DNA from: Epithemia pelagica
Taxonomy: Eukaryota > Protista > Bacillariophyta
Direction: 5' to 3'
Assembly (NCBI GenBank): GCA_946965045.2
Contig: OX337229.1
Location: 2,790,001-2,854,000 of the forward strand
DNA: 64,000 nt
Shown: positions 1-64,000 of the stretch, in pieces
Layout: every line of letters starts with the position of its first letter
Numbering within the stretch: the stretch's first letter is position 1
The notes under the pieces: generated by a model
Databases searched by the model: none
What the model was told of the DNA's origin: nothing
The model's input: only the letters and a program-made list of their open reading frames with translations
Translations under genes and position numbers: made by a program

Positions 1-320
1 GGTTCCGTGGCTGTGGCTGGAACTTGTTCCATGATCGCAACTTCTTCGGGAGTCGATTCGTCGTGTGACAGGGCTTGATCAGCCCCACCATTGTCTTGAG
101 GTTCTGGCACAGCGTCGGATTCCAATCCTTCTGGTTCTTCTTCTTGTGCGTTGGGATCAAAGATATCGTGCAACTCGCTCGACGATAGACCTCGACGGTC
201 CGACCGCTCCGTTCCACGAAGGCCTCCTCCTTCGTGCGGTGCTGGAGTACCGTCTCCTTGACCAGAACCTGTACCCACCGAAAGAAGCAGCAGCAACAGC
301 AACAAGGACGGCCGTGTCAT
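1..320 (-). CDS. 5' part of a probable secreted/acidic protein, runs off the window edge
   Basis: Manual translation of the minus strand from ATG at 320: MTRPSLLLLLLLSVGTGSGQGDG...EEEPEGLESDAVPEPQD..., open to position 1. Hydrophobic signal-peptide-like N-terminus. Not in the ORF track because it has no stop in the window. Confidence 0.6.
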   Translation of the reverse strand, partial: MTRPSLLLLLLLLSVGTGSGQGDGTPAPHEGGGLRGTERSDRRGLSSSELHDIFDPNAQEEEPEGLESDAVPEPQDNGGADQALSHDESTPEEVAIMEQVPATATE

Positions 321-1324
321 GCGGGTGACACTGGACGGAACAAACATGATAGTGGACATGACGCGATAGATTCAGTTTTCGTTTTGTGTTTTTCTGAAAA
401 GTGAATGCAAGCAGTCGTTGGATGACAAGCATGACAATCTCTGGAGGATGATGACTCATCTTGGAGAAAGAGAAAACGGAATCAACACACATGTTGAATC
501 ACACATCTGTTGGACAGAAGCGAAAGGAAGCGGGAGAGTGACAAGAAGAGGCTTTCCACAGGACAGAAACGAGCCTTCACGAAATGGAGAGGAGGGTGCA
601 ATCCATTTGCTCGAGGCGTTTGTAGATGCAACAGTGCGATCATCGGCCTCGAGAAGGTACGACACGCTTCCGAGTGGCCTCTGGTTCGGAGCAAGATGGT
701 GATGGTGGGTGTCTTGCGTATGAGGCGGCCTGTTGTTTGGAACCAAGATGGCGGATTCCTGTGTGTCTGTATCTTGTTTACTCGCTCTTGTAATGTAGGT
801 CTTGACGCATGATTGAATCGTGTCGCAGTGTCAGAAGCGCCAACGGACGGCGACCATGGTGGTAAAGAGGCAACCGAACGCCTGCTGCAGTGTAATGTGA
901 CCAACAAAGTAGGATTGCATGTACGAAGAATCGCGTACAAAAAGGTGGTGGCGGCCGGAAGAGCTGTCCGCCTACGATATCACACGACGGAACAACGGCG
1001 CATGGGAGTCGTTCGAATACTCGTAGCTGTTATGCTCCGCACATCTTTTTGACGTTGCTCGTTTCGACACATGCAACCAGATCTTGGTTTGGATCTCTGG
1101 AATCTGGACTCTCGAGGCGCTTTGTCTTTTGTGGGGATAGTTTCTCGGTTCCGTGGGGGGATTTGGGGGACCACCCCCATAGTTTTGGAACTTCCACGTC
1201 GTACACCGTGATTCACCTTCTGTACAAGTCCCAACCGGAACCTCGACCGTCTCACATACAACGAGACGATTTCCCAACACACTTCATAAAAAGATGAGAT
1301 CCTTTCGGCCTTTGGACCGATGAG

Positions 1325-2089
1325 AGTATTAATACTTCCCGGTGTCGAGTCCTTTCAAGGAGGGACCGCCCGGCGAGGAGGGTAGAATGACGAGGAGGGC
1401 AATGGTCGAGGAGGGCGCACGCCCGACAAGACAATTGCCCGTCGAGTCATTCTCCCGACAAGCCGGGCGCGCCCGACGCGAGAGGACGGCCAGACACAGG
1501 GAAGTAGTAAACTTACTCCCTATCAAGCTGTGTAGGTAGTGAGAAATTCCTTGAAGCCATGTCACAAAGTGTCACACAAGTGTCACACACGAGGGGGAAA
1601 CCGCGCGACTCGCACGAAACTACTTCCCGGTTGTACAAAAAATTCCTACTGTAGTATAGAAATGTGAGACGAACTACCTACACAGTCTGGTATGGAGTTA
1701 GTATTAATACTTCCCGGTGTCGAGTCCTTTCAAGGAGGGACCGCCCGGCGCGGAGGGTAGAATGACGAGGAGGGCAATGGTCGAGGAGGGCGCACGCCCG
1801 ACAAGACAATTGCCCGTCGAGTCATTCTCCCGACAAGCCGGGCGCGCCCGACGCGAGAGGACGGCCAGACACAGGGAAGTAGTAAACTTACTCCCTATCA
1901 AGCTGTGTAGGTAGTGAGAAATTCCTTGAAGCCATGTCACAAAGTGTCACACAAGTGTCTCACAAGTGTCACACACGAAAGGGAAACCGTGCGACTCGCA
2001 CGAAACTACTTCCCGGTCGTACAAAAAATTCTTACTGTAGTATAAAAATGTGAGACGAACTACCTACACAGTCTGGTATGGAGTTAGTA
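1325..2089 (+). repeat. Head-to-tail dimer of a 375/386-bp non-coding, highly self-complementary unit
   Basis: Copy 1 is 1325-1699 and copy 2 is 1700-2085, followed by AGTA (2086-2089). The copies differ by about 7 substitutions and one extra 11-nt GTGTC(T)CACAA-type repeat. The duplicated 65/78-aa ORFs in the track reflect this repeat. Confidence 0.97.
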
Positions 2090-2492
2090 GTATACTCGTA
2101 CTCGTAGCCTCTTATGGCATTGTTATCTCGTCCGAAATCCCCCAAAATTCACAGTTCCCCCAGATCCCAATGCGCTTTTCCTATTATTAGGTAGTACTCC
2201 TAACTCCAAACTCCTACTCCAGTGTCCAGTGATCCATAATCCATAATCCTTCTGGTACGACAAAGTTAACTCGGGACCGAAAGGAGACTCACGAATGCTT
2301 CCTCTCCCCTCAGCCTTGAAGTTGACGGACTCAATTGTTATCGCCTGCCCGATCAAGACTACGACCAAAGAAAAGTAGATAGCCGTTGGAAACGCAGGGC
2401 GTCCCTCCCGGATCCTACCTTTTGGTATCATCTATCGCAATCGCATTTGGTATAAGATCCACCATACCAAAAACCAAAGTGTTGATGGCAAC

Positions 2493-4494
2493 ATGACAAT
2501 CCCAATCCCACTCACTTTGGCAGGCATAACAAAAACATCCGATCAACCAGAACCACCGTCACCAGCGTCCTTCTCCTACGACGCGCACCAACTGGCAACC
2601 ACGCACTTCAAGATCAACGTCAGAGAATCCCCAAAAACCCCAGAACCAACCAAGAGCTCACTCTTCCAATTCACTACGTTCAGACGGCAAAGGCTTGATC
2701 ACCTTTGGCGCCGTTCAGAGAATTTTAAGAGGATTTTTGCCGCTCCCGCAGTTCCCACAATTTTGCGGCCCCTCGCGTTTCCTCGGGTGCTCCAGGGGGG
2801 GGACCGTGGTCAAATCACGTTTGCTCCTGATCCAAGTGCTTCGGAGTTTGGTTCCAAAGTGGATTTGGCCTCGCGTGATACGTCGGATGTGTCGAGTAAT
2901 TTGGTATCGTTGTTCTGCCCGTTCAAGACAAGAAGCTTCTTTGCCTCGGCATCAAGAGGGTGGGAAACACCTTTTGCATCGACCCCAAGTGCTCCAAAGC
3001 CGGGGACCATGGCATGGGCGTCCCCCCTCATGACCTTGGCGTTGCCGGAGGCGTGTATATCATGAAGAATACTGCCTCAGCCTTTTGTTCACCCGTGGTT
3101 CCGATGGACATGGTCAGTCCTGAGGTAGTGAACAAACTGAAGGAGGAAAAGCACTCCTTGAGTGATTGGATCAAGAAGTTCTTGGTCCTGCGTCGACTTG
3201 ATCACATCAAGTCTGAAGGCGTTTCCTCCCCTTCTTTTGAAGATGAGGAGTCAAGGGTTGTGAAAGCAACCGTTCTTGATACTCCTATGACTACCACCAA
3301 GTCCATGCGAAAAACTTCCGTCACCTTTGCGGTTGACAACTTCTCGCCGCATCGGAAGATCCTCGCGGGCGATATCACCGAGGTTGTCCGTAGAGTCCAA
3401 CAAGACCCCTCCATCATCCCCACGGTGGTCCGTGAGGTAGAAGATTCAGTGATGGAGGCTGGCGAATTGATCCAGGCTCTATCAAAGGATCAATCCCAAG
3501 CCAAGAAGGAAACAGTGAATTCCGTGGAGTCGCTGGGCCTTCAACTTGAGAAATTGCAAATGGAGATTGGGCCGAGGGAGGAATTGCAGGAAGAATTCCA
3601 AGCCCCTACCCTGTGGGGTATCATCCAGGCCATCACCGGCTCCCTCTCCCAGTCCAAACCTTCTGTCCAGCTAGAGGCTACCGAGGAGGATAAAATTCTT
3701 CAAATTGAAGCAGACCTTTCGAAGACGGCGACCTTTGTGCGATCCCTGCAAATGGATACTTTGGCTCGCCTTCAGACGCTCCAAGCGGAATCAAAAGGAT
3801 GGGTTGACAGTCTCCGAACCAGTTTGGTCAAAGGATTACAAGGCCTGATTTCTCGTGTGGGAAATGTGGAACAACAGGTGGTGGCTATTTCCCAGCAGCA
3901 AGCTGCCTCTAGTTCCATGGGCTGGAGCAGGAGCCCGAGGCTCGCTCACTAGCGATGTCAATGCTGTCAATGTCCATTGGTTGTTGTCGTGAGCTCATCA
4001 ATTACTTCGACGAAACCATGAATGAGTTAATGACCAAATCGAAGTTCACCAAGAAAAAGGCCTTTAGTTTAGTGACTCAAGTGGTTCGGCGGTTCTTCCT
4101 TGACTTGTACAAGGTTCGAGCCCAGGTCTACTCATAGCTCTCTACAGCGGACAGTGCCGGGCAGTGTGCATGGATGTTGTATGGGGTTCTCCGAACCCAT
4201 GACATCATGACGGAGTATTCTCAGGCAAGGTTCAAAAACCACCCCTCGGTGTCTAGTGAATACATCCAATTCTTATCCACTAATTCAGGATTTGAATCGC
4301 TCAAGACGCTGGAAGACAAGGTTGATCATCACAAGCAAACGCTTGGTCAAATCACCAAGGATTGTCAAGCAGCGAAGAAGGCGGCGGAGACCGCGAATAG
4401 CACCGTTGATACGCTCAAGAAGGAATTACAAGAACTCAAACGCAACAACAAGAAGCGTCAGGGCAACTCTGGTGGTGCTGGTGACGCCTCTTGA
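2493..4494 (+). pseudogene. Interrupted gag-like ORF1 of the YR retrotransposon
   Basis: Pieces 2493-~2900, ~2900-3952 (C-x10-FC-x4-C-x5-H motif LCLGIKRVGNTFCIDPKCSKAGDH, then coiled coil) and 3955-4494 (in-frame TAG at 4135-4137, then LRTHDIM...FKNHPSVSSEYIQFL and a C-terminal coiled coil). Frame changes near 2900 and 3950. Confidence 0.65.
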
Positions 4495-4575
4495 AATCTA
4501 GGAGCATCTAAATTAGGACCGGATGATTCTACAATCGAAGACTCCTATTTAGATGCTCTTAGTGTAGCGTCGTCT

Positions 4576-5340
4576 GTGACCACAGCTACAGAAACATTTC
4601 CGTTCACCCCTCCCCGTGTCCGGCCCAACCCTCCGAGGGATATCTCCTGTCCTCGACCCACAAAGCGAATGGTGGACCGGGGGGAGCGTGTCTTCCGAGA
4701 AGATCTCTCTTGCCTATTGCTGGGGCAAAGCAGCTGCTATTGGGGCCTGGCCTTAAATCCAGGCGACTGGAGCGGCATTTACATGCTTAGCTCTGACTAT
4801 GCCGCTCGACGGGCTGATCCTTTCTGGCGGTGTGTCCCTGATTACTTCAAAGACAAGTTGTTTCTGGTCCCAAGTATCGACATGGTGTTGGGCCGCATGC
4901 TTATTTCTGTGGTTCTCCTCGAAGGCGATCCGGATTTCTTGTCCTCACAACTGGTGTCTGTGCCGCGTGATTGGGCTGTGCTTTTCTTATTGCCTTCCGG
5001 GTGGACTCGTCCGTTGTTGCCTGATGTGACCTGGATCACAGTCACTCACAAGCAATGCGGGGGTATTACCTCCGCTCGAGTCAACATTGGTAGACGGCAT
5101 GTCCCTCCCCTTCATTTCAAAACAACGGTGCGGCGGTCTATTTCTTCCGTCCTTGACCATTCGATTCGACCACAATACTGCACTGATGCCGGGCCTGACG
5201 AGCCACATTACTTGGGGGTCAGCAGTTTGTTGACTTGGGCCCTTGATTGACCTATTCTGCTCCCTACCACCTTCTTCAAATCTGGATGGGGCTACCGTCG
5301 ACTTTCCCCTGGGGAACTGGGGACTGCCTTTGATTTACCT
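4576..5340 (+). pseudogene. N-terminal region of pol, same frame as 5347-8475 and separated only by TGA at 5248-5250; possible degenerate C5-methyltransferase-like fold
   Basis: 4576 and 5347 are in the same frame. Reading through the TGA gives ...WALD*PILLPTTFFKSGWGYRRLSPGELGTAFDLPLWLDPSS... continuous with pol. Confidence 0.55.
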
Positions 5341-5346
5341 TTATGG

Positions 5347-8300
5347 TTGGATCCTTCCTCTCCTCCCTTTGTTTGGTGGCGCAGCCAATTGCTCTCCCCT
5401 CGCACGATTCCTATTAAGATCCCGTCTACCATTTTGTCCGCGGCCTTGCCTCACTTGCTCCCCGTGTTGGTCCATCACACTTGCGAGCATGCGTGTGTCA
5501 AACGTGACCCCACACCGCTTTCTCCTCCTACTCCCAAACGTGGTCGTTGGCTTCCTCTTTCTGTTGAAACGGTGCAAGATGGCGTCGTGGGTACGTGGCT
5601 CCCGGCCATCCGGAGCTTTCTCCCTCACTCTGCGTGGTTGGACGAGTCGTTGATTGCTGCGCAGGCCACCAAATCGGATGATGCCATTACCCCGTTTTGG
5701 CTTTGGGACAAGCGCATCCAGGGCATTTTCCCTTGGCTCACCACCCGCGCGTTGGACGGTTTCCGTCTCCTGGCTGTTCGCTGGTGGAGACGTTCCCTTT
5801 TTCGGGTTTTTACGGCTTATTTGCGCTCCCGATTTGGAGCCTCATGGTTGGATTTGTTGACTGTGGGCGCAAAGGCTCAAGGGGGGGGGGATATTTTCTC
5901 TTTGCAAGACGTCCGCCTCGCCGGTTGTTCCGTTCTGTCTCAGCTGCTTGGCGCCTCTTGGTGGGAATGGGATCATGGATCCTCACTAATCTTCTGGCGG
6001 TGGAATGGCCTGGAGCAACAACGGAACGCGCACTTTGGCCAACCCATTCGTGTGGCAGCCCCTCTCCCCTCCAACAAACGGCCTCAACGTCCTCCCGCTC
6101 CCGACTCGGTCCCACGGGTGGCCGCAAAACTTGCTAAAGTGTTGCATCGGGGCTTCTTCGATCAAGGACAACCGATCCAGAGTCTTACGGATTTCTTTGA
6201 TGTTCCAAAGGGCGATTCGGATATCCGGATGGTCTATAACGGAACTAGTAGTGGGCTCAATGACGCCCTTTGGGCGCCAAACTTTTGGCTCCCCACCGCT
6301 GAGTCTTCCTTGCGATTACTCACCAGCGAGTCCTACTGTGGGGATATGGACCTGGGTGAAATGTTTCTCAACTTCCCCATGGACGTTAATCTCCGTCCAT
6401 ACGCTGGAGTTGATCTCCACCCTATCGTCCATGCTCTTCCCGCGGATGCGCTGACCCACCGCAACTCGGACCAAGTTCGTTGGAATCGTCTTTTCATGGG
6501 CATGCTCCCCAGCCCGTATCACTCTGTCGAACAATTTTACCTTGCCGAGGAAGTTGCAATTGGGTCCCCCTCGGAACCGGATAACCCATGTGGATTTGAT
6601 GAGATCCGTTTCAACATACCAGGATCTTCAGACTACAACCCAGTGCTTCCCTGGACCATGAAGTGGAACACCAAATCTGATTCTATTGCTGGAGACTCCA
6701 TCACCTACATGGATGATATTCGTATAGTGGGATCCTCTGCGGAGAATGCCTGGCAGGTAGCCCGAAGGCTCCAATACTTCGGTATCCAAGACGCACCTAG
6801 AAAGCGTCGCCCTCCTTCAAAAACGCCTGGAGCATGGGCTGGCTCAGTGCAACATATCACCAAAGACGCCGTGTCTAAAACGGTAACTCAAGCCAAATGG
6901 GATAAAGGTCGAAACATCATCGCGCCTTATGTGGAGGCGTTCAAACAAACCGACACCCTCCCAACCTTCTCCCACAAACAGATGCAGCGAGATGTGGGTT
7001 TTCTAGTCCATCTTGCCCTAACTTACGCCGCCCTTATGCCTTTCTTAAAGGGTTTTTACCTCACAATGAACAATTGGAGGGGAGGAAGCAATGCTGATGG
7101 TTGGAAACTGAGTGCACGAGAATGGATCTCGTTACTCCAAGTCAAGATGGCCGATCAAGAAGTCAATTCAATTTGCGGCCTGCTGGAGGACGATGAAGAC
7201 AATCGTGACACCAAATCCACAACACCAACTCAGCGCAGCAGTGCAAAGCCTCCTCAACAAATTCAAGCGGTTCCTAGGCTGCGTTCAGATATCAAAGCTA
7301 TTGCCATCATGTTCGAAACCTCCAATCCGCCCATCATTCAAGTTCGCAGCTCTTCCATCTTTGTTGCTATCTACGGTGCAGGAGATGCGTCTGGAACTGG
7401 GTTTGGCTCTGCTATCCTCCTACCTCAAAAGAGCTTATCTTACAGGATTGGCGTATGGCGACATGACGATGTGGTTGGTGAATCCTTGAATTGGAAAGAA
7501 TTCACAAACTGTGTCGAGGCAATGGAGGAAGAGGCGGAAAAGGGAAACCTCTCATCAACGGAGCTCTTCTTCTTCACAGACAATACTACCGTAGAGAGAT
7601 GTTTCTACAAAGGTTCATCGTCAAGCGAAAAATTACTGGACCTAATAATGCGGCTTCGACGACTGGAAATGCGCTATTCCCTCCGCTTGCACATCTCTCA
7701 TGTGTCGGGCAAACGCATGATCGCCTGGGGAGTAGATGGCATTTCCAGAGGACAACTTAATGAAGGAGTCATGGCCGGCAAGCCAATGCTTTCTTTCATA
7801 CCCCTACACAAAACACCTATGCAAATGTCACCGACACTATTTGAATGGGTGAAGTCCTGGTTGGGCCCCAAGACTGAACTACTTACCCCTATGGACTGGT
7901 TCACCACGGGCCATGACATACGGGGATGGACTCTCCCATCCGAATACAATCAACTGTCCCTGCCAATCCTCAGGCCAGGACATTTTGTATGGAGTCCTCC
8001 ACCGGGAGCAGCAGACGTGGCAATCGAGCAACTTCGTAAGGCCCGGCACAAGCGTCAAAGATCTACCCACATCTTTTTCTGTCAACGCCTGCTGACTCCC
8101 AAGTGGTACAAGCAACTACACAAAGCTTGCGATTTAGTAATTGAAATACCGGCAGTGACGAGATTTTGGCCAAAGGAAAACTTCGAACCCCTCATCATTG
8201 GTTTTGTTTTCCCTTTCCTTAGGTCAAAACCCTGGCAACTCCGAGGTACACCTAAGATGTTCGCAATTGAGCGGACTCTGCGAAAACTGTGTCCGGAGGA

Positions 8301-8475
8301 TGAAGTGGCAGGACGGAATCTTCTGTGGAAATTTCTCGTTCAAGCTTGGAAAATGGGATCCATGTCAGAAGTCATGGTGTCCCGAGTGTTATTCTTTGAA
8401 AGAGGACACAAGTTTCTACATCGCGAGCAAGTTTACCCTAAAAGAAGAAAACGACGACGATCGACTGGTAGCTAG
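5347..8475 (+). CDS. Pol of YR retrotransposon: reverse transcriptase + RNase H + C-terminal MT-like domain
   Basis: RT motifs DMDLGEMFLNF, MGMLPSPY, TYMDD. RNase H motifs GDASGTGFG, FFTDNTTVE, HVSGKRMIAWGVDGISRG. C-terminal FVWSPPP...KARHKR segment resembles the DIRS MT-like domain. Confidence 0.9.
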   Translation: MDPSSPPFVWWRSQLLSPRTIPIKIPSTILSAALPHLLPVLVHHTCEHACVKRDPTPLSPPTPKRGRWLPLSVETVQDGVVGTWLPAIRSFLPHSAWLDESLIAAQATKSDDAITPFWLWDKRIQGIFPWLTTRALDGFRLLAVRWWRRSLFRVFTAYLRSRFGASWLDLLTVGAKAQGGGDIFSLQDVRLAGCSVLSQLLGASWWEWDHGSSLIFWRWNGLEQQRNAHFGQPIRVAAPLPSNKRPQRPPAPDSVPRVAAKLAKVLHRGFFDQGQPIQSLTDFFDVPKGDSDIRMVYNGTSSGLNDALWAPNFWLPTAESSLRLLTSESYCGDMDLGEMFLNFPMDVNLRPYAGVDLHPIVHALPADALTHRNSDQVRWNRLFMGMLPSPYHSVEQFYLAEEVAIGSPSEPDNPCGFDEIRFNIPGSSDYNPVLPWTMKWNTKSDSIAGDSITYMDDIRIVGSSAENAWQVARRLQYFGIQDAPRKRRPPSKTPGAWAGSVQHITKDAVSKTVTQAKWDKGRNIIAPYVEAFKQTDTLPTFSHKQMQRDVGFLVHLALTYAALMPFLKGFYLTMNNWRGGSNADGWKLSAREWISLLQVKMADQEVNSICGLLEDDEDNRDTKSTTPTQRSSAKPPQQIQAVPRLRSDIKAIAIMFETSNPPIIQVRSSSIFVAIYGAGDASGTGFGSAILLPQKSLSYRIGVWRHDDVVGESLNWKEFTNCVEAMEEEAEKGNLSSTELFFFTDNTTVERCFYKGSSSSEKLLDLIMRLRRLEMRYSLRLHISHVSGKRMIAWGVDGISRGQLNEGVMAGKPMLSFIPLHKTPMQMSPTLFEWVKSWLGPKTELLTPMDWFTTGHDIRGWTLPSEYNQLSLPILRPGHFVWSPPPGAADVAIEQLRKARHKRQRSTHIFFCQRLLTPKWYKQLHKACDLVIEIPAVTRFWPKENFEPLIIGFVFPFLRSKPWQLRGTPKMFAIERTLRKLCPEDEVAGRNLLWKFLVQAWKMGSMSEVMVSRVLFFERGHKFLHREQVYPKRRKRRRSTGS

Positions 8476-9793
8476 CGAGTGGCGGTCCCGAACCAAAGAC
8501 ATATCTGAAGATTTCGTTCGAGCCAGAAAGGGAGATCACCTAATGACCCCCTTCGAATGCGACTTGTGCATCTTTAGAAAGCTTCGGCACGTCAACCCAG
8601 ACCCTCAACAACCTCAAGACCAATATCTCCTCAAGTGCATCCGAAGAATGAACCTAGACGCATTCTGGAGCCGCGCTTCCAGCACGGTCAAACAGAACCA
8701 CTTACTCGCCACCCGAATGATTGACCGCTCCTCCAAGGTTGGAATCCCTTATGGTCCTTTCATTCGACGTCAGCCCTTCCCTTCGTTCGATCATTGCGGA
8801 TACCACACCGCTTACCTAATGCTTGATGCCTCCCTGGATCAAGGACGATATCACAAGGATCACAAACAATTCGACTCCATTCGAAAAATACGATCCACTT
8901 ATTCAAACTTTATCAGAACAACCACTTCCACAATTGTTGGCCAACTACCCCTCACTCTTCTAGACAATGACGTAAAATCTTCATTACGCATTGGCTCCGA
9001 CGAAAGTGGTTCCTTGTGGTTTGCCCTATTCACCGAAGGTTGTAAACGGAGAATGGGCCAGGACTGGAGACCGGACCAAGCTATTACCCCGGAATTAATG
9101 ATCGCTCTCCTTGATCATTTGGAACACCTCATTATCAATGCATCTCGACAGGAAGACTCCTATTTCATGATTATGGCTGGAGCGTACTTTATCACTTGCT
9201 TCGTCCTTTCCTTGCGTGGTCCAGAGGGCCTCCTGTTGAATCTAGAAGGCATTTTGAAGCACGGCGATGCCCAATCGCACAAGGACTGCGTCGTCATTGT
9301 TCTATGGGGACAAGTAAAAGGCGAACATATCGAACGATCTCATCTCCTCCCTTCGATCAACACGACTGGGTCCGGACTGCAAGTTCGACGATGGATAAGA
9401 AGAGCAGTGGTCCTCGCTCAAGATAACTCAAGGAGCAGAGGACCTTTGATGCTCCACAAAAACGGTGACAACATCAAACCAAGACAACTGGACGACCTCC
9501 TTCATCAAACACTCACGGCCATCTATTCCACCTCTCCAGAACTGTTCCCCTCCACCGCCATCAGAAACGAAGAAGACATTGCTTTGAAATATTCTGCCTT
9601 CCGATCCTTCCGCAGAGGCTCCAACACAAGAGCCAAAGAAATGGGTGTCTCCGTCCCAGACACAGAAGTCGTCAACAGATGGCGTGGCCGTGACAAGGCG
9701 GGGACCAGAAAACAAGGAGGTCCCATCGACCAGATGTATTCAGACCTCTCCCTTTTGATTGCACCATTCATCCGGTACACCAAAAGCATGTAA
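8198..9793 (+). CDS. Tyrosine recombinase (probable ATG 8300), overlapping the 3' end of pol in another frame
   Basis: Catalytic-type motifs LSLRGPEG (R), RSFRRG (HxxR equivalent), NRW and QMYSD (Y). Cys-rich N-terminus FCGN...PCQKSWCPEC and FECDLC. Confidence 0.88.
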   Translation: MVLFSLSLGQNPGNSEVHLRCSQLSGLCENCVRRMKWQDGIFCGNFSFKLGKWDPCQKSWCPECYSLKEDTSFYIASKFTLKEENDDDRLVASEWRSRTKDISEDFVRARKGDHLMTPFECDLCIFRKLRHVNPDPQQPQDQYLLKCIRRMNLDAFWSRASSTVKQNHLLATRMIDRSSKVGIPYGPFIRRQPFPSFDHCGYHTAYLMLDASLDQGRYHKDHKQFDSIRKIRSTYSNFIRTTTSTIVGQLPLTLLDNDVKSSLRIGSDESGSLWFALFTEGCKRRMGQDWRPDQAITPELMIALLDHLEHLIINASRQEDSYFMIMAGAYFITCFVLSLRGPEGLLLNLEGILKHGDAQSHKDCVVIVLWGQVKGEHIERSHLLPSINTTGSGLQVRRWIRRAVVLAQDNSRSRGPLMLHKNGDNIKPRQLDDLLHQTLTAIYSTSPELFPSTAIRNEEDIALKYSAFRSFRRGSNTRAKEMGVSVPDTEVVNRWRGRDKAGTRKQGGPIDQMYSDLSLLIAPFIRYTKSM

Positions 9794-10693
9794 CGAACAC
9801 TCAAGATTCTCAACGGGGGGTTTTCGGGACCAACAAGCTACCTTGGGCTGACATGGCAAAGCCCTGGTATCTTGCTCTGGGAGCTTCTACTCGGGTTCAA
9901 CGAGAGGTGACCGCCTGCACTTCGGGGACGACGATTGTATGGTGCTACCTGATCGTCCGCCCCGAGCTCAGTGGAGGGATCACGGGATCCTCTTGTTCGT
10001 TCCTAGGGTTTTGGCTTTTGGATCTGGTTCCCTCACTTTCATCTGAAAGCGACGACCCTTGCTGGTGAAGGATTCCATCCTTAACCCCCCACATTACGAT
10101 TCAACTTAACAGTTGTGATCGGTTGAGTTTAAAAATCTTAAATTATCCTTTCTTTCTCTTCTCTCTTATTGGGGTACTCCGGACATGGATTGCCGCTTGG
10201 ACCGTGACAAGGTGAAGAACATTGGCTAAGGGGAAGGAGCCTGACTGAGACTCAACAAAGGCCCATAGCATACGAGTACTCGTACGAGTAGATTTGGTGT
10301 GATTGTAGAGAAATGACTACTACTCGTACAAGTACAAGTAGACAAACAAAAACGCTTTCAAAGGCCAACGGTAGCGACAAAGAAGGTGGCAAGGTCTCAA
10401 GTCCAAAGGCTTTTCCGATTCCCGAGTCCAGATCTCTATTCGTAATTTGTAGTCTCTCTTCCGTATGGTGTATGGTATCTCTCGGACTCGTCGGAGTGAG
10501 CATCAGATCAGAGATGGACGTGTTGGTTGCACAGCTAGCAGACGTGAGCCCTCTATCTAATGTTTCATGGGTTCTTCTTTCAATCAACCTATTGTAATTG
10601 TACGCGTGAGCTCTCCTGGTGATCCATCATAGAGAGAGATATTAATATTAATAGCCACGCCTATCCTACTCGTGAGTTGTACAGTCGTAAGTC

Positions 10694-10905
10694 TACTTTA
10701 ATAGCTGAGGGTGGACGAGGAGGAGCTAGGGTGTGAGGAGTGGCTAAACTCCGAGAAGGGCAATAGCGACGAGGAGTGGACTGCCCCTTTGAGATCGGCG
10801 TAAGCGGATCGAGGGGGCAGTCCACGACGAGAAGCTATTGCCCGACGAGGAGTTAAGCCACGAGGAGCGCCCTGCGACGAGGAGTCCCCCGGGGCTATTA
10901 AAGTA
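10694..10905 (+). ncRNA. 212-nt rod-like hairpin with repeated tandem-GA internal loops (putative structured RNA or ssDNA element)
   Basis: Nested stems: TACTTTAATAGC/GCTATTAAAGTA, GGGTGGAC/GTCCCCC, AGGGTGT/GCGCCCT, GTGGCTAAACTCC/GGAGTTAAGCCAC, GGGCAATAGC/GCTATTGCCC, GTGGACTGCCCC/GGGGCAGTCCAC, apical GC-GTAA-GC. The inverted-repeat structure is certain; expression as RNA is not shown. Confidence 0.6.
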
Positions 10906-12211
10906 TGTTAGCTTCCTTTGTCACGAGGAGTCGTGCCAGCGCACCCTAGGTAATTTTCGGTCCTCTGAATGGATACTTAGTAGTCGTAAGCCTAATTAGT
11001 TTTAAACAATTAAGCTTGCCCTACTTTCGATATGGCACGAGGTAATCTTTATTTTTTTTTTAAATAACCGCGTCACTTAAGTGACCTCATCCGATTATAT
11101 CGGATGATTTATAACGCTTTATGTCTAAGTATCATTTGTCTCACAATTATTGGATGCCAATCAAACTCCGAGGCGTGCTTGTTGCATAAACAGTGTGACA
11201 GAATACTTAGATCTTCCATTCCCCAATCCTCTCGCGACCCGACCACGAGCGACACAAGACAACACAGAACACAGCAGCATGCACCAACACAATGGGAACT
11301 CCTACACAACACTAGAATAAAAAATCAAAGTACAGTAATTTTTGGGGCTTAGGTAGTGGGAGTGTGGGGAGTGACTTACTCCTCAGTGAGTGCTCAGTGA
11401 GTGGGGAAGGGTAGGACGACGAGTGGTGAAGGTAGTCATATACGAGTATGTAGGAGGACGAATATTCCCGCGACAAGGTGATAACCCGTAAATGATCGAA
11501 AGGAATAAGGATTCGTACTTCGTACAAGCACTCCTTCTACTGTCTTAGTCCCGAATTATGAATACCCATCTCCTTTCTCCTTTTGGATATTGTTTCATGT
11601 TATGGATTATTACGCTCTCGACCTGTCTTCATCGAATGAGAAACTTTAGAGAGTACCCAGAGCATATTGGATGTTGGAACTTGCACATGACTTCTCATTC
11701 ACGAATCCAGTTGGGGCTAACGACATTCTACATCACACTGTACTAGTTGGTGGCATCCGTTCCCCTACCATCTTTCCAACATTACCAGGCACATGTTTCA
11801 CTGGACGGACGTATACTCCTTATCTATGTTATTTCTAAGCGCTGGGGATTTCAATGTATGACAACGAGAAATCGGCATTGATCTTTACGTGACAGAAACT
11901 ACGCCAGCTCGGTAGTATTCCCATCGCTCTCGACCATCTCACATTGGTTTTGTCATGCTGGTTTTGTATTAACAAAGCCAATGATTCATGGCAGGGCAAA
12001 TCCCGAGTCATACCAATTGGCAAGGCGTTTTTGTCCCCAGAAAAGGCGGTTGTTCAAAAATGTATTGACAGCCTGGGTATTCATAAAATATACTAGACAC
12101 CACGGAACAAAAAGGTCGTCGGATTGCTCCTTGCCCACAACAAACAACAATAACAACAACAAAGAAGAAGAGAGTGTTTCGTTTATCGTGCCTACTACTG
12201 AACTAAAAGCC

Positions 12212-13621
12212 ATGAGTCGAAACGAGTACACGGAAAATGTCGATGGACCTTCATCCAACACTGGTGGCAGCACGGTAGCTCGAGACAAGGCTGCCAAATT
12301 GCGAGAAAAGAAAAAGTTGCGAAAATCATCCTCGATTCGATCCATGCGGTCCTTGTCCAGTACCACGAGTGAACGAACGAAAAAGTCGACGACGACGACA
12401 CGGAGAATCAAGACACGAAACAGCAGCAAGACGTCGTCCTCCTCTCGCAAGCGGTCCTCCAGTGTTCCCAACCGCAAGGATCCCGAAGGCATGACCGCCT
12501 CCTCCATCATGATGTCCCCCAAAGTCCGATCCCATGATGACGATCAAGAACGATTGGGCAAGGCGCAAGAACGCATTCAGTCCATGTTTTCCGAACAACG
12601 CAAAAAGGAACAAGATCGACGCAAGGAACAATGCACTCCTCAAAGACACCGACCATCCTCGCAAACCAATGCTACTACTCCAAGAGGTGTCGAAGAACGA
12701 AAAAAGTTGGCCCAATTGTGGCATGAACGATTGGGTGAACCCGATCGAGCCACCATGAAGGCTTTGGTGCACAAGAAATCACAGGGATGCGACCTTGATC
12801 TGGAAGATGTGGATTTGTTGTCCTGGGGGAATCTTCCAGCCATGACAGTGTCGTCATGTTCGGAATCAAGTGATGGCAGTGACGACAAGAGTGCCTTTCA
12901 AGTCGTATCCAAACGGACAGCCGGAACAGAAGACTTTTCTGCTTTGCGACGATCAGCTTCCAGACGTTCGATTTGCAGTACACCTCTCAGGAGGACGGGC
13001 TTTGCTGGCGACCAACAACACGATTTGAGCTTTTCCTCTTTCTCTTCCCATGGGGCGTTGGAGAAGATCGATGCAGACGAGAGTTTCACCAGCATTAAAA
13101 AGTCATCTACTCCAAAGACCAAAAAGAAATCGAGACCATCACTCTCCAAGGCTCTTGAAGCACAAAAGGGTGCCTCCTCTTCAGAGGACGAATGCGAAAG
13201 CAAGGAGAGGAGCAAGGCAAGCTCCAAGAAGTCATCAAGATCGAGTAGTACGAGACGGCGACGTGATTCCAGTCTTGGAAGACACAGCATTGCTGGCACT
13301 TCGGCGGCATCGGCTACCTTGGCGGACACCAAGAAGCATCGCAAGTCATCCAAGAAAAAGCTCCACAAGGATAGTGAAACGGCATCGCTGACCAGCCGGA
13401 GCAAGACCAGCAGTAAAGATCCATTCGGCGTACCACCGTCCAGGGGACCACAAGGATATGTGAACCCGGAACTCCAACAAAAGCTGAAACTATACAAAAA
13501 GTACCGCAAGTCGACCTCTTCTCTTTGCTCAGCCAACAGCAGTACCTGTGGAGAGAGCGTCAGTCATCGAAGTGAGGACCTCGAACACATTTTTCCAAAT
13601 TTCGTTGTACACGGAAGCTAA
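12212..13621 (+). CDS. Uncharacterised Ser/Lys/Arg-rich, probably disordered protein
   Basis: Long ORF (track 11981-13621); likely ATG 12212 (MSRNEY). No recognisable domain. Confidence 0.65.
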   Translation: MSRNEYTENVDGPSSNTGGSTVARDKAAKLREKKKLRKSSSIRSMRSLSSTTSERTKKSTTTTRRIKTRNSSKTSSSSRKRSSSVPNRKDPEGMTASSIMMSPKVRSHDDDQERLGKAQERIQSMFSEQRKKEQDRRKEQCTPQRHRPSSQTNATTPRGVEERKKLAQLWHERLGEPDRATMKALVHKKSQGCDLDLEDVDLLSWGNLPAMTVSSCSESSDGSDDKSAFQVVSKRTAGTEDFSALRRSASRRSICSTPLRRTGFAGDQQHDLSFSSFSSHGALEKIDADESFTSIKKSSTPKTKKKSRPSLSKALEAQKGASSSEDECESKERSKASSKKSSRSSSTRRRRDSSLGRHSIAGTSAASATLADTKKHRKSSKKKLHKDSETASLTSRSKTSSKDPFGVPPSRGPQGYVNPELQQKLKLYKKYRKSTSSLCSANSSTCGESVSHRSEDLEHIFPNFVVHGS

Positions 13622-14380
13622 ACAGAGACTCCTGCGAGCCTTACAATCGATTCCGCCCCTGATACTCTCTAGGGGATTCCTTCCTTCTATCCTGAGTGCC
13701 GTTCGCGATTATGAAACCTCCTTGTCATCATACCACCGCAAGTCTTGCTCGGTTCTAGAACAACTCATCTTTTGTTGGCTTGGCGATTGTAACGTTAGGG
13801 GATAACTGGATTACCACATACAGAACGAAAACCATTTCGTCTACAAGACCGTGTCACTACCTTTGCTGTAAAAGGGCATGGTTTGGTGGACGGAAAAGCT
13901 TCCATGCTGCTCCGCGCTAACACAAGGCAGTAGAAGCATCTAACTACACTAGAAAAAGGGACACCGTCAACCTGGTAGACTATGAATTGTCAATCTTATC
14001 CTTTCCCTTGCCCACGCTCCCCTTGAAGAGTAAAAGTACCTTAGGTGAAATCCAACCGAGGTCTGCTTCGGACAGGGGAATAGAAAAATTAGATACGAAT
14101 GTCGAAGAGCAAGTGCAACCTTGTTGTACGTGATGAAGGACAGAAAAGATGAGAAAATGAATGAATTAGGATAGCCTACGAGGATAAACTTCATGTCTCC
14201 TCGGTTGTGGTCATAATCCATCCAGTTCCCTTAATGTAGGTCCTTCTTGTTTGCTGCTTTTGTTCTTGTCGATGCCTTGGTCTCGAATTTTGTATGAAAG
14301 GAAAACATGTTTAGGTCCGTCAAGTCCTTTACGTCTTACGTCGGTAGATGGAACCATCCTGCTAAGGTTCATAGAACGTT

Positions 14381-15910
14381 TCATGGGGATTCAACTCGGT
14401 AGGGAGAATACGCATCGTCTCCCCATTGTTCACGAAACGAGTCCCAAACGGGAGAGCGTACCTGCATGGTAGTTTCAGGATAAGATGCATTGCCTCCCTT
14501 CTTACAGACGTTGGAACATGAAAAATTGCTTTCGCGACAAGAATCATGATCTGGAGAGTACACGGCCAGTGTGTCGGCGGAGATGGTCCCATTCCACTCC
14601 ATGGTGGTCTTGCTGGTGATGGTACCAGGAAGAGCACAGTCGGCTTGAGATGGAAAGACGACCGTGGCAAAATTCTCGCGACCAAAGTGTTCATCGTCCT
14701 GAGGTACCACACAATACTCTGTGTCCGTCCACGATGCAACCGTACTGTCATCCAGGACTACGGCATCCTCTCCTTGTATATACTCCTCCTGCAAGGAACC
14801 CGGTGACCACAAAATGGGCGCGCAAGAGTCTTCTTCTTCTTCGTCGTCGTCATTGTCCTTTTCGTGTTGTCTAGAGGTACCATACGACGCACAACACTGT
14901 TTCTCGTTACTCGAATAGGTAAAGCCACAAAGCGTCTCGGACAATACACAAGGCTCTGCAGTTGGATTCGCCTCTGGAACGTCCTCCTCCATGTAATCTT
15001 CTTCGTCCTCATGGTTGGATACTTCAACGGGTTCCATTTCCGCGTCCAGTCCTCTTCCTTCTTCCGTTGTATCAACCAATGGTAGAGGCTCCATCTTGGC
15101 GTCCGATGAGGCAAGCATTGAGCCACCTTGTTCTCTGGCTTCTTGGCAAACAGAGGCCATCGATATTTGATGTCGGTGCATTCTTACCACATTATCCTCT
15201 GGCTCATGGTGTTCTTGTCGTTGTTGAAGCTCTTGCTGACTTGTCATCCAGGTCATGGTTTCTTGTTCCATCAACACGCTGCTACTACTACTTGCAGGAC
15301 TCGCTGCCACGAGCAATGGACAGTCCCGCCGCCGTATCGCATCCAAAGCCTCACACGAGGCACCCGTCGATAATGTCAGATTGACAATGCGTGCCGGACT
15401 CGACGTGGCTGCTGGGACTGGTGGTTGGTCGTCGTGTGACGACCATTGGCCCTCCTGCTGTAAATCCCATTGTGGTAAGAGCCGTGCCCTTGGGTAGTGA
15501 TGGTGGGAGCATGGGAGCCGGTTCGACCAAGATGGCGACGACAACAAGAGAATGTTTTCTTCCTTTGTCGTATCGTTATCCAAAAGAGGAGGAACCATGA
15601 TCGCCTCCTTGAAGGAATCCTGGCGGCCAGTTGCAATAGTGGTTGGTGTGATTAGGGGAGTACTCGTCGTGGAGGAAGCTAGCTTCGGTATCAAACGACG
15701 CTGAATGCGGTTGTGGCTCTCACACCCTGAATTGGTACCATCACTCCAGTTCAAAGTGTCCAAGGAGGGAGCGGCTGGAATCGGAGCAGGATACACCATG
15801 GTGATTTCGTTACACACTTTCTTGTTTTGCTTTGCCACGCTTGTCTCAACCTGAACTATGGGACAGGTATCTTGCCACAAAACTGTAGTGGGTAGTTCCG
15901 TCTTTTGCAC
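14381..15910 (-). CDS. Uncharacterised acidic low-complexity protein (start possibly 15799)
   Basis: 509-aa ORF with D/E tracts. No recognisable domain. Confidence 0.6.
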   Translation of the reverse strand: MQKTELPTTVLWQDTCPIVQVETSVAKQNKKVCNEITMVYPAPIPAAPSLDTLNWSDGTNSGCESHNRIQRRLIPKLASSTTSTPLITPTTIATGRQDSFKEAIMVPPLLDNDTTKEENILLLSSPSWSNRLPCSHHHYPRARLLPQWDLQQEGQWSSHDDQPPVPAATSSPARIVNLTLSTGASCEALDAIRRRDCPLLVAASPASSSSSVLMEQETMTWMTSQQELQQRQEHHEPEDNVVRMHRHQISMASVCQEAREQGGSMLASSDAKMEPLPLVDTTEEGRGLDAEMEPVEVSNHEDEEDYMEEDVPEANPTAEPCVLSETLCGFTYSSNEKQCCASYGTSRQHEKDNDDDEEEEDSCAPILWSPGSLQEEYIQGEDAVVLDDSTVASWTDTEYCVVPQDDEHFGRENFATVVFPSQADCALPGTITSKTTMEWNGTISADTLAVYSPDHDSCRESNFSCSNVCKKGGNASYPETTMQVRSPVWDSFREQWGDDAYSPYRVESP

Positions 15911-16710
15911 CGCATGAGCTAGGTGGACTTTCCGGGAGATATCAGGCCTTTGCTGTGGATGGACAAGTGGGACTGGCCAGTTGCCATCAAATTAGAGAGG
16001 CGGGTAGCGAAAGCCGAAAGCACTGATAGAAGGTATCCTGTATCCTTTTTCACAAGTATTAAACGAAGAACCATACAGGCGTCCCAGTACGAAACACCCT
16101 TGGGGACTCTAGAGTAGTTGAAACCATTCCCGTGGCATTGCTTTCATGAGCGAACCGCTACCGGATTTCCGGTTGTTTGGGAAGAGAGAGAGGCTCTCTT
16201 CCTCATACACTCAGGCACAATGTAATGTGGTTGTCGTGCTATACAAGCGCTTCGTCGACGGAGACTGCCACGAAGAAGAACAATAATAGAAGTGTGTGGC
16301 AAGCGGCACTACTGGTACTCCGTAGCTACTAGGGGCGACTGAGGTAGTTCAGTCACAGTTCATCGTTATCCCGACATTCTCCAGTCTTGTTTCAGTTCTT
16401 ATTGAGTCATGGGCCTTGGGCAAGAAACTTTCCAAATATCCGGGTAGTTTACCCCAGCTACCAGTCAATTGGCCCTAAGTTGATAGGATATCTTCTTGTT
16501 TGTTGTTGGTACTGCCCAACGTCCCCTCCCTCTTCATGTTGTTCCTTGTTTCTGAAAGTAGATCCATGGGTTTTGCCGAACAAACGAAAATGATGTTGTT
16601 GGTTGGTACAACCATTTCCCAGGGCTTGACAAAGCACTAGCTAGGATCCTGAGTGGTCCCCCCACCGAGCTCCTCTTCTCTTTGGACAAAAGATTCCATT
16701 ACAAGGCTTT

Positions 16711-17964
16711 TCACGCCGGTTTGGACAAATAGTCGTCGACTTTTTGTCGAAGTGCCAACATGGTCGCAGGAGTTGTGCGACAGCAGCCACCCAGAATCAA
16801 ACGTGGGGGACGGGGTCGTACACGTTCTGTTCCAACTTCACTGGCTGGAACGCTCGAAAGCGATTCCCACAAACTGTCAATGCGATGAACAATGGATAGG
16901 AGATGCTGTGACATGGTTTCCGGTGTAGTACATCCTGTACCTTGTTTCCATGTTTGTGTGGGCGAATCCCAAACTTCACCGGAATTGGGATACAAGACAA
17001 TGCCTCGTGCAATGGAGGATTTTGCCTGGATGGCTTGGGCATGTACATGACGAACCAAAATTTCGACCAATGCTGGCAAGTGTACGACGTCGCAACAGTT
17101 GAGGCCAAAGGCATGTACACGGTTTGTTGGAATGGCGGCAAGAACTTTTATTGCGTCTTGGAGCAAGGTTCCATCGTTGAGTTGACTAGCATTCCGGCAC
17201 GAAAGAGAAATCCAGAGAGCAGTTCCATTCAAGTCCTTGTGCAAGCTCTCGGGGTTTCCATTGTTGACAAGAAGTTCCACGAGGGCATGGCATTCCAGTA
17301 TACTTGGGACTGTCTCAATGGCAATCCCATCTACCGTGGTTTCCATCGCACTCTGGTGTTGTGCAACAACTTGTAATTTGCGTCGATGAAAGTCCATGAG
17401 CGTAGCCTTTGTTGCGTCCCCATAAGCTCCGGTATATTCCGCCCCATTGGCCAAGGCTGCTCCATAACATCCCAAAGAAGCCACCACCATGACGGGCAGC
17501 GTGCCAGAATGGTCCTTTGGCTGTCCTTGGTGTTGACCCTTCTGTCCCTGCTCCACTTCTACCACCGCCTTACGTGCCAGCATCAAGCCTGTATGCCACA
17601 AGTTTGTCATATCCTGTGGAGTTTGCAAAAGACACACATTTGGTGGCCAGAGATCCTTGCGATAATGGCATTGATAGGTGACCGTAGAAATTAAGTTGCA
17701 TCCAGCGGCAATCCAATCTTTGTGTCCTTCCAAAATTACAGTTTGACCTTGCGGATTCAGCAGCAAACTGCTCGACCACAACTCCTTGTGTTCAAAACTA
17801 TTTCCTCCTTCTCGATCGTCGCCTGCAGTCGCCTGGAGTTTTCCCTCCAAGTGCGTACTCACACCTCCATCCAAGAGCAGAACACGCTTGCAATCGGAAG
17901 ACGACTTCATGGAAGAATGAAACCACTCTTTCAAGGTACAATTAGGCGTTGTTGTTGCGAACAT
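16711..17964 (-). CDS. HMT: Homocysteine S-methyltransferase family protein
   Basis: VLLLDGGVSTHLE, LWSS..L, ASLGCYGAALANGAEYTGAY, ETVPS, Zn ligands GLNC and GGCC. Start could be 17964 or 17910. Confidence 0.9.
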   Translation of the reverse strand: MFATTTPNCTLKEWFHSSMKSSSDCKRVLLLDGGVSTHLEGKLQATAGDDREGGNSFEHKELWSSSLLLNPQGQTVILEGHKDWIAAGCNLISTVTYQCHYRKDLWPPNVCLLQTPQDMTNLWHTGLMLARKAVVEVEQGQKGQHQGQPKDHSGTLPVMVVASLGCYGAALANGAEYTGAYGDATKATLMDFHRRKLQVVAQHQSAMETTVDGIAIETVPSILECHALVELLVNNGNPESLHKDLNGTALWISLSCRNASQLNDGTLLQDAIKVLAAIPTNRVHAFGLNCCDVVHLPALVEILVRHVHAQAIQAKSSIARGIVLYPNSGEVWDSPTQTWKQGTGCTTPETMSQHLLSIVHRIDSLWESLSSVPASEVGTERVRPRPPRLILGGCCRTTPATMLALRQKVDDYLSKPA

Positions 17965-18109
17965 TTGGATTCGCCCAATCGCATGCAATGCTCGTAACTT
18001 TAGGTCTTCTACTATGATCGGAGGGACGACTCGCACAAGATATCACCTTCATCCTTCATCCCAAAGATACCCTTCCAAAAAAACCGACAGATAACAAAGA
18101 GCAAAAATG

Positions 18110-18182
18110 TTCCCGTACCGGGACTCGAACCCGGGTATCCTGCGTGAAAGGCAAGTATGCTTACCACCTACATCATACGGGA
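18110..18182 (-). tRNA. trnE: tRNA-Glu(TTC)
   Basis: Cloverleaf: acceptor TCCCGTA/TACGGGA, anticodon arm CTTGC-CT TTC AC-GCAGG, T arm CCGGG-TTCGAGT-CCCGG. T5 Pol III terminator just downstream. Confidence 0.96.
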
Positions 18183-18249
18183 CTGCCGAGGGGTGCGTTT
18201 TTACAGTATACAATTGAAGTAGCTGACTCTCCTTACTTGACGCAACCGA

Positions 18250-18341
18250 GAACAACACAGAAAGGATACATGCCCCATCAACTTTGTGGGAGAATGAACG
18301 ACACCGAAAGAATACATGCCCCATCAACTTTGTGGGAGAAT
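18250..18341. repeat. 46-bp tandem duplication between the WD40 gene 3' end and the tRNA 5' flank
   Basis: GAAC(A/G)ACAC(A/C)GAAAG(G/A)ATACATGCCCCATCAACTTTGTGGGAGAAT x2 (18250-18295, 18296-18341), 3 mismatches. Confidence 0.9.
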
Positions 18342-18445
18342 AGAGAAACTTGTTTCATAATTTTGTTGCAGACGTTCTTGCTACTATCGTTGAGTCCTAA
18401 CGGTGCAACCCTACCCCAAAGGACAGGTGTTGGAAATAATTTTCC

Positions 18446-19438
18446 TTAGTCTTGCCATTTCATGTAATCTTGGTTTGGAGCCCAAACAATGGCATTTCCA
18501 TCATAGCTTGCAGTAATGACAACATTCTTGGAACTTTGGTCATGATCCGACCTGGAGGCTGTGGCAACCGCGCAGGTGGGTGGTTGTTTCGAATGATGCT
18601 GTCCATGCCCTTCCAATACAGCAACTGGTTCTGCTGTCACAACGTGATAAATAACTGCGAGTCCGTCTTCCGATCCTGTTAACAAATACATGTCATCGGC
18701 CGTAAAGACCGACTGCAAGGCATAGGTTCCAGCAACATGATGTCCAGTGTAGGTATTCAACAGTAGCTGAGGCGATGCATCACCTGCACCCGTGTTTGTC
18801 AAGTCCAGCAGACGAATCGTTGCATCGTCCAATCCATGTACGGCCAAAGACTGTCCGTCATGCGATTGGATCATGCTGGTTATCGCCACATGACAGTCAT
18901 CACATGTTAGTTTTCCCTTGCGAAGATCGTAAGTTCGGACAACTCCATCCACTGATGCCGTTCGAATCAAATGAGGAGAAATTCGATCAATGTGAACATC
19001 AGTCACAGAATCTTTTGCATCCTTTAGCGACTGAATAGGATCTATGCTTCGCCAATTGCGGGCATCCCATATTTTGACCGTTGCATCGTACGAGGCCGAA
19101 ATGTACGTTTCGGCATGTGGCCCCAATGCCACTGCGTTGATACGCCCAGTGTGGCTTCCACCACTCCCACCACCCAACCGACGCTGACACTGACCCGAGA
19201 CCACATCATGAATTACCAGTGACTTATCGCAGGATGAAACCAAAGTATGGCAGGACGTATCCAATGCCAAAGCCGATACTTCGTGCGTGATTCCTTCGTG
19301 ATATGTTTGAATACAGAGACTGCGGGGTAAGTCTTCTACAGGAACGTCAACAGCATTGTCTCCATCGCCAGGTTTCTCTGATGAAGTGTTTGTTGTGTGT
19401 CTTTGCTTTGGAGGCAAAGGCGGGAAGGCTGGGTCCAA
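18446..19438 (-). CDS. WDR83: WD40-repeat protein, WDR83/MORG1-like (5' end uncertain)
   Basis: GHTGRINAV...SASYDATVKIWD, IQSLKDAKDSVT, SVDGVVRTYDLRKG, LLNTYTGH, GSEDG are typical of MORG1. Confidence 0.75.
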   Translation of the reverse strand: MDPAFPPLPPKQRHTTNTSSEKPGDGDNAVDVPVEDLPRSLCIQTYHEGITHEVSALALDTSCHTLVSSCDKSLVIHDVVSGQCQRRLGGGSGGSHTGRINAVALGPHAETYISASYDATVKIWDARNWRSIDPIQSLKDAKDSVTDVHIDRISPHLIRTASVDGVVRTYDLRKGKLTCDDCHVAITSMIQSHDGQSLAVHGLDDATIRLLDLTNTGAGDASPQLLLNTYTGHHVAGTYALQSVFTADDMYLLTGSEDGLAVIYHVVTAEPVAVLEGHGQHHSKQPPTCAVATASRSDHDQSSKNVVITASYDGNAIVWAPNQDYMKWQD

Positions 19439-20106
19439 TCTACTCGGGTTCCATAGACGTACCGTTCGATCGTGAGCTCCTGTAAAACAATACTTGCCAT
19501 CGGCTACACAGAGTACACGGTAAGGAGAGTTCAGATGTGAAAGAAGAAAGTGTGAGTTCCATTGAGTTTCTCATTCGTGAGCAAGGGCGATCTCTCAATT
19601 CTCGTCAGATCAAAGTGAAGGAATGTAATATTTTCTCGTCAAGGCACCATAGGGTCTCGGACAAACCAAGAAATAAGAATACAGAATCATCAAGCGAGCA
19701 TTCAGATTGCAACCTCAGCCACCAAGTGAACACTAACCTGAAAAATGAACCACGGATATAGGGGCCCCGTTTTCGTGGCCAACCAGTCGAGCTACAGCTG
19801 CTTGGGGTAAAGACGGCGATAAAGACGATCTCCCTTCTTTCAATTGAATCCTCATATTCTTTCACGTTTTAATAGAGACAGATTCTCTGTTGTATATGAG
19901 AGGTAGGTTCCTCATCTCGCATCGACATGGCTCCATGTTATCCTGCGAAACGAAAGAATTGCCAAATTCAGTATCCGCGACCTATCCGCGCAGAAAGGGG
20001 TTGCGGTATATTCTCAAGTCTCAACTGTTATGTTTCCATTAGAGTTCGACGAGTATTCGTGAGAGTGACTATTACGATAGCATTATCTTAAATAACAGAA
20101 CTAGTG

Positions 20107-23100
20107 TCAGCTACTTCTGACTCGTTTCGGCGACGGTCCATCTTCGTCTTCTGTTTCTTCTCCTTCGCCACCACCATTCGTGGCATCCGAAGAAGATATA
20201 CGAGCCAAGGGACTTCCACTATCAGTACAAGTAGGTGAGGACGCGACTCCTGCTTCTTTCCTTTTTTGCTCTTCGTTGTACAAGATTTCATCTGCGGCAG
20301 CATAGGGCTCCCAGCCATCGGGACGATCTTCCGGACGAAGATGCTTGTAAAACGCCGGACGTAAAAAGATCATAAATCGAGAAACCTTGTGGTCAGGCGT
20401 CGGCACGCATTTCGGTCGGGTCTTCACTGTAATTTCTGCCAACTTCATTGTAACTTGGCGGTTTGATATGGTAGGGTTCTCTTCAATGAACTTGTTGATC
20501 AGGCTTTGACGTTCGCATGTGCCATAAGCCGTGATTCGACGGCAAAACTCAGGGAATAACTCATCGGGGATTGACATGCGCTTGTTCCCTTGTGACGTAA
20601 CACGAACTTTCAGTTGCCCATCGGATTTGACCATCATGAGCTTCTTCTTCCGTTTCGAGGCGGAGGAAATAGCGGTGCTGCTGGATTTCGTGACAGCGGG
20701 CGCTTTTGGTTTTGCTTTCGGACTAGCTGTGCTTGTTTCATACTTGCGCTTTTTCGATGGTTTCTTTTTCTCATCTTTCTTCGCGGAAGAAGTTCCAACA
20801 GTCTTTCCAGCATCTTTCAACAAGCGATTGCGCACCGTTAAGCGCATCAAACATAGTTTAGTGTTGGACGTCGTGCAGTTTACGCATTGCCCACAGATAG
20901 GAACTTTAAGAACTTCCTTGTTAATACGAGCTTCAAGTTCGATTCCTTGCTTGATTTCATCGGCCACTTCTTTGTCTTTCGTCGCGGTTGCGCCGGTCGC
21001 GGGCCTCAGGCCGATACAGCTGTAGTTCACGTACTGTGCTCCATCATGAATCGTTTTCTTTGTCTCTTCAGCTACTTTCAGTGCTCTCTGCGTTTGGACC
21101 TCAATCTCCCGAAGCCGATATACAGCAGCTTCCTGTTCCTTCAATCGTTCGGCAAATGAAGTCCTAGATTCCGTCGACAATCCACTTAGATTTTGCGGTT
21201 CTTTCCCATCCAACAATAGCTCCTGGAATCGCTTCTCCCAGTTGTCCACTTCCATGACCGAGTCAAGTGTCTTTTGTGCAGTCACAACGGCGGGGGGTCT
21301 CTTATTCTTGATCGCCTTTTCGCGCGCTTCGAGTTCACGTTCCATCTGGCGCATTCTGTAGTCAACACGCTTCGCTATTGACGCAACACTCATGCCTTGA
21401 ACTGAATGTTGAAACTTTAATCGAGAATCCGTCCGGATCTCTTCTCTTACTAAATCCCAATTCCCGTATCCATGCTTCTCAACAGCACACAGCAGGGCGC
21501 GATCTTGTTCTTGTGCAAAATGGGTGGTTCCCTTGTTTGCGAATGTCATTTCATCCCGGGGCGAATCAAATTTTTGAATAAACTGTGAAAGCAAGGCACT
21601 AAGTTTTTTCTGTTTCGCAATTTTCTTTTCGCCTCGTTCAATTGTCCCGCTGACACGTTCCCATTCTTTTTTCAGCTCTGTTGGACCATACTTCCAAAAT
21701 GCTTGGCTGTAAGGCACAATCAACTCTTCTGGCATATCCAGTTCTGCCGCAATGCTCGAGTAATCATCACGGCCAAACTTCGCACACGCCTTCACGAAGT
21801 TGAAGTACTGAGTACGGGTCCAGTCGCCGAAACCTTCCGCAATCAATTCTGCTTTTTCCTGGCCAAGTTCTGCCGGGAGTAACGATCTATTTGCTTCCAT
21901 GTGTTCACGGGGTGGTAATTGACCGGCTTCACGCATTGCCGCGTAGGTTTCGAACTCCAGTTTGTCCAGTTCCAAGAGTCTCTCACGATTGTAGAATTGA
22001 TGGTCTTCCATCTGTGGGATGCGAAGGCATTTTGGGAGCTTGATTCGCCGATTATTGACAACCATGGACTTCTTTGGGGCTATAATGGGATTGTAGCTGG
22101 TGGGTGGAGGACGACGCTCCCGCTTGCCCACCGAATTCGCCGCCAACATCCGAAGATGGTCCCGAAGATCCTTGTCACTGTAATCGACACCTTCAAAAGT
22201 TTGAGCAGAGATACCCCCGTCCAGCCGAAAGTCAAGAAGATCTCCTTTGTCTTTCTCTTGGATCTTCTGTGCCAATTCCTTGGTTTTCGCCTCGCCACGT
22301 GCCAAAATCACATCAATATCTTCATCCGTAATTGTCGATTCTTCCGACCGAAATACAGTATCAGCTCCAAACCGAACAGCAGCCATGATCTCTTCCTTGG
22401 ACACTTTATCCTTGTCCTTGAGTCGGCCCTGTTGAACAACCATGGCATCCAATTTGAGCTTCTGTTGAGCGCGCTCGACTATTTTCTCTTCGACTGTGTT
22501 CTCTGAAACAAGGCGGAACACTTGTACCTACAAGAGTTAAAGAGTGAGATGTACAAAGTATCTGTTGTTCGAAACCATCATGACATGAAATGAACTCACT
22601 GGTCTCTTTTGGCCTAAGCGATGACAACGGTCTTGGGCCTGTAGATCCTGTTGGGGATTCCAATCACTGTCATACAAAATACAGGTATCGGCTGTTTGCA
22701 AGTTGATCCCCAGACCACCAGCACGAGTTGAAAGGATGAAACAAAAAATATCACTACCTGGTTTGTTGAACGCTTCAATTGAGGCTTCGCGGTCATCGTA
22801 CGTTGTATTCCCATCAATCCGGCAGTATTTGTAGCCCCGCATGACCATGAAATCCTCCAGAATGTCAAGTACACGCGTCATCTGGGTAAAAATCAACACA
22901 CGATGCCCCTTCTCATTCAGGCGCTTTAAGAGCTTGTCTACCATGGACAACTTTCCACAGTTCTCGACTAAATGCTCACCCAAAGGATCCAACGTCCGAT
23001 CTTCGACACCTTCAAATAGATAGGGGTGTCCACAACATTTGCGCAGTTGCATTACAATGTTCAATACAGCGGTCCGATTTTTCCCTGCCGCTTTGCCAGT

Positions 23101-25110
23101 GATGCTATCAAGATCACGCAGCAAAAGTTGTTTATAAAGCTTCTTCTGCATCGAGCTAACCTAATGGTTAGATCATCATTATATTGAACCACAACAAGCA
23201 TTCAAGAGATTCCTCGCGTACCTCATTCCCACCATTAGAATAGTTTCAGTTTTGGGTGGCAAGCCTTTTGCCACGTCAGCCTTCAATCGTCGGAGCATGA
23301 AGGGCCGTAAAACTTTGTGCAACTGAGAGATCATAGTTTTCTTCGCCTCTTCATCGTCTACTTCCAAGTCGAACCATTCATCGAATTGTTCCGACGACGA
23401 AAATATATCAGGCTGTAAGAGTGAAGTTACGAGGTGAGTGTGTGGGTAAAGCGACGAAACAAGCACCATTCACCGATGACCGATAAACTTACAAGCAGAT
23501 AATTTAATAAAGCCCAGAGTTCGTGGAGGTTGTTTTGCAACGGCGTCCCAGTCAACAGTAACCGATTCGACGTACGAAACGAGCGGACTGTCTTGCTAAA
23601 CATGCTGGCATCGTTCTTTAATCGATGAGCTTCGTCAATAACAAGATATTTCCAGGCAAATTTCTGAAGGGTTCGCCGTTCTGTATTGGCAACTTCATAC
23701 GTGGTCACGCAGACATCAAACTGACGGGGATTGTCGCTGTTGTCATCCACCAGTTCACCCTTTTCATTTGTTATTTGTTTGTCCGGGCGGCGGCCATCAT
23801 GGGCTGCAGCTTCGTTCGTAAAAAGATTCTCAACCATGCTTTCGCGATCTTCCCGACTTCCATGAAACTTAAGAACTCGTAAAGAGGGACACCATCTGGC
23901 CAATTCAGCCATCCAGTTCGAAAGCGTCGACTTCGGAACACAGACAAGGTGAGGTCCTTGGCTGTTCCGATATTCATAGTGGTAGGCCATGATGGCAATG
24001 GACTGAACAGTTTTCCCCTGATGAGATGGAATAAAACACGTAAGTTGATAAGTTGCACTTCCTTTTCTATGCGGCCACAATTACGGTTGATACACTTACT
24101 AGTCCCATTTCATCTAAAACGAATCCAAATCACCTGGTTTGAGAAAACAAAATATCGTATACAGAAATTGAGAAAATGCACCTACCTGCCAAGATTCCAT
24201 TCAATCCCTTTTCGGATAAGTGAATCATCCAATTGAGGGCTTCAAGCTGATAAGGCTTCAACGATCCGAATTTGATGCAGGATGGCTGTTGCGTAAGAAA
24301 AACATGTTCCTCGTTCTCCATTTCTTCTTCGTCTTCACCTTCTCCGTTCTCGCCATCACCTTTGTCATTTTGATGATGGGCCCGAGATTTTCCCGGTGAT
24401 TCTTTCTTCCCACCAGCTTGCTGTTTGTGCTGCCCCGGTCCTTGCAATTTGGCAAAAATGCTGGATTGTTTCAGCAAGTACTCGAGTCGTTGATTGGCTT
24501 TCTTTGCTTCTTCTCTATCTAATTTTCGATGTTGTTTAGCCAAGGCTTGCTCTTCTTGCATTCTCTTACGTTTGCGCTCTTCACCCTCCTTTCTCGTTCT
24601 TTCCTTTTCACGTTGTCGCTCCTCGAGTTCTTCTTGATCCATCTCCGATAATCTTTGTTGTCGGCGGCGTTCCTTGGCCTCCTCTCGGGCTGCACGTTCC
24701 CCCTCAATTCGTTGCCTTGCCCCACGTGAACTGGTTGCTTCACCTTCTTGAACCGTCAATGCCTGTCTGCGCTCTTCTACAATTGCCAAGGCCTTCGCAT
24801 CCGCCTCCAACGATTCCCGATTGAAGCGCTCCTTGTCTTGTGCTTCCTTCATTAAATACTTCTGGCGATCTGCATCCGAAAGAGCCCTCCATCGGCTAGC
24901 CAACTGCGACAAAGGACAAGCAATGAATCACCTGTGAGCGGAGAAAGGTTTCTTCCGGATCTGCTCTTCCCCTTGTTCATCGTAAGTACCTACCTCTGTC
25001 ATGGCATCTCCCATGCTTGCGCCTTGCCCAAGCTCAGCGCGGACCTTGGATAGATGATCCGACTGATAATACAAAAAGGCCGTTCTAGCCTTTTTCACTT
25101 GAGGCGCCAT
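20107..25110 (-). CDS. ISWI: ISWI-family SNF2 chromatin remodeler with N-terminal HMG box; 7 exons
   Basis: Exons (minus): 25110-24994, 24903-24186, 24113-24100, 24017-23493, 23412-23222, 23155-22600, 22527-20107, all GT-AG. Motifs ADEMGLGKT, VIDEAH, LLTGTPLQNNLHELW, STRAGGLGINL, QAQDRCHR, followed by a HAND-SANT-SLIDE-like region. Confidence 0.95.
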
Positions 25111-26324
25111 GGTGAAATTAAAATGAAAGCTGTTCAATACGAACAAAGTTGATCAACGAGCGAGAGATATTCCAATGAATAGTATTTTGTTGTTGGGCGA
25201 GAACGGTTCAGCGTTGCCGGTGTACTGCTGTTCGGCGTAGTGTGGTGCCGTTGGTGCCGCAGGTTCGTTCAACTCAAATAGCGGAATCGTATTTTTTTGA
25301 ACTTGGCCTACCTTGGGCAACCGAGTCGTACCTCTATACGGCGTGTTGTTCTTGCTATGGCCTACGGTCCGATTTGCATGAATCAACCTGAAGGTTGGAG
25401 TGACAAGCGTTGTGGGATTCAACCTGAATGAGCTCGAAGCGACGTTTGCCCCAGTGCGAATATAGCGGTTGGATAAAAACCACAAACAGCTACAATGCTT
25501 GTTGGTGCTTCTTGCGATCCGACCTCTTCTACGCGGTAAGATATGCCGACAAAAGCGCGGTCAATAGCAAATACTAATGGAAGAATGACAGTGAGAGACA
25601 AAATCAAAGGTGGAAAGAAACCGAGTCACAACAGCGAGTAGTGCAACTGCAGGTCTGTGGAGCATTGTGACACAACCACACAGCAAAACATTCGCTGCTG
25701 GGTTTCTTCGGCTGGGGAACGAACACACAAAAGCAAATTCAGAAGCTAACGACCTATTTCGACAAATGCGCAATCCAAAAGGCACGAGATGAAAGCTGGG
25801 TTTCGCCCTCACAAACTCAATACGGTCAGTCAAAACGTCGTACGACGGACAGAGATATGCAGACTCAACACAACTAGGCGTGACCATGGTACAGAGCAAA
25901 CGTTGAATAATGCAAGAGTTTGTCTGGGAACGCTTTTGTGAATGTCAGTGTCAGGGGGCAATCTTTCACGGAAAGCGACTCCCGAAATGTGTCCTGCGTT
26001 CAAACATAACGGTGGTCATATATCATTACGAGACTCAACCGCTCGGGATATAAGGATGGCGCGCGCGGGCAACAAAAAACCCTATTGTCTAACGCGTCGA
26101 AAGAAACAACGATGGGGGGGACACAAAGTGCTGCACCTATACCAATGTCTATGTCCGTTGCATCAAACACATGACCCACCAGATTCTCTTCTCGTGGGAA
26201 TGCGGAAGACCTCTGTCCATTTCAGTCATAACTCGATCACAACTACTTCCCGTTGTATGCCAAATGCCAAAGCATCTCAGAATTTTGAAGATTGCTGACT
26301 GAGTTCAATATCTGTAGTGTGTTC

Positions 26325-28477
26325 ATGAGTATGATGAAATCGGACAATCGCAACCAGGATCTGACCATGGTGGCAGAATCAACAGAGTCATCATCCACCA
26401 ACATCCCAAAAACAAGCTTCATACACGGAACTACAGCGATGGAAGATGACGAGAGTGTTCATCGAGAAGACTTTGAGGATGAAACTGCTATGCCACAGGA
26501 AGGTGACCACCACCACAAGGGGGTTGCTTCACAGACTCCTCCCCGAAAATTCAAAGCCAGGTACGAAGCACAACAACCTCCTCCGAGCGAAATGTCAGAA
26601 GCCGATGTGGGAATTTTCCAACGCCTCGACGCGGAGTATGATCGAGCCATGGAAGAGCGGGAGGTTTCCTATTCCGCTCGGTACCAAAGTGTTCGACAAT
26701 CTGCTTGCTTTGCAGTTGGCTTCATGGCCATCTATATGATACTCGGCACGATTTACTTCATGAAACAAGCCGACTGGACTGTCGAAGAGTCTCTCTTTTT
26801 CGGAATCTACACCATCACCACAGTGGGATGTAAGTATGGTTTTCTCGTCTTCTTTTGAGTTTCAGTGTCGCCCGATCGAACTAAATAAATAATGGAACTC
26901 TCGATAGGGAGTCCCGGGACCCTCATGGTTATACCCAACACTCACACAATGGTTCTGTATGGTACTTGACAGATGGCAATCTCGATACTCCTGAGACTCC
27001 TGCGTTTCAACTATATACAATATTCTTCATTTTGATTGGAATGGCAACCTTGACAATCATGGTGGCTCAAGTCTATCAATGCATTGCACTCGAGGCAGGT
27101 CGCGCCCAGCATCATCGAGATCAGTCAGAAATGCTGCGGCGGGGAGTCGACCTGACAGCACAGACCAATAAAAACAGTGGACGTGGGGGAGGCTTCAATC
27201 AATCTGTCAATTTGCATACCAACGTGCCCATGGTGGAACGAGTCACTAGTACCTATGAACGTACCAAGACTTTTCTGGTGCACAACGAGATTGGCCGTGC
27301 AATCTCGGTGGTTCTTCCCTTTGTTGGACTCGTTTCGTTGGGTGCTGCGGTTGTGGGATCACTCGAAGGTTGGACCATTGTGGAGTCACTGTACTTTGCT
27401 GTTGTTTCAATGACTACTGTTGGTTTTGGAGATTATGTTCCCACCGAACGCTCGAGTCGTCTCTTTTGTATTTTGTGGCTCCCGTTTTCAATCGGATTTA
27501 TGTCCTTGTACCTGGGTAACATTGCTGCATTCTACATTCGACTCTCTGACCGAAACATTGCTCGGATCGAAAGTAAGCTGAGACGAAAGGTTGATGGATT
27601 GAAGCAGCGATCTGAACTTGAAAGGGAGGCAGCCCGGAAACGGGCGCTTCGGGGACAAGAATCCTCTCAGGGATCCGCAGCTCCACTTGAAGGGAGTCCG
27701 CATAGTGATAGCCGTCGGCAAGATGATTTTCACTCTATCCCTTCTGGTGAACGTTCTGAAAGCACGTCAGAACGGAAAGTTTCTGGCCATCACGAAAGGC
27801 GAACTCGTGTTATGCAGAATCACTTGGGGGAACAGAAGAAGTCAGCAGATGAAACCACAGGGGCAACCATGACTACGATGAATGATGTCTTACGCACCGT
27901 TCACGAGGGAATCAATTCCTCGGACCATTCGTTCAAAGGAGGGCCTGAATCTGAGTTCCTTTCATTCCGTTCAAGCAAACTTGTCACGAGTAACTCGCTC
28001 GCTGGTGGAGGATCAGTTCGCAAGCCCTCGTTTGCTCTACGCGCTCTAGTACTAGAGAGGCTCTCTGAAATCATCGCAGCCGAAGTTGCTGGATACCAGA
28101 ATGATGTGTCGATTAAGGACTCAACCTTGACTGTGACCATTGGAACACTAAAAAGCACAACCGAGAAATGGCTGATCCCTCGCAGGGCACGTCGTGCATT
28201 TCGTGCCGTAGCATTTGAATCACTCTACTTTGTTGGCGAGCATGGCTTGATCACACGGGGGGCGAGTGCCCTTTTTGACTTGAATCCTTTTGAATTTCAT
28301 GGTTTGTTTGCCCCTCTTCTGGCTGCCTTTGGGGATGCCGAAACTATGGAAGGATGGCTAGCAAGCACTGAGATTCTAGCGGAATACGATCTTCATAAGC
28401 CAAATTCGGCAATTGTAGATGTGGCTATTTACCCTCCGAAAGACGAAGCCGAGTCTCAGGACAAGTCGATCGTATAA
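26325..28477 (+). CDS. Two-pore-domain K+ channel (TPK/K2P-like); intron 26830-26972
   Basis: Two pore loops, TITTVGYGN (spliced) and SMTTVGFGD, each flanked by TM helices; long C-terminal domain. Confidence 0.9.
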
Positions 28478-28851
28478 CAGACAAACTAATACTACATGAC
28501 CACCTACCTGGTCTCGTACTCCTAGGAATACGTAGACGGTAGGCTTCCTTCCCGGGTTCTGCACATACCGCGCGAAACTTGCTTCCAAGCACGGAATCAA
28601 TCCCTAGCGTTCAGAACCTGCGAAACCAGAAACATTCGATATACTGACGGCAGAATGCAACAAGCTACTTTTTTAGGAGTAGTTGGCGATTTGCCGGCAC
28701 ACCCCCACACCCACACGCAGACTCTCATCTCTCTCATACAACACACAAATTTTCAGAAGGTAGGCTGCTGTTTGTTGTCAGTCTCATGTGTTGATGGATG
28801 CCGGTTGGAAATAGAGAGGATTGCATAACCTTTCTAAGCTACAGAGATATC

Positions 28852-29571
28852 ATGGCCCCCAAGGAAATGTTCATTGTTCAAAAGTGCTGGTTCGATGGGC
28901 CGAATGTTCAACCTCCTCAGGACTACCGTGCTCTCTTCTCAGATCGCACCCAAGCAGAGGAAGTCGCATCCCGGTCTGCTTACATGCATGCAGAACACTG
29001 TCAAGCTGTCGTACGCACTATTCTCCTTGGCAATGTATATGCTTTCTCAGCTGGAGGTGATCTGTTCTGGATCCGTTCTGTGGCTGTGGATGTTGGAAGT
29101 AACAACATCAACACCGGGAATTCATTATCGTGTAATGGGGCTCATGCAATCTCTAATAGAGGGGTGATTGGCGGAACGGGAAACCTTAACAGCCGAAGGG
29201 GATCGGAAGTTCAATCAGGGGTTGTTTTTGTGGGTCCCGACAGTCATTCTCTGGCTCTTCAGGTATTGATGCGTGGTGGGGCTCCCGCGAATAGCGAAAT
29301 CACGTACATGCCGTTTGGGCCTTTGTCGAATCTTCTGGACGGTTGGTCTGTTGGCAGCATGAAAAAAGATCGTACATCATTGGATCTAGAAGAATCGTTG
29401 AAGAAGCGATCGGCGATGCAGGCATCGAATGTGGTCTTACACAATGAGGCTCTTGCGGAATGTTCCGACTTTCGACCTTTGAAGCGACACTGCCTCAAGG
29501 CTGACACTCAATACATGTTCGCTCATCCGCGTTCTGTTGAGCAGATCGATGCAGTCATGCACAGTTCCTAG
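28852..29571 (+). CDS. Uncharacterised protein
   Basis: About 240-aa ORF (MAPKEMFIVQKCW...) with a globular-looking N-terminal part. No recognised family. Confidence 0.6.
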   Translation: MAPKEMFIVQKCWFDGPNVQPPQDYRALFSDRTQAEEVASRSAYMHAEHCQAVVRTILLGNVYAFSAGGDLFWIRSVAVDVGSNNINTGNSLSCNGAHAISNRGVIGGTGNLNSRRGSEVQSGVVFVGPDSHSLALQVLMRGGAPANSEITYMPFGPLSNLLDGWSVGSMKKDRTSLDLEESLKKRSAMQASNVVLHNEALAECSDFRPLKRHCLKADTQYMFAHPRSVEQIDAVMHSS

Positions 29572-31128
29572 GGAAGGAAGGAAGCATACGCTCGTCTGCT
29601 ATGGGGAAACAATCATTTTCTGAGGTTGCTGTTCCAACAAGCACCAACAACATCAACTATTCCTTCAGAAACCTGTATGAGAACCTTGGACTGCTGGCCG
29701 TACAGTCCGTTCATACCGGCGTGAGTTACGAGATCTATACGTCATCGGAAATTCAAAGGGTACGGCCCTTCAAGCGGAGACGTTTCATGTAAATATACGC
29801 AGGATGGAACTAGTATCGGGATCCGCTAAATCTAGGCATCTATGCTGGACAGCCATTGTATTCCTTCCTCTTGTGCTGAGCTAAGTCTTGCTTTCTTGTC
29901 TTCTTCATCGTAATCATAATTCGTTCACACTCCTGGTATGTATATCCTGGTGCAACGAGCACTGATTCTCCTCCATTGTTTCCGAAGCATCAATGATCAC
30001 TTGTTGGAAAATTCATGGCAAACACGTTCAAATTGTTGCATGAAAACCTCATCCAGTCCTTATGGAAAGATGCGCCTCTGTGGTGATAGCCGCATAAATT
30101 GAATGCTCACTTCTCTTCTTCCAGATCTAGAGCTCGAGAAAGAGGACATTCAATATTCAATATCCGTACGAGTACGAGTACGAGTAGGTATTTCTCGTAG
30201 TTGTTTAAGGTCGTGGTGGAAGGTGGGAAAATCGCAAATCCATCGAGCAGGGGGGGGCGGGGTACTATAGAAAAAAGAGAGTTTGCGGGATTTGGAGCAA
30301 CTACCCTTGAACTGCCGCCACATTGCATGCGTAGCGGTTTTTAAGAAAATAGAATTCATTTCGTCAGGCTAAATTCTTCGAAGAAGAAAAGAAGGGGGGG
30401 CCGTTCCTACCGGGACAAATTCTAGAGGAATATCGGCCAAAAAAGGTTTGAATTGGCGTTTTTTTTTCTTGTATGGATGTCAGTGGGAAAACGGGGGGTC
30501 TTCTGTAGGACAGTGCTAAAAAGTGTACATTTTTCAAAAATATTTTTAAAACGCGTCGGATTTTGCCGGGACTTCCCTGGATTTTAAAATAAGGGATTAG
30601 CCGGCTCTTTACTATTGCTGGCGTCTTGTCAACGTTGAATCCGCGGGAATCTCATAGTTGTGTGATTGTACGGGAACTAACGACCGCTCAGAAAAATGTT
30701 GGAATCAGGAAATATGGGAGAAATCAGCCAAAATAATGGCAGACGAACGATATCGAAGAGTGGGCAAAAATATACTCTGGCGGTAGCCCCTGTTACATCC
30801 CCTGTGCTATGTTGTATTGTATGTAGGCGAACGACGAACAACGGAGAGACCGCCACTACCCCAATCATATTGTAGCCGGACGCGAGACATACGCACAGAC
30901 CTGCAGGGTCTGGCGAGAGGCGATTGGCGATGCGGGGGTTTTGGTTGGGGGACATTGGGGCCCAAGAGAGTTTCGCCATTCCAGTAGACGACATTTTGAG
31001 TTATTTCAATGATTCGTCCCACTCAGACTCAGGTCGTCGTCGATATCGCACATGGTGAATGGTGAATCCTTGTATAGACCCCGACAGGTTGAGTGATCCT
31101 CGTAGAAGGCTTAAGCGGAACTGGTGGC

Positions 31129-32730
31129 ATGGTGTCTGTCGCGCACAAGGCAAAGAGAAGACGACAAGGTCGGGCCCAGGATCGTATTAGCATTGCCATA
31201 AATTTTTTCCTCTGTATCACAGTCATGTCATGGCTAAACTTTTTCTTTGATTACGTTGATGAAGCCAAATCAGTACATGGTGAGACTGCCATAAAAGAAG
31301 CCGTGAAAGAATATCAGCAGCTCGAGTCTCCGGTACAAAATGACGTTGACATTGATCACACAGGGGAAAATGTCGAAAGGCTGAGAAAGGGCAGCTCGCA
31401 CGAAGCAAAAGAAATCCAGGCATCCCACATTCCCGACGGAAATAACAACAAACCAGATGAAATTCGCAACAGGATACAAGCCGAAGAAACGAGCGACATC
31501 GACACCGAATCCATCGCAAGTACGACAGAGGAAACTGGTGACTCGACAGTGACGTCCAAGACAAGAACAACAACAGCAGATATCATGGCGGAAAACCCGG
31601 GGATAGAAAGGAAATTTCAAAATGAAACGCACATCGAAAGTTACGAAGAGGAATTCGCACGACTTACTGTGGCCGATCCCACCCAAAGGACGGTTGCCTA
31701 TACACCCCTGAGCTTTTACTCGGGATATGTAAACGAACTGATGGTTTTCTCATCGTTTGTGGTACAAGCATACGACCGCAACTTCACGCAAATTCTACTC
31801 CGAGGATTCCGATGGAAAGACGTTTTTGCCACAAACAAAAAAATATTTCATGAGAAGTTGTTCGATGTGGTACATTGGAACAAAAACTATGCTGTTCCAA
31901 CACCGGAAAACAACTTTCGAGCAGCCCTCCCGCGACTCGTGGTGCACCATCCGTCCATGACCGACTACGACCCCCAAAAGGATTATTGGGCTGGAGACTA
32001 CCGAAACGCCACCCGTCCATACGGGTTTGGTGGCAGACAGAATATGTTGTTTTCTTGGTACAAAAATTACAGAAAGAAAAATCCGAATTCGCGTCACCCT
32101 TCTGATCTGGCGATTTTAAAAGGGGCCCTCCGACCCCATCCAGATCTCCAAAGTCTCATTAATCGAGCCAAGGAGTCCTTGCTGCCATCTTCGGGTAAAA
32201 CTTCTTCGTCTTCAGGCTACATGTGCTTGCACCCACGCGTCGAGCCTGATATGCAGAAGCATGGCGTCTGTCGGGATAAAAAGGTGGTGAGTTTGGAGAA
32301 AATCATAGACGATTTGTATGTTCTGTTTCCTTCCCCTCCAGTGGATCGAGTGTTGATTGTTCTTTTTCGAAAACTTTTAGAAGACGAAGATGCCTCACAA
32401 AACGAACTTGCAGGGAGGAACTTGGCCCTCCTGAATCGACTACGGAAAGAGGGAATGTGGAACGGAACTGTTCCCGTCTACGAGGCTGGGACCGGTTTCC
32501 TCCCCCGAGACTCGTACTATGGCACAAAAGCATCGAGCATAGCCGGGTCCATTTTGAACTACAATTTGGCTCTGGATGCTGATATATTTGTGGGGTCACC
32601 AGTATCCAGCTATGCCATGCAGGTTATGGCAACCAGATACAACCGCAACAACACACGCAATTTCCTCTACCTGCCCGATGGAATCAAACAGCTTCCTCAA
32701 GATGAGGAGCCTCCACGCTTTGTTTGTTAA
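31129..32730 (+). CDS. Type II membrane glycosyltransferase, O-fucosyltransferase-like (GT-B)
   Basis: N-terminal basic stretch + TM helix, acidic stem, YMCLHPRVEPDM and ADIFVGSPVSSYA motifs. Confidence 0.7.
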   Translation: MVSVAHKAKRRRQGRAQDRISIAINFFLCITVMSWLNFFFDYVDEAKSVHGETAIKEAVKEYQQLESPVQNDVDIDHTGENVERLRKGSSHEAKEIQASHIPDGNNNKPDEIRNRIQAEETSDIDTESIASTTEETGDSTVTSKTRTTTADIMAENPGIERKFQNETHIESYEEEFARLTVADPTQRTVAYTPLSFYSGYVNELMVFSSFVVQAYDRNFTQILLRGFRWKDVFATNKKIFHEKLFDVVHWNKNYAVPTPENNFRAALPRLVVHHPSMTDYDPQKDYWAGDYRNATRPYGFGGRQNMLFSWYKNYRKKNPNSRHPSDLAILKGALRPHPDLQSLINRAKESLLPSSGKTSSSSGYMCLHPRVEPDMQKHGVCRDKKVVSLEKIIDDLYVLFPSPPVDRVLIVLFRKLLEDEDASQNELAGRNLALLNRLRKEGMWNGTVPVYEAGTGFLPRDSYYGTKASSIAGSILNYNLALDADIFVGSPVSSYAMQVMATRYNRNNTRNFLYLPDGIKQLPQDEEPPRFVC

Positions 32731-33010
32731 GAATCTGTATGCTTGATGATTGACAAATACCTTTGGCATCATCTGTTCTAGGAATACTCATAAGAGTAGG
32801 AGTAGGTGAGCTTTAAAGAACTAAAAAGGCTACTGCTGTTACCTGCTCAGACTTCTAAACCTTATCCCTTTCGTATTTCGTATACGCGGAACAGAAAACA
32901 GAAGAATCATCGCGAGAGAAACACAACGACCATTATCGATGACAGAATTTGCCTTCTCTGGCGCTATCTGTGAAGAGATAACAACCGGTTGCTTGCCCCT
33001 CTGTGTCACA

Positions 33011-34168
33011 ATGACGATAAGAGATGCCACCAACTACTGCTCCGCTTGCCAAGAGGTTTGCTTTCACCATCCAACGCACTGTACTGTGTGTGGAACCGCT
33101 CTTGAAGCAGCACCATTATCCGACAGAAATAATTCATCGATAAATGGGGAACGAGCGGGTAGCCGAAATGATCGCATTGATATATCCCCGATACCTCAAG
33201 AACTTCGGGATGAGACAAGGGCGGCAGACCGAGCGCTACGGGCTGTGCTTCAAAATATTCGTTCACAGATCCAACAAACAGGCCAAGATCAAGAGGATTT
33301 GCTTTCTCAACTCCAAAACATGAGGCAAGAATGGGAAGCAATTCCCGATGCATTATTGGACCCGCATCTTGGATCGTCGAACAGTAGTAGTCGTCCAACT
33401 TCAAAGGCTTACTTGGAAAAGATCCCACGGATAGTTCTTCGAGAGCACTCGTCTCTTCTCTACCAGGCATCACTGAAGATTGATGGTCTCCCTCAAATGG
33501 AAGGAATCTTGGGAGATTTTGATATGGATATCAAACCATCTACACAAACTGGCTGTTTGGTGATCGCTAACCCACGGACGGGTCTTGGTGGCCTGAGTTC
33601 TGAAACACAGAAACTAATGTCCGAGCAAGTCAATGGTGACGGAAAGACTACATTCCTTTGTTTTGAGCGTGGTGACGGTGTTACCTTCGTTCAGAAAGCA
33701 TTCTTTGCACAGGGATCAGGTGCGGCTGCTTGTATAATAGGAAACCACCTCTCCGAACCATGGCCGTACGTTATGAAGGATCCGAGAGGAGAAGTGTCCC
33801 AAAATGGTGGACTGAGAATTCCGACAGTGATGATAAAGAAATCGGATTTCGCGTGCATTTGCAACTTGGACAAACAAAAAGCGCATTCTACATGTCTTGA
33901 AATTTCTCAACCATCTCGAGATTGTGTTGTTTGCACGGAGTCCTTAACTTCGGGCTCGAAAGTGTTGCGTTTGCCCGCCTGTGGCCATTTGTTCCACGAA
34001 CACTGCGTTCTACAGTGGCTCAACAAACACAACACATGCCCATTTTGTCGACATGAGCTTCCAACTGATGACGAAGAGTACGAACAAGAAAGGAGGCGAG
34101 CCCAACGAACTCATGCCGGGAGTTCTAGAGGTACCAATACAGCGACGTACTCTGATTTCTATGGGTAG
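33011..34168 (+). CDS. Zn-ribbon + PA domain + RING-H2 E3 ubiquitin ligase
   Basis: N-terminal CSAC...CTVC. PA-like ERGDGVTFVQKAFFAQGSGAAACII...IPTVMI. RING-H2 CVVC...CGHLFHEHC...CPFC. Confidence 0.88.
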   Translation: MTIRDATNYCSACQEVCFHHPTHCTVCGTALEAAPLSDRNNSSINGERAGSRNDRIDISPIPQELRDETRAADRALRAVLQNIRSQIQQTGQDQEDLLSQLQNMRQEWEAIPDALLDPHLGSSNSSSRPTSKAYLEKIPRIVLREHSSLLYQASLKIDGLPQMEGILGDFDMDIKPSTQTGCLVIANPRTGLGGLSSETQKLMSEQVNGDGKTTFLCFERGDGVTFVQKAFFAQGSGAAACIIGNHLSEPWPYVMKDPRGEVSQNGGLRIPTVMIKKSDFACICNLDKQKAHSTCLEISQPSRDCVVCTESLTSGSKVLRLPACGHLFHEHCVLQWLNKHNTCPFCRHELPTDDEEYEQERRRAQRTHAGSSRGTNTATYSDFYG

Positions 34169-35456
34169 TTATATTAAGATGTTACGCGTCTACCAAGAGG
34201 GTTTGATCTGGTATTGGAAAGGGCAAAGAAATCACAGTTTGATTGTGCTTTTGAGGGTCCCTTGTCATACAATCCATCATCTTTTTGTCTCGGCTGGAAA
34301 TCATTGTTGTGGATATCATGGATAATGAACTTGTCCGCTTGTTCACGACGCACGGTGTGGAACACTCCGAAATGGCCGTAGTTGGCATGTTTAGAAGAGA
34401 AGGATCAAACATCGGTGTGGATATTTGACCCTGATAGTACTATTGCTATGGTTTTCTCCGCATGCGTCCTTGGTAGCTGATGCGTCCATTTCCGGCCGTT
34501 TACCTTTGCCATGTGGAGCCAAACATAAGGGTGCGAACAGGAGAAAGGATTTCGTCCATTTTTTATTCGGTTCATAACATATCTGATGGCTCATCCAAAT
34601 CTAATGATTATTGGTAACCACGACGTTTCTTGCTTCAGGCTAGCGTCCTTTCGTCGGTCTTGAATCTTACCAGAAGCCACATAGTAACTCATGGACATGA
34701 ACAATCGACACAGCTTCGAAATTAAAAAATGAAGCAACACACGGAATATACTGTTTGTGAGATATTCGTAATATGGAACGAGGGACAAGGGACAAGTACA
34801 TATTCACAGTGTGTGAAAGACGCAATAATGATGACTCGGTTCGTTTTATGCGTTACTAGTACTCGTACTATGAAAAATGAAAAATGCGAAATGCGAAATA
34901 ATGCGACAATCAACATCAACGATCGAAGAACAGACTGACATAATATATTATTATTGCCCATAAATACTTCCCTCACCAGTTCTTATGCCTCCTAAAGGGC
35001 TAAATAAAATATTGCTCATTTTCTGGTTGGGTGTGGGGGAGTTGGCAGCAATCCACACCAATAGCCCCCCGGCTGAGACTGACGTGCGAGAATTTTGTAG
35101 AAACACACAACAGAAGACACTGCTGTTCAGACTTCTCATACTACTTCATTCTTTCGCTACTTGTTGAATGGTGAGTGGTGAGAGTTAGAAATCGAGTTTG
35201 TCTGTAAGTTCAAGTATGCTGAAAAGTGCAAAAATGTGAACGATGTTCGTAGCGGATTGCACAAAAGCGAACCAAAGAAACGCTGACCTTGTCACTGAAT
35301 GTCTTTCAAAAAGCATGTGCGAAATGCCATCGCGAAAAGAATCGCGAAGACACAAAAAGGGCTGATGGTCAATTTGCCTTGCGACCCACTGCCGATTCGC
35401 AACTGATAGTCTTGGAGTTACGTTTAGAGTCATTCTACGAAGCCCTCTTTGTCACC

Positions 35457-36111
35457 ATGGTGCAAGATATGAGCTATAACACGACGTCTATCGTCATTGA
35501 AAGTTGGGAGCAGCTTAAACGTATGAAGAACTATGAGCAGGTTGCAGGAGCGATTCTCTTTCAAAAGTAAGGCCTCAGTCATTTGACGCAAATCACCACA
35601 TTGATACAAACTCACTCACTGTTGATCGTTTCTTTTTCTTTGAGTTCAGACTGTTCGAAAAAAGTCGGGCTGCAAAGGTCCTCTTTGGATTTCCCGTTGA
35701 CATAGACCCGAACTCCCCAGAACTGCTTCAAAGTAAGCGCTTTATCATGCACAGCTCGTACATGATACAAATGCTTGACACCGCACTGAATATGTTGGGT
35801 CCTGACATTGAACTACTGACGTAAGTTTAGAGCTCGAATTAAGCTCGAGAGACAGACAGTGGCTTCGTTTGTTGTTCTGATTCGTTTACTTTTGCTTTGA
35901 ACTTTGCAGAGAAATTATGGCCGAACTTGGTTTGAAACACGTTCGCTATGGCGTGAAACCAGACATGTTTGCTCTCATGGGAGAGTCCCTCATTTTCACT
36001 CTGAAGAAATCGTTGAAAGGCGATTTCACGGACGAATGTGAAATGGCTTGGAAAGAAGTTTACAACTCTCTCTCCAAAGACATGATCAAGGCTCAGCAGC
36101 TTAGGAACTAA
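35457..36111 (+). CDS. Single-domain 3/3 globin; exons 35457-35566, 35650-35820, 35910-36111
   Basis: Spliced product MVQDMSYNTTSIVIESWEQL...ILFQKLFEKSRAAKVLFGF...FIMHSSYMIQMLDTAL...LGLKHVRYGVKPDMF...AWKEVY, with CD1 Phe, E7 His and F8 His. Confidence 0.88.
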
Positions 36112-36520
36112 ACCGAAAAGGGTGAAATTTGATACGTTGGCGGGTGCTGAAGATCCAACCGGGCTCTGCCATTTGGACATAGGAGACTTAGGGTTTTGTC
36201 CTCTTGTGTTTGGTTGGAATAGGAGCGAGGTAAAGAAAACCCTGCGATTAAAGACAAAGTCGGTAAAGACTAAAGAACTTTCATGCTTTCATGGCTCCTT
36301 TGCCTACTACGGACATCCCGCATCCCGCTTTGTAGCAGTGGAATACGATCCATACGGTGACTGATGAGCGACCTCTCATGCGACCATTTGGAGATCAAAA
36401 ATTTTTTGTTCGTGAACAGCCTCTTGAGGCCAATCCTTTAGCTCGCAAAACCAAATCAAAATTTCGTGCACGTCAGCATTTTGCGTCACGTTGACGTCAT
36501 ATATCCGGGTAAAAGAGCAT

Positions 36521-36577
36521 TTCCGGATTTGTTCCAACCAATCCAGAACTCTGGATTTGTTCGAACAAATCCAGGAA
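36521..36577. repeat. Tandem pair of a 24-bp palindromic unit (one perfect, one degenerate)
   Basis: 36551-36574 CTGGATTTGTTCGAACAAATCCAG is a perfect palindrome. 36523-36546 CCGGATTTGTTCCAACCAATCCAG is a 3-mismatch copy. Confidence 0.85.
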
Positions 36578-37059
36578 ATTCATTAGGGATAGTGTTTTAC
36601 TATGCTAGTGTAGAGGCTGCCTACAGTTTCGAATATGTCAGGCGGGCGTTCGACATGGTGGGCGGGCGTGACACATGATGGACGGGCGTTCGACTTCAAC
36701 GGTATCCTTGCGCTTCCTTAGTACCCAAAAGTTTTAGTATTCAATTTTTCTAAGTGAAGGGTGGGGGAGGATGGGGGACAGGATTCTAAAAGGCGCGGTC
36801 TTTTGGATTTGTTTTGCGAATGCGTAAGGACGGCGTTAGGCACAATTTCCAAAACCAAATCCGGCCCGGCCCCGCACGGATTGGTTTTGTTGAGCTAAAG
36901 GATTGGCCTGACGGGAGACACGAACGAATACCGAACCCGGCTGATCCCGACCAGGCACAAAACAGAAGGAACAAACACCAACGATTGACTCCTTTGTGTG
37001 AGTGTCGATTTGCAACGGTTCCGTCTTGTTCGCTTTGGCAAAGTCGTGAAAGTTTAGTT

Positions 37060-37641
37060 ATGTCCAAGCGTCTGCTGAAGGTAAGGGCTGTTCGTGTGTG
37101 GAAAGAAACGAGCCGCGTTGAAGCCATCTTGACGTTTGGAGGTCGCGTTTGCATTCAGCTTCACGCGTGTTGGTCTTACAGAGTCTTTTATCTTCACATG
37201 ATTCTCTGATGAATAAAGGAACGAGCCAAGCTTGAAAAAGAGCCACTGGCTTTTGTGCATGAGATTGATGTTATTGAAGAAGATATCTTTCGATGGAATG
37301 CGACGATCAATGGACCAGAGGGGTCGCCCTATGCCGGGGGTAAATTTGTTTTGAGACTCGAGTTTCCTGCCCAGTATCCTTTTAAGCCACCAAAGCTTGT
37401 TTTCGAAACAAAGGTTTATCACCCTTCAGTGATGTTGGAAACTGGTGAAGTCTGCGGTGCCGTTCTCGGAAACTGGGGGCCAACTCTCAATGCGGAACAC
37501 TGTTTATTGACAATCTTCTCTCTACTACAGGATCCTCAACCAGACCACCCTTTGGAAGACGAAATTGCGCAACAACTCGCGAAGAAACCAAAGGAGTTCG
37601 AAAAGACTGCAAAAAAGTATACCAAAGAGCATGCCAAGTAA
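37060..37641 (+). CDS. Ubiquitin-conjugating enzyme E2; exon 1 37060-37080, exon 2 37219-37641
   Basis: MSKRLLK|ERAKL..., GPEGSPYAGG, YPFKPP, YHPS...GEVC catalytic Cys. Confidence 0.92.
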
Positions 37642-38004
37642 ATGAAACGGTTCAAGCAAGTCATCAGTCGAAGCTCCACCGGATTTGTATACTCCCGTCA
37701 GCTCATATACGCTGGACACAACTAAATCAAACAAGAAAAGACCTTTTTTTGAAAGAATATAGAGCTTCCATCATATAGTCTAAGACACGGGATCTCCTGA
37801 ATCTTCGTTGTACAAACCTCCGTCGTCGTAAATCGCACGAGTTCTATATACGTTGACGTATAATCAATATCCCACCACCCCGAAGCCCCATCCGAGGGGA
37901 GTTTCGTTTTAGCAGTAGGAGTGGGAGGACTTAAGAGCTACTATCCTCATACGAGCCCATGGCAAAGTCCAAAATTCTCAAGTCTCGAAAGCACACTCGC
38001 ATGT

Positions 38005-38865
38005 CTACCAAACTTCATTGGCTTCATCGGTTAGCTGCCAAGGGTCCTCCACTGTCACATCCACAATCTCTGGTATCCGTTGCTGAAGGTAGTTTGCAAC
38101 ACGATCCAGAACTGTGGTACGTTGATGCCAGAATCGACCTTTCAACCGAATCACTACGGATGGACCATCCAACTCCACATAATCTACGCCGCCCGTAATC
38201 CCCACCCCGCGATTCTCTGCAGAGTATCCAAAAAGAGTTCTGAACCGTTAAATAAAGAAAAGATATTGTCGTGTCCATGCAAGCAGGTGTTTGTTGCGAA
38301 CAACAACCATGAATTGAGCAAATCGGTCGTACAGAGTATTGAAGAACAACATCTTTTGTTTGAGCTTACCCCAACTCTCCGCGACAAGCACTGAGAACAC
38401 CCAGCACCGTTTCTTCGCTGAGTTCCAATTGAGAACCTTAACAATGTCGTTCAGTTCAGGCGAGAGTTAGTATCAAATCTTAGACAGACGTTCCAGCCAA
38501 ATGCATCATCTCGAAACACAAGTAAACCTACCAGCGGGAACTTGAATGGGAGGGGCTGGTCGATCCACTGACGGTGGCTCCAAAGAGGCTCCGACTTGTG
38601 CTTTGACTTCTTGAGAATCATCTTCTATAGCGTAGTCATTTCTATCCACACGGCGACCCAAAACCACATCATCGTCATCTTCGTCCAAGTCCAAAGCTTG
38701 GAAGTCCGACCAACCGCTCAAGCGGAGGATTGTCGGAATGGACACTTGATTCTCCTGCCGTCGTTGACTGAACAGTACTGGATTGCTGCTGTAACCTGGC
38801 GTCCAAGCAAGACTCAAGGACGTAGTACCCGCAAATAGAACGAACAACAGTCGGATCTTCGTCAT
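38005..38865 (-). CDS. Plastid-targeted NifU_C-like domain protein; exons 38865-38532, 38436-38370, 38239-38005
   Basis: Signal peptide ending SLA-WTP (ASAFAP-like). C-terminus GITGGVDYVELDGPSVVIRLKGRFWHQR...VANYLQQRIPEIVDV resembles NifU_C but has no CxxC. Confidence 0.7.
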
Positions 38866-38901
38866 CGTACACAAAAGATTGCTCATTGCTCTGGTTGTAT
38901 C

Positions 38902-41508
38902 ATGGTGATGGTGGTGATGGGATTGTGTGTGACGTATGACGTCACCCCGATTAAAGATCCAAAAACAAAAACCCTAACCTTACTCATACCAAGAAAATGT
39001 ATGAAGGAAACAACCGCAATGGCGGTTAAACAATACATTGACAAGACTCATGATCTGGAAAACGATCTGGAAAACAACACAACAGAAAACAACACAACCG
39101 AAAACAACCAGCCAACAACATCTCCAAGCCGGGCTCTCGTCATGCTAGACCTGGCAAACATGTTCAACAATGTCAGCCGAACCGAAGCAAGAAAGATTTT
39201 GTTAGAGAACGAAGCGACAACACAATTGGTCCCACTTTTCGACCTACTAACCAAACATACCTGTAACCAATGGTACTTTGATGACAACAAAGCGGCCAAC
39301 TACCTCACACAAACTGAAGGGTTTCCACAAGGCTGCCCACTCAGCCCTCTCTTCTCATGCCTGGTATTACTAGCGCTGACGAACAAACTCAACAACGAAC
39401 AAGCAAAAAGAGCACAACTCAGACTGCGCAACAACGACCCCAACGACGACGGAATGGGCGGCATCGGCCACACCGCATCCATCATGGATGATACATCGGT
39501 ATGCCTGCCACACTGTGACTTACCATGGTTTCTTCAACGCTTCGAAGAGCTTGGCAATCCCCTTGGAATTGTTTTAAACAAATCAAAAACGACCATCCTC
39601 ACCTCCACCAACGGACACTCCCCGTCCAACCTGAACGACAACCAAACACACTGCCTCAATCAAGCACTATCGTTTCTGTCGCCCGATGACCCCTCAAGAG
39701 CAGAAATAACAAGCGGTGTGAGATTCCTCGGTCAACCAATCGGATCCACTGCCTTTGCACAACAGTACATCAACAACAAATTACAAGGCATGCAACACAA
39801 AATGAACTGCATTCTCCAACTCGACGACCTCCAAACACAGCACAATCTCTGTAAATTTACGCTGGTCTCCGCAATCCTGCACCTGCTACCGACCGATGTC
39901 AACCTAGCATACAAGCAGACCAACCCAAGAACGACCCTCTGGTCCAGTCCAACAACAACACAGACAGAACAACTGATCACAAAGTTCCTGGCAAAACTCA
40001 CCTCCCTACCGGAAAATGAAATCTCCAAGTCCTCAGCACTCATCGCCACGATCCCTCAACGACTAGGGGGACTCGGATACCAACAGGCAGCGGTGGCGGC
40101 TTATCCTCGTCTGCTGACACAAACAGCCCGGGCGATAGCTCTGGCAACATCAACCGACACTCCAATCCCACTCGTTCACCAACGAGAACTGTCGAACTGG
40201 AAAGACAGTACCAACGAATATATGACAACCTTCCGTAAGACTCTGTCACTTTTCGCAAACGAATACGCAGAAGAGAGCTTATACGTACCAACGAGGTATG
40301 ATCACACAACACACAATCGCCTTTTGAACCACACTGTGCAAGAACACACAATCCCAAAACTATTCACAGAGACCGACCCAAAGCAGCGAATCTTTTTGCC
40401 CGGCTTACTTTCGCCCCTAACGAGTATGGCTCTCTCTCTTCCACTAACCGCAACCAAATTCCGTTTTCCAAACAGTGTCTTCCGAACCGCCATCAAACGG
40501 AAATTAAGATTGCCTTTGTTCGTCCGAGACCCCACACAATCCTGGCCCCAACGATGTCGCTGCTCAGCCACAAAAGAGATCGACCCAATGGGTGACCATC
40601 TGTACTCCTGCACCTCTGCTTCCAAAACACCTCTTTCAAATGCCATCAGAGACACACTCTACGACATTCTCCGCCAAATCGCTCCAGCCGCCGAAGCCGT
40701 CGACACTCCCCATGATGTCCACATCGAACCCCCAGGTTTGACACCACAACACCAAAGAAACATTAGACCAGCAGACGTCGGTATGCTCCTGTCCAAGCCG
40801 CACAAAAACTCACCGTTTCAATACGTCGCGATTGACATTACTATCCCACCTCCCCAGCAACCCCAAACCATTCTTGACCCGTCCGACCACAACACACTCG
40901 CCACTTTGGCATCTAGGACGCATCAAGAAGCGGCAAGGGCCAAGTTTTGCCGAGACCCCGAGACATCAAAACACCTTCTCCACAATGGCATATACCTTCT
41001 ACCTTTTACGGTAGACCATCTTGGAGCGCTTGGTTCATTCGCCGACCGTCTCCTTTTTCCTTCAATTTCTCAACCACATTTGTTCTCAACGACACAACCA
41101 CCACCTTGGACCAACGCCTTCTTCGGCAAAGACGAAAAACGAAGCAAAGCACATCCTGCGGCATACAGACTCTTTCAAGAAGCGTCAGACGCACCAAGCA
41201 ACCTCTTTACCGCCGCCAACAGCAAAACAAAAAAATTCTCTTACCCAGCAGCCCATATCTACTCGATCGGGCACTATGCAAAAGCCTCCCTTGGCCATGC
41301 AATCGTTTCGGCACTGGCAACTCATGCCAATACCAACATCGCCGCAATACGACAACACCAAACAACACGAAAAACGAGAACCACTCAGTTGCAAAATCTG
41401 GCTACACCATGTTTTACTCCGGTCACTCCCATCTACTCCCCCGCACCTCTGGCACAGTTCCTCAGTGTCACGGACGAAACACCCCTCCTTTGCGTACCCA
41501 CCGCTTAG
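38902..41508 (+). mobile_element. 5'-truncated non-LTR retrotransposon with restriction-like endonuclease (CRE-like clade), single ORF
   Basis: RT motifs LDLANMFN, GFPQGCPLSP, IMDD, FLG; IPQRLGGLG; Zn knuckle CRC...DPMGDHLYSC; RLE RPAD...AIDIT...K; LPFTVDHLGALG. RT motifs 0-2 are absent. A/C-rich sense strand. No TSD recognised. Confidence 0.85.
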
Positions 41509-41644
41509 GAGTCCATTTGTTATAGACCGTAAAATAGTACATAAAAATTTAAAAGAACAATCTAAAAAGAGGGATTCCTCAATCCACCATCACAATATCC
41601 ATATCTTAGTGTTCCGAAGAGCGACGTAACAAATAATAGCAAAC

Positions 41645-42925
41645 ATGAATGTTGCAACCTTGGAAGAAACAAAAACTGCCGGGAAGAGTCCGCGTCGAGG
41701 CGGTCGAAGTATCATCTACGGAGCCGTGGTTGCTGCGCTTGTCCACGTGGCATGGGATATCATTTTCCCATGGGGCGGACCCGTTTCCGTGGGGGAAGAC
41801 TTCAACAAATATGCGCCTGTTGATTACTCAGAGGACAGTCTGATGTTTAAGCACGGACGCACAAAGCGAATTGTTGGAAGGGATGCCGAAGCAGAAAGTC
41901 GTATTCGTGGTCCTGAAACTGTTGTGATCAATCCCACTGAGAGCGACAAGATCTACTTGTTCACGGAAGATGGGTACATTGTGTCAATGTCAGATTTGAA
42001 AGACGACGCATCGGACAAGACCCTCGTCACTGCTCAAACTGCGATTGTCAAGGATTTAGGAAATGGACGAGTCCTAGGAGGTAGCTTCACCAGCGATGGA
42101 AAGACTCTCTACATGGCTGATGAGGTCTTCGGATTAACACGAATCAAGGACATTCACGATCCTCTGTCAAAGGTGGAAATTGTTGTTTCGTCGGTTCTGG
42201 ACGAAAAAACGGGACATCTCTCCAAGTTGTATTATACGGATGATTTGTGCATTGGTCCTAAAACACAGAAGGTCTATTTTACAGATGCCACTGAAGTTCG
42301 TGGTGACATTATTGGTCGCAATCCTCCTGATACATTGTATGCATCCAAAGTTGACTTGCTTCGAGGAAAAAGAACTGGGCGTGTTATTGAGTATGATCCA
42401 GAAACCGACAAGGTGCGCACGCTGGTGGACGGTATTTTCTTTGCCAATGGCATTGCAGTGAACCGTGAAGAATCATACCTTGTATTTGCCGAGACTTTTA
42501 GCTCCAAAATTCTCAAGTACAATCTCAAAGGCCCCAAAGCCGGTGAAGTCGAGGTTTTGGTTGATAGCGGAGATATGATGGGATACCCAGATGGGGTTGA
42601 TTGTGATCGCAACACTGGTCTTTGTTACGCGGTAATGCCCAGTTCTGTCGTTCCTGCGCACAAGCTTCTGGCTGCCATGCCCGGATTTTTGTCCGTGTGG
42701 GTACGATTCCTTCTGATGATGCTTCCACGTCAGTTGTCTCCGCCGCCAAAGAAGTTTGGTGGTGTCCTGGAGGTAAACCCAGAGACTGCTGAATTTCGTT
42801 ATCTTCTTGATCCGAGTGGTGAAGATGTTTCCATGTTTACTGGAGTGACGTGTTTCAAAGACAAATTGTACCTCGGATCCCTTCATAACACGTACATTGG
42901 GACCTACGATCTTAGCGGAAAGTAG
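41645..42925 (+). CDS. Strictosidine-synthase-like / APMAP-like beta-propeller, N-terminal TM anchor
   Basis: GPET, YFTDAT, TGRVIEYDP, FFANGIAV, FAETF, GYPDGV motifs. Confidence 0.9.
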   Translation: MNVATLEETKTAGKSPRRGGRSIIYGAVVAALVHVAWDIIFPWGGPVSVGEDFNKYAPVDYSEDSLMFKHGRTKRIVGRDAEAESRIRGPETVVINPTESDKIYLFTEDGYIVSMSDLKDDASDKTLVTAQTAIVKDLGNGRVLGGSFTSDGKTLYMADEVFGLTRIKDIHDPLSKVEIVVSSVLDEKTGHLSKLYYTDDLCIGPKTQKVYFTDATEVRGDIIGRNPPDTLYASKVDLLRGKRTGRVIEYDPETDKVRTLVDGIFFANGIAVNREESYLVFAETFSSKILKYNLKGPKAGEVEVLVDSGDMMGYPDGVDCDRNTGLCYAVMPSSVVPAHKLLAAMPGFLSVWVRFLLMMLPRQLSPPPKKFGGVLEVNPETAEFRYLLDPSGEDVSMFTGVTCFKDKLYLGSLHNTYIGTYDLSGK

Positions 42926-43635
42926 ATACCTCTTCTTAGGGGCGTTGAGGTCAAGGCAAAGAGAAGCACAACAGAATTGAAGCGTCTTGAATGCATGGGT
43001 AGAGTAATGTCACGAGTTACGAATCCATAGCCACGAGTATTATCATACTTCGTTGAGTATAAATGGGCGATAATAATGATTTATTATGTTTGAGAACTCT
43101 CATACTCCTTACTCCTTGTAGGAGTACCTAGGTAGGAGGACTCTGCTATTATTGTTCCCGTACAGTGGAGAAGCTATGTAGGAGTAAGAGTAACCAACTC
43201 AGGGTCCATTCTATCATTGTGATCTGCCGAAAAAAGCGGTCTAGCAGCAGCAAACTTGTACGTTCTTTTGCTAAGTACAGATCCTACGAAAATCGATGTA
43301 TTTCGAGACACCCAATCTAGGTAGACGCCGACGGGATCAACAGCTTCTTTGGTACCATCTGGTGTGTTGTAAGGCCTTTGCTCTAACCTTACTAACCTTG
43401 TGCGTCTTCGTTCTCGCATAGCATTTCCCGTGACTCGTTAGTCGCGACTAATCGCGCGCTCCGTGTCTTCAGATTTAAAAGTTTCGCCATATTAATTTCA
43501 AGAGGTGCCACAAAACGTGACAAGAAAGAAGAACAGACCCAGGCGACCATACTTCTGCAATGCACTACGGGTTGGTAGGTAGACCGCACAAGAAGATACC
43601 TGAACAATATAACTCTCTTCTTTGATCTTTTCATC

Positions 43636-46057
43636 ATGGAAAGGACAGGAAGCGTTTCTCAAGGATCTTATAGAGAAAGGGAAGAATCATCGGATGAAGA
43701 GGTTGCTCTCGGACGGGGTAAGTTGAGGCTTCAACTGACCGACAGCGACGAAGAAAATGACGCTTCCCCCAATGAGCAGACCCACCGCAATCGTCCACCA
43801 CGACCATCACATCTTCCAAGAACAAGTCGCCTGAGACAATCAACATCCCATAGAAGGAGACGGTCATCTGCTCGTTTCATGAGTGTGGGGCGAAATGAGG
43901 AAGGTAGAGCGCGATCTCGTGCCCATTCAAGGAAGAGTTTAGCAGTCATATACAAGGAGGAGATTCGAATGAATGCTGAAAATCGAATCAATGCCACAAA
44001 CTCGTGGGATATGAAAATGATTGATAACTTGGAAAATTTCCTCACTGAAGAAGGCGATGATCCAACCTTCTACGATGCAACGATGCAAACGCGTGGGCCA
44101 GAATCATCAACACTCATTAACTTTACAAAGGCCTCTTGCTCCCTAGATGCGAGTGTTAAAATCTATGGCCATCGAGTCGACAATGTTTACTTGACAAGCT
44201 ACAAAGTACTAGCAAATCTCAACCGTTCCCATTCCAATAACTCGCATCAAAATGGCCACAACGATGATGGCCAAGTGAACGGCGAGATCACGGTGCGACC
44301 GAAAAAGCCCACAGGACCGACGCTTGAGTCAAATATTTGTACGTACCCATGAAATTGAATATGTTGTTCTTACGGTGAATGGAAATGTCAGCTTCACTCA
44401 AATGTCATTCGATTTCATCACAGCCAACATCAATGTCAACAAACTGGATTCGGCCATTGACATTGATCCATTGTTTCACAAAATGTCAAGAGCTTTCGAT
44501 GAAGGAGGTGCGAAAGGGCTCCTTCTTATTAACCTTGGTACAGGTGAAAAACACTGTATGATTGTGTTTGACACGCAGACCCTTGATGAGGATGGAGAAG
44601 ACGAAGAACAGAATCTGACCGAAGATTCAAACCAAACATACGTTGATATGTCATTGTTTCTAAGCAAGCTGGATGAGCCACTGGAAGGGCGGTCGATTGA
44701 CTCTATTCCACTGGTCAGCCAGCTAGGAAACCTCCGAGCGGAATTTGCCGAGCTGGAAGATGAAGGTTTCGTCGATCTTGATGCATCAGCGCCTATTCAG
44801 CGCCCGTATGCTGCAGAGTATGAGTCAGAAGAAGAGGCCGATCGAAGCATTCATTTAGAAGCTTTGGAGCGGTCACGCCTCTCTGCAAATCTGCGATCTG
44901 CTCGGAAGTCACATTTGGATCAGTCGAATAGTGGAGAACCTGAAAACTTTGACTTTGGTGGGCACGATGATGGTGGATATGACGACTATATCGGAGACGA
45001 CGATGGAGGAGAGCGGTTCAGTTCCCTATCATTCACTGGTACATTGTATAACGACGATTCACAAGAACAGAACACTGCAGCAGTTTTAGACGCAATCGCT
45101 GCGGGTAGAACAGTTGGAAGGTCTGACTACGAGTTCTTTGACCAACATGCGCTTTCTCATGTGTCAGGAAACGCGTGGGCAGGAGCCCTTCACTGGAAGC
45201 CGGCAGTGCGACCGAAGAAAGATATACATCGAGAACAAACTGATGAAAAGAAGCTGTCACGGAAAGTTGCGAAAGAACGACGCTACGTAGATCTGACATT
45301 TACGCCTGATATGACGGACATTCTTCGCATGCCACCAAAAGCAAGAGGAATGAATAAATCCAATCCGCTTCAGTTCAGCAAAACAGTGCTGGCGAAGCAC
45401 ACGTGCTCAGACAACTTGTTACCAGTTGATGCTTATCTCACCGTACATGACTTCAATTCCCTTTTTTTGCGACCCAAATCAAGCTTAGATGTGTGCATCT
45501 CCAATAATGACGCGTCGCGTGAGTTAAAAACGGTCGCCTTTGACATGGGTCCGGACGAAACATATGGAGGAGACTGGGACAATGATTCATATGGTGGGGG
45601 TGACGATGGCGATGGATTCGCGTTCGCAGAATCGGGCTTCGGGGCGGAAGAAGGACCTGAATTTGCTGGACTGAATGGGATTCGTCACGTCGAAAAAATT
45701 CAAATTGGATATGCCACGATAGCAAAAAAGGTCGATGTCAAGCGGCTGAAGCAAGATCTTTGGACAGAGATTGAAACTCATTTGCCAGAGCGCCCTGAAA
45801 ATCACAATTCTCTTGACGAGGTAAAGGAGAGCGAATTGAATGTGAAAGATATTGCGCCCCACACTCCGTCGAAATCTTCAGTGCCTCTGTCGTTCTTTGA
45901 TACAGTTCAAGAAATGGAACGAAGCAAGAAGCAGGCCGATGCATCGTTACCGTTTTACTTCATGTGCATTCTGCATCTCGCAAATGAACAGGAGCTTCGT
46001 TTAGAACCCCAAGGATTGGATGACTTCCTCATTTACAGGGATCAAGCTTTGCATTAG
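43636..46057 (+). CDS. NCAPH: Condensin kleisin subunit CAP-H/Barren (Cnd2); intron 44339-44423
   Basis: IRMNAENRINATNSWDMKMID, NFTKASCSLDASVKIYGHRVDNV, DPLFHKMSRAFDEGGAKGLLL, WAGALHWK, KKVDVKRLK, YFMCILHLANEQEL. Confidence 0.92.
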
Positions 46058-47592
46058 CTATGCTCCTTCTTTGGCACGGGTTTAATTCGGTGGCTTATCT
46101 AGTGTTCAATACTCTCATCAACTCGAAGTGCCTAGGCCTACAGGTAGAGATAATGAGGAGTTGGGAGTATTCGTACTTGTAGTAGAGGTGTACGGACTCC
46201 GGGGGACAAAAAATTCCCCCACGATATCCCGTGTTTCACGTTGGTGAGACTTCCGGCCCTACGAGATTCATGACTCCATTCATTTTCTCGAAGTAAAATG
46301 AATTGCCCCTCATCATCCACAAGACGTTCACGCATCTCGCAGTCGTAACTCGCACCGATGAACCTTTCACCATGACGAGGCGCTTACCCTTCCTGTGCGA
46401 GTAATAAACAACAATCATACAAGTGCAAAATATACAACCCACTTATTAATTGTAAGCCTATATTATGTAGTCACCACCACTGCTGCTTGTTGTCATTGGT
46501 GTAGGTGATGGTTTCACTTGGAGTTGGTTGTTGCGTTTGTTGTCGTTGTCGCGGCACAGGATTGTCTCGTTCGGCCGAAACAAGGCGATGATCGTAGTGT
46601 TTGTTGTAGAACCGTAGAACTGAAAGAACCAGAGATAAAGAGAAGTTGATTGTTGCTTTTGGTGCCATTGTCATTGTCGTGGCCCGGATTGTTTTGTTCG
46701 GCCGAAACGATGAGTTGATTGTTGCGATGACATGCATGCTACGCGAGGCCAAAACCAGTTGGTTGTGTAGTTGGTGGTATCTGTTGTCATGTTTGTGGGT
46801 GTCGTATTATCATCACCATCCGATGGCTCGGTCGTTGTGGCTGTTGGTTTTGTCGTCAAGATCCTCCCGCTTTTGATTGTTGCATTGGATCCTGTTGTTG
46901 TCGTTGTGGCCAAAACAAGGAGTGGATTGTTGCATTTAGGTTTTGTTGGAGGTCTAGAGTAGTTGATTGGTGCATTGGTGCCATTGTCTTGTACCATCCA
47001 ATGGATTGGTCGTGGTGGATGTTGGTTTTGTGGTCGTGGGCTTCACGTCGTTGGGAAACAAGGGTTCACTTCGCGTCCAACTCGTCGTGTGGTGCCACAA
47101 ATCAGTCGCTGTCTTTGTTGTGGCTAAGGTTGTTGCGGTTGTTGCGGTTGTTGCAGCCTTGATGATGGAGTCGACCCTTCACTTCCACAAGGTGGCCGGT
47201 TGTTGTTGAGTTCTTGTGGTCTCGCAACATTGAAAGACGGTCTGTTGTTGGTGTTGTCGTTGTTGCGGCCAACTGTTTTGTTCAGACGAGAATCCTCCAG
47301 TTGGTGTCCTTGCCGCTGCTCTCCCACGACTCATCCATCCATTTAGAAGCTTCCATTGCCATCCCTCATTGCAATCTTTGTTCATTACATCATTCTCCGA
47401 CTCCAATCTTGGTAGTCTTGTTGCTTCCTTCCCACCAGGATTCGGAAGACTTCAAAACCTTGCCTTCGGTCCACCAAAATGGCCAACCCATCGCCGCCCG
47501 TTCATTCCGTCACAGTACACTTGATTCTGAGGACTCCGTGGTGGTCGGAGGAGTGCTAGCACCTTTAGTTGGAGGTGCACACCGGCTTGAGT

Positions 47593-47860
47593 TGTCACAA
47601 CAAACGCCTCCAGGCGATACCATCCATTACTCACTCAGACATGCACGAATCAACCTTACCACTCACCACACAAAACATAGTCCTAACTCCGTCTCATAAT
47701 TTTCAAACTTACTCAAAAGACAAACTCCTCACTCCATAGACCGACTATGAACCTTCCAAATGAATCATCCCACAATGGCCAACCCCAAGCGGTTACGACC
47801 ATTCGACTCCTCTACAACACCCTCAAAGCGAGCGCCTCTTTTAACACTCACACAACGACA
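47593..47860 (+). repeat. 5' LTR
   Basis: Direct repeat of 54562-54829, TG...CA ends. Confidence 0.97.
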
Positions 47861-47875
47861 GGTTATGAGCCCAAA
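47861..47875 (+). promoter_or_regulatory. Primer-binding site (copia-type, half-tRNA-iMet-like)
   Basis: GGTTATGAGCCC directly after the 5' LTR, resembling the copia PBS GGTTATGGGCCC. Confidence 0.75.
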
Positions 47876-48193
47876 CGCTACCGCTGGGTATTCTTACTCT
47901 TTTTGACATATTCACTTTGGAACATGGTTGGTCTTAAAACAACATTTAACCCTCGAATCGTGGTGAGACTCAAGATAACACAGCCCTTGACTCCCAACCA
48001 ATTCAAACCGCTACCTTTCAACGTGAACTGTGTATCAAATTCCGAACCGCTACCTTCGAATTCAATTGACTCCCAATTTTTCACGACCGCTTCACAAATT
48101 AGTCCTCACCTTCTTTCACTCATTGTAAAAGCACAACGTTGCTCTGAACCCGAAGACTCTCTGAAGCCTTACCAAGTCCCTTTGCTAACCACC

Positions 48194-49597
48194 ATGAAGA
48201 TCGACACTCCGTTCTCGACGCCGACCAAAGCTGCTGCTCCGACTCTGAGTGGTGATACGGCCACCGTGAATGGTATCACTTTCACGGCGAAGAAAAGTCG
48301 TGACTTTGAACTTGGAGCTTTTGCCGATACCGTTACCCCCAAGTACCGTGAATCTTTGGGAGGCAAGAATCTCTTTGAGTTCCGCAATGAAGCTGTATCT
48401 CCTTTGTCTCCTTCCTTTACTCTGGAAACCGCCAGCATTCGTATCACCGATGACACCGACTTCTTTGGCCACAACAACAAAGTCATGATGCAGCTCTTCA
48501 ACCTCAAGGGCCGTTTGACGAGCTACTGTATGCAGTCCGTGTTCCAAGTTCTTCCCATCGATCCGGTTTCCGGTGACCTGGATGAAACAAAGCCTACCGT
48601 GGATTTGTTGAGCAGTGCCTGTACGATCAGTGAGGGACAAGTTCGCCTAAGTAATCAAGTCTATGCTGAAAATACTAGCGAGAAGATCCATCCCCAGAAT
48701 CTTTCATGGAGCCAAGAGTTACTTCTGGGATCGTGTGAATCCACCCTTCGCTCTGACATCGAGCATCGGTTGATCTCGATTCCTCAAAACGAACAAGGCG
48801 GACCTCTCATTCTTCACATGATTTTGAACCAAATGATGTCCACGACTCATGAAGCTGCTCGCAATATCGTCCGTCGCTTGGAGTCCCACAAGGTCACTGA
48901 TTACCCTGGAGAAAACATCCCTAACTTCTGTGCAACTTTCAACAACGCTATCATGCGTTTGAATGTCAGTGGACACGTTCCCAAGGATGTTGCTAATATC
49001 TTCTTCATTCAGCTTCAAACTTGCACCGTTCCAAAGTTACTTGGATTTCTTGACAACCTCGAGAACAATGATGATGCTATTTTACAAGACTTTGTGGCGC
49101 TTCGTGAACGTGTCATTCTCAAGTACAATGATCTCCTCTTGGCCGACAAATGGTTGCCCACAAGTAGTTCCGACAGTTCTTCTTTTACGAGTAAGAAAAC
49201 CTTGTCCGACAGTAAGAAATCTTCCTCCAACAACGGGGGTAAATCTGGTGGAGGCCGGACTCGTCTTCCCATTGACACTACTCCTCCTGGTGAGGGTGAA
49301 CCCAACTGGCGGCCTCACCCCCTTAACGGCGACAAGAAGATTTGGTGGTGTGCTTTGTGTCCTAACGGTACCGAGAATGGTGTGGGCCGTTGGGGCAACC
49401 ATAGCACTTCTCGCCATGATCCAACCAAGGTCCGAGCTCGTCGGCAGAACACTCCTTCCACTCCTGCCGCTGCCAGCAACACTACCACTTCTGATGATTC
49501 CGATGCTACCGTCGCTGACTCTACTTCTCCACCTTCATCGTCTACTCCAACCGGTACCATTGCCTCCGTGTCATCTTTGCGACGTCGGGATTTTTAA
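48194..49597 (+). CDS. Gag of the copia element
   Basis: GGPLILHMIL, YPGENI, C-terminal WCALC...RWGNHSTSRH Zn knuckle. The track ORF start (47747) lies inside the LTR; likely ATG is 48194. Confidence 0.8.
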   Translation: MKIDTPFSTPTKAAAPTLSGDTATVNGITFTAKKSRDFELGAFADTVTPKYRESLGGKNLFEFRNEAVSPLSPSFTLETASIRITDDTDFFGHNNKVMMQLFNLKGRLTSYCMQSVFQVLPIDPVSGDLDETKPTVDLLSSACTISEGQVRLSNQVYAENTSEKIHPQNLSWSQELLLGSCESTLRSDIEHRLISIPQNEQGGPLILHMILNQMMSTTHEAARNIVRRLESHKVTDYPGENIPNFCATFNNAIMRLNVSGHVPKDVANIFFIQLQTCTVPKLLGFLDNLENNDDAILQDFVALRERVILKYNDLLLADKWLPTSSSDSSSFTSKKTLSDSKKSSSNNGGKSGGGRTRLPIDTTPPGEGEPNWRPHPLNGDKKIWWCALCPNGTENGVGRWGNHSTSRHDPTKVRARRQNTPSTPAAASNTTTSDDSDATVADSTSPPSSSTPTGTIASVSSLRRRDF

Positions 49598-52500
49598 TGG
49601 GGCGAACATCCCTCCAGTGTTCTTCTGCCCCCTGCTTTGATTTCATGGAGATTCTGTCGTGGTGTCCCTTGTTTTGGTCTGGCTTTGGTTTGCTTTGTTG
49701 GTCTTGGCCCGTCCTTTCGTTTGCCGCCATGATGGTTTGTTTTACTTTGTTTGTTTCACTTCGATTTCCCCCTTTAACTTTACATCGACGTTGGCTTGGT
49801 TCCCTTTTCTACCTGTGGCTTGTTCTTTCGAGTTGTTGCGACGCTTCCTTGTTGGGTGTTACTGGTTTCTTTGTTCCTCTTCCTACGTTGGGTACCCTTC
49901 AGCGTCACTTGGACCGTCTCGACTCTGACATCTTACTACCGCACGCCTTCCCTCCAAGTGGGTTTGATTGTCGTTTAATGCTCCTTGACCGCGTTGTTAA
50001 CCTTTCTTCCGCATCTTTGACCAGCATCCACACTGGCTCCGTTCAATTTGCTTCCAGTACATACCCTTTTTCTTTACAGTCGTTCACTCCTTCCTTTCGG
50101 GTACGGGGCGAGATGCGACGCAAATATCGTTTATCAAAACGACACCTCAAGATTTGGAACTCTTACATTGATGGCCTTGACGACGATACTGTCTCTACGT
50201 ACCTTTTTGAACTGATGTTGACTCCTTCCTTGAAGACTTTTGATTGGAAATCAGTTCTTGACACCCTTGGTTTTGATGATGAGGAAACACCTTTTGTACC
50301 ACGGCCACGTTATCTTCACTTGACTGGATACGGCCCACATTTTAACGCCTTCTGCAGCGAGACTCTGTTTGACTTAGCACCTTTTTCAACCCGACCTGAC
50401 ATCGACCTTGCTCCTCACCCTGATGATCTGACTCTTGAAGAACTCGGCGATGATTTCAGTAATCTGATTCGTTCACACCGCTTGACTCCGACAACATACT
50501 CGAAACTTTTCAACATCCGTCTCGACCCGACAATGTTCATTGAAGACCCCCAAGTTTGTTCATCCGCAGACCCTCTTTTGAACATCATCTTAGATACTGG
50601 AGCATCTCACGGACTCACGATGTCCTCTGACGACTTTGTTGAAATTACTTACGGCAATTTTGGTTCAATGTCCACTGCGGCTAACGAAAACAAGTTTCCC
50701 ATCATTGGTGCTGGAATTGTCGCGTACGATGCAATCAGCGAAAATGGAGACCTCATTCGCTGGACATTCCCTGCCAATCTTTGCAAAGCCGCTGGAAGTC
50801 GACTCTGTTCCCCACAAGTTTGTGCCGATTACCTTAACTTGGACCGACGATTCCCAAGTTTCGAGAGCAATCATGTTTATGCCAGTATCAAAACTGACGC
50901 CATTGGTGGGCGACTAACCGTTCCAATCGACCACAACGTAAACCTCCCTTTGGTTAAAGCCAAAAATGTTCACCTCTCAACAAAGGCCATAGTCATGCCA
51001 ACGACCCACAATGTCGTTGCAGCACTACCAACTGGTGCCGTTGTCCTCTTTGTACCAAGCCTCATGACACGCCTCGAACTACTCTCGCTGATGCCTTGAA
51101 CCAACAAGTTGTTGACCCTGATGACGTTCTCTCACCAAGCAATGAGAACTTGACTACCGCTCAGAAACATTTACTCTTGGATCATCAACGATTAGGACAC
51201 TTGAACATGCGCCAGATCCAAAACCTCTACCACTGTCATGAGACCAGTCCCGACTCTTGTCTCAAACCGAAAGGCACTGGTTGTCTTACTTGTCCACTTC
51301 CAAAATGTCGAGCTTGTTTGTTGGGTAAAGCCAAACGTCGTCCCACCAAGTCTACCGTCAAGCGACCACGTTCTGATGCCGGACACATCCCTCATGATCC
51401 TTCGAAATTGGAACCTGGAGATTTGGTGTCCATCGACCACTACGAGTCCTCTGTTCGTGGACGTTTGTATCACACCAAAGGACGTGAGCGCGCCGAACAT
51501 CGTTTTTGTGGTGGAACTCTCTTTTTCGATCATGCTTCCCGTGCCATCTTTGTATACCATCAAGTCTCACTCGGCGGAAGCGACACCATCCGATCGAAAT
51601 TCTCCCTCGAAACGTTTGCAAGTCAAGTCGGCCGCACCATCCGACGCTACCACTCCGACAACGGCATTCTTACTAGTGATGCCTTTGAACGATCGTTACA
51701 GGCAGACCATCTCGAAGTCAAACCCCTTCATACTGTGTCCGGTGTTGGCGCTCATCATCAGAACGGTGGTGCTGAACGCGCCATCCAAACCGTTACAAGT
51801 ATGGCCCGAACGATGATGATCCATTGCCACTTGCATTGGCCCGACGGCTTTTCTCCAAACCTTTGGCCCATGGCACTCGACTATGCCGTTTGGATCTATA
51901 ATCACGTACCACGTGAAGACTCCACTCTCTCACCCATGGAATTGTTCACTGGCGTGAAAGAACATTGTTCCCAATTACGTCGCTTACGAGTTTGGGGTTG
52001 TCCTTCGTATGTGTTGGACCCACGTCTCCAAGATGGCAAGAAGGTTCCGAAATGGTCTCCCCGAGCTCGACAAGGTCAATTTCTCGGCTTTTCGACGCAA
52101 CACTCCACCACCATTGGACTTATTCGGAATTTGACTACCAACCACATTAGTCCTCAATTCCATGTCGTCCACGACGAGTTTTTCCACACCGTGCACAGTT
52201 CTTGGGAAGCTCCTTTGGGTCCGATTGACCTCCCGGATTTCTTTACTCGCGACACCTATCTTGAAGATCACTGCTCGGACATCGACGGGGACTTGCCTCC
52301 ACTTGATTCTTCCTGGGCGCCCCCTTCCCGATCTGTCGCCGCCAATCCTCCTATTGCCGACGAGGGCGAGAGAACTCCACGCATTGATCCACAACCAGCG
52401 CCAGCTTCTCCCAATCCTCTTTCTACTCCACCACGTACACCACCACGTACTCCCAGTACACCTATTCCTCCAGTTGAATTGGGCGAGCCAGAGTTGGAAC

Positions 52501-54542
52501 CGCCAGTTGAATTGGGCGAGCCAGAGTTGGAACCGCCAGTTGAATTGGGCGAGCCAGAGTTGGAACCGCCCGTTGAATTGGGCGAGCCAGAGTTGGATTC
52601 CGGTCCTCGTCGTTCTCGTCGCCAACGTGCCGCACCTCGTCGTTTTCCCGATCCGGAGCGACATGTCACCTTCGATCTCCCAACCAGCGAATGGAGCAAC
52701 CACCACAGTCTCCGTCGTTTCAACACCTTTTCAAACGACATGCACCGCTTCTTCTTCACTCAAGTCATCAATACCGACCCATCCAGCTTTGCCTCATATG
52801 CCAATCACCTCAATTGGGACCACTGCAGCAATCCCGACCACGAACATCCCAGTTACTTCCATGACCGTTCGTACCAGCTGCAATCAAGTACCATCCATGG
52901 CATTATTGACGACTGGGACCCACGATATTTTGCTTCCAAGTCTTTTGACGCCGATAACCCATCATACTTCGACGTGCGACATATGGACCAGGAAGAACAA
53001 GAAAAATGGTTCATTGCCATGGATCGCGAACTCGACGAACTGGAGGGAAAAGGAACATTCACTCTTGTCCCACGCAGTGCTGCAAACGGAAAGGAAATCG
53101 TTGACAGCATGTGGACTTTGAAGCGAAAGCGACTGCCCGATGGGACTCTCTCACGATACAAAGCTCGTCTCGTCGTTCGAGGAGACCAGCAAAAAGCTAC
53201 CTTTGACAAAGAAGACACATTTGCTCCGGTGATCGACTGGCCCGCCATTCGTTTATTGTTGATTCTCGCGTTACAACACGATTTGGCAACAGCATCCATT
53301 GATTTCAAAAACGCATTTGTCCAATCCAGTCTTCCGGAACCAATTTACGTGAACCTGCCTCACGGTTATGGCGAAGGACATGGCGACAAAGTCTTGCAAG
53401 TCCACAAGAGTCTGTACGGCGACTGTCGTGCTCCGCGTCTTTGGTATGACTATCTAAAGGCACGACTCAAGGAACTTGGACTCACTCCCGATGGCAATGA
53501 TCCCTGCTTGTTTTGTCAGGATGGCTGTATTATGGTGACCTACGTCGACGACGCAATCATCTGTGGAAAAGATCAAGAAACCGTGGATCGTCTGTTAGCT
53601 GGTTTGACCCAACTCCAAATGGACTTTGACCACTTGGGAGACCTTCCAACATACCTTGGAGTTCAAATCACACGCCAAGATGATGGTAGCATGGTCCTGA
53701 CGCAACCACATCTGACAAAGAGTATCATCGCCGCTCTTGGATTGACTGAAAGCTGCCCCAAACAAACTCCAGCCACACGAACACTCGGGAAGGATACACA
53801 CAAACCCCCACTCAACGAATCATTCAACTACCGTTCCGTTGTTGGCATGTTGCTCTATCTTGGTAACAACACAAGGCCCGATTGTGCGTTTGCGATCCAT
53901 CAAGCTGCTCGCTTTAGCAACGATCCACGCTGCACACACGGTGAAGCTTTGAAACGAATCGGAAGGTATCTTCAGGGGACGCACGACAAGGGATTGATAC
54001 TTAAGCCCTCAAAAGATCTCAACCTTGACTGTTACGTCGACGCTGATTTCGCCGGAATTTGGGGCAACGAAGATGCTCAAGATCCTTCCAGTGTCCGATC
54101 TCGAACCGGGTTCCTTATCTCCCTAGGTGGATCTCCCGTCACTTGGTCAAGTAAACTACAGACCGAAATTGCTCTATCTACCATGGAGGCTGAATATATA
54201 GCCGCAAGTACAAGCATGCGCACCCTACTTCCTTTACAACGACAACTACAGAAAATGACCAAACAACTCCATCTTGCACAACCAGGAACTACCAGTATTA
54301 CTACCATTTGGGAAGACAACCAGGCCGCTCTAAAACTAGCTACCAAGGATCCTCCCCGCATGACACCTCGATCTAAACACATCGGCGTCAAGTATCATTG
54401 GTTCCGCTCAAAACTACATGATGGCCCCAACGGGATCCGCATGAAAGCCATTGCCACCGATGCTCAACTTGGGGATTGCTTCACAAAACCTCTTGACGTC
54501 AACCTCTTCACCACCTCTCGAAAGAAAATCATGGGCTGGTGA
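49597..54542 (+). CDS. Pol of the copia element in -1 frame relative to gag; split by a further frameshift near 50962-50966
   Basis: Protease ILDTGAS (49597-51099 piece). GAG-pre-integrase HQRLGH, integrase SIDH/HSDNG/QNGGAERAI, RT YKARLV/DFKNAF/TYVDD, RNase H YVDADF/WEDN (51096-54542 piece). Confidence 0.9.
52470..52597 (+). repeat. 33-bp in-frame tandem repeat (PVELGEPELEP x ~4) in the IN-RT linker
   Basis: CCAGTTGAATTGGGCGAGCCAGAGTTGGAACCG x3 plus a partial fourth copy. Confidence 0.95.
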
Positions 54543-54561
54543 TTGCACGGTCGAGGGCGAG

Positions 54562-54829
54562 TGTCACAACAAACGCCTCCAGGCGATACCATCCATTACT
54601 CACTCAGACATGCACGAATCAACCTTACCACTCACCACACAAAACATAGTCCTAACTCCGTCTCATAATTTTCAAACTTACTCAAAAGACAAACTCCTCA
54701 CTCCATAGACCGACTATGAACCTTCCAAATGAATCATCCCACAATGGCCAACCCCAAGCGGTTACGACCATTCGACTCCTCTACAACACCCTCAAAGCGA
54801 GCGCCTCTTTTAACACTCACACAACGACA
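54562..54829 (+). repeat. 3' LTR, preceded by purine tract GAGGGCGAG
   Basis: Identical to the 5' LTR; PPT-like sequence at 54553-54561. Confidence 0.97.
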
Positions 54830-55029
54830 TGAGTTTGCCATTTTGGTGTCATGCAGTGTATCATGACCGTGGTTTCCTAAACCACCGGCCCGGATAACTA
54901 TAGACAATAGAGTACAAGTATGAAAAGAACGGCTCACTGTGGGGGAATTTTTCGGCCCCCGGAGCCGGAGTCCGTAGATTGTAGATTGGGTTTGTTGTCA
55001 ACGAAACTATGACTACGAGTAGACACGTA

Positions 55030-56914
55030 CGAGCTCCATCAATCGATATGTTGGCGCTCAGTTTCCCGTGCTTCACCTCGGTGAAACTTCCGGCCCTACG
55101 AGATTCACTTCACCATACATTTTCCTAAAGTAAAATGAATTGCCCCACATCTCTCGTACCTCGTACCTCGCACTCCCACCGATGAACCTTTCACCATGAC
55201 GTGGAGGCGCTTCCCCTTTCTGTACGAGAATTAAAAGTACTAGGACTACGAGTAGATCAAACTGTACAAACGGCTTCCTAATGATAAGCCTATCTTAGGT
55301 TGCCACCATCACTGCTGTTTGTTGTCCTCGTTGTTATAGGGGATTGGTTCACTCGGCCGAAACGAGGAGTTCGTTGTTGCGTTTGGTGTCGTTGTCGCGG
55401 CACAGGGTTGTCTCGTTCGGCCAAAACAAGGCGTTGATTGTTTCGTTTCTTGCAGAACCGTAGAAATGAAAGAAACAGAGGTGCCCATGCCATCCTGAGA
55501 GCGAGAGAGGACGGAGACTTCGAGTCAGACGGAGAAGTAGAAACAGACGATGAACTATAGTTTGATTGTTGCATGTTGTCTTCATTGCCTTGTTGTATCT
55601 AGTTGTCGATTGTTGCGATCGTTGTGGTTGTCGTGGAAAGTTTTGTTTGCTTGATGGCTGCGACTGTTGCTGTTGTCGAACCAAGGATTTGATTGTAGTA
55701 GTTGATTGTTGTGTTCGTCATGTCTCTTCTATTTGATTGTTGCCCTAATCAATGCGAGTTTTCGATTCGCTGAGGCCGTGAGAAAGATGGAGTTGATTGT
55801 CGCGTGTTGTTATCGTTGTTGTCGTCGGCGCGTGTTGTCGGTGGTGTCGCCGAGTGTTTCGTTCGGTGACAGCAAGTAGTTGATTGTTGCATTGGGGTTG
55901 TCGAGAGTGTCGTGCGGCGGCAGCGAGTAGTTGATTGTCGCGTTGTCGCATGTCATTGTCGTCGTTGCCGCTTGTCGTTGTTGCCGCTTGCTGTCTTGTC
56001 GCATGTCGTTGTCGTCGCATTTCGTTGTCGCCGCTTGCTGTAGGGCACAGCCGGAACGATGAGTCAATTGTTGAGTATGGTGTTGTTGTGATGGTCGCCA
56101 CTCGTTGTCGCTGTCGTTGACACCGCTCGTTGTTGCTGTCGCTACTTGTTGTTTCCGCTTTGCCTCGTTTGGGCTGTAGAACTGTGGAACCAAAAGAAAC
56201 ATAGCGCATTTGATTGTTGCGTTGTTGTTTGGTGTCGTTGTTGTGCCACAAAGTTTTCCGAACACAAGGGAGAAGGAGAAGGACGACCACTTGGTCGGAT
56301 AGCCGCCACCGCAGCTTCGTGGCATCCACTCCTGGATTGACTTGATGTTGCATCCATATTGCTTGTTCTTGTTGTTGCTTTTAGAGAGCTTGTGTAAGGG
56401 GTTGCTTGTTGTTGTCGTTCCTTGGAAGCCAGAGTTTGTTTTTGTTGTTGTTGTTATTGTCGAAACGATCCGTCTGATTGCTGTGAGCGGTTTTCGCGAC
56501 TCTGACATGCCTCAATGAGCTATATCAAAGCTTCCAATGTCCTCCCACCCCGCAATCTTCGTTCATCCCATCATCATTTGACTCCAATCGTTGTCATCTC
56601 CTTGCTTCCTTCCAGCCCAAAATATGTAAGACTTCAGAACCTTGCCGTAGGTCCATCAAACAACCCAACTCATCTCCGCCCTTTTCACCCTTCACGGTAC
56701 ACATGAAGATCAAGCTTCCTGGATGGTCGGCGGAGTGCTAGCACCTTTCGTTGGAGGTGCACAGCGGTTCTTGTTGTCCATGGTGGTGTTATGCAGTGCA
56801 AAATGACCGTTGTGCTCTTCCTACGAAGCTAGAATCACTATAGAGAAAACAGAAACAGTGGGGGCCTGAAAAGCACGGGCAACTGAGCGCCAACATATCG
56901 ATTTATGGAGCTCG
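55030..56914. mobile_element. Non-autonomous TIR element B (1885 bp), 44-bp TIRs, TA flanks
   Basis: TA|CGAGCTCCATCAATCGATATGTTGGCGCTCAGTTTCCCGTGCTT (55030-55073) versus the reverse complement of 56871-56914|TA: 2 mismatches in 44. Interior is homologous to element A. Confidence 0.85.
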
Positions 56915-57175
56915 TATGTATACTACACTATCTGCCATATTGATGTTTTCCCGAGAACCCAGATGACCCCCAGCTTCCGGAAGATTGGATTTGGATTTTC
57001 GATCGCAAAAAAATGTTATCCACCAACCAGATGACAAAAGCGAAAGGTTGGTGTTGCCTTTAATCACATCAGTTCACTTGCTTTCCTGTCGGTGGATCAA
57101 CCCCTCTGTTGAAACTTCATCTTATCAAGCAGCCGCCGCCAAGGGAATGAGAATCTCTTGGTGGGATACCGAAAG

Positions 57176-58839
57176 ATGCCCACCTACAATGAGTGCATGA
57201 TCGCAGCAAGTGGAAATGAAAGCCATGCACTACTGCTACAGTGTATGACCAATTCTTTCCAGGCAACGCAACAAAACAAGGATGAAGATTTTTTGTCTTG
57301 GCTCTTGGTCATATGCGGCTCTCTTGTTTTCTTCATGCAGGTAAGCACGCACAATTCCACATACGACAAGTGTGTCTATGCAACATTTTATTAACCATCT
57401 GTATTCCTGGTCGAATTGAAGGTGGGATTTGCAATGCTTTGTGCAGGATGCGTGCGTAAGAAGAATGTCCAGAACACCATGTTGAAGAATTTGCTCGATG
57501 CCTGTGGAGCGGCAGTTGCTTTTTTCTCTGTCGGATTTGCCTTTGCTTTTGGAGGACAAGACGACACCGATGATATCACATTTATAGGAACCACAAATTT
57601 CTTCGCAATGGGTCAGGTGGACATGGGATTCTGGTTCTTCCAGTTTGCCTTCAGTGCAACAGCTGTCACAATCGTGGCGGGAACTTTGGCCGAACGTTGT
57701 CAAATGGCCGCGTATCTGTGCTACTCCATTTTCCTCACAGGATTTGTTTATCCTGTAGTGGCCCACACTATATGGAGCAACAATGGTTTTCTTAGTACAT
57801 TTGCAAAAGATCCCTTCCGCGGAGTTGGAGTTGTTGATTTTGCAGGTTCAGGTGTGGTTCACATTACTGGAGGTTGCACTGCCCTAATTGCCACATATAT
57901 ACTTGGAGCTAGAAAGGGCCGTTTCCATGACAATCGTGGGCGTCTCTTGCCGATCCCTAGAAAGCTTCATGGTCATTCCATCGCACTGCAGCTCATGGGA
58001 ACAATGGTTTTGTGGTTTGGGTGTGAGTATTTCTGTTCATGACCGACTCGCACTCTCTCGAATGCTTGCTCAGAACTCACCATCTTGTCCTCAATCACGT
58101 AGGGTATGGCTTTAATCCAGGATCTGCCCTGTTTCTCACTGTTGAAAATACTGGACGGGTGGCAGCCCGCGCGGCTGTGAACACATCGCTCGCGGCTGCT
58201 GGAGGCGGATGTATGGCTCTCTTCATGAACATGCTGCTCCAGGAGCGGAGGACTGGGGAATATAAATTCGACCTTCCTTCTGCAATGAATGGGGCATTGA
58301 GTGGATTGGTTGCGGTCACGGCACCATGTGGAACAATAGAGAACTGGGCAGCTTTATTTGTCGGGTGCATTGCCGGGCTTTTGTACCTTGGCGGCTCCGA
58401 AACTCTCGTCAAATTCCGATTGGATGATGCTGTCGATGCTATCCCCGTTCATATGATGAATGGCATCTGGGGTATGCTAGCGTCGGGTTTATTTAGTTCA
58501 CCGTCGGCTCTTATGGAAGCATTTGGTCATGACGAGCATGTGGGATGGTTCTACTCACTTGGACGAGGATCCGTTGACGGCGTTCTTATTGGGAACCAGA
58601 TTTTGGCTTGCTTGTTTATTTTGACATGGGTAACGTGTACGATGTTTCCTTTCTTTCTGTGCCTGAACGCCATGGGGTGGTTCCGTGCGGATTCTCTTGA
58701 TGAACTCGTAGGCTTGGACCTATCCTATATGGGACATAAGCACGTCAACCAGGTTGATGACATACTTGAGATGACCGGTGACAATGACGCAGCAAGCCAT
58801 CATATAGCTCCACGGAGTCCACCCAAGAACAGAATTTAA
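57176..58839 (+). CDS. AMT1: Ammonium transporter (AMT1 family), copy 1; introns 57341-57421 and 58023-58102
   Basis: FFMQ|VGFAMLCAG, FFQFAF, VVDFAGSGVVH, LWFGWYGFNPGS, MNGALSGLVAVT, DDAVDAIPVH; twin His present. Confidence 0.95.
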
Positions 58840-59453
58840 GCCCACCCTGACCATGATCATCAATGCGAAAAGACACAACATACTCAGCTCCGACGTCGCT
58901 AAACTCGCTAAAATAAATATCATGCTATTTCAAACAAGAGAAACTTGCACAAACCATTCGTCGTGTAGGTTCATCTCTCCTTGCTCCTTGTGCTATTTGA
59001 ATTTTGTGTTTCATTTTTTGTGTCTCGGGTCTCGGGCTTTCGGTGATATTATTTTGTAATTTGTGAGGACGATGGACGATGCGTCAAAGATAATATATCG
59101 TAATTGTTTCTTCATGGGCTAGTTTTGTTGCTCTCAAAACTCGGGTGGAAGTTGGTTGGGGATTCCCCTTGATTCCTGATAGCATGTCCACTATAGTGAC
59201 AAAGTGTATGGGAGACATCGAGACATTAGGTACACTACTGTACGAGTGCGAGTACGAGTATGAGTACGAGAAACGAGAACGGCAAACCTCTCGAGATTTC
59301 GAATTTCGAAGGAGCTCTTACCTCTTACTCACAGACACAAGTTTTTCGTTTTTGTTCTATCTTGTGCTCTTGGAACTCTCATAGCCGTAGCTGTTGATAG
59401 GAGAAGGGTGTTTGGAGAAACCGATCGAATCGAAGACTCCATTGTTCGAAACG

Positions 59454-61154
59454 ATGTCGAGCTTGTACGAAACATGCGCTTACGAAACTGAAGGAGGAGG
59501 CTCCGACTTGCTTATACAATGTATAGCTGAAGGACTCGAAAAATCAAGCGCTGAGAGTACCAGCAGCTACCTATCGTGGCTGTTGGTACTGTGTGGTGCT
59601 CTCATTTTCTTCATGCAGGTGGGTCCGCGCAAATCTATAGAGTAGAGGGGGCGCCGTAGCAGACAAAAATGGATCTCAATCTCAACACTTTCGTTTCAGG
59701 CTGGTTTTGCTATGCTATGTGCAGGATGTGTGAGAAAGAAAAACGTGCAAAATAGCATGCTCAAAAACTTACTCGATGCATGTGGTGCTGCTGTTGCATT
59801 CTTTACAGTTGGTTTCGCGTTTGCTTTTGGAGAAACCGACTCGTCAGGCTTCACATTTATTGGGAAAAGAAATTTTTTCTCGACGGGCGATGTCGATCAA
59901 GGATTCTGGTTTTTTCAATTTGCATTCAGTGCCTCTGCCGTGACGATTGTGGCTGGAACACTGGCGGAACGTTGTCAAATGGCAGCCTATCTTTTTTATT
60001 CTCTGTTTCTTACTGGATTTGTTTACCCCGTCGTTGCGCATGCCATCTGGAGCAACAATGGATTCTTAAGTGCGTTTGCGAATGATCCTTTCCGTGGAAT
60101 CGGGACCATTGATTTCGCCGGTTCTGGTGTTGTTCATACCACTGGTGGAACAACGTCACTGATTGCCACTTATATTTTGGGAGCCCGGAAGGGTCGTTTC
60201 CATGACAATCGAGGCCGTCTCTTGCCAACCCCACGCACCATTCATGGTCATTCAATGGCACTGCAACTCATGGGCACTATGGTTCTCTGGTTTGGATGTG
60301 AGTAATGCAACAGCGTTTCTACCCCGGTTTGTATCAAGGATGTGATTCTGATTGATTGTGCTCTTTCCTTGTTAGGGTACGGCTTCAACAGTGGGTCAGC
60401 CTTGTTACTATCTGTTGAAGACACTGGGAAGGTCGCAGCTCTAGCTGCGGTGAACACTTCGCTTGCCGCTGCTTCCGGTTGCTTCTCGTCGCTCGTCACG
60501 CACCTATTTTTGGAAGAAAGGCGCACAGGGGAGATCAAATTTGATCTTGGTAAGGCTATGAATGGCGCTCTTGGTGCCCTGGTGGCGATCACGGCTCCTT
60601 GTGGAACCGTTGAAAACTGGGCGGCAGTCGCAATCGGCTCTGTGGCTGGACTTCTTTACTTGTCTGCCTCCTCGACATTGGTTTACTTTCGTCTTGATGA
60701 TGCGGTTGATGCTATACCTGTTCATCTAGCAAACGGTATTTGGGGAATGATCGCAACAGGCCTTTTCACTTCTCCTGGAAGACTCCTCGATGCGTATGAT
60801 ACAGATGAACATGTGGGCTGGTTCTACGAGCTTGGACGAGGGTCTACTAGTGCAACTCTTTTGGGAAATCAAGTATTGGCGGTCTTGTTTGTACTTGGAT
60901 GGGTAATCTCTACTATGTTACCCTTTTTCTTATGGCTGAACTACATGGGATGGTTCCGTGCTGGTTCGCTTGAAGAGTTGGTGGGCTTGGACCATTCTTA
61001 CATGAGGGACCGGCCAACGTATCTTGAACACGAGGGTGATGGATTTTCTGACGTTGGGGCCGAACCTCGCCAGGAAGCTCCTAAATCTCGTTTCCCCCCT
61101 GAAACGAGTGCAAGTGATAGCGATCAAGAGAAGGTTCATCCGCCCGATGAGTGA
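59454..61154 (+). CDS. AMT1: Ammonium transporter (AMT1 family), copy 2; introns 59619-59699 and 60298-60375
   Basis: Same motifs and same intron positions as copy 1. Confidence 0.95.
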
Positions 61155-61341
61155 AGACCCTGAAACTGAAGGTTGATTGGCAGGGAAGAAGCGGTGGGCG
61201 TTCGTGCTTCTTCCAGTTTTGACGGGTATTGCATACGTAGATGTTTTGTTTATCCTTGGAGAAAGAAACAGATTTTTGAAACCAACTTCGATCGGGGAAA
61301 ATTATGAGTTAACTTTAGCAGTTTTCGTACATGATGAGATA

Positions 61342-64000
61342 TCATTTGAGCCCCCCAAAAACTGCCTTTGGTATGGCCTTGGTCTCAACGCCCTGGACCG
61401 CGATGTCGTCCTCAGAAGGTCGTTTGTCCTTATTGTCCTCGTCTTCTTCCCGTTCTGGTGGCGAGTCGCCTTCAGTCGGTAGGAAGCTGGACGCCGCAGC
61501 TTCTTCAATTTCCGCGTCAATATCGTCAATATTGATTTCTTCGTCGTTGTCATTCTCCCTGTGCTCATCGTGCTTTGATTCATCATGTTGGCTTGCAGTC
61601 ATCTTGCGCAGCTGGGCTACACGCGCCTCAACATCGTCCAAATTGGCTTCTCTGGCGCTTCTCTTATTGGAGTTATCCATCCCAGTGCTAGGTACAAATC
61701 CTAACATTGTTGTACTCTGCGGTTGGTCGGACTTGGAGGATGGCAGCTGTTCAACACCCTCTTGGTCCGCTAGCATTTTCATGGCCTGTTCATCCGTCAA
61801 ATTATCAAGTTGTTCATTGAGTCCACTAGCATTGTAATTTATCGTGGAGAAAATCGCTTCAACGCTTCGTTTTACTCGGAGCATTTCTCGAAAGGTCTCT
61901 TCGTTACCATTCGCAATCTCAAAGTCGTTCCAACCTTTCCAATATTCTGGTAACCGCCGTGGATCGGCCATCTGTGCGCCATAAGTGAAAATCGCTCTAG
62001 CGCGTTCCGTCTCCTGTAGGGATGTTTCCATGCGTGCAAAGTCGAGACATATTTGGGCAGCCTCTTGATCTTTTAAAACATCGATCGCCTCATGGAAGAT
62101 ATCCCGAGTGGCCACGGCACCAAGGTACATGGTGGTTTTGGCAATGAAGAGTCTGTAAGCAACCAATTTTTCGGACTTGGTCAATTTCCGACACATTGCC
62201 TGGTAAACGGACAAGGCCCGCTTCGCTAGACTGTATGCTTCTTCGAACTCCCCGTTCATTAGAAAGAACTCCGCACTATCTTCAGCTGGACAATCGTAAA
62301 GACATCTTTGAAACAAGTCCCTTGTTCTCTCAACCTTGCTTCCCTTATACCGATTCGTGAACGATGTCAAGTATGCTTTCCATAATACTTTGGCACCCAC
62401 GTGTGGAAAGGCGAATAGCTCAATCCCTTTCTCGTATGCGGCAAAGGATTCTTCAAAATACTGTCGATCGGTCAAAAAGGACGCAAAATTCAATACATGC
62501 TGTACAGTCGCCGCCTTGATTTCCATAACTCGCCGATAAGCGTCTTTGGAGGTTTGTACGGTTCCCAGGCTTTCCTCTAAATCTAATAACAAATCCCACA
62601 ACCGAACAGACTTCGTCAGGTTCAGCTTTTTCGGGCCCACACCTGGAGCGACGGACTGTCGTGCCAAGGACAAAGCTTCATCCCATTCTTCCTGTCGCAA
62701 GGTCAACTCTATCCATGCCGCCCAGCATTCTGCCAAGCCGTCAGGTTTGGCAAAATTGTATTCAAGCTTCCGACATATGCGGTCAAACAAATTTTGAGCC
62801 TTTTCTACATCACTCGAGGATTCTTCATATATGAGTGCCAACTTCAACACCATTTCGTAAGGTCGACCATTCACACAGCGATGAGCACTTTTTGAAGTAG
62901 TCTGTAATGCATCTTCAAGTGCATTGGCTGCTTGTACTGGGAGGTCCAATTCTAAATAGAGGTCTGCTCTTTGCAGCCAATCACCGACACTCAGGGGATT
63001 TTGACGTAACACAACAGCATTGAGCAGCAGGGCTCGACGACTCGTTAAATGTTCCGCTCTTGCCAGAGCCAACTCCATATCGGAAACTTTGCTACTAGCT
63101 GCGTCACCCAACAGAATGTCCATATCATCGACATGCTCGGCACCCCCCTCCGTGCCATTGCCGTCCCCTTCGGCTTGTTCCAGCGCCAATGTGGCGGCCT
63201 CTAACAAACCCTCTTCAAATTCCAGATAGGCGTCATAAAGAACGGAAAAATCTCGGACAGTTTTTACAGTATGCAAGCCTTCTTCATAGACACTTCGAGC
63301 GATGTCGAATGATCCTCGTCGAATCCAGGAATCCGCGAGCTGTGTCCATAAGATTCCTTCCAACAGTGACGAGGAGGATGCCGTGGCAGAAGTGGCTGCA
63401 TCCTCCTTTTGACGCTCACGTCTAAGGACCGCACGAAGGATGGGTTCCCAAGTGACACCTGATTCCTCAACTTGTTCGGGATGTTGCGTGCACAATTCCG
63501 AAAAGGCTTGCCAATAGGCATCTCTTGTGTCCGAGGAGGACGCATCGGTAGTGTTGGAGGTGGCGGCAGTCGTCAAATTCAGCAGTTGCTGGTATTGTAC
63601 TGCCGCCTCTCCCCATTTCTCGTGACGAATCAAAAACTCGGCAAAATCACTTTTGTACAATGGATTGAATTGACAATAACTTCGCAGTACACGAACGCGA
63701 GATTCCAATGGTATCACCCATCTTGGTTCCTGCCTCGAGGCTTTGGTGGCCGCTGCCGTTATCAAGGACGATGGTCCTTGGTCCGTTGATTCTTGTAAAG
63801 ATGAGTCAGACTGTTGTGGTTCATCAGGTGAATGAATCCATTCTAAAATAGAGGGCCAAATCTTTTCGTGTTGCGTCACGGCCAAGGATTCCAACGCTCG
63901 GTTGATGCTTCGTCGGACCGTGGACAAGGATAAACAGCCAGGATGAGATTGGACAAAGGTAAAATAGGCAATCCAGACTCGTGGATATGCCGAAAGCGTC
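61342..64000 (-). CDS. SYF1: Pre-mRNA splicing factor SYF1/XAB2 (HAT repeats), 5' end beyond the window
   Basis: The frame stays open to the window edge (AYPRVWIAY...TVRRSINRAL). Also KSVRLWDLLLDLEESLGT, YEKGIELFAFPH, ERTRDLFQRCL, ERARAIFTYG, HGN-like NGNEETFREMLRVKRSV. Confidence 0.93.
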   Translation of the reverse strand, partial: TLSAYPRVWIAYFTFVQSHPGCLSLSTVRRSINRALESLAVTQHEKIWPSILEWIHSPDEPQQSDSSLQESTDQGPSSLITAAATKASRQEPRWVIPLESRVRVLRSYCQFNPLYKSDFAEFLIRHEKWGEAAVQYQQLLNLTTAATSNTTDASSSDTRDAYWQAFSELCTQHPEQVEESGVTWEPILRAVLRRERQKEDAATSATASSSSLLEGILWTQLADSWIRRGSFDIARSVYEEGLHTVKTVRDFSVLYDAYLEFEEGLLEAATLALEQAEGDGNGTEGGAEHVDDMDILLGDAASSKVSDMELALARAEHLTSRRALLLNAVVLRQNPLSVGDWLQRADLYLELDLPVQAANALEDALQTTSKSAHRCVNGRPYEMVLKLALIYEESSSDVEKAQNLFDRICRKLEYNFAKPDGLAECWAAWIELTLRQEEWDEALSLARQSVAPGVGPKKLNLTKSVRLWDLLLDLEESLGTVQTSKDAYRRVMEIKAATVQHVLNFASFLTDRQYFEESFAAYEKGIELFAFPHVGAKVLWKAYLTSFTNRYKGSKVERTRDLFQRCLYDCPAEDSAEFFLMNGEFEEAYSLAKRALSVYQAMCRKLTKSEKLVAYRLFIAKTTMYLGAVATRDIFHEAIDVLKDQEAAQICLDFARMETSLQETERARAIFTYGAQMADPRRLPEYWKGWNDFEIANGNEETFREMLRVKRSVEAIFSTINYNASGLNEQLDNLTDEQAMKMLADQEGVEQLPSSKSDQPQSTTMLGFVPSTGMDNSNKRSAREANLDDVEARVAQLRKMTASQHDESKHDEHRENDNDEEINIDDIDAEIEEAAASSFLPTEGDSPPEREEDEDNKDKRPSEDDIAVQGVETKAIPKAVFGGLK

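Follow-up and report, generated by a model that had tools for sequence, protein, structure and literature searches.

Tandem G.A hairpins beside a DIRS-like retrotransposon in Epithemia pelagica as a probable end module of Crypton-like tyrosine recombinase transposons

Introduction

In a 64,000-nt stretch of the genome of the diatom Epithemia pelagica (contig OX337229.1, positions 2,790,001 to 2,854,000; hereafter the window, to which all coordinates refer), long hairpins with purine-rich loops, termed rods, lie on both sides of a retrotransposon that encodes a tyrosine recombinase (YR). The locus raises the question of what these rods are and to which element they belong. A preliminary description considered them a selected structure with repeated binding sites for the retrotransposon's Gag, RT or YR or, failing that, a small satellite mobilized by the retrotransposon. 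The analysis reported here suggests another owner. The rods are very probably the cis-acting end module (5′-terminal hairpin) of Crypton-like YR transposons, a likeness based on features rather than on a phylogenetic tree. The explanation as a whole, in which the rod serves as the cis recognition module of such elements and acts in a folded single strand, is assigned a probability of roughly 0.8, its folded-single-strand part being less likely than not when taken by itself.

Fold, strand specificity and covariation of the rods

Three rods are present in the window, the first two being A-type and the third B-type:
1333..1506, plus strand: rod 1, a 174-nt hairpin with tandem G.A loops; R1 model match at 1325-1514, 80.5 bits, sense only
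1708..1881, plus strand: rod 2, a copy of rod 1; R1 model match at 1700-1889, 77.4 bits
10694..10905, plus strand: rod 3, a 212-nt hairpin with tandem G.A loops; R1 model match at 10686-10912, 212.4 bits sense and 77.9 antisense

Folding confirmed that rods 1 and 3 are unbranched hairpins, both far more stable than shuffled sequences. The minimum free energy (MFE) is −111.7 kcal/mol for rod 1 (shuffles −62.4 ± 4.0, z −12.2) and −133.2 for rod 3 (shuffles −68.7 ± 4.8, z −13.4). The symmetric tandem-G.A loops described earlier are found in the MFE structures of both rods, where each 5x5 loop consists of two 2x2 GA/GA (or GA/AA) tandem mismatches flanking a central G-C pair, with 5–10 of the 2x2 loops per rod. 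Purines account for 89 % of the internal-loop columns, and tandem G.A pairing in these loops is possible on the plus strand only. The minus strands are weaker folders (−94.9 for rod 1 and −103.5 for rod 3); with DNA parameters, the plus and minus strands of rod 1 reach −48.2 and −44.6. Direct reading of both rods also verified the TACTT start, the AAGTA end, the GGGCAAT/ATTGCCC helix and the similar tails. The purine words CGAGGAG/CGACGAG are repeated in the same orientation in both rod arms and are nearly invariant between lineages.

The earlier statement that the two rod types share almost no alignable sequence holds roughly, although a covariance model built from B-type rods alone matches A-type rods over their full length at approximately 70–80 bits, on the sense strand only. 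Covariance-model searches of the genome yielded many further copies, at least 85 B-type and at least 135 A-type rods in sense, with rods scoring 205–230 bits in sense versus 70–105 bits in antisense. Compensatory changes were observed at 20 of 70 pairs in a MAFFT alignment of the rods. In a model-fitted alignment, in which 93.8 % of the cells are paired, they were observed at 22 of 70 versus 2–7 in slid controls, a count reached by none of 500 shuffles; these figures derive from about four B-type and three A-type lineages of one organism. G.U pairs are tolerated in the helices. The combination of covarying helices, near-constant purine loops and asymmetry in both fold energies and model scores supports the rod as a selected, plus-strand-specific nucleic-acid structure, as had been proposed. 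As in attC sites, an imperfect palindrome conserves structure over sequence and is strand-asymmetric; sequence and fold suggest that one strand is the functional one.

Mobile units and their junctions

The A-type rods belong to a head-to-tail dimer of 375 and 386 bp:
1325..1699, plus strand: A unit copy 1, 375 bp, miniature and non-autonomous, Crypton-like (phase arbitrary within the core)
1700..2085, plus strand: A unit copy 2, a 386-bp variant with one additional GTGTC(A/T)CACAA repeat
1324..1328, plus strand: left junction core of the dimer, GAGTA (TAGTA in the empty allele and at the unit junction)
1699..1703, plus strand: unit-unit junction core, TAGTA
2085..2089, plus strand: right junction core, TAGTA
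1515..1541, plus strand: IR-L, the post-rod box, which pairs with the 3′ end of the A unit in the circular fold
1673..1698, plus strand: IR-R, the 3′-terminal partner of IR-L, by circular fold, junction fold and duplex energy

The B-type rod lies in a composite unit:
10687..11431, plus strand: B composite unit, 745 bp, GTAAGTCTAC...GTGGTGAAG, consisting of a rod sub-unit and a rod-less sub-unit
10685..10689, plus strand: left junction core, TCGTA, i.e. T-N^GTA
10978..10982, plus strand: internal core, TAGTA, then GTCGTAAG, a repeat of the left junction; the sub-unit boundary
11433..11437, plus strand: right junction core, TAGTC

The B unit also contains promoter-like and first-exon-like sequence.

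At least 45 copies of the A unit were found by BLAST at 95–99 % identity, with different flanks at every locus. Comparison of the flanks of more than 30 A copies and about 30 B copies revealed insertion at T-N-G (often TAGTA), in one orientation and without target-site duplication. All units share one layout, T-N^GTA-N4-TAC, rod, post-rod box ... 3′ box, T-N^G, with the spacing between rod and crossover core fixed at 7 nt. An empty site was recovered as a contig from public runs (X1 and X2), which joins 1323 to 2085 and omits exactly 1324-2084. It reads ...GATGA^TAGTAGTA..., and the filled allele of the window carries TAGTA at its junctions, except for GAGTA at the left one. Units also stack head-to-tail on each other's junctions, as in the L061 array, in which a 5.35-kb B unit is followed by a 1-kb B unit and then an A unit. 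The A and B modules are independent, multi-copy and recently mobile units. A Helitron, HUH or MITE origin was rejected, given the absence of TIRs, target-site duplication and a recognizable Rep gene. A 3-bp target-site duplication of B units was also considered; the copy in the window agrees with it (GTC), and other copies do not.

The two ends of the units are related by complementarity. The IR-L/IR-R duplex of the A unit reaches −37.9 versus −12.4 ± 3.3 for shuffles (z about −7.6), and the 375-nt unit folded as a circle is a near-continuous rod. In six elements, the 3′ sequence predicted to pair with the post-rod box lies 4–5 kb downstream and is directly followed by T(A/C)G, and the 3′ end of the element covaries with the post-rod box. 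With the 3′ end paired to the box right after the rod, the full rod would exist only across joined ends. In the window B copy, the duplex of 3′ box and post-rod box (−27.1) is no better than shuffles (−26.3). An attC-like R-box, in which the core pairs with sequence just 3′ of the rod, was seen in A and not clearly in B–E.

Relation to the neighbouring retrotransposon

Between the A dimer and the B unit lies an unrelated element:
2249..10264, plus strand: DIRS-like YR retrotransposon with an RT/RNase H ORF (5347-8475) and a YR ORF (8198-9793); a neighbour and not part of the rod elements

Its coding capacity is indicated by Atlas features (RVT_1/RNase H and Phage_integrase/ALOG), a Pfam search of its ORFs having returned nothing useful beyond RVT_1 at an E-value of 0.073. 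The ends at 2249 and 10264 were set by the copies at C5:2222043-2230936 and C7:1862108-1870765; they are common to all three copies, and the flanks outside them are unrelated. The rods thus bracket the retrotransposon by position only, 157 bp upstream and 420 bp downstream of its true ends.

That the rods provide terminal packaging, priming or circularization signals for this retrotransposon is the least probable of the readings considered. It draws on the arrangement in the window and on an A unit situated 32 bp past the 3′ end of the C5 copy. Against it, the ends shared by three copies exclude the rods, more than 200 rods occur elsewhere without the retrotransposon, the C7 copy has no rod, the empty-site allele lacks just the A dimer, and the two YRs are unrelated at the sequence level (BLASTP found no similarity between pieces of the rod-element YR and the retrotransposon YR). 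The proposal that rods stand in for DIRS or Ngaro repeats likewise fails, relatives of the retrotransposon having Ngaro-like split direct repeats of their own. Shared ends, unrelated flanks and the empty-site allele together refute the rods as a structural part of the retrotransposon, and the annotation of the locus is corrected in this respect. The fallback proposal was right about the kind of element, an independent, recently mobile satellite, and probably wrong about its partner. The units in the window are non-autonomous miniatures, inserted independently beside an unrelated DIRS-like retrotransposon.

Autonomous relatives and their recombinase

The putative autonomous relatives are 4–5.4 kb in length and carry the same rod 1.3–2.3 kb upstream of an intron-split YR gene, being RT-less by Pfam. 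A same-strand rod at this distance precedes 20 of the 22 YR genes in the B clade and 10 of the 13 in the A clade (30/35); an upstream rod was also found at loci L082-L087, L090 and L018. The 5.35-kb unit is represented by two copies that are 98.6 % alike. At L061, it contains one gene, whose two exons are colinear with P0023, a homologue of 522 aa that is uninterrupted; its other ORFs are of low complexity and have no Pfam match.

This gene is assigned as a YR on the basis of a motif pattern, features from a language model and Foldseek matches with weak E-values. Among the 86 homologues, RR..RH..Y is near-invariant. The YR proteins have diverged to 32–41 % identity between lineages. The Atlas features of the gene in the 5.35-kb unit are integrase, DUF3504 and NDC10_II. 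An AF2 model (pLDDT 72) had 43 tyrosine recombinases among its 44 top Foldseek PDB matches, including Cre, Tn1549 Int, XerA, IntI, XerH and HP1, the remaining match being QRICH1; the best match has an E-value of only 0.017 with a probability of 0.99. Pfam searches of the ORFs of the 5.35-kb unit, the YR included, gave nothing useful, and the YR alignment found nothing in a profile search of the PDB. The linkage of rod and gene supports a Crypton-like YR, other than that of the retrotransposon and from an element that is RT-less by Pfam, as the probable protein partner of the rods.

No relatives of the rod element were found in metagenomes, where the exact rod-core pattern gave 0 matches. The rod is absent from eight short metagenomic contigs with YR homologues, which reach no more than 1.2 kb upstream of the gene and therefore say little on this point.

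Comparison with known systems

Cryptons, including the CryptonS of stramenopiles, encode only a YR and lack TIRs, LTRs and target-site duplications; they have a direct core repeat of about 5 bp at both ends, a proposed circular form and non-autonomous derivatives, and were described without structured ends or conserved non-coding sequence (Kojima & Jurka 2011, PMC3212892). The rod elements share the YR, the absence of TIRs, LTRs and target-site duplication, the short direct core repeat at both ends and the non-autonomous derivatives. They differ from Cryptons in their covarying, strand-specific hairpin of 170–220 nt located 7 nt from the crossover, in complementary subterminal boxes, in their core (T-N-G/TAGTA versus TATGG), and in their hundreds of miniature copies and head-to-tail arrays.

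The bacterial attC and CTX attP(+) sites are folded single-stranded YR substrates, of which one strand is functional and which are resolved replicatively; attC sites are 57–141 nt long, and their strand choice is governed by extrahelical bases. The rod resembles them as an imperfect palindrome at or near the crossover that preserves structure over sequence and occurs in head-to-tail arrays, the use of the rod as ssDNA being suggested by analogy. It differs in being eukaryotic and in having stacks of tandem G.A pairs in place of the extrahelical bases of attC.

DIRS and Ngaro elements likewise combine an association with a tyrosine recombinase and a presumed circular intermediate; however, no RT was recognized by Pfam in the rod elements, the rods lie outside the ends of the RT- and YR-encoding element, and the DIRS-like family present here has ends of its own. 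With HUH transposons (IS200/IS605, Helitrons and Replitrons), the rod elements share one-strand subterminal hairpins, a single orientation, a short target word and the lack of target-site duplication. HUH transposons, in contrast, combine short hairpins with an HUH endonuclease, and the sole recognizable gene of the autonomous rod units is the YR. Replitrons have not been found in diatoms (PMC10288648). Viroid-like and retrozyme circular RNAs are comparable in their unit-length rod when circular (375 nt here) and tandem genomic copies, but positions 1-13000 have no Rfam match at E ≤ 1 and no ribozyme was found there, and the insertion chemistry points to DNA recombination.

Proposed mechanism and alternatives

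According to the proposed mechanism, the 3′ box would pair with the post-rod box, so that the rod would continue across the joined 3′ and 5′ ends and enclose the crossover core in a single long helix, zipped by G.A pairs and open to the plus strand only. This folded single strand may be recognized by the recombinase, or by a partner protein, most likely as ssDNA of a circle or of ends brought together in replication, in a manner likened to that of integron IntI on attC or XerCD on CTX-phage attP(+). Several features would follow from such a mechanism: strand specificity, insertion in a single orientation, the arrays and the replicative increase of short units; replicative resolution in particular would account for the hundreds of miniature copies and their cassette-like head-to-tail arrays. 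Drawn by analogy, it is put forward tentatively, at somewhat less than even odds. More doubtful still is the general proposition that a eukaryotic YR transposon family moves via a folded ssDNA intermediate, with a junction-spanning G.A rod that rebuilds the recombination site and dictates the strand.

To our knowledge, Cryptons are less well understood than any other class of eukaryotic DNA transposon, with no intermediate, recognition site or mechanism shown, and single-strand hairpin recombination by tyrosine recombinases is so far known only in bacteria. The rod family combines a large, strand-specific end structure that covaries and keeps a constant distance to the crossover with recent activity, abundant short derivatives and an empty-site allele, and together these offer a concrete, testable handle on the way Crypton-like recombinases locate their ends and join them. 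Should the folded strand indeed be the substrate, YR-mediated single-strand hairpin recombination would extend to eukaryotes, as a counterpart of recombination at integron attC or CTX attP(+).

Other readings of the rod have to be weighed against a folded single-stranded DNA substrate. The rod could act at the RNA level, as the transcribed 5′ leader of YR mRNAs and of the short units; possible roles include a protein-binding scaffold, a long hairpin shielded from Dicer by its G.A interruptions, and a template reverse-transcribed in trans. Tandem G.A loops are classic stable RNA motifs, the rods lie on the sense strand upstream of the YR genes, G.U pairs are tolerated, the strand asymmetry is larger with RNA (−111.7/−94.9) than with DNA parameters, and the B unit has promoter-like and first-exon-like sequence. 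This reading is nevertheless unlikely: the elements encode no RT by Pfam, a YR acts on DNA, there is neither an Rfam family nor a ribozyme, and the rod lies next to the DNA crossover core with a constant spacing of 7 nt and runs on over the DNA junction, which a leader RNA would not need.

An action on duplex DNA, with the purine words as direct-repeat 'arm-type' recombinase sites and the palindromy secondary, has precedents in the arm sites of lambda Int and the accessory sequences of cer and psi. It would suit the constant orientation and near-invariance of the words and their position adjoining the crossover core, but is improbable, as it explains neither the reverse-complementary, compensatorily changing sequence between the words nor the covariation of the 3′ end with the post-rod box. 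The arms of a palindrome can be kept alike through intrastrand templated repair, so the rod might also be a functionless by-product of fold-back origin and DNA-level homogenization. Such repair would, however, erase the non-complementary G.A loops, which are kept in all lineages despite the divergence of the YR proteins, and this reading is very improbable.

The rods upstream of most YR genes were used as coordinates only, as was a further rod family of 202 nt, present in about 25 copies in the genome.

Rod-bearing units

The two hairpins in the window represent a family of recently mobile elements, in which a hairpin that is strand-specific and covarying lies at a constant spacing from the site of a conservative crossover. 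The family also has complementary subterminal boxes and an autonomous partner whose only recognisable gene encodes a tyrosine recombinase (YR). The features concerned are the following.

1325-1699, forward strand: A module (375 bp), first unit of a head-to-tail A dimer
1333-1506, forward strand: rod 1 (A type), with a copy at 1708-1881
1515-1541: post-rod box of the A unit
1673-1698: 3' box (terminus) of the A unit
2249-10264: DIRS-like YR retrotransposon
10684-10990, forward strand: B module
10687-11431, forward strand: B unit, a 745-bp composite
10694-10905, forward strand: rod 3 (B type)

The preliminary description proposed that the rods act as a packaging, priming or circularisation signal of the retrotransposon that they bracket, in place of the DIRS or Ngaro repeats that had not been found. 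The intervening element is indeed a YR retrotransposon, with a 1042-aa ORF showing YMDD and RVT_1/RNase H features and a 531-aa ORF with integrase/ALOG features. Two further copies (C5:2222043-2230936 and C7:1862108-1870765) match the window only from 2249 (CTTCTGGTACGAC...) through 10264 (...CAAAGGCCC), with unrelated flanks and no target duplication, and the rods therefore lie outside the element, 157 bp and 420 bp beyond its ends. Moreover, split direct repeats of the Ngaro-like kind (A1 ... B1 A2 B2) occur in more distant relatives of the retrotransposon, whose family thus has terminal structures of its own; a role of the rods in place of these is not supported.

The alternative offered at that stage, a small satellite element mobilised by the retrotransposon, holds in one respect: the rods are carried by multi-copy units, with at least 45 BLAST copies of the A module (95-99 % identity) and at least 40 of the B module. 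None of the copies elsewhere adjoins the interior of the retrotransposon. The boundaries of A units read ...T^AGTATTAATACTT ... GGAGT^TAGT... (carets mark unit boundaries), the flanks differing from locus to locus; both single units and head-to-tail dimers exist, the latter mixing 375- and 386-bp variants. The two lengths arise because the tail (1558-1589 and 1933-1975) contains three or four tandem copies of the 11-nt GTGTC(A/T)CACAA. B units start at T-N^GTAA(G/A)TCTACTTT, end at ...GAGTGGT(G/A)AAG^GTAG and exist in forms of 745-760 bp, about 1005 bp and 5.35 kb. One locus (L061) has an array of three units joined head to tail with exact junctions, in the order 5.35-kb B unit, 1-kb B unit, A unit.

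At their 5' end all B units, including that of the window, carry GTAAGT, the consensus 5' splice site, and their last two nucleotides are AG; if inserted in sense in a gene, a unit could be spliced out in an introner-like manner, although the exon junction would not be exactly restored.

Insertion and crossover

In an empty-site allele, found in contigs of two public runs that look like genomic DNA judging by contig depth and lengths, position 1323 is joined directly to 2085, exactly the 761-bp A dimer being missing, and the site reads ...GATGA^TAGTAGTATAC.... The three junctions of the filled allele each contain a 5-nt core (GAGTA, TAGTA and TAGTA), which is common to the unit junctions of both families (A, GGAGT[TAGTA]TTAATAC; B, GAAGG[TAGTA]AGTCTAC). 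Comparison of left and right junctions over many copies places the crossover between core positions 2 and 3 (T-N^G-T-A) and gives T-N-G as the target requirement. In all rod types the crossover leads into GTA-N4-TAC, where TAC opens the rod, at a constant spacing of 7 nt. Read from these junctions, insertion is conservative and site-specific, with fixed orientation, no target duplication and regeneration of the sites; since regenerated sites invite further units, head-to-tail arrays result.

The match of the empty-site contig to 600-2249 of the window also ends at 2249, the 5' end of the retrotransposon, with small indels in 2155-2218, and the haplotype or strain may lack the retrotransposon as well. 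Two A units (C10:1856353 and C10:1895731) lie within (AGT)n microsatellite sequence that repeats the target core; because both share a downstream flank, these loci are probably a segmental duplication.

The autonomous partner and its link to the rod

The two copies of the 5.35-kb B unit agree to 98.6 %. The unit contains a single gene for a YR of roughly 540 aa, with two exons around a GTAAGT...CAG intron, colinear with an uninterrupted 522-aa metagenome homologue. Several lines of evidence suggest a tyrosine recombinase in the C-terminal exon: its language-model features point to integrase, DUF3504 and NDC10_II, and RR..RH..Y is near-invariant among 86 homologues. Of the top 44 PDB structures matched by its AF2 model (pLDDT 72) in Foldseek, 43 are tyrosine recombinases (Cre, Tn1549 Int, XerA, IntI, XerH, HP1) and the other is QRICH1, all at weak E-values (best 0.017). 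The protein matched neither Pfam nor PDB sequence profiles and showed no similarity to the YR of the retrotransposon, and no reverse transcriptase was detectable in the unit by ORF and Pfam searches.

The N-terminal exon has 39 genome matches, which fall into clades at 85-100 %, 41-47 % and 32-37 % identity. A same-strand rod was found 1.3-2.3 kb upstream of the YR gene in 20 of 22 cases in the B clade and in 10 of 13 in the A clade. Further divergent rods (C, D and E) and three A-type variants precede YR genes in the sequences of the ERZ21939226 loci, evidently from the same organism, since bit scores are identical. On this genomic arrangement, the association of rod and recombinase persists in deeply diverged lineages.

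That a covariance model might find no further copies was not borne out: R1, built from B-type rods, detected at least 85 sense-strand rods genome-wide and the A-type model R2 at least 135, both lower bounds from 150 candidates scored per search. Although built without A rods, R1 aligns to them over their full length at 70-80 bits, and does so solely on the sense strand.

A further family of about 25 rods, each of 202 nt and known from coordinates, scores about 165 bits with R1 (e.g. C13:2249296-2249497, C1:430837-431038 and C16:3162378-3162579). A long (GGAA)n microsatellite (locus L018, reverse strand, 2260-2490) lies within an A-type autonomous element on C20, about 200 bp past its rod.

Structure and covariation of the rods

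Energy folding confirmed that both rods are single unbranched hairpins, at -111.7 kcal/mol for rod 1 (z -12.2) and -133.2 kcal/mol for rod 3 (z -13.4); dinucleotide shuffles did not fold equally well. The proposed plus-strand specificity was likewise upheld, the reverse complements being weaker by 17-30 kcal/mol. DNA parameters give an identical fold with a small strand asymmetry (-48.2 versus -44.6). The 5x5 'loops' are each predicted to consist of two tandem GA/GA (or GA/AA) mismatches flanking one G-C pair, in agreement with the tandem G.A reading, and each rod has 5-10 of these 2x2 loops; purines occupy 89 % of internal-loop columns. The rods have no match in Rfam.

The natural covariation that had been suggested is also present, as assessed from few independent lineages of one organism. 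Five B-type rods aligned with MAFFT show changes on both sides that keep the pairing at 20 of the 70 predicted pairs. In a model-fitted alignment of six sequences, which leans towards the model, 93.8 % of cells pair and compensatory pairs number 22 of 70, compared with 2-7 in controls with partners shifted by 1-3 columns; covariation is scored at 0.33 versus 0.03-0.07, and none of 500 shuffles reached the observed values. The outer helix is wholly swapped between lineages (TACTTTAATAGC, TACATCTGCTCC, TACTAAGGAGAC and TACATTTGCTGC, each paired with a perfectly complementary arm), while the purine loops stay in place. Judged by these alignments, the rod structure is selected.

Predicted pairing across joined ends

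For the A unit, pairing of the post-rod box with the 3' terminus is predicted at -37.9, against -12.4 +/- 3.3 in shuffles; in the window's own B copy the equivalent pairing was no better than in shuffles. Across junctions (A-A in the window, B-B at L061), the predicted fold is one long helix, which joins the 3' end of the first unit to the post-rod box of the unit that follows; the core comes to lie in short 3-bp helices between single mismatches. When several kb downstream were searched in six autonomous elements, the best partner of the post-rod box lay 4-5 kb away and was directly followed by T(A/C)G in all six. Its sequence varies by lineage with complementarity kept, from GCTGTGTAGGTAGT/ACTACCTACACAG in A to GACTATGAAAGTAGT/ACTACTTTCATAGTC at L090.

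Known elements and possible mechanism

The rod elements are Crypton-like: a YR is their only recognisable gene, short repeats of the core mark both ends, and there are no TIRs, LTRs or target duplication. Cryptons, however, are described as lacking structured ends and conserved non-coding sequence, with TATGG reported as the core in stramenopile CryptonS (PMC3212892), as opposed to T-N-G/TAGTA here. No description of such a hairpin was found in the full-text literature, and Replitrons, which are the other single-strand candidates in algae, were not found in diatoms. Metagenomes yielded no rods outside Epithemia pelagica, foreign YR contigs reaching at most 1.2 kb upstream of the gene.

Recombination at integron attC and CTX attP(+) depends on replication for its resolution, which makes it replicative. 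By analogy, we tentatively propose (probability roughly 0.35-0.4) that the functional form is the folded plus strand with its 3' and 5' ends adjacent, whether as a circle, a concatemer or the panhandle of an integrated copy. The core would be presented inside a helix recognised by the recombinase or a partner protein, and tandem G.A stacks would render the helix stable on one strand only while avoiding a perfect palindrome in duplex DNA. Replicative resolution would fit the hundreds of miniature copies. The main rival, in which the rod would act as RNA, appears less likely. A purely duplex 'arm-site' would leave the covariation unexplained.

Neighbouring sequences

Among the more distant relatives of the retrotransposon (C5:2929884-2939336, C9:983614-993113 and similar pairs), the A segments are about 8.7 kb and the B segments 970 bp apart, in a Ngaro/PAT-type split direct repeat; the window, C5 and C7 copies seem to stop directly after B1, without A2-B2. 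On C5, an A unit (L076:1896-2085) lies 32 bp past the 3' end of another copy of this retrotransposon family, which may be coincidental, the region being rich in TEs, or may reflect a common preference for the same kind of target DNA. Stretches rich in TACTCGTA/TACGAGTA occur on either side of the A dimer (1015-1028 and 2091-2108) and just past the 3' end of the retrotransposon (10265-10340), and may represent an older repeat that took insertions of all these elements. A 546-aa ORF at 11981-13621 weakly matches gag_pre-integrase (E 0.006) and probably marks where a Copia-type LTR retrotransposon begins.

Follow-up and report, generated by a model that had tools for sequence, protein, structure and literature searches.

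A short structured repeat of the diatom Epithemia pelagica as a probable miniature Crypton-type transposon

We identified in the genome of the diatom Epithemia pelagica a short structured repeat that is very likely a miniature transposon of the Crypton type, that is, a non-coding, non-autonomous element derived by internal deletion within a group whose members are mobilized as DNA by a tyrosine recombinase. Two copies of it lie head to tail in the window, by which we mean the whole stretch of 64,000 nucleotides that was analyzed (contig OX337229.1 of assembly GCA_946965045.2, positions 2,790,001 to 2,854,000, forward strand). The term "Crypton-type" denotes similarity at the level of protein fold and of element features, and not membership of CryptonS or another particular clade.

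The tandem pair in the window

The two copies occupy positions 1329-1703 (375 nt) and 1704-2089 (386 nt) of the plus strand, and alignment of the repeats joins the second head to tail onto the first. Direct repeats extend over 1325-1589 and 1700-1964 (99% identical) and over 1567-1706 and 1953-2092 (94%). Tandem Repeats Finder does not list the 375-nt period, but it is found both by a direct-repeat search and by BLAST. The tetranucleotide AGTA stands at all three junctions (1325-1328, 1700-1703 and 2086-2089). A head-to-tail dimer with AGTA at every junction had been described in a first-pass annotation of the window, and the repeat alignments and the three junctions agree with that description, with units of 375 and 386 nt.

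At the left junction (1325-1336), AGTA derived from the target is followed by the element's own TTAATACT, and together they make a perfect 12-bp palindrome, AGTATTAATACT. From the sequence, the crossing point here is probably TAG/TA, where the stroke marks the exchange. The same palindrome is present at the junction between the two units (1700-1711), which is the joining site expected of a circular form and which recurs without a single mismatch at seven loci. At the right junction (2086-2096), the element's AGTA is followed by the target sequence GTA-TACT, giving a pre-insertion site of the form AGTA-N3-TACT.

Seven substitutions separate the two copies, and the second has an additional 11-mer, TGTCACACAAG. 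This 11-mer is tandemly repeated on the plus strand at 1560-1589 (2.8 copies) and at 1935-1975 (3.8 copies), and it is the source of the 375- and 386-nt length classes, which differ in the number of 11-mers alone and are otherwise 98-100% identical. We had considered the pair as a heterodimer of two old subfamilies, and dropped this idea on the strength of that identity. The first half of the unit carries just one of the substitutions, at position 1376, inside a CGAGGAG loop; the earlier count of about seven differences, one of them in a loop of this arm, was accurate.

Copies elsewhere in the genome

We surveyed 60.5 Mb of genome in 23 contigs. A pattern made from the first 24 nt of the unit has 103 matches, and no fewer than 45 near-full copies match the first copy in the window at 94-100% identity. 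The copies occur as monomers, as at least seven dimers and in mixed chains. Mean pairwise identity among 48 full units is 97.8%. The flanking sequences are unrelated from locus to locus, and those of the other copies match neither side of the copy in the window. The genome-wide BLAST search that the first-pass annotation had called for thus finds a dispersed repeat (about 103 copies) in place of a single locus.

Insertion sites

The element has been mobile, as is seen by comparing occupied and unoccupied copies of the same site. One copy of the unit (locus L018) is hosted by a MITE-like repeat, four other copies of which are empty in the same genome and read ..CTTAGTA/AATTAATT.. at the corresponding point; empty sites, for which the first-pass annotation had proposed a search in other strains, therefore exist. 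Two filled copies of the MITE-like repeat contain exactly one unit at that point, of 374 nt and 385 nt, and these look like independent insertions at the same site. Insertion adds one unit and duplicates no target sequence: the core is present once in the empty sites and twice in the filled ones. A 10-nt repeat at L018 that might have been taken for a target-site duplication belongs, as the empty sites make clear, to the host MITE. Elsewhere, a search for classical duplications extending beyond AGTA gave only sporadic matches between flanks. The unit thus has a short direct repeat at both ends, and neither terminal inverted repeats nor a target-site duplication.

Among 46 independent sites, the left flank has the consensus R-(G>T,A)-T-A-G-T-A, whose final five positions are each conserved in 42-45 of the 46. 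The right end is less uniform. Following the element's GGAGTT, 40 deduplicated ends read AGTA in 23 cases, AGT plus one other nucleotide in 11, and AG plus two others in six; the left junction is always AGTA, whereas the right is shortened to AGT or AG in 17 of 40. Of 41 independent right flanks, 10 have the trinucleotide TAC at position +8 counted from GGAGTT (P about 6e-10). Taken together, the left consensus, the pattern of right ends and the TAC at +8 define a target of roughly RGTAG/TA-N3-TAC, to which the window's own site, AGTA-GTA-TACT, conforms. The palindrome formed by the joined ends is recreated at every left and every unit-unit junction. The same layout is found in two related families discussed below, family 2 (AGTA-AGTC-TACT) and family 1b (AGTA-AGAC-TACT).

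The first-pass annotation had read the shared core, the missing duplication and the tandem copies as the trace of integration by a tyrosine recombinase. We reach the same conclusion from the empty and filled sites and from the autonomous relatives of the unit, which encode such an enzyme.

Two properties of the junctions themselves count against a Crypton-type mechanism in its usual form. The junctions are asymmetric, and a two-strand exchange over an overlap of 6-8 bp would not obviously yield shortened right ends. The identity shared by element and target can also be as short as TAG, which is below typical overlap regions.

Fold of the unit

The predicted minimum free energy structure of the unit consists of two hairpins, arm 1 formed by unit positions 1-182 and arm 2 by positions 183-375, with the boundary of the unit falling exactly between them. 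When the unit is folded as a circle, the energy is -171 kcal/mol, as compared with -108 ± 6.5 kcal/mol for dinucleotide shuffles (z = -9.6); DNA parameters give z = -7.4. The complementary strand folds more weakly (-156 versus -171 kcal/mol). Since each hairpin closes inside one linear unit, the fold is independent of circularization. The earlier claim that the repeat closes into a full viroid-sized rod when circularized does not hold, either in the need for a circle or in the extent of the rod, for in arm 2 (1511-1703, and 1886-2089 in the second copy; plus strand) a 30-bp stem closes off about 130 nucleotides that are only weakly paired. The stem itself had been correctly recognized: its 30-nt arms, 1511-1540 and 1673-1702, are 83% complementary.

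Arm 1 (1329-1510, and 1704-1885 in the second copy; plus strand) is a rod of 182 nt, supported by the predicted fold and by covariation. Its helices of 8-10 bp are split by strand-specific purine loops, with CGAGGAG opposite CGACAAG or CGTCGAG. The 5' ends of families 1, 1b, 1c, 2 and 2b are all organized in this manner, with helices of 8-13 bp and intervening loops whose sequence is CGAGGAG in one arm and, in the other, CGACAAG, CGTCGAG or CGACGAGAAG, on the same strand throughout. The stems vary between families and the loops persist. In an alignment of families 1, 1b and 1c, in which 95.9% of the cells are paired, we counted 11 two-sided pair changes, where shuffles gave 3.0 ± 1.5 and slid controls 1-3. 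Among 48 copies, the interior of arm 2 is about twice as diverse as the stems and the rod.

Judging from their sequence, the loops may pair as C-G, G.A, A.A, G-C, G.A, A.G and G-C, in which case the complementary strand would present pyrimidine mismatches. We suggest that the rod is a cis signal read by the machinery of the element. The strand specificity of the loops is a further point against the Crypton-type reading in so far as a purely double-stranded mechanism leaves it unaccounted for.

Longer relatives and their recombinase

A second dispersed repeat with a rod at its 5' end, which we call family 2, belongs to the same superfamily as the unit (family 1). The window contains one of its miniature elements, 749 nt long, at 10688-11436 on the plus strand, with the rod at about 10700-10900 and a virtual joining site AGTA-AGTC-TACT. 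Its ends are common to a 5.35-kb element at another locus (L081), to which the family-2 5' end is 96% identical over 282 nt and the 3' end 90-94% over about 95 nt. At L081 the 5.35-kb element is followed by a full family-2 unit and then by a family-1 unit, head to tail, and the joints are all TAG/TA. We had considered family 2 as a long terminal repeat because, in two pairs of family-2 rods, the rods lie 5,350 nt apart; such a pair is in fact made up of the 5.35-kb element with family-2 ends and the separate full family-2 unit that follows it.

Autonomous members of the superfamily are about 5.3 kb long. They have a rod at the 5' end, a 3' end that spans about 100-130 nt and a single recombinase gene with an intron, which is their sole recognizable gene. 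In the L081 element this gene has two exons, with a GTAAGT..CAG intron interrupting the open reading frame (ORF). The motifs LRGPE, RxxR, H and Y can be found in it, and visual inspection places the LRGPE arginine at the end of exon 1. The exons were handled separately, and the protein searches and fold prediction described here concern the second exon alone.

The second exon has 86 relatives in a library of 1.84 billion proteins, and residues K57, R187, H210 and Y219 are nearly invariant among the 41 that were aligned. A Pfam search gave no match for the exon itself, but five of the 41 aligned relatives match PF00589, and a profile search matches XerA. A word-based protein search returned four nameless matches. 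The AlphaFold (AF2) model of the exon has a pLDDT of 81 and aligns with the catalytic domain of Cre (residues 151-319) with a VIA-align Z score of 9.5 and with XerA with a score of 8.6. Foldseek places a domain of QRICH1 on top, followed by Cre, Xer, Flp and transposon integrases, and the nearest clusters in the Atlas are Integrase, Tyr-recombinase and NDC10_II. The DUF3504 domain of QRICH1 has been described as a domesticated Crypton recombinase (PMC3212892).

The exon is encoded at no fewer than 36 places in the genome, six of them at 99-100% identity. At four loci the downstream exon is an identical open frame of 254 amino acids, and at two more it is 99% identical, in frames of 254 and 275 amino acids. 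The other ORFs of the 5.35-kb element appear by eye to encode low-complexity products rich in Ser, Lys or Pro. None of its ORFs was seen to encode a reverse transcriptase (RT), and Pfam was blank for them, though its power here is limited, as it did not recognize even the obvious RT in the neighboring element discussed below. That these relatives have no RT and have kept an intron in the recombinase gene argues for a DNA route of mobilization.

Sharing of both ends between a short and an autonomous element is clear for family 2, whereas for family 1 we found related ends only. A rod resembling the 5' end of family 1, continuing into internal sequence, lies 2.27-2.67 kb upstream of the recombinase exon on the same strand at seven loci, where it is 83-84% identical to family 1 over 212 nt. 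At one locus (L020), a family-1 unit is directly followed by such a diverged 5' end (83%, family 1c) running into internal sequence. At L030, a different recombinase gene is followed, about 1.2 kb downstream, by a 3' end resembling that of family 1 (80% over about 100 nt), and a family-1 dimer lies 65 nt from this end. These are the best matches for either end, and among the loci inspected no autonomous element exceeded 95% identity to family 1 at its ends.

A model for movement and tandem insertion

The unit of 375 or 386 nt would, in the model that we favor, have retained only the two ends of an autonomous element. It would be excised as a circle, or copied into one, in which the joined ends would form the palindrome AGTATTAATACT. 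A recombinase supplied in trans, which for family 1 would presumably be the enzyme of a related family, would then cross this palindrome with a genomic R-G-TAG/TA-N3-TAC site. A crossover within the shared TAG(TA) would leave the core at both ends of the insert where it had been present once before, and would duplicate no target sequence. Each inserted copy would recreate a full joining site on its left and a half site on its right. Resident copies would consequently be preferred targets, and units would stack head to tail. We take the dimer in the window to be, most probably, a stack of this kind.

The dimers and chains elsewhere agree with this. Mixed-family chains are present at four loci (L081, L082, L020 and L035), and since they cannot come from the copying of one template, insertion beside a resident end is real. 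About a quarter of the analyzed loci abut another such element, as against the approximately 0.5% of TAGTA sites that are element ends (such sites are estimated at 68,000 by extrapolation from the window alone). In dimers at six loci, including the pair on C13, the length classes are arranged in four different ways. For the window dimer alone, we think it rather improbable that local duplication, unequal crossing-over or integration of a dimeric circle was responsible in place of a second insertion. In two other dimers the units are nearly identical, at 100% (L002) and 99.7% (L030) with the 11-mer indel set aside, as local duplication would have it. The units in the window are, however, closer to copies at other loci (99.2% for the first, 98.9% for the second) than to each other (98.1%), although the family, with its mean identity of 97.8%, is so young that this difference is not decisive. 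The variable order of the length classes, the mixed chains and the excess of adjoining elements all speak against local duplication.

A variant of the Crypton-type model may also be considered, in which the recombinase would act on a folded single strand. Tyrosine recombinases are known to do so in bacteria, IntI on the attC sites of integrons and XerCD on the attP(+) site of CTX-phage DNA, and we regard an analogous mechanism here as unlikely but not remote. Only the plus strand would fold into the rod with stacked G.A mismatches, and the joining site would lie between the two hairpins, in a duplex formed within that strand. The exchange at TAG/TA would involve a single strand, and replication would resolve the product. 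Action on a single strand would account for the strand-specific loops, the sharp crossing point, the asymmetry between left and right junctions and the cassette-like chains. The attC and attP(+) sites resemble the unit in being imperfect palindromes in which structure is kept over sequence, in having strand-specific unpaired bases and a single crossover point by a conserved triplet, and in that circles insert head to tail into arrays. They differ in being bacterial, and the rod described here is far longer and has periodic mismatches, so that the likeness is one of logic only. Were this the mechanism, a single-strand recombination site of the integron kind would be known from a eukaryotic transposon for the first time.

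The neighboring element and other explanations

The dimer lies 158 nt from an element at 2248-10264 that contains an RT with a YMDD motif and an ORF resembling a tyrosine recombinase (YR); its boundaries were set by its one close copy, on contig C7. The first-pass annotation had suggested that the unit is a viroid- or retrozyme-like satellite that borrows the RT and YR of this neighbor. Such an RNA satellite would be circular as RNA, copied by the neighbor's RT and integrated by its recombinase. Viroids, retroviroid-like elements and retrozymes do resemble the unit in size, in strong secondary structure and in tandem genomic copies; its strand-specific loops are what a single-stranded functional form would have, and an RT-bearing element with a YR-like ORF stands nearby, beside an insertion that duplicated no target. 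Elements of the DIRS/Ngaro kind, of which the neighbor is one, likewise combine a tyrosine recombinase with insertion free of target duplication and a proposed circular intermediate. They have, however, RT and RNase H and long terminal or split repeats, whereas the relatives of the unit have no RT. Nor is the neighbor related to the unit: its ends, CCTTCTGGTACG.. and ..CAACAAAGGCCC, are different, the unit has no similarity to 2248-10264 beyond chance words, and BLASTP detects no significant similarity between the neighbor's YR-like ORF and the Crypton-type exon. On C7 a unit lies 4.7 kb from the neighbor's copy, and on the opposite side. Neither the neighbor's sequence nor the flanks of the window copy were found within 1.5 kb of a unit at any of about 50 other copies. 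This difference in flanks, and the neighbor's own boundaries at 2248 and 10264, also dispose of the notion that the unit is the neighbor's terminal repeat. An Rfam search of both strands of 1200-2250 returned no family at E≤10, ribozymes included, in agreement with the earlier remark that neither strand contains a hammerhead. No self-cleaving ribozyme was thus found in the unit, which also has no architecture of LTR, PBS and PPT and no 4-bp target duplication, and only half of it is rod-like, in a fold that needs no circle. Elements with the same rod and ends lack an RT, keep their intron and are DNA transposons. An RNA satellite of this kind is for these reasons very improbable, and the borrowing from the neighbor proposed in the first-pass annotation is not upheld. 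A Pfam search of all ORFs, we should note, gave no match, even for the YMDD RT.

We consider mobilization by a rolling-circle (HUH) mechanism, as in Helitrons, IS91 or Replitrons, equally remote. In that case a Rep protein would nick after TAGTA, and read-through of the terminator would give the tandem copies. The junction between units does bear what we take to be a resemblance to the CRESS nonanucleotide, and Helitron Rep genes are present in the genome. HUH elements share with the unit an oriented insertion directly 3' of a fixed short motif, mostly with no duplication, as well as hairpins near the ends, an imprecise or "fuzzy" right end and, in Replitrons, short direct terminal repeats (PMC10288648). 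Partial copies of the unit that retain the 5' end might be added to these, and we had considered such partials as a sign of rolling-circle transposition or of reverse-strand target-primed reverse transcription (TPRT). Most of the apparently truncated copies, pieces of positions 1-212, are instead 5' ends of autonomous relatives or copies that were later interrupted. The autonomous elements that carry these ends have a gene for a tyrosine recombinase and lack one for Rep. When coordinates were compared, none of the 20 places matching Helitron_like_N adjoined a unit locus; a search with Viral_Rep found no match, but neither did its control, so that this result carries no weight. The ends of the unit, TTAATAC.. 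and ..GGAGTTAGTA, are not the 5'-TC and CTRR-3' of Helitrons, which insert between A and T, and read-through of one template cannot make chains of mixed families. Replitrons were undetected in diatoms (PMC10288648).

Relation to known Cryptons

The Crypton-type reading remains as the one that the unit fits best in its overall logic, and we have filed it accordingly as a non-autonomous Crypton-type element. Cryptons are DNA transposons (Goodwin et al. 2003, as cited in Kojima and Jurka 2011, PMC3212892) without terminal inverted repeats; they have direct repeats of 4-6 bp at both ends, regarded as substrates for recombination, and a circular intermediate has been proposed for them (PMC3212892). 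CryptonS elements are found in oomycetes and one diatom and have mostly TATGG ends, and non-autonomous Cryptons have been reported from a bug and a fish (PMC3212892). The system in E. pelagica resembles Cryptons in that a tyrosine recombinase is the sole recognizable enzyme, in the lack of RT, terminal inverted repeats and target duplication, and in the short direct repeat at both ends as the substrate for crossover. Short non-autonomous derivatives outnumber the autonomous copies, as in Cryptons, and share both ends with them in family 2 and related ends in family 1.

The differences are also several. The core of the unit is (T)AGTA and not the TATGG common in CryptonS, and its joined ends make a perfect palindrome of 12 bp. 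In the literature searched, Cryptons are described without structured ends, whereas the unit and its relatives have at the 5' end a covarying rod, about 180-210 nt long, in which strand-specific purine loops recur at regular intervals. Head-to-tail chains that include different families are a further distinction. The covarying, strand-specific, G.A-rich rod, the palindromic joining site and the mixed-family chains appear to be undescribed for Cryptons in the literature that we searched.

Implications

In the literature searched, transposition of Cryptons is still a proposed mechanism that has not been reconstituted in vitro. This genome offers a young and abundant substrate of 375 nt with a joining site of 12 bp, a target consensus and both empty and filled sites. 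Intact recombinase genes that are 99-100% identical between copies are available alongside it. Substrate and genes together are what is needed for reconstituting the reaction and for probing the function of the purine-mismatch rod. For annotation, the element explains the recurrent "rod hairpin" signals in this genome, as well as its tandem arrays and mixed chains, and the DNA-integrated viroid-like replicon is removed as a false lead.

Host repeat of the empty and filled sites

The empty sites for insertion of the family-1 unit, the miniature non-coding Crypton-type element, came from copies of a repeat that is MITE-like and about 330 bp long, the initial 30 nt of which are present again, inverted, at the opposite end. 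At least 30 copies of this repeat occur genome-wide (for example at L018:1374-1500 and 1875-2074, and at loci L077-L080), and in two of them family-1 units were inserted at the identical TTAGTA. The 3' end of the unit itself, GTTAGTA (window 2083-2089), reads TACTAAC on the reverse strand, the same as the branch-point consensus of yeast.

Broken family-1 copies

Three independent copies with internal deletions or truncations (L015, L057, and L068) share a breakpoint at the tip of the rod, the hairpin formed by unit positions 1-182. The breaks lie at unit position 89/90 (window about 1417-1418): 1-89 is either fused to position 184 or 333 or is where the copy stops. By these junctions the tip of the palindrome looks like a hotspot for deletions. 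Locus L047 (C1:460500-463800) contains a pair of family-1 fragments, 1-212 followed by 1-206, that break off at sequence similar to an inverted-repeat arm of 49 nt (window 55025-55073), which belongs to the TIR elements in the 46-57 kb part of the window. A TIR element probably inserted here later.

Neighbouring and unrelated elements

The 8-kb retroelement on the forward strand at window 2248-10264 carries an RT (YMDD) and RNase H-like ORF (5347-8475) and a tyrosine-recombinase-like ORF (8198-9793) with the motifs LRGPEG, FRSFRRG, and NRWR..Y, and by this ORF content it looks DIRS-like. No terminal repeats of the element were found, and a Pfam search gave no match for any of its ORFs. A second copy, with 89% identity, is located at C7:1862108-1870765.

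A short way downstream of the copy of family 2, a related miniature element, a forward-strand ORF of 546 aa (window 11981-13621) has a weak gag_pre-integrase match (E = 0.006) and probably belongs to a copia-like element. Helitron_like_N had 20 matches genome-wide, many of them inside open frames of 1,300-1,900 aa, which suggests that intact Helitrons are present in the genome. These Helitrons are without relation to the miniature Crypton-type element.

Relatives and the conserved 5' end

On the reverse strand of L020, the autonomous element of family 1c, a diverged relative of family 1, contains some 530 nt of (GGAA)n microsatellite between the rod and the first ORF, at about 2255-2780 in reverse-complement coordinates. 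Further families have only the first 25-35 nt in common with the unit, starting TTAATA[AC]TTCCCGGTGTCGAGTCC or TTCTACTTCCCGC.., and diverge completely beyond (the right flanks of L009 and L025; L056; L069). Judged by these shared starts, the extreme 5' end of the unit seems to be its most widely conserved cis sequence.
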